The notes beneath the pieces were generated by a model, which saw nothing but the letters and a program-made list of their open reading frames with translations, was not told the DNA's origin and ran no database searches. The translations under genes were made by a program, and so were the position numbers. From an uncultured archaeon (lineage in GTDB: Archaea; Asgardarchaeota; Lokiarchaeia; Sigyniarchaeales; Promethearchaeaceae), in contig CAYRPF010000033.1 of the NCBI GenBank assembly GCA_964426185.1, positions 13,383 through 26,834 of the forward strand: a stretch of 13,452 nucleotides of DNA, in the 5' to 3' direction. Positions 1 through 13,452 of this stretch are shown here, in pieces; position 1 is the first letter of the stretch, and every line of letters begins with the position of its first letter.

Positions 1-2
1 CT

Positions 3-359
3 CAAATTATTAAAGATGAAGATCGATGGGTACGCGAAATGGTTATAGAAGAATTAAATGTTACCGATTTAGAACCAAAAAACCCCATCAAAAATTCGAT
101 TGTTATCTTCTTTGCCTTTATTTTAGGAGCACTTTTTCCGGTGCTTCCATATCTAATCTTTCAAAGCATTCTTCCTTCCAATATGATTTTTTGGGTTGCA
201 ACAATAGTTACATTTGGAGGACTATTTTTAGCCGGTGCCATAAAGAAATTTGTTACTGGAGTAAATTGGGCGCGTTCAGGCATAGAAATGCTTCTGGTGG
301 GATTATTTGCCTATGGAATATCATATTTCTTGGGAAACTTAGTTGGAGCGGCAATTTAG
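3..359 (+). CDS. VIT1/CCC1 family Fe/Mn transporter, C-terminal part (5' end outside the window)
   Basis: Frame is open from position 3 (QIIKDEDRWVREMVIEEL...), so ATG 39 is internal. 'M..EEL......NPIKNSIVIFFAFILGALFPVLPY' followed by TM helices 'LFLAGAIK' and 'RSGIEMLLVGLFAYGISYFLG' is the typical VIT1/CCC1 C-terminal half. Confidence 0.85.
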   Translation, partial: QIIKDEDRWVREMVIEELNVTDLEPKNPIKNSIVIFFAFILGALFPVLPYLIFQSILPSNMIFWVATIVTFGGLFLAGAIKKFVTGVNWARSGIEMLLVGLFAYGISYFLGNLVGAAI

Positions 360-393
360 GACGAACTAACCATCATTATACATTGAAAATGAA

Positions 394-1041
394 TTATTGA
401 ACAAATTTTTTTATGGTTTTTACTTGGAAATCTTTATTTATTATGATTGAAACGTCAGATTTTAATTTTTGAACAGTTTTATGCTCTTGTTCAAGAACTT
501 TTAATCGGAAAGAATCGGACGTTTCTTTTTCTCGAATAACTTGGGCATTTTGGGTTTCTTCATAGGTCATGTCAATAAAAATTTTCACATCAGCATCAAC
601 TTTCAGTGCATAGAGCCCTTCTAAAATAATAATATCGACTTCTGCAAAATTGGTACGCAGAGAATCAACTTGATCAGTGAGAAGATCAACACATGGCATT
701 TCAGCGATTTGTTTTTCTTTAAATTTTAGAATTACTTCATTAATTTTATCCCAATTATATTCACCAAGACCAATTTCTTGAATAGAGTGCTCTTTGCGCC
801 ATTTGGTGCGTATTTTGGGATGAATTATGTAAAAATCATCAGTGTGAATTATTTTGGCATAAATTTTTTGCTTTTTCAAGTATTTGGACATCATATGTGA
901 TACAACGCTTTTTCCAGTGCCAGATTCTCCCCCTATGGCAATAATAATTCTAGGACCAATTTTTTCCAGTTTTAAAAGATCGAGAATCTCCCTTGCAACA
1001 CGTTTGTGTTTTTCGTGAATAATTAGAATATCTTCCAACAT
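394..1041 (-). CDS. Uridine kinase/PRK-fold P-loop kinase, substrate unknown (candidate sugar kinase)
   Basis: Walker A 'IIAIGGESGTGKS', 'IIHTDDFY', 'YNWDKI', Walker B-like 'IIILEGLYAL', 'DVKIFID'. This is the motif order of the uridine kinase/phosphoribulokinase family. Last gene of the co-oriented sugar cluster. Confidence 0.8.
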   Translation of the reverse strand: MLEDILIIHEKHKRVAREILDLLKLEKIGPRIIIAIGGESGTGKSVVSHMMSKYLKKQKIYAKIIHTDDFYIIHPKIRTKWRKEHSIQEIGLGEYNWDKINEVILKFKEKQIAEMPCVDLLTDQVDSLRTNFAEVDIIILEGLYALKVDADVKIFIDMTYEETQNAQVIREKETSDSFRLKVLEQEHKTVQKLKSDVSIIINKDFQVKTIKKFVQ

Positions 1042-1080
1042 TTGCTTTCATCAAGTTTTTTTTAATTTCAATTTTTATTT

Positions 1081-1116
1081 TTCGTTTTAAGGTTCGTTCT
1101 AAGTTTCGTTTCATTT
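1081..1116. repeat. Three imperfect 12-bp direct repeats (TTCGTTTTAAGG / TTCGTTCTAAGT / TTCGTTTCATTT)
   Basis: Read directly: invariant TTCGTT at 1081, 1093 and 1105 in the 96-bp spacer between the GH65 fusion stop and the kinase start. Confidence 0.65.
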
Positions 1117-1137
1117 CTAATTGTTTGTATATAATTC

Positions 1138-4100
1138 TTATAACTCAATTTCAGTCCATTTCTGATTTGATACTTCTATTTTTTGATGATTTATTTCGAT
1201 CATAAGAAATTTCTGATTAATCTGTGGCATATTAATGCGTATTTTCACCATTAAATTACTAACTATAAAAGTAAAAGTAGTTCCTTGACAAACTGCATTA
1301 AATTGAACTTGTTCAATATTGTTTGGCAAATTTGGGCGACAAAAGATCTGATCTTGAATTAACTGAAACCCGCAATATGATCTAATTAATTCTGTAACTG
1401 TAGCGGCCATAACTCCTGTGTGAATTCCTTCTTTTGTTGTGCCCCCTTGAATATCGAAAATATCACTCCCTAGTGCTTCTTGAAATAGATTCCAACTTAA
1501 AATTTTTTTATCACGCTGCTTTTTTCGGTCAAATTGGCCGATTTGATTAGCAAGGTTTGAAAATACAATTTTACTAAGTGTGGAACCGTGAGAAGTGCGA
1601 GAGAAATAATATTCGAAATTCTTTACTAAGATATCTTCGTAAGAGGGAAAGCCTAAATCAATTAGCAAATCCTTAATTTTTCTCTTGTTAAGAAGAAAGA
1701 AGACCATTAATACATCCGGTTGCTTTGAAACTTTGAAAAAATCAGTAGACGAACCCTCAGCTTTCAAGATTCTATCAAGTCGAGAAATATCCCTATATTT
1801 TTCCTTATATTTATCCCAGTCAAGTTCCTTAAGGTGAAAATATCCTTCAAATTGCTCAATTATCCCTTCTTCATTGATTGAAAGAGAAAGATTACGGGAT
1901 ATTATCCCCCATATTTGAAGATCATCATCCATTATATTAAGATGAGAAATTAGTATTCTCTTATCGTTTTTATTTAGAGATTCGATGAAAGATTTGGCTC
2001 GATCTAATAGCCAACTAACCATTATATTAGTATAAAAATTGTTTTTTAAGCCAATGTCTTGTGATTCAGGAAATTTTTCATGAAATTCATCAGGTCCCAT
2101 TACTTTTGAAATATCATATTTTTGAGTTTTCTCGTTGAATTTTGCTGCACTAACCCAAAACTTGACAATTTCAAAGAATATTTCAGCTCCATAATTCAAG
2201 AAAAAATCGTAATCTGAGGTAATTTCGAAATATCTCCAGATATTAAATGCAATCGCTAAAGAAACATGTTTTTGTAAGTAACTAAAATCCGGATCCCATT
2301 TACCCGATTTGGGATTAAAATGGAATTTCTGGGTTGTTTCAGCACCATTGCTAGCACTTTGCCAAGGAAACATTGCTCCTCTATAATTATAGGTTTGTGC
2401 ATTTTTCTTTGCATTAGGAAGACAATAATAACGATATAGAAGCAGAGAACGGCTTATTTCTGGGAAAAACAAATTGTAAAATGGAATAATGAAAATTTCA
2501 TCCCAAAAGATATGCCCATGATATGATTCTCCTGTTAGACCTCTTGCAGGAATCCCAAAATTGAAATTTGAGCTAATTAATGAAGATGTTGAAAGTAGAT
2601 GATAAGAATGCAAGCGAAGGGCTTGTTGTACAAATCGATCTCCCTTTATTTGAAGATTTATTTGATTCCAATAATAATTCCATTGATTTATATGTGAATT
2701 TAAAAGTTCAGAATAAGATTTTACTGAATTTAGGGTCTTTTTTGCTTGTTTTAAAGGATCTACTGAATCATAAGATTGGTTTGTAAAGAAAACTACGGTT
2801 TTATTGACAGTTAATGTATCATTTTCATTTAAATTACAAGAAAATTCAGAATCGATGTGTAATTTCTCTGGTTTATGGTTCCATTTTACTTCAATTCTTT
2901 GTGAATTTATAGTAACATCTAATTTTGCTATTTCAACAACAAGGATATTGGAATTATTTGTTTTAACACTTAAAAGACTCCAATCATCACCGCCCTTCAC
3001 ATTTATGGCGGTTAAATGTTGATTTTGGAAAGATTTATATCGCTCAACTCCTTCATTTCTAACATTTCCATCTAATCTTGATTTGATAAGGAAACGATCC
3101 GAATAATTCAGAGGTTTTATTGAATAGGTCAATGTTCCTATATGAGGATTATCCGCACTTGCGAATATTTCTGTGTGAATGTAAGTTTTTTCTCCCGTAT
3201 TTTCTTCAATAATTAAATCTCGATAACTAACACCTCGTTTTAAATCGATACCACGTGAATACTCACATATTCTATTTTTTTGGCTAAATGTATAAGAATT
3301 TAAATCAAAATATTCTTTTTTGTGATGTTTGAATGTCAGAAAGAGCCAATTCGGGAGATTAACGAGATCTTCATTTGAAATCACTTTTCCTTCAATTATT
3401 GAATCAAGGTGGTTATATACACCAGCGATGTAAGTTCCTGGATAACTATATTTAGATGAAGTATTTTCTACATTGATTCCTCGTGAACCAAAATATCCAT
3501 TACCTACTGCAAAAAGAGATTCATATGTGCGTTCATTTTCAGGAGTGTATTGGTTAATTTCGTATTTCCACAGTTTTTTGGGCAATTCAATTGTAAACCA
3601 ATGTTCAATAAATTGTATATCAATTTCTTTTAAATCGGAAACAACTATATCTGCCCCATTTTCTTTTAATATTTGGTGATTTTGAGCGCGTGCAATGCCA
3701 ATAATTAAACCAAAACGGCCATTTCTTCCAGCTTGAACTCCCGAAACCGCATCTTCAACCACCGCTGCTTGAAAATACGGCACTTTCAGATTTTCACAAG
3801 CTTTGAGGAAAATATCTGGTGCAGGTTTCCCTTTTAGATTCTGCTCCACAACAGTGATTCCATCGACTCGAGTATCAAATAAATGGGATATGTTGGCGAC
3901 TTCTAATACGTGCTTACAATTCTTACTGGAAGAAGCAACACCAACTTTGATACCATTTTGACGTAGATCTTGGATCAAATGAATGGTACTGGAAAAAAGA
4001 GTTACACCTTGTTCATTTAATAATTGATTGATTAAACTATTTTTTCGATTTCCTAATCCACAAACGGTTTCTTTATCATCAGAATCATCCGGATTTCCAT

Positions 4101-4347
4101 AAGGAATTTCAATATTCCGAGATTTTAAAAAAGATTGAACACCTTCATATCGAGGTTTACCATCAACAAAAGATAAATAGTCCTTTTCATAAGTAAATTC
4201 TCTAAAGGGTTCACCATATATAGATTCACGATCTTTTAGATATTCATCAAACATTTTCTTCCAAGCATTACTGTGTAATCCAGCAGTTTGAGTAATTACC
4301 CCATCAAGATCGAATATTACAGCTTTAAATGAATATATTGCTCCCAC
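1138..4347 (-). CDS. Fusion protein: N-terminal HAD beta-phosphoglucomutase-family domain + GH65 phosphorylase (trehalose-6-phosphate phosphorylase-like)
   Basis: HAD motifs I-IV: 'FDLDGVITQT', 'ASSSKN', 'KGKPAPDIF', 'EDAVSGVQAG' (~aa 1-245). GH65 motifs: 'ESLFAVGNGYFGSRG', 'RGLTGESYHGHIFWDE', 'GAMFPWQS', catalytic 'VMGPDEFHE', 'KQPD', 'RTSHGSTLS'. 'NEDLVN', 'VERY', 'RLDRILKAEG' and 'DIQGGTT.EG.H.GVM' match what I recall of the Lactococcus TrePP/mycobacterial OtsB1 subgroup. Start is GTG 4347 or ATA 4338. Confidence 0.93.
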   Translation of the reverse strand: MGAIYSFKAVIFDLDGVITQTAGLHSNAWKKMFDEYLKDRESIYGEPFREFTYEKDYLSFVDGKPRYEGVQSFLKSRNIEIPYGNPDDSDDKETVCGLGNRKNSLINQLLNEQGVTLFSSTIHLIQDLRQNGIKVGVASSSKNCKHVLEVANISHLFDTRVDGITVVEQNLKGKPAPDIFLKACENLKVPYFQAAVVEDAVSGVQAGRNGRFGLIIGIARAQNHQILKENGADIVVSDLKEIDIQFIEHWFTIELPKKLWKYEINQYTPENERTYESLFAVGNGYFGSRGINVENTSSKYSYPGTYIAGVYNHLDSIIEGKVISNEDLVNLPNWLFLTFKHHKKEYFDLNSYTFSQKNRICEYSRGIDLKRGVSYRDLIIEENTGEKTYIHTEIFASADNPHIGTLTYSIKPLNYSDRFLIKSRLDGNVRNEGVERYKSFQNQHLTAINVKGGDDWSLLSVKTNNSNILVVEIAKLDVTINSQRIEVKWNHKPEKLHIDSEFSCNLNENDTLTVNKTVVFFTNQSYDSVDPLKQAKKTLNSVKSYSELLNSHINQWNYYWNQINLQIKGDRFVQQALRLHSYHLLSTSSLISSNFNFGIPARGLTGESYHGHIFWDEIFIIPFYNLFFPEISRSLLLYRYYCLPNAKKNAQTYNYRGAMFPWQSASNGAETTQKFHFNPKSGKWDPDFSYLQKHVSLAIAFNIWRYFEITSDYDFFLNYGAEIFFEIVKFWVSAAKFNEKTQKYDISKVMGPDEFHEKFPESQDIGLKNNFYTNIMVSWLLDRAKSFIESLNKNDKRILISHLNIMDDDLQIWGIISRNLSLSINEEGIIEQFEGYFHLKELDWDKYKEKYRDISRLDRILKAEGSSTDFFKVSKQPDVLMVFFLLNKRKIKDLLIDLGFPSYEDILVKNFEYYFSRTSHGSTLSKIVFSNLANQIGQFDRKKQRDKKILSWNLFQEALGSDIFDIQGGTTKEGIHTGVMAATVTELIRSYCGFQLIQDQIFCRPNLPNNIEQVQFNAVCQGTTFTFIVSNLMVKIRINMPQINQKFLMIEINHQKIEVSNQKWTEIEL

Positions 4348-4350
4348 CTC
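4345..4350 (-). promoter_or_regulatory. Shine-Dalgarno-like GAGGTG upstream of the HAD-GH65 gene
   Basis: Minus strand reads TGATGAGGTGGGAGCAATATAT; archaeal-type GGTG core that contains the GTG called as start by the ORF track. Confidence 0.5.
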
Positions 4351-4395
4351 ATCATAGAAAAAAGATTTTTTTATTTCAAAAAAAAATTCATTGTT

Positions 4396-5517
4396 TTATG
4401 AATCGATTTTTTTTTGAACAGGAATTTCATGAAGCAAATTTAATTCACTTTCGCTATCAAAAATATGTATTTTTTCTAACGGAAAAGAAACGTATGCTTT
4501 TTCTCCCATTTTACCCGAATAATATCCATTAGCTACAGCCATAGCCGAAGTTTTATCTGGAAATTCAAATGAAACTAAAGTATTTGCCCCTAAGTACTCA
4601 ACAACTGAGATTTTCACTTCAAGTGAATTATCAAATCTTTCAGGTTGAATAATTATATGTTCAGGTCTAATTCCAAGTTTAACATTGTTGAATTCCTTCT
4701 TTTGAAGTTTTTGAATAACTTCATTATCTAAATCAATCTGATTCTCACCAAATATAATTTGAGATGCCCCTAAGTCAATTTTACAGTCGATGAAATTCAT
4801 GGTGGGAGATCCGATGAATCCTGCAACAAAAATATTTCGAGGAAAGTTATAAACTTCATGAGGTGTTCCAACTTGTTGGATATTTCCTGCATTTAGAATG
4901 GTAATACGATCCGCCATTGACATTGCTTCAACTTGATCATGAGTGACATAAATCAAGGTTGTTTGTAATCGTTTTTGCAGTTTTATGATTTCAGCACGCA
5001 TTTGTGTCCTAAGTTTTGCATCTAAATTACTGAGTGGCTCATCAAACAAGAACACAGTAGGATTTCTTACGATACAACGCCCTAAAGCAACTCTTTGCCT
5101 CTGTCCACCACTCAATTCTTTTGGTTTTCTGTCCAATAAATGACTAATATTCAAAATTTCGGCAGCTTTTTGCACGCGTTTTTCGATTTCATCAGCAGGT
5201 ATTTTAGCTAACTGTAATGCAAAACTCATGTTTTTTTTAACGTTCATATGAGGATAAAGGGCATATGATTGGAAAACCATCGCTAATTTCCGCTCTTTAG
5301 GAGGTAAATCGTTCACACAAATATCACCAAAATAAATTTCCCCAGACGTCACCATTTCTAAACCTGCAATTAAATTTAGACAAGTCGATTTTCCACACCC
5401 AGAAGGGCCTACCAATACCATAAATTCTTTATCTCTTATCGTTAAATCAATATCCTTTAAGACATGAACGTTTGGTTTGAAAATTTTATTTACTTTTTTT
5501 AATTCAATTTGAACCAT
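4396..5517 (-). CDS. malK: Carbohydrate ABC transporter ATP-binding subunit (MalK/SugC/MsmK family)
   Basis: Walker A GPSGCGKST, Q-loop 'MVFQSYALYPHM', signature LSGGQRQ, Walker B 'FLFDEPLSNLDAKLR', H-loop 'VTHDQVEAM', 'FVAGFIGSP', C-terminal regulatory domain 'LGIRPEH'. Start moved to ATG 5517 because GTG 5529 lies inside the SD AAGGTGA (5526-5532). Confidence 0.95.
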   Translation of the reverse strand: MVQIELKKVNKIFKPNVHVLKDIDLTIRDKEFMVLVGPSGCGKSTCLNLIAGLEMVTSGEIYFGDICVNDLPPKERKLAMVFQSYALYPHMNVKKNMSFALQLAKIPADEIEKRVQKAAEILNISHLLDRKPKELSGGQRQRVALGRCIVRNPTVFLFDEPLSNLDAKLRTQMRAEIIKLQKRLQTTLIYVTHDQVEAMSMADRITILNAGNIQQVGTPHEVYNFPRNIFVAGFIGSPTMNFIDCKIDLGASQIIFGENQIDLDNEVIQKLQKKEFNNVKLGIRPEHIIIQPERFDNSLEVKISVVEYLGANTLVSFEFPDKTSAMAVANGYYSGKMGEKAYVSFPLEKIHIFDSESELNLLHEIPVQKKIDS

Positions 5518-5538
5518 TTCATTTTTCACCTTTTTAGA

Positions 5539-7635
5539 TTAACCTTTTACAGCACCGCTTGTAATTCCCTTGATGATTTGTTTTTGGAATATTAAAACGA
5601 TAATTACTAATGGAACTGTTGCTAAAGAAGTTGCAGCCATTAAAGCAATATCTGTATCCCAATCTGCAGAAAGGCTTAAGGGACTTTGCACAAATCGTAA
5701 TATCGCCCTTGGAACGGTATGATTAACATCACTTACAAGCCATATCTGTGCAAACAATAATTCATTCCAAGCATTGATAAAAACTAAAATGAAGCAAGTA
5801 AACAACCCCGGAATGACCAAAGGAGCAATTACTTTGTAAAAAACTTGCAAATTTGAAGCACCATCAACTTTTGCCGCCTTCCATAAATCTTCGGGAATCT
5901 CTTGAAAAAAAGAACGAAGAACAAAAGTAGCTAGAGGTAGATTAAAAGCTGTGTAAGGTAGAAGTAAACCGAGAAGATTGTCAGTTAGATCCATAAAAGG
6001 AAGAATTTCTGCGATCGCTTTGATTTGAATAAAATAAGGTATGATAATAATTAATGGTGGGAGTGAAGTCATTGTAAAAATGATAAAAGTTGAAATATTT
6101 TTACCAGGAAATTTGAATTTTGCTAAAGCATAACCTGTAAAAGCTCCTATAATTAGGACTATTACACCAGTAGAACTGGAAAGAATAAATCCATTCAACA
6201 AAGCTCTCCCAAAACTGACTCCTGTAAAACCAGACGTTTCAAAAACAACCTTAAACGCTTTGATTGATGGATATTTAGGAAAGAATTCGAATGAATTTTG
6301 AGGAATATATGGATCTCTAAAAGAACGCCCGACAATCCAAATAAAGGGGGCTGCACAAAATAACATCATTAAAAAAATGGCAATGCGAAACTCCCAGCGC
6401 TCAATTATCCTACGTCTTTTATATTTTTTAATAGTTCCCTTCTTGAGAGAGATACTGGTTATCAAGTTTTCATCTATCTTAGAAGATAATTCACTATTTT
6501 TCGCTTTAGAAGCATTTTTATTCTGAAATTTTATCGATTTTTTAATTTTGTTTAAAAATTTATTACTCTTTTGATTGGATGACACATTGGGTAAATTAGA
6601 CTTTTTTCTCATTCGCTTATGTTTTCTATTATCTTTATCCTTTGAAGCCCACTTAAATATAATTAAGGCAAATATACCAATTAAAACAAACTCTAAAACT
6701 GCCACTGCTGAGGCCATTCCAAAATCTTGAGTTTTCGACCAGAAATTTACGGCTTGATATGTCATCGAATAAACACTGGTATCTCGAAAAACAACTATTG
6801 CATCATAAACCCGAATAGCATCCATCATTCTGAAAACTAACGCAATACCTACTCCGGGTTTAATTAACGGCCAAGTAATTCTCCAAAATGTTTGCCATTT
6901 ACTAGCCCCCGCAATGGATGCTGCTTTATAGAGATCGTCCGGAACAATTTGTAGGGCAGCTAGAATTAATAAACTGAAATATGGAGTTGTTTTCCATACA
7001 TCAATGAAAATTGAACAAAGCATTGTAAAAGTTATTTGTACATCTAAAAGATAGGGTGCATATAGAACAGGAAGGGATAATGTGAATAAAGTTTGAACAT
7101 CTGCTCCGAAAAAGGCGATTTCGCGTCCACCCAATACATTAATAACAGAATTAAACACTCCATAATCACTAAGAGGTGCAAAAAATTCATAACGAAATAT
7201 AGTTGCTGATGCAACTGTTGGTAAAGCCCAAGGGATCAATAAAGTTGCTCGTGCTAAACCTCGGCCCCTAAAATTTTTATTTAGTAAAAGAGCAAAAGCT
7301 AATCCTAAAAACAATTCAAGGAAGACGGCTACAACAGAGAAAAATAAAGTTTGATAGGTATATTGCCAGAAATATTTTGTATTGCGCCCTCCATAAAAGA
7401 GAAGCTCAAAATAATTCAAAATTGAAATTTTTGTTCCAAAATATCCCGTAGTAGCAGAACTATCTGTGAAACTAATGAAAATTCCAACTATAAGTGGAAA
7501 AAAGATTCCAAATAAAAATACGATTACGGCAGGAATTAAGATTTTTAAAGCAAATCTGGTATCTTTTCCATACCGAGTTTTCATTTTCTCTTTTATTAGC
7601 AAAGATTGTGGTTTTACAACAGAGACTTCTGCCAT
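5539..7635 (-). CDS. Fused carbohydrate ABC permease (MalF/SugA-like + MalG/SugB-like in one polypeptide)
   Basis: Two complete TM modules, each with an EAA-type loop: 'DDLYKAASIAGASKWQTFWRITWP' and 'EDLWKAAKVDGASNLQVFYKVIAP'. N-half has 'LLIPWALPTV' and 'DVWKTTP'; C-half has 'FINAWNELL' and ends 'KGITSGAVKG'. SD-like GGGAAGGA at 7642-7649. Confidence 0.93.
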   Translation of the reverse strand: MAEVSVVKPQSLLIKEKMKTRYGKDTRFALKILIPAVIVFLFGIFFPLIVGIFISFTDSSATTGYFGTKISILNYFELLFYGGRNTKYFWQYTYQTLFFSVVAVFLELFLGLAFALLLNKNFRGRGLARATLLIPWALPTVASATIFRYEFFAPLSDYGVFNSVINVLGGREIAFFGADVQTLFTLSLPVLYAPYLLDVQITFTMLCSIFIDVWKTTPYFSLLILAALQIVPDDLYKAASIAGASKWQTFWRITWPLIKPGVGIALVFRMMDAIRVYDAIVVFRDTSVYSMTYQAVNFWSKTQDFGMASAVAVLEFVLIGIFALIIFKWASKDKDNRKHKRMRKKSNLPNVSSNQKSNKFLNKIKKSIKFQNKNASKAKNSELSSKIDENLITSISLKKGTIKKYKRRRIIERWEFRIAIFLMMLFCAAPFIWIVGRSFRDPYIPQNSFEFFPKYPSIKAFKVVFETSGFTGVSFGRALLNGFILSSSTGVIVLIIGAFTGYALAKFKFPGKNISTFIIFTMTSLPPLIIIIPYFIQIKAIAEILPFMDLTDNLLGLLLPYTAFNLPLATFVLRSFFQEIPEDLWKAAKVDGASNLQVFYKVIAPLVIPGLFTCFILVFINAWNELLFAQIWLVSDVNHTVPRAILRFVQSPLSLSADWDTDIALMAATSLATVPLVIIVLIFQKQIIKGITSGAVKG

Positions 7636-7662
7636 GATTTTTCCTTCCCATTTGGTGAAATT

Positions 7663-7685
7663 AAAAAAAAATGAAAAATAAAAAA
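7663..7685 (-). terminator. Oligo-T tracts (T6, T5, T9 on the coding strand) after the solute-binding protein gene; putative partial terminator
   Basis: Plus strand A-runs at 7663-7671, 7674-7678 and 7680-7685. Oligo-U tracts are the known archaeal termination signal. Confidence 0.45.
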
Positions 7686-7707
7686 CTAACAGATAAATAA
7701 ATGTATA

Positions 7708-9153
7708 TTATTTCTTCTTTTTTATAATAGCTAAAATTCCAGCAGATAATCCCATAAGTGAAATGAGATAGATGGCAGAAAATCCAGGTACTGAAGATTC
7801 TGTTGGTCCACCACTGATTATTTCAGAAATAGCTTCATCTATTTCACCTAAACCTTTTTCTACTGATTTAATACCACCCAAAATATCATTAAATTTATCC
7901 GCAATTTCAGTACTAATATCTGGATATTTAGGATGAACTGGACGAGATAATGTCTTCTCTGCAGCGGTTTGAAATTCCGAGATCCATTCAAATCCTGTTG
8001 GCAAATCGTCAAAAACAGATTTTAAAGCTGGAAAATTAGAACATTCCGTTAATTCTGCCTTCTGAGCATCGGTATCACCTAAAAAGCGAATTAATTTCAT
8101 AGCCAAATCTTGATGAGTCCCGTATGAATTTATTGCTAAAATAGCCCCACCAACTATAGATGATTTCTCGTCTGCAGAGCCAGTTTTAGTTGGCATCGCA
8201 GTAACACCAAATTGAATATAATTCCCCGATCCATCTGTTGCATTTAAAATATCGGTATCTTTTGATGCACCATATGCAAAAGGCCATTGGCGCATAAATA
8301 TTGTGTTTCCAGCTAACCACATTCCCACACTGGAGCCTTCATCATGTGTTAACCCCGCGCGTGGAATAATGTAATCTGTATCTTGAACACCAGTATATCT
8401 AGGTGCAACTAATCCTTTCAAAAATTCCATAGCACCTTGAACTTTAGTGGTATTCAAATTTGGATTTCCATCTGCATCAAAAATAGAAGTGACACCTGCT
8501 GATCCAATCCATTCCATAAAATTACAAACACCACCTTCATAAGCATCAAATTGTCCCACAAAACCAACTAAATCAGGGTTTAAGGCTTGCTCAGTTTCAT
8601 TTGCAAGAATCGCATTTGTATTAGTCTTAAATTCATCCCAAGTGTCGAAATCAGAAATTGTAAATCCATTTCGGGTGATTATATCTTTTCGATAGAACAT
8701 TACTCCCAAATTCATAAAATAGGGATATGCCCAAACCTTACCATTATATGTACAACTTTGAACCATTCCGCCAAAATAATCATCCATTTCTCCAGCTTCT
8801 AAATCGCCAGTAAGATCTTTAATCCATCCATTTTCTGCAAATTGAGCAGTCCAAACAGTATCTAAACCAATCACATCAAATTCGCTATCCCCAGCAGCCA
8901 ATAATGTTGTAAGATAGGTAAGCTGGTCGTCTGCTCGAGTTCCAGATGCAACAACTTCAACCGCATCAACCCCCTCAGTTGCTGCTACAAAATCATCGAC
9001 GACCGCTTCTACTCCAGGAGCTTGTTGATCAGTAACAATTATATTTAGTGTCACGCCTTGAGCTTTCACTGGAGTGGCAGCAATTACCAATACAACAGGT
9101 AACACCATCATTGTGAGTAGAATGATCGATGAAATATACGAGTTTTTTTTCAT
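7708..9153 (-). CDS. Sugar ABC transporter solute-binding protein, trehalose/maltose-binding (TMBP-like), with Sec signal peptide and C-terminal PGF-type sorting/anchor signal
   Basis: 'LDTVWTAQFAENGW', 'MFYRKD', 'GQFDAYEGGVCNFMEWI', 'FMRQWPFAY', 'VGG..LAIN', 'SRPVHPKYPDIS' resemble TMBP-like family 1 binding proteins. Signal peptide MKKN...PVKA, no lipobox Cys. C-terminus VPGF + TM helix + KKKK. Start ATG 9153 follows SD AGGTGG (9161-9166); ATG 9171 is upstream of the SD. Confidence 0.92.
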   Translation of the reverse strand: MKKNSYISSIILLTMMVLPVVLVIAATPVKAQGVTLNIIVTDQQAPGVEAVVDDFVAATEGVDAVEVVASGTRADDQLTYLTTLLAAGDSEFDVIGLDTVWTAQFAENGWIKDLTGDLEAGEMDDYFGGMVQSCTYNGKVWAYPYFMNLGVMFYRKDIITRNGFTISDFDTWDEFKTNTNAILANETEQALNPDLVGFVGQFDAYEGGVCNFMEWIGSAGVTSIFDADGNPNLNTTKVQGAMEFLKGLVAPRYTGVQDTDYIIPRAGLTHDEGSSVGMWLAGNTIFMRQWPFAYGASKDTDILNATDGSGNYIQFGVTAMPTKTGSADEKSSIVGGAILAINSYGTHQDLAMKLIRFLGDTDAQKAELTECSNFPALKSVFDDLPTGFEWISEFQTAAEKTLSRPVHPKYPDISTEIADKFNDILGGIKSVEKGLGEIDEAISEIISGGPTESSVPGFSAIYLISLMGLSAGILAIIKKKK

Positions 9154-9219
9154 TATAATTCCACCTTGCATTTTTTTTTCATTCAGTCCATTTTAAATTT
9201 TACAAACCAAATATGAAAA

Positions 9220-9262
9220 AATATGCATATTATACTCTTCTTTTAGTATATTTAAAATTTAC
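9220..9262 (-). promoter_or_regulatory. Putative promoter/operator of the sugar cluster: TATA-like TTTAAATA with adjoining inverted repeat and palindrome
   Basis: Minus strand TTTAAATA at 9256-9249 preceded by purine-rich AGTAAA; inverted repeat TATACT-N8-AGTATA at 9231-9250; perfect palindrome AATATGCATATT at 9220-9231. Confidence 0.45.
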
Positions 9263-9406
9263 TAAATTGTAGCCCATATATCTGCTATGGTTTTGACAAA
9301 TCTGTTATGTCGGATAACTGACAAATATGAATACTGTTGGAATTCATTCGAAAATGTTAAAATCACGCAATTATTATCTACTCTATACTACTGTGAGGTA
9401 ATAACC

Positions 9407-9823
9407 ATTAATCTAATAAAACGAACCTATCAAAAATTACTCAAACATAATCTCCTTTCTGCTATTCTAATTACTGATGTTATTTTTTCTTTTCTTTTTC
9501 TTCTAAATCCCTTTATGATTTTCATTAGTGGGGATTTAGATTTTTTATTAAGCTTGGTTACTGGAATGCTCTATATATCTAAAACTCGAAAGAAAGAGCA
9601 AAATGGATATCTTCTTTTTATCAAAGCGGGAATTTTTGGAGGTTTTATTGCATCATTATCCGCAATCGTAATTTCTATAATTCAGCAGCCGCCAAACCAA
9701 AATTCTGATATAGTTCAAATTTTCTTAATTTTCACATTATTGGGTCAATTTATTGGTTTGTTCTTGGCGTTGCTTTCAAGTATTTCATTATATTTTAAAT
9801 CCGCAAAAAAAGATAAAATTTAG
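9407..9823 (+). CDS. Small integral membrane protein of unknown function (about 4 TM helices)
   Basis: Four hydrophobic segments with Gly-rich 'AGIFGGFIA' and 'LLGQFIG', basic C-terminus. The maximal ORF begins at ATG 9287, but SD-like GTGAGGT (9393-9399) points to a start near ATT 9407. Start uncertain. Confidence 0.65.
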   Translation: MNLIKRTYQKLLKHNLLSAILITDVIFSFLFLLNPFMIFISGDLDFLLSLVTGMLYISKTRKKEQNGYLLFIKAGIFGGFIASLSAIVISIIQQPPNQNSDIVQIFLIFTLLGQFIGLFLALLSSISLYFKSAKKDKI

Positions 9824-9837
9824 TTCGCAAGTGACAA

Positions 9838-9861
9838 TTTTTTACTGATCAACTTTGATCA
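9838..9861. terminator. T6 tract plus small hairpin (TGATCA-actt-TGATCA) between convergent genes
   Basis: T-run 9838-9843 and inverted repeat TGATCAA/TTGATCA at 9846-9861 in the 46-bp gap between convergent stops. Confidence 0.3.
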
Positions 9862-9869
9862 TATTTAAA

Positions 9870-10649
9870 TTAGCTGCGGAATAGTTTCATATCCGCTTTA
9901 ATTTTTTCCACAATCGGCGATATATTATTTTTCATTACATCCAATTGATCTCGCCAAGCTTTTCGCTGACTATAGCTGGCTTCACCCCAAATTCTGGGTA
10001 AATTAAACACTTTGATGGGGATCAACTCCCGCCAAGGTAATGAATCGTATACAATTTGTCCATAAGTAAAAATCAGTTCTGGTTTAAGTAATTCTATTTC
10101 AGGTTTAAGGTGTAATTCATAGCATTTTTTGATTAGATAATCTCGATCTTCTATTTTTAATTTTTGGAGAGGGCGACGTGTTTGGCATTTTACCATTGTG
10201 GTATAATATATAAAATCAAAAATCTCTTCGGGTTGAATATTTAACACTTTGGATACGGCCTCGGGGAAATCTTTATGAAAAGATAATCTCAGCGAATTAT
10301 CTTGAATATGCATTCCTTTTTGAAATACTTCTTCCGCAAATTCTAAATGAGCATCTACCATCATTTCAGCTTCATCTTGGCTTAATAATTTTCCAGTAGG
10401 ATGGATTTTCTTATATCTGCAAATTTCAGCTTTGAACATCTTCCCTGGATTTATACCGATGACCAATATTTTTTTTGGCTTTTCATAATATCCAAAGAAA
10501 TCCCGAGGAACATAGCACTTTTCATGATCTGGATGATTGATGGCAAAATATTTGTTACATTCGAAATTTGAGCATTTGAATACATTTGCATAAAGGTTAA
10601 GTATTTCTGATGAGATCCCAAATTTCCGCCGTGTATCTGTTAATTTCAC
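9870..10649 (-). CDS. Uracil-DNA glycosylase superfamily protein, atypical
   Basis: 'KILVIGINPG' (motif A), 'IYYTTMVKC', 'KKC...HLKPEIELLKPELIFTYG' follow the family 4/5 UDG layout; N-terminal C26-x4-C31. GTG start with SD AAGGAG (10657-10662) and TATA-like TTATATAT (10691-10684). Confidence 0.72.
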   Translation of the reverse strand: MKLTDTRRKFGISSEILNLYANVFKCSNFECNKYFAINHPDHEKCYVPRDFFGYYEKPKKILVIGINPGKMFKAEICRYKKIHPTGKLLSQDEAEMMVDAHLEFAEEVFQKGMHIQDNSLRLSFHKDFPEAVSKVLNIQPEEIFDFIYYTTMVKCQTRRPLQKLKIEDRDYLIKKCYELHLKPEIELLKPELIFTYGQIVYDSLPWRELIPIKVFNLPRIWGEASYSQRKAWRDQLDVMKNNISPIVEKIKADMKLFRS

Positions 10650-10711
10650 TAATATACTCCTTTACAATTATTTAGTTAATAATATATATAATTACTCATC
10701 CGTGATTTATG

Positions 10712-12601
10712 TTAAAATAATTTTTGATGTTTATCACACAACTCCTCGTTTTTTCGTTTTATATTATCGAGCTTAACCTTAAAAATGCGCCTATCATAAG
10801 TCATCAATCCATTATATTCAATTTCCACATCGGTAATTTGAGTGTAGACCATCCCTGAAAGCCCTTTTTGAACGGCGGGAGTTATCACAGAATCAATCAA
10901 ATGAAAGTATGCTTGTTCTAATTCTGCCGATGTTTTAATCCCTTTATACCCGAATTTCTTTTTAGGATTCCATAGATGCCCCGGTATTTCCAGCGTATAA
11001 CCTCCCGTCTCAGATAAAAGCACTCCTCGATTATCATTGGACTTGTATTGTAACCGAAAATTGTCTTTGTAGTTGTGAGTACTGAGAAAATGCCCTACTT
11101 TTTTATCGAACCAACCAGAGGCAGAATCGACAAGGCGAGTATGATCCCAAGAGATAAGCATCTCGGTGAGCCTTTCTGTATCGAACTGACCCCATGCTTC
11201 GTTAAAAAGCACCCATATTGCAATACTGGGAAAGTTATATAAATTTTTAACCATTTCTTTTAACTCTCGTTGAAAATTCTCCCGAACCAGTAATTTTTGA
11301 TAACCAGAAAGCCAATACATCTTATCATCAAGAGGATTTATGTTAAGTAGATGTAATATAAAAGAACGGGCAATCACCCCTTTTCCTCCACCGTTGGGCA
11401 TGTCTTGCCATATAATTAATCCCAACTGATCACAGTAGCGGTACCATAAAGCCGGTTCTGTTTTAATATGTTTGCGCACCATATTGAAGCCGCATTTTTT
11501 CAAAAACTCAAGATCAAAACGTAGAGCATCTTCATTGGGTGCGGTATAAAGCCCATCTGGCCAATATCCTTGATCCAACACACCTACCATAAAATAGGGT
11601 TTGTGATTGAGATGAAAGCGCATAATCCCCTTAGAATCTCTTTCTAAAGAAAATTTGCGCATAGCAAAATATGATTGAATTTGGTCGTGAATTTTCTGAT
11701 CTTGTCGAAGAGTAATTTGAAGATCGAATAATTCCGGTTTTTCAGGTGTCCAGCGCGGCAATGGTGGCAGATCCAAGCATAAACTATCTTGATACTTAAA
11801 GGATTCTTTGAAAACCGATTTCTTATGATGAAAAATCTCAATATCGAGTAAGAATGTAGATTTCCAATTATTCTCATTAGTTTCATTCTCTGGTGGGGTA
11901 AAATGAGTTTTTAAATTAATAGAAAGCTGATTTTTGTCAATATCCGGAGTTAAAGTAATTCGATCGATAGCATTAATTGATACTGGTTCAATCCATACGG
12001 TTTGCCAGATCCCTGAAATTGGGGTATAAAATACAACAGCGGGTTTCAACCATTGTTTACCCGATGGTTGATGGCCTTTTTCGGTTGGATCATATACTTT
12101 GACCATCAAGACATTTTCTTTATCGAAAGCCGAATGTAAAAATGGAGTAATATCGAAATTAAAAGGATTATACCCCCCTTTATGGGTTCCAACTAAATTA
12201 TTATTAACATAAATGGTAGATTCCCAATCGACGGCTCCGAAATGCAAAAATATCCGCTGATTTTTCCATTCTTCGGGAATAATAAAGGTACGACGATACC
12301 ACAGTAAATTTTTAGAGGTAAGAGAACGTTGAACACCCGATAAATATGATTCCACTGGAAAGGGAACCCGAATTTTACCTTCAGGAGCGGGCATATTTTG
12401 AAGCTTCAAGTTGGAAATAGCATACTCCCAATTTCCATTCAAATTTAACCATTTTGGGCGTTGGAGTTGAGGTCTGGGGTAAGATTTCCATGCTTTATTC
12501 GCATCGAATTTTTCTCCCCACTTTGTTAGCATTGGAGGTGAAGGAAAGTAAGGTGATCCTTTAATTTGTTTTGAAGCACTTTTGTTATCCATATTTAACA
12601 T
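10712..12601 (-). CDS. Glycoside hydrolase family 2 (beta-galactosidase/beta-galactofuranosidase-like subgroup), no signal peptide
   Basis: 'YPRPQLQRPKWLNLNGNW', 'WYRRTF', 'LHFGAVDW', 'HKGGYNPF', 'SGIWQTVWIE', 'LDQGYWPDGLYTAP', 'GFNMVRKHIK', acid/base 'WVLFNEAWGQ', nucleophile region 'LLSETGG', 'YTQITDVE.E.NG.MTYDR'. Start is ATG 12601 or 12592. Confidence 0.93.
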   Translation of the reverse strand: MLNMDNKSASKQIKGSPYFPSPPMLTKWGEKFDANKAWKSYPRPQLQRPKWLNLNGNWEYAISNLKLQNMPAPEGKIRVPFPVESYLSGVQRSLTSKNLLWYRRTFIIPEEWKNQRIFLHFGAVDWESTIYVNNNLVGTHKGGYNPFNFDITPFLHSAFDKENVLMVKVYDPTEKGHQPSGKQWLKPAVVFYTPISGIWQTVWIEPVSINAIDRITLTPDIDKNQLSINLKTHFTPPENETNENNWKSTFLLDIEIFHHKKSVFKESFKYQDSLCLDLPPLPRWTPEKPELFDLQITLRQDQKIHDQIQSYFAMRKFSLERDSKGIMRFHLNHKPYFMVGVLDQGYWPDGLYTAPNEDALRFDLEFLKKCGFNMVRKHIKTEPALWYRYCDQLGLIIWQDMPNGGGKGVIARSFILHLLNINPLDDKMYWLSGYQKLLVRENFQRELKEMVKNLYNFPSIAIWVLFNEAWGQFDTERLTEMLISWDHTRLVDSASGWFDKKVGHFLSTHNYKDNFRLQYKSNDNRGVLLSETGGYTLEIPGHLWNPKKKFGYKGIKTSAELEQAYFHLIDSVITPAVQKGLSGMVYTQITDVEIEYNGLMTYDRRIFKVKLDNIKRKNEELCDKHQKLF

Positions 12602-12605
12602 TTCG

Positions 12606-13343
12606 CTACTTTTCTTTTAAATGTGCTCGTATAGAATAATATGGGGTGATCATGGTACCGAGGACTTTTATTTGCTGGAGGAGGGAATTTTTCAACAACC
12701 AAAATGCCAACCTTACCAATCCGTTTGGAAGGAAATTTTTCCATTCAGAAAAATGAGAAAAAAGCGCGCTAATGATCTCGGATTGAGCGGTTAAAGTATC
12801 TCCTATATCTTGATTATCGATCACAAAATGATAATTTTTTAGCAGTGAGTCAAGGGTTTGGGGATCAATTTCTTGATAGGGATTTTTTCCTGCATAGAGA
12901 AGAAGACTTTTGATAAATCTCCAATACATCCTCCATAGAAAATATTTTTGCGAATCTTGAGAGTAAAGAGGAAATTCTTCTTCAATAAATAGAAGCCCGC
13001 CTGGTTTTAAAACTTCAGCCCAACGGGAGAAACAAATAGGTACTTTACCCGTTTGAGAGTTAATTGCGCAAAGGGTGTAACCTTCCACAATTATATCAAT
13101 TGAATTTGGGATTAAACCCTCTAATTTCTCACCAGAAGTTTGGATAAAAGTAACTCTATCTTGTAATTCTGAATACGAAGAAAATAGATGAGATATATCT
13201 CGCGCTACAATATCAGTAGTAATTAGCCGAGAATTGGGATAATTTAACATATCTCCAATAATTTGAAGCGTCGTAGCCCCATTTCCCGTTCCTATTTCTA
13301 AAATGGTTTTTTCAGTTAAATCTACATTTTCAAGATAAACCAT
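12606..13343 (-). CDS. Class I SAM-dependent methyltransferase
   Basis: Motif I 'ILEIGTGNGATT', acidic 'ITTDI', 'SIDIIV', 'VLKPGGLLFIEE'. SD AAGGAG at 13352-13357, 8 nt upstream of the ATG. Confidence 0.88.
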   Translation of the reverse strand: MVYLENVDLTEKTILEIGTGNGATTLQIIGDMLNYPNSRLITTDIVARDISHLFSSYSELQDRVTFIQTSGEKLEGLIPNSIDIIVEGYTLCAINSQTGKVPICFSRWAEVLKPGGLLFIEEEFPLYSQDSQKYFLWRMYWRFIKSLLLYAGKNPYQEIDPQTLDSLLKNYHFVIDNQDIGDTLTAQSEIISALFSHFSEWKNFLPNGLVRLAFWLLKNSLLQQIKVLGTMITPYYSIRAHLKEK

Positions 13344-13452
13344 GGCATGATCTCCTTAATTTATATAAGTTGTACGAGAACTCACTTAATCCACTGAATA
13401 AAGCAAAGCAATGAATATAAATACTTATGATTATTCAACACTATGGTTAGCA

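Follow-up and report, generated by a model that had tools for sequence, protein, structure and literature searches.

A candidate trehalose 6-kinase in a predicted PTS-independent trehalose catabolic locus of a Lokiarchaeia genome

A trehalose-6-phosphate (T6P) phosphorylase-type enzyme encoded beside an ABC importer raises the question of where its T6P would come from. We addressed this question for a window of 13,452 nucleotides (the whole stretch of DNA that was analysed) from a Lokiarchaeia genome (3.26 Mb, 92% complete). The sequence-only reading of the window had proposed that a kinase at the locus converts trehalose to T6P, which is then split to beta-glucose-1-phosphate (beta-G1P) and glucose-6-phosphate (G6P) and so gives two G6P. 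As we would now draw the pathway, the ABC system would import trehalose, and possibly other alpha-glucosides to judge from relatives of the binding protein; the P-loop kinase would transfer a phosphate from ATP to C6 in one of the two glucosyl units, yielding T6P; the GH65 domain would convert T6P and Pi to beta-G1P and G6P, an activity shown for an orthologue in the synthesis direction; the fused beta-phosphoglucomutase (beta-PGM), assigned by family and by its intact catalytic residues, would turn beta-G1P into G6P; and G6P would enter glycolysis via PGI, which is encoded in the source genome. The GH65 domain, the relatives of the kinase and synteny support this model; the kinase activity is only inferred, as no member of its clade has been assayed. 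With that reservation, we conclude that the locus is probably a PTS-independent trehalose catabolic unit.

Gene order and the importer

The five co-oriented genes with gaps under 100 bp described earlier were confirmed (Table 1), the intergenic gaps from the binding protein to the kinase being 72, 9, 48 and 96 nt. A convergent VIT1 gene bounds the unit at the kinase end. The five-gene order is identical in L001 and L003, and a close relative with a single-contig assembly (GCA_021498095.1, labelled Lokiarchaeota) has the same five genes. The ATPase-fusion-kinase order is kept in G018, where a contig end cuts the permease; in G134 the ABC genes run divergently to the fusion-kinase pair, and in G140 a divergent binding protein alone is visible before the contig end. 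A sigma-70 promoter and terminator scan, which returned 45 sites against 41 expected, was uninformative for an archaeon. In the search for a TrmB-type operator, short inverted repeats ahead of the binding-protein gene proved not to be conserved in L001 and L003, and a search of the source genome for a TrmB gene gave nothing beyond one weak 50-aa tblastn match.

Table 1. Features of the trehalose-related locus in the window
Feature	Position	Strand	Basis or remark
Sugar-binding protein (SBP_bac_1)	7708..9153	-	ATG start; other possible ATG at 9171
Fused MalF+MalG-type ABC permease, 698 aa	5539..7635	-	Two BPD_transp_1 stretches (Pfam); MalF and MalG profile matches
MalK/UgpC-type ABC ATPase	4396..5529	-	ABC_tran + OB_MalK + TOBE_2; UgpC subfamily above cut-off
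HAD-GH65 fusion, 1069 aa	1138..4347	-	ORF and family profiles
Beta-phosphoglucomutase (HAD) domain, N-terminal in fusion	3622..4347	-	TIGR02009 above cut-off; PDB 8H5S, 220 bits
GH65 trehalose-6-phosphate phosphorylase-type domain of fusion	1138..3570	-	Fingerprint, catalytic residues, 47% identity to APF18594.1
PRK/Udk-fold P-loop kinase, 215 aa, AgaSK sucrose-kinase-related family; candidate trehalose 6-kinase	394..1041	-	Pfam, profiles, tree

The importer has the architecture of a CUT1 alpha-glycoside importer (SBP_bac_1, MalF/MalG and MalK); the permease halves are separate genes in two relatives, L225 and L226, from a second Asgard family (f27). The binding protein carries an N-terminal signal or hydrophobic stretch and a C-terminal hydrophobic anchor. 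Among PDB proteins it scored best with the 6JB0/6J9W group (138-142 bits), followed by SmoF (132), MalE3 (126) and 1EU8 (121), the trehalose/maltose-binding protein of T. litoralis, and the remaining SBPs reached no more than 69 bits. The top group includes 1EU8 and MalE3, yet SmoF scores similarly. We infer that the binding protein is of the alpha-glucoside or trehalose-maltose type, and trehalose binding itself is predicted only from these relatives.

The HAD-GH65 fusion

The earlier assignment of the GH65 domain to the T6P phosphorylase subgroup on the basis of its motifs held. Six specificity positions of GH65 are defined in De Beul 2021 (PMC8537180), which also reports that APF18594.1 (CaGP) of Caldithrix abyssi, with the motif DQGQDE, made T6P from beta-G1P and G6P, that is, in the synthesis direction. 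The window enzyme reads DQAQDE and matches at five of the six positions; DQGQDE itself was found in 123 of 156 relatives. The window fusion is 47% identical to APF18594.1 across 1065 aa, over its full length, and so sides with the assayed T6P phosphorylase. Against the PDB, the GH65 part scored highest with 9LB6 (titled 'trehalose-6-phosphate hydrolase'), at 451 bits, compared with 293 with kojibiose phosphorylase and 164 with maltose phosphorylase. Catalytic and phosphate-site positions were mapped via alignment to 3WIQ: E754, W615, D616, K875, Q876, R602, S922 and H976 are identical in CaGP, with E754 as the catalytic residue and R602, S922 and H976 at phosphate-site positions. The roles of the mapped residues (catalytic acid, -1 subsite and phosphate site) are those that we presume from GH65 structures. 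These results support grouping the domain with the T6P phosphorylase subgroup (subgroup 22); phosphorolysis of T6P by the window enzyme is inferred from its 47% identical orthologue. Efficient phosphorolysis of a disaccharide without phosphate would have spoken against the sequence-only reading, and on sequence alone this check came out in favour of that reading.

The window GH65 also deviates at 26 of the 223 columns that are conserved in at least 90% of the family, several of them in loop 3. Of the conserved acceptor-site residues for the 6-phosphate, assessed without the ligand contacts of 9LB6 and 9LB7, loop 7 retains R856, R859, K862 and E864, leaving the RxDRxxKAEG motif intact, but position 610 and loop 3 are altered. 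The change R->H610, within the YRGH motif, is confined to the genus of the window, and other genus-specific changes (G->A665, T671, F677 and K693) lie near the specificity loop. It is conceivable from these changes, and from binding-protein relatives that are broad alpha-glycoside binders together with SmoF, that the same logic serves another sugar, the GH65 of this genus having drifted to a different alpha-glucoside (such as glucosylglycerol, an analogue of trehalose or non-phosphorylated trehalose) and the kinase to match. We consider this very unlikely, given the intact loop-7 motif, the fingerprint shared at five of six positions with the assayed enzyme, and the occurrence of DQAQDE in other Lokiarchaeia that retain R at 610.

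The HAD domain exceeded the cut-off of TIGR02009 (168 against 153) and fell short of that of TIGR01990 (115 against 189). Its best PDB match, 8H5S, is a beta-PGM that we take to be Rv3400 of Mycobacterium tuberculosis. Residues D13-x-D15, S140-S141-K142 and D199 are intact, and the beta-PGM motifs (DxD motif I, SSKN motif II and KP/ED) are present.

The kinase and its relatives

The window kinase has a Walker A motif, GESGTGKS (38-45), a putative base, D68, and residues E141, R82, R170 and R179. A fold search assigned it to the PanK/UCK/PRK fold at only 14-19% identity, with 3C8U, a putative fructose kinase, among the same-fold matches. An Atlas search returned nothing beyond automatic 'uridine kinase' names for its relatives. 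Those names, the Pfam PRK match and the finding that this is the sole PF00485 gene detected in the source genome would fit an ordinary uridine or cytidine kinase that is an incidental neighbour, but such an identity is extremely unlikely. The protein was rejected as Udk with 47 bits against the udk equivalog cut-off of 220 and a position in a clade separate from E. coli Udk; both C. abyssi and a Bacteroidota carrier (G461) own a separate canonical Udk, with 52% identity to E. coli Udk; the distribution of the kinase is patchy and tied to GH65; and its sequence is closer to a disaccharide kinase, as follows.

In a profile search, the larger kinase family consisted of the window clade and a sister group. 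Genes of the sister group adjoin a sucrose-6F-phosphate phosphorylase (best PDB match 6S9V, 706 bits) or an SPS-like GT4, and elsewhere a sister-group kinase shares one polypeptide with GT4, GH100 invertase or GH13. These sucrose-phosphate neighbours led to AgaSK, a Ruminococcus gnavus protein in which a C-terminal domain of 212 aa (AgaSK-SK) phosphorylates C6 of the glucosyl unit of sucrose (PMC7688924). AgaSK was not among the homologues retrieved with the sister-group profile; alleles of 935 aa, one of them named AgaSK in UniRef, were recovered with primers from PMC7688924. The sister-group profile gave AgaSK-SK 123 bits and the window-clade profile gave it 58, compared with at most 68 and 40 bits, respectively, for true Udk. 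In pairwise comparisons, the window kinase scored 35 bits with AgaSK-SK and at most 21 with Udk, and AgaSK-SK scored at most 13 with Udk, PanK and PRK. The family together with AgaSK-SK split from Udk, CoaA and YggC at 98/99 in the tree; E. coli PrkB was placed inside the family, but its branch is very long and this placement is probably artefactual. The window clade is distinct from the sucrose-linked group (support 97/94) and is tied to the T6P phosphorylase (TrePP), and neither an SPP nor an SPS-like partner was found at the window locus, nor an SPP match in the source genome.

The proposal would have been refuted by a kinase acting only on nucleosides; on these scores, the protein lies nearer to an experimentally established disaccharide 6-kinase than it does to the uridine kinases. 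Of the characterised relatives compared by sequence, AgaSK's sucrose 6-kinase domain is the closest, which means that the closest testable assayed relative acts on C6 of an alpha-glucosyl unit of a non-reducing disaccharide, and C6 is also where T6P carries its phosphate. The homology to AgaSK-SK spans the full length, at an identity of no more than 23%. We infer that the window kinase may work like RgSK, its kinase activity being itself a prediction, yet that it is no sucrose kinase orthologue. For AgaSK, the reported product is sucrose-6G-phosphate and the neighbouring phosphorylase needs the 6F-phosphate, a mismatch that is unresolved. A clade neighbouring the window kinases in the tree comes from phage-like contigs of small genes, rich in glycosyltransferases and without disaccharide enzymes, and the acceptors of the kinase family may therefore be broader.

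Linkage, distribution and the source of T6P

When loci were picked by the window-clade kinase alone, a TrePP-type GH65 gene lay on the same strand no more than 2.2 kb upstream of the kinase in 32 of 37, and three of the five unlinked loci had a TrePP-like gene elsewhere in the genome. The linkage to TrePP-like genes, whose absence from other genomes would have told against the sequence-only reading, extends to Asgard archaea and, among bacteria, to Bacteroidota, Chloroflexota and Calditrichota. Kinase and TrePP-type GH65 co-occur in the same five of 151 Lokiarchaeia and the same six of 301 Asgard genomes; the Asgard carriers come from two families only, so this co-occurrence represents few independent events. 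In the second of these families, the locus is accompanied by a related ABC system and by a TrmB-type regulator. Transporters identified beside kinase loci were ABC, MFS or SSF (not all neighbours were scanned for PTS parts). Many Bacteroidales loci have TreS-like GH13 genes as neighbours; entry from maltose through TreS was not invoked for the source genome, where the GH13 gene on contig C87 scored below every equivalog cut-off. In other bacteria the window-clade kinase is fused to TPS-TPP, and many of the TPS-TPP partners have degenerate motifs. Context thus tracks substrate class, the sister group occurring with sucrose-phosphate enzymes and the window clade with T6P enzymes.

Other routes to T6P were sought in the five Lokiarchaeia carriers, which are 74-93% complete and include one single-contig assembly. 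No PTS EI or HPr was found, and no GT20 (TPS/OtsA), T6P phosphatase (PF02358, OtsB) or TreT, so that these genomes showed neither another source of T6P nor an exit to trehalose. The lack of an alternative source bears on the possibility that the kinase acts not on trehalose but on the side of beta-PGM or of hexose phosphates, making beta-glucose-1,6-bisphosphate (the beta-PGM primer) or phosphorylating glucose, with T6P obtained externally or from an unrecognised enzyme. The kinase does follow a stand-alone beta-PGM without GH65 in L037 and L038, in G465 the only GH65 is a distant one and G463 lacks the enzyme, the fold includes the putative fructose kinase, and the R. gnavus locus has been suggested to import its disaccharide in phosphorylated form. 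Such a role nevertheless appears quite unlikely to us, because beta-G1P plays no part in the GH13_18 and GT4 enzymes that partner the sister group, the sole assayed relative uses a non-reducing disaccharide, and a ROK-family kinase is already encoded in the source genome.

The C. abyssi counterpart supports the pairing and also supplies an argument against catabolism. The APF18594.1 gene, its accession confirmed by exact look-up, lies on a contig of 4,978,541 bp and is followed after 14 nt by a kinase gene (APF18595.1) whose product is 48% identical to the window kinase; an SSF symporter lies upstream. In the part of PMC8537180 available, only the phosphorylase was assayed and the neighbouring kinase is not discussed. 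GT20 and PF02378 EIIC were searched in C. abyssi without a match, although PTS genes for monosugars are listed in the paper on its genome. Trehalose did not support growth of C. abyssi (PMC5317091, Suppl. Table 2), nor did maltose or sucrose despite predicted genes (PMC5317091).

The failure to grow on trehalose would be understandable if the unit were mainly for synthesis or storage, with beta-PGM and reversed TrePP making T6P from G6P, a phosphatase freeing trehalose as an osmolyte, the ABC system salvaging it and the kinase remobilising it or acting in regulation. TrePP is reversible and was assayed in the synthesis direction (PMC8537180), the bacterial pairs beside or fused to TPS-TPP proteins, many of which are degenerate, could have a synthetic or regulatory function in those bacteria, and the Nerearchaeum preprint suggests uptake of trehalose as a compatible solute or carbon source. 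We nonetheless find this explanation unlikely: the phosphatase (PF02358), TPS and TreT are the very enzymes not detected in the five carriers, the importer and TrmB-type regulators fit catabolism, and remobilisation would itself require trehalose kinase activity.

We therefore retain the catabolic model, against which weigh the low identity to AgaSK-SK, the C. abyssi growth result, the GH65 changes, the SmoF score and the AgaSK 6G/6F mismatch. With slightly less assurance than for the unit as a whole, we think it reasonably likely that the gene labelled 'uridine kinase' encodes the first ATP-dependent trehalose 6-kinase to be identified, one branch within a family of disaccharide 6-kinases that includes AgaSK, and that it defines a PTS-independent route from trehalose through T6P to two G6P common to anaerobic Bacteroidota, Chloroflexota and Calditrichota and some Asgard archaea, which would explain the substrate supply of the Caldithrix T6P phosphorylase. 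The yield of two hexose phosphates per kinase ATP, which the sequence-only reading saw as suiting an energy-limited anaerobe, is not a distinguishing feature. Trehalose phosphorylase plus glucokinase also gives two G6P per ATP, so the energy argument does not single out the kinase route; the genome has the ROK-family kinase, and ABC import costs ATP.

If the model is correct, trehalose kinase would join the known enzyme activities as a new one and lead in a single step to T6P, a sugar phosphate that serves in signalling and is costly, and a widespread family labelled 'uridine kinase' would be re-annotated. It would also account for T6P phosphorylases in organisms without a trehalose PTS or OtsA, and would provide a concrete sugar-use pathway for cultured Asgard lineages, for which trehalose from partner bacteria is already a proposed substrate.

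Comparison with known systems

A full-text literature search for 'trehalose kinase', of incomplete coverage, identified no gene; the mentions were a postulate in yeast and a review legend citing the Lactococcus TrePP paper. The trehalose pathway of Lactococcus lactis, as cited in PMC11442529 (Andersson 2001), proceeds from the PTS to T6P, TrePP (GH65, EC 2.4.1.216) and beta-PGM. The window shares with it the T6P phosphorylase subgroup of GH65, beta-PGM and the predicted products, but has ABC import and no detected PTS, fuses the two enzymes, and adds the P-loop kinase as a candidate phosphorylation step. C. abyssi has in common with the window the beta-PGM-GH65 fusion, the downstream kinase and five of six fingerprint positions, and differs in having the SSF symporter and TonB receptors in place of an ABC importer. 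M. tuberculosis imports trehalose through LpqY-SugABC and needs the beta-PGM Rv3400 for growth on trehalose (PMC13689574); ABC import and beta-PGM are thus shared, and that paper names no T6P or kinase step.

For the cultured Asgard enrichment Nerearchaeum marumarumayae, the supplement of bioRxiv 10.1101/2025.07.22.663070 annotates trehalose/maltose ABC genes and a 'beta-PGM + trehalose-6-phosphate phosphorylase' under neighbouring locus tags (LOKIASV2_19040-19080), so that transporter and fusion were already on record, as annotation only; no kinase or T6P source appeared in the preprint text and supplements searched. The route is moreover not specific to archaea, since most carriers are bacteria.

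A parallel in logic is the Rgaga1 locus of R. gnavus E1, which comprises an ABC importer, the AgaSK sucrose kinase and a sucrose-6F-phosphate phosphorylase (PMC6521584, PMC7688924). Both loci combine ABC import, homologous Udk-fold kinases (a disaccharide kinase in Rgaga1, a predicted one in the window) and an adjacent disaccharide-phosphate phosphorylase. Rgaga1 handles sucrose with a retaining GH13_18 enzyme that yields alpha-G1P, whereas the window is proposed to handle trehalose with an inverting GH65 that yields beta-G1P; the Rgaga1 kinase is fused to GH36, lies with the sister group, and forms a 6G product that misfits its 6F-specific neighbour. Because trehalose is symmetric, the logic of a kinase followed by a phosphorylase, whose regiochemistry is unresolved for AgaSK and SPP, can be tested cleanly on the window branch. 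The system is a coherent variant of that kinase-plus-phosphorylase logic, probably with an enzyme activity that is new.

Additional copies of the kinase

A tandem second copy of the kinase was found in seven Bacteroidales loci, and these copies form a separate clade of their own, most of them with an altered P-loop (GEVxxGK instead of GESGSGK); it is possible that the second copy is a regulatory or heterodimer partner. The genome from which the window derives also carries, on contig C120, a broken second fragment of the window kinase, which matches residues 114-182 at 67% identity, has an internal TAA, and stands alone between unrelated genes.

Fusions and other branches of the kinase family

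Fusion of the kinase to TPS-TPP was observed in proteins of about 945 aa (P0243, P0245, P0249, P0251 and P0402), in which the phosphatase motif is DYNGT rather than DYDGT and the synthase motifs are degenerate. In both of the loci seen, the fusion gene neighbours a second TPS-TPP and a GH65 gene. Two Anaerolineae loci carry the TrePP-linked and sucrose-linked modules consecutively, the TrePP fusion and window-clade kinase being followed by a ROK kinase, a sucrose-group kinase and sucrose-6F-phosphate phosphorylase. A third, K/R-rich clade comprises P0276, P0291 and relatives (loci L258 and L259); its contigs, which are dense in small genes and rich in glycosyltransferases and methyltransferases, look phage-like. 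P0344, a sister-group kinase, is split by an intein that bears a LAGLIDADG domain. In a deltaproteobacterium, a very divergent kinase gene and a gene for a GH65 fusion converge, and this fusion has a degenerate HAD motif (FVDDS).

Flanking genes and the binding protein

L001 and L003, relatives sharing the five-gene order, also have a set similar to the four genes upstream of the cluster, syntenic in L001 but only in part in L003. The VIT1 gene, close to a rubrerythrin-like gene, also occurs in L001.

Coordinates of the features described
Feature	Position	Strand	Context
VIT1 iron transporter, with nearby rubrerythrin-like gene	window 3-359 and L231:11178-11813	+ (window)	convergent on kinase
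Binding protein	window 7708-9153	-	
Small membrane protein	window 9287-9823	+	upstream of cluster
UDG-superfamily protein	window 9870-10649	-	upstream of cluster
GH2 glycosidase	window 10712-12601	-	upstream of cluster
Methyltransferase	window 12606-13343	-	upstream of cluster
Kinase fragment	C120 2256-2465 (L064:2256-2462)	-	
Tandem second kinase copies	L008:9194, L010:7661, L013:9347, L016:9346, L022:9286, L025:3234, L032:9342		Bacteroidales
Kinase-TPS-TPP fusions	L030:4832-7666, L261:6001-8853		
Consecutive modules	L007:9935-15486, L011:10001-14023		Anaerolineae
Divergent kinase and GH65 fusion	L043:9920-14100		deltaproteobacterium

The window binding protein has Ala (GGA) at the position occupied by Trp (GGW) in the 6J9W-group protein, and this substitution may widen the sugar pocket; 6JB0, its top PDB match, likewise has Ala there.
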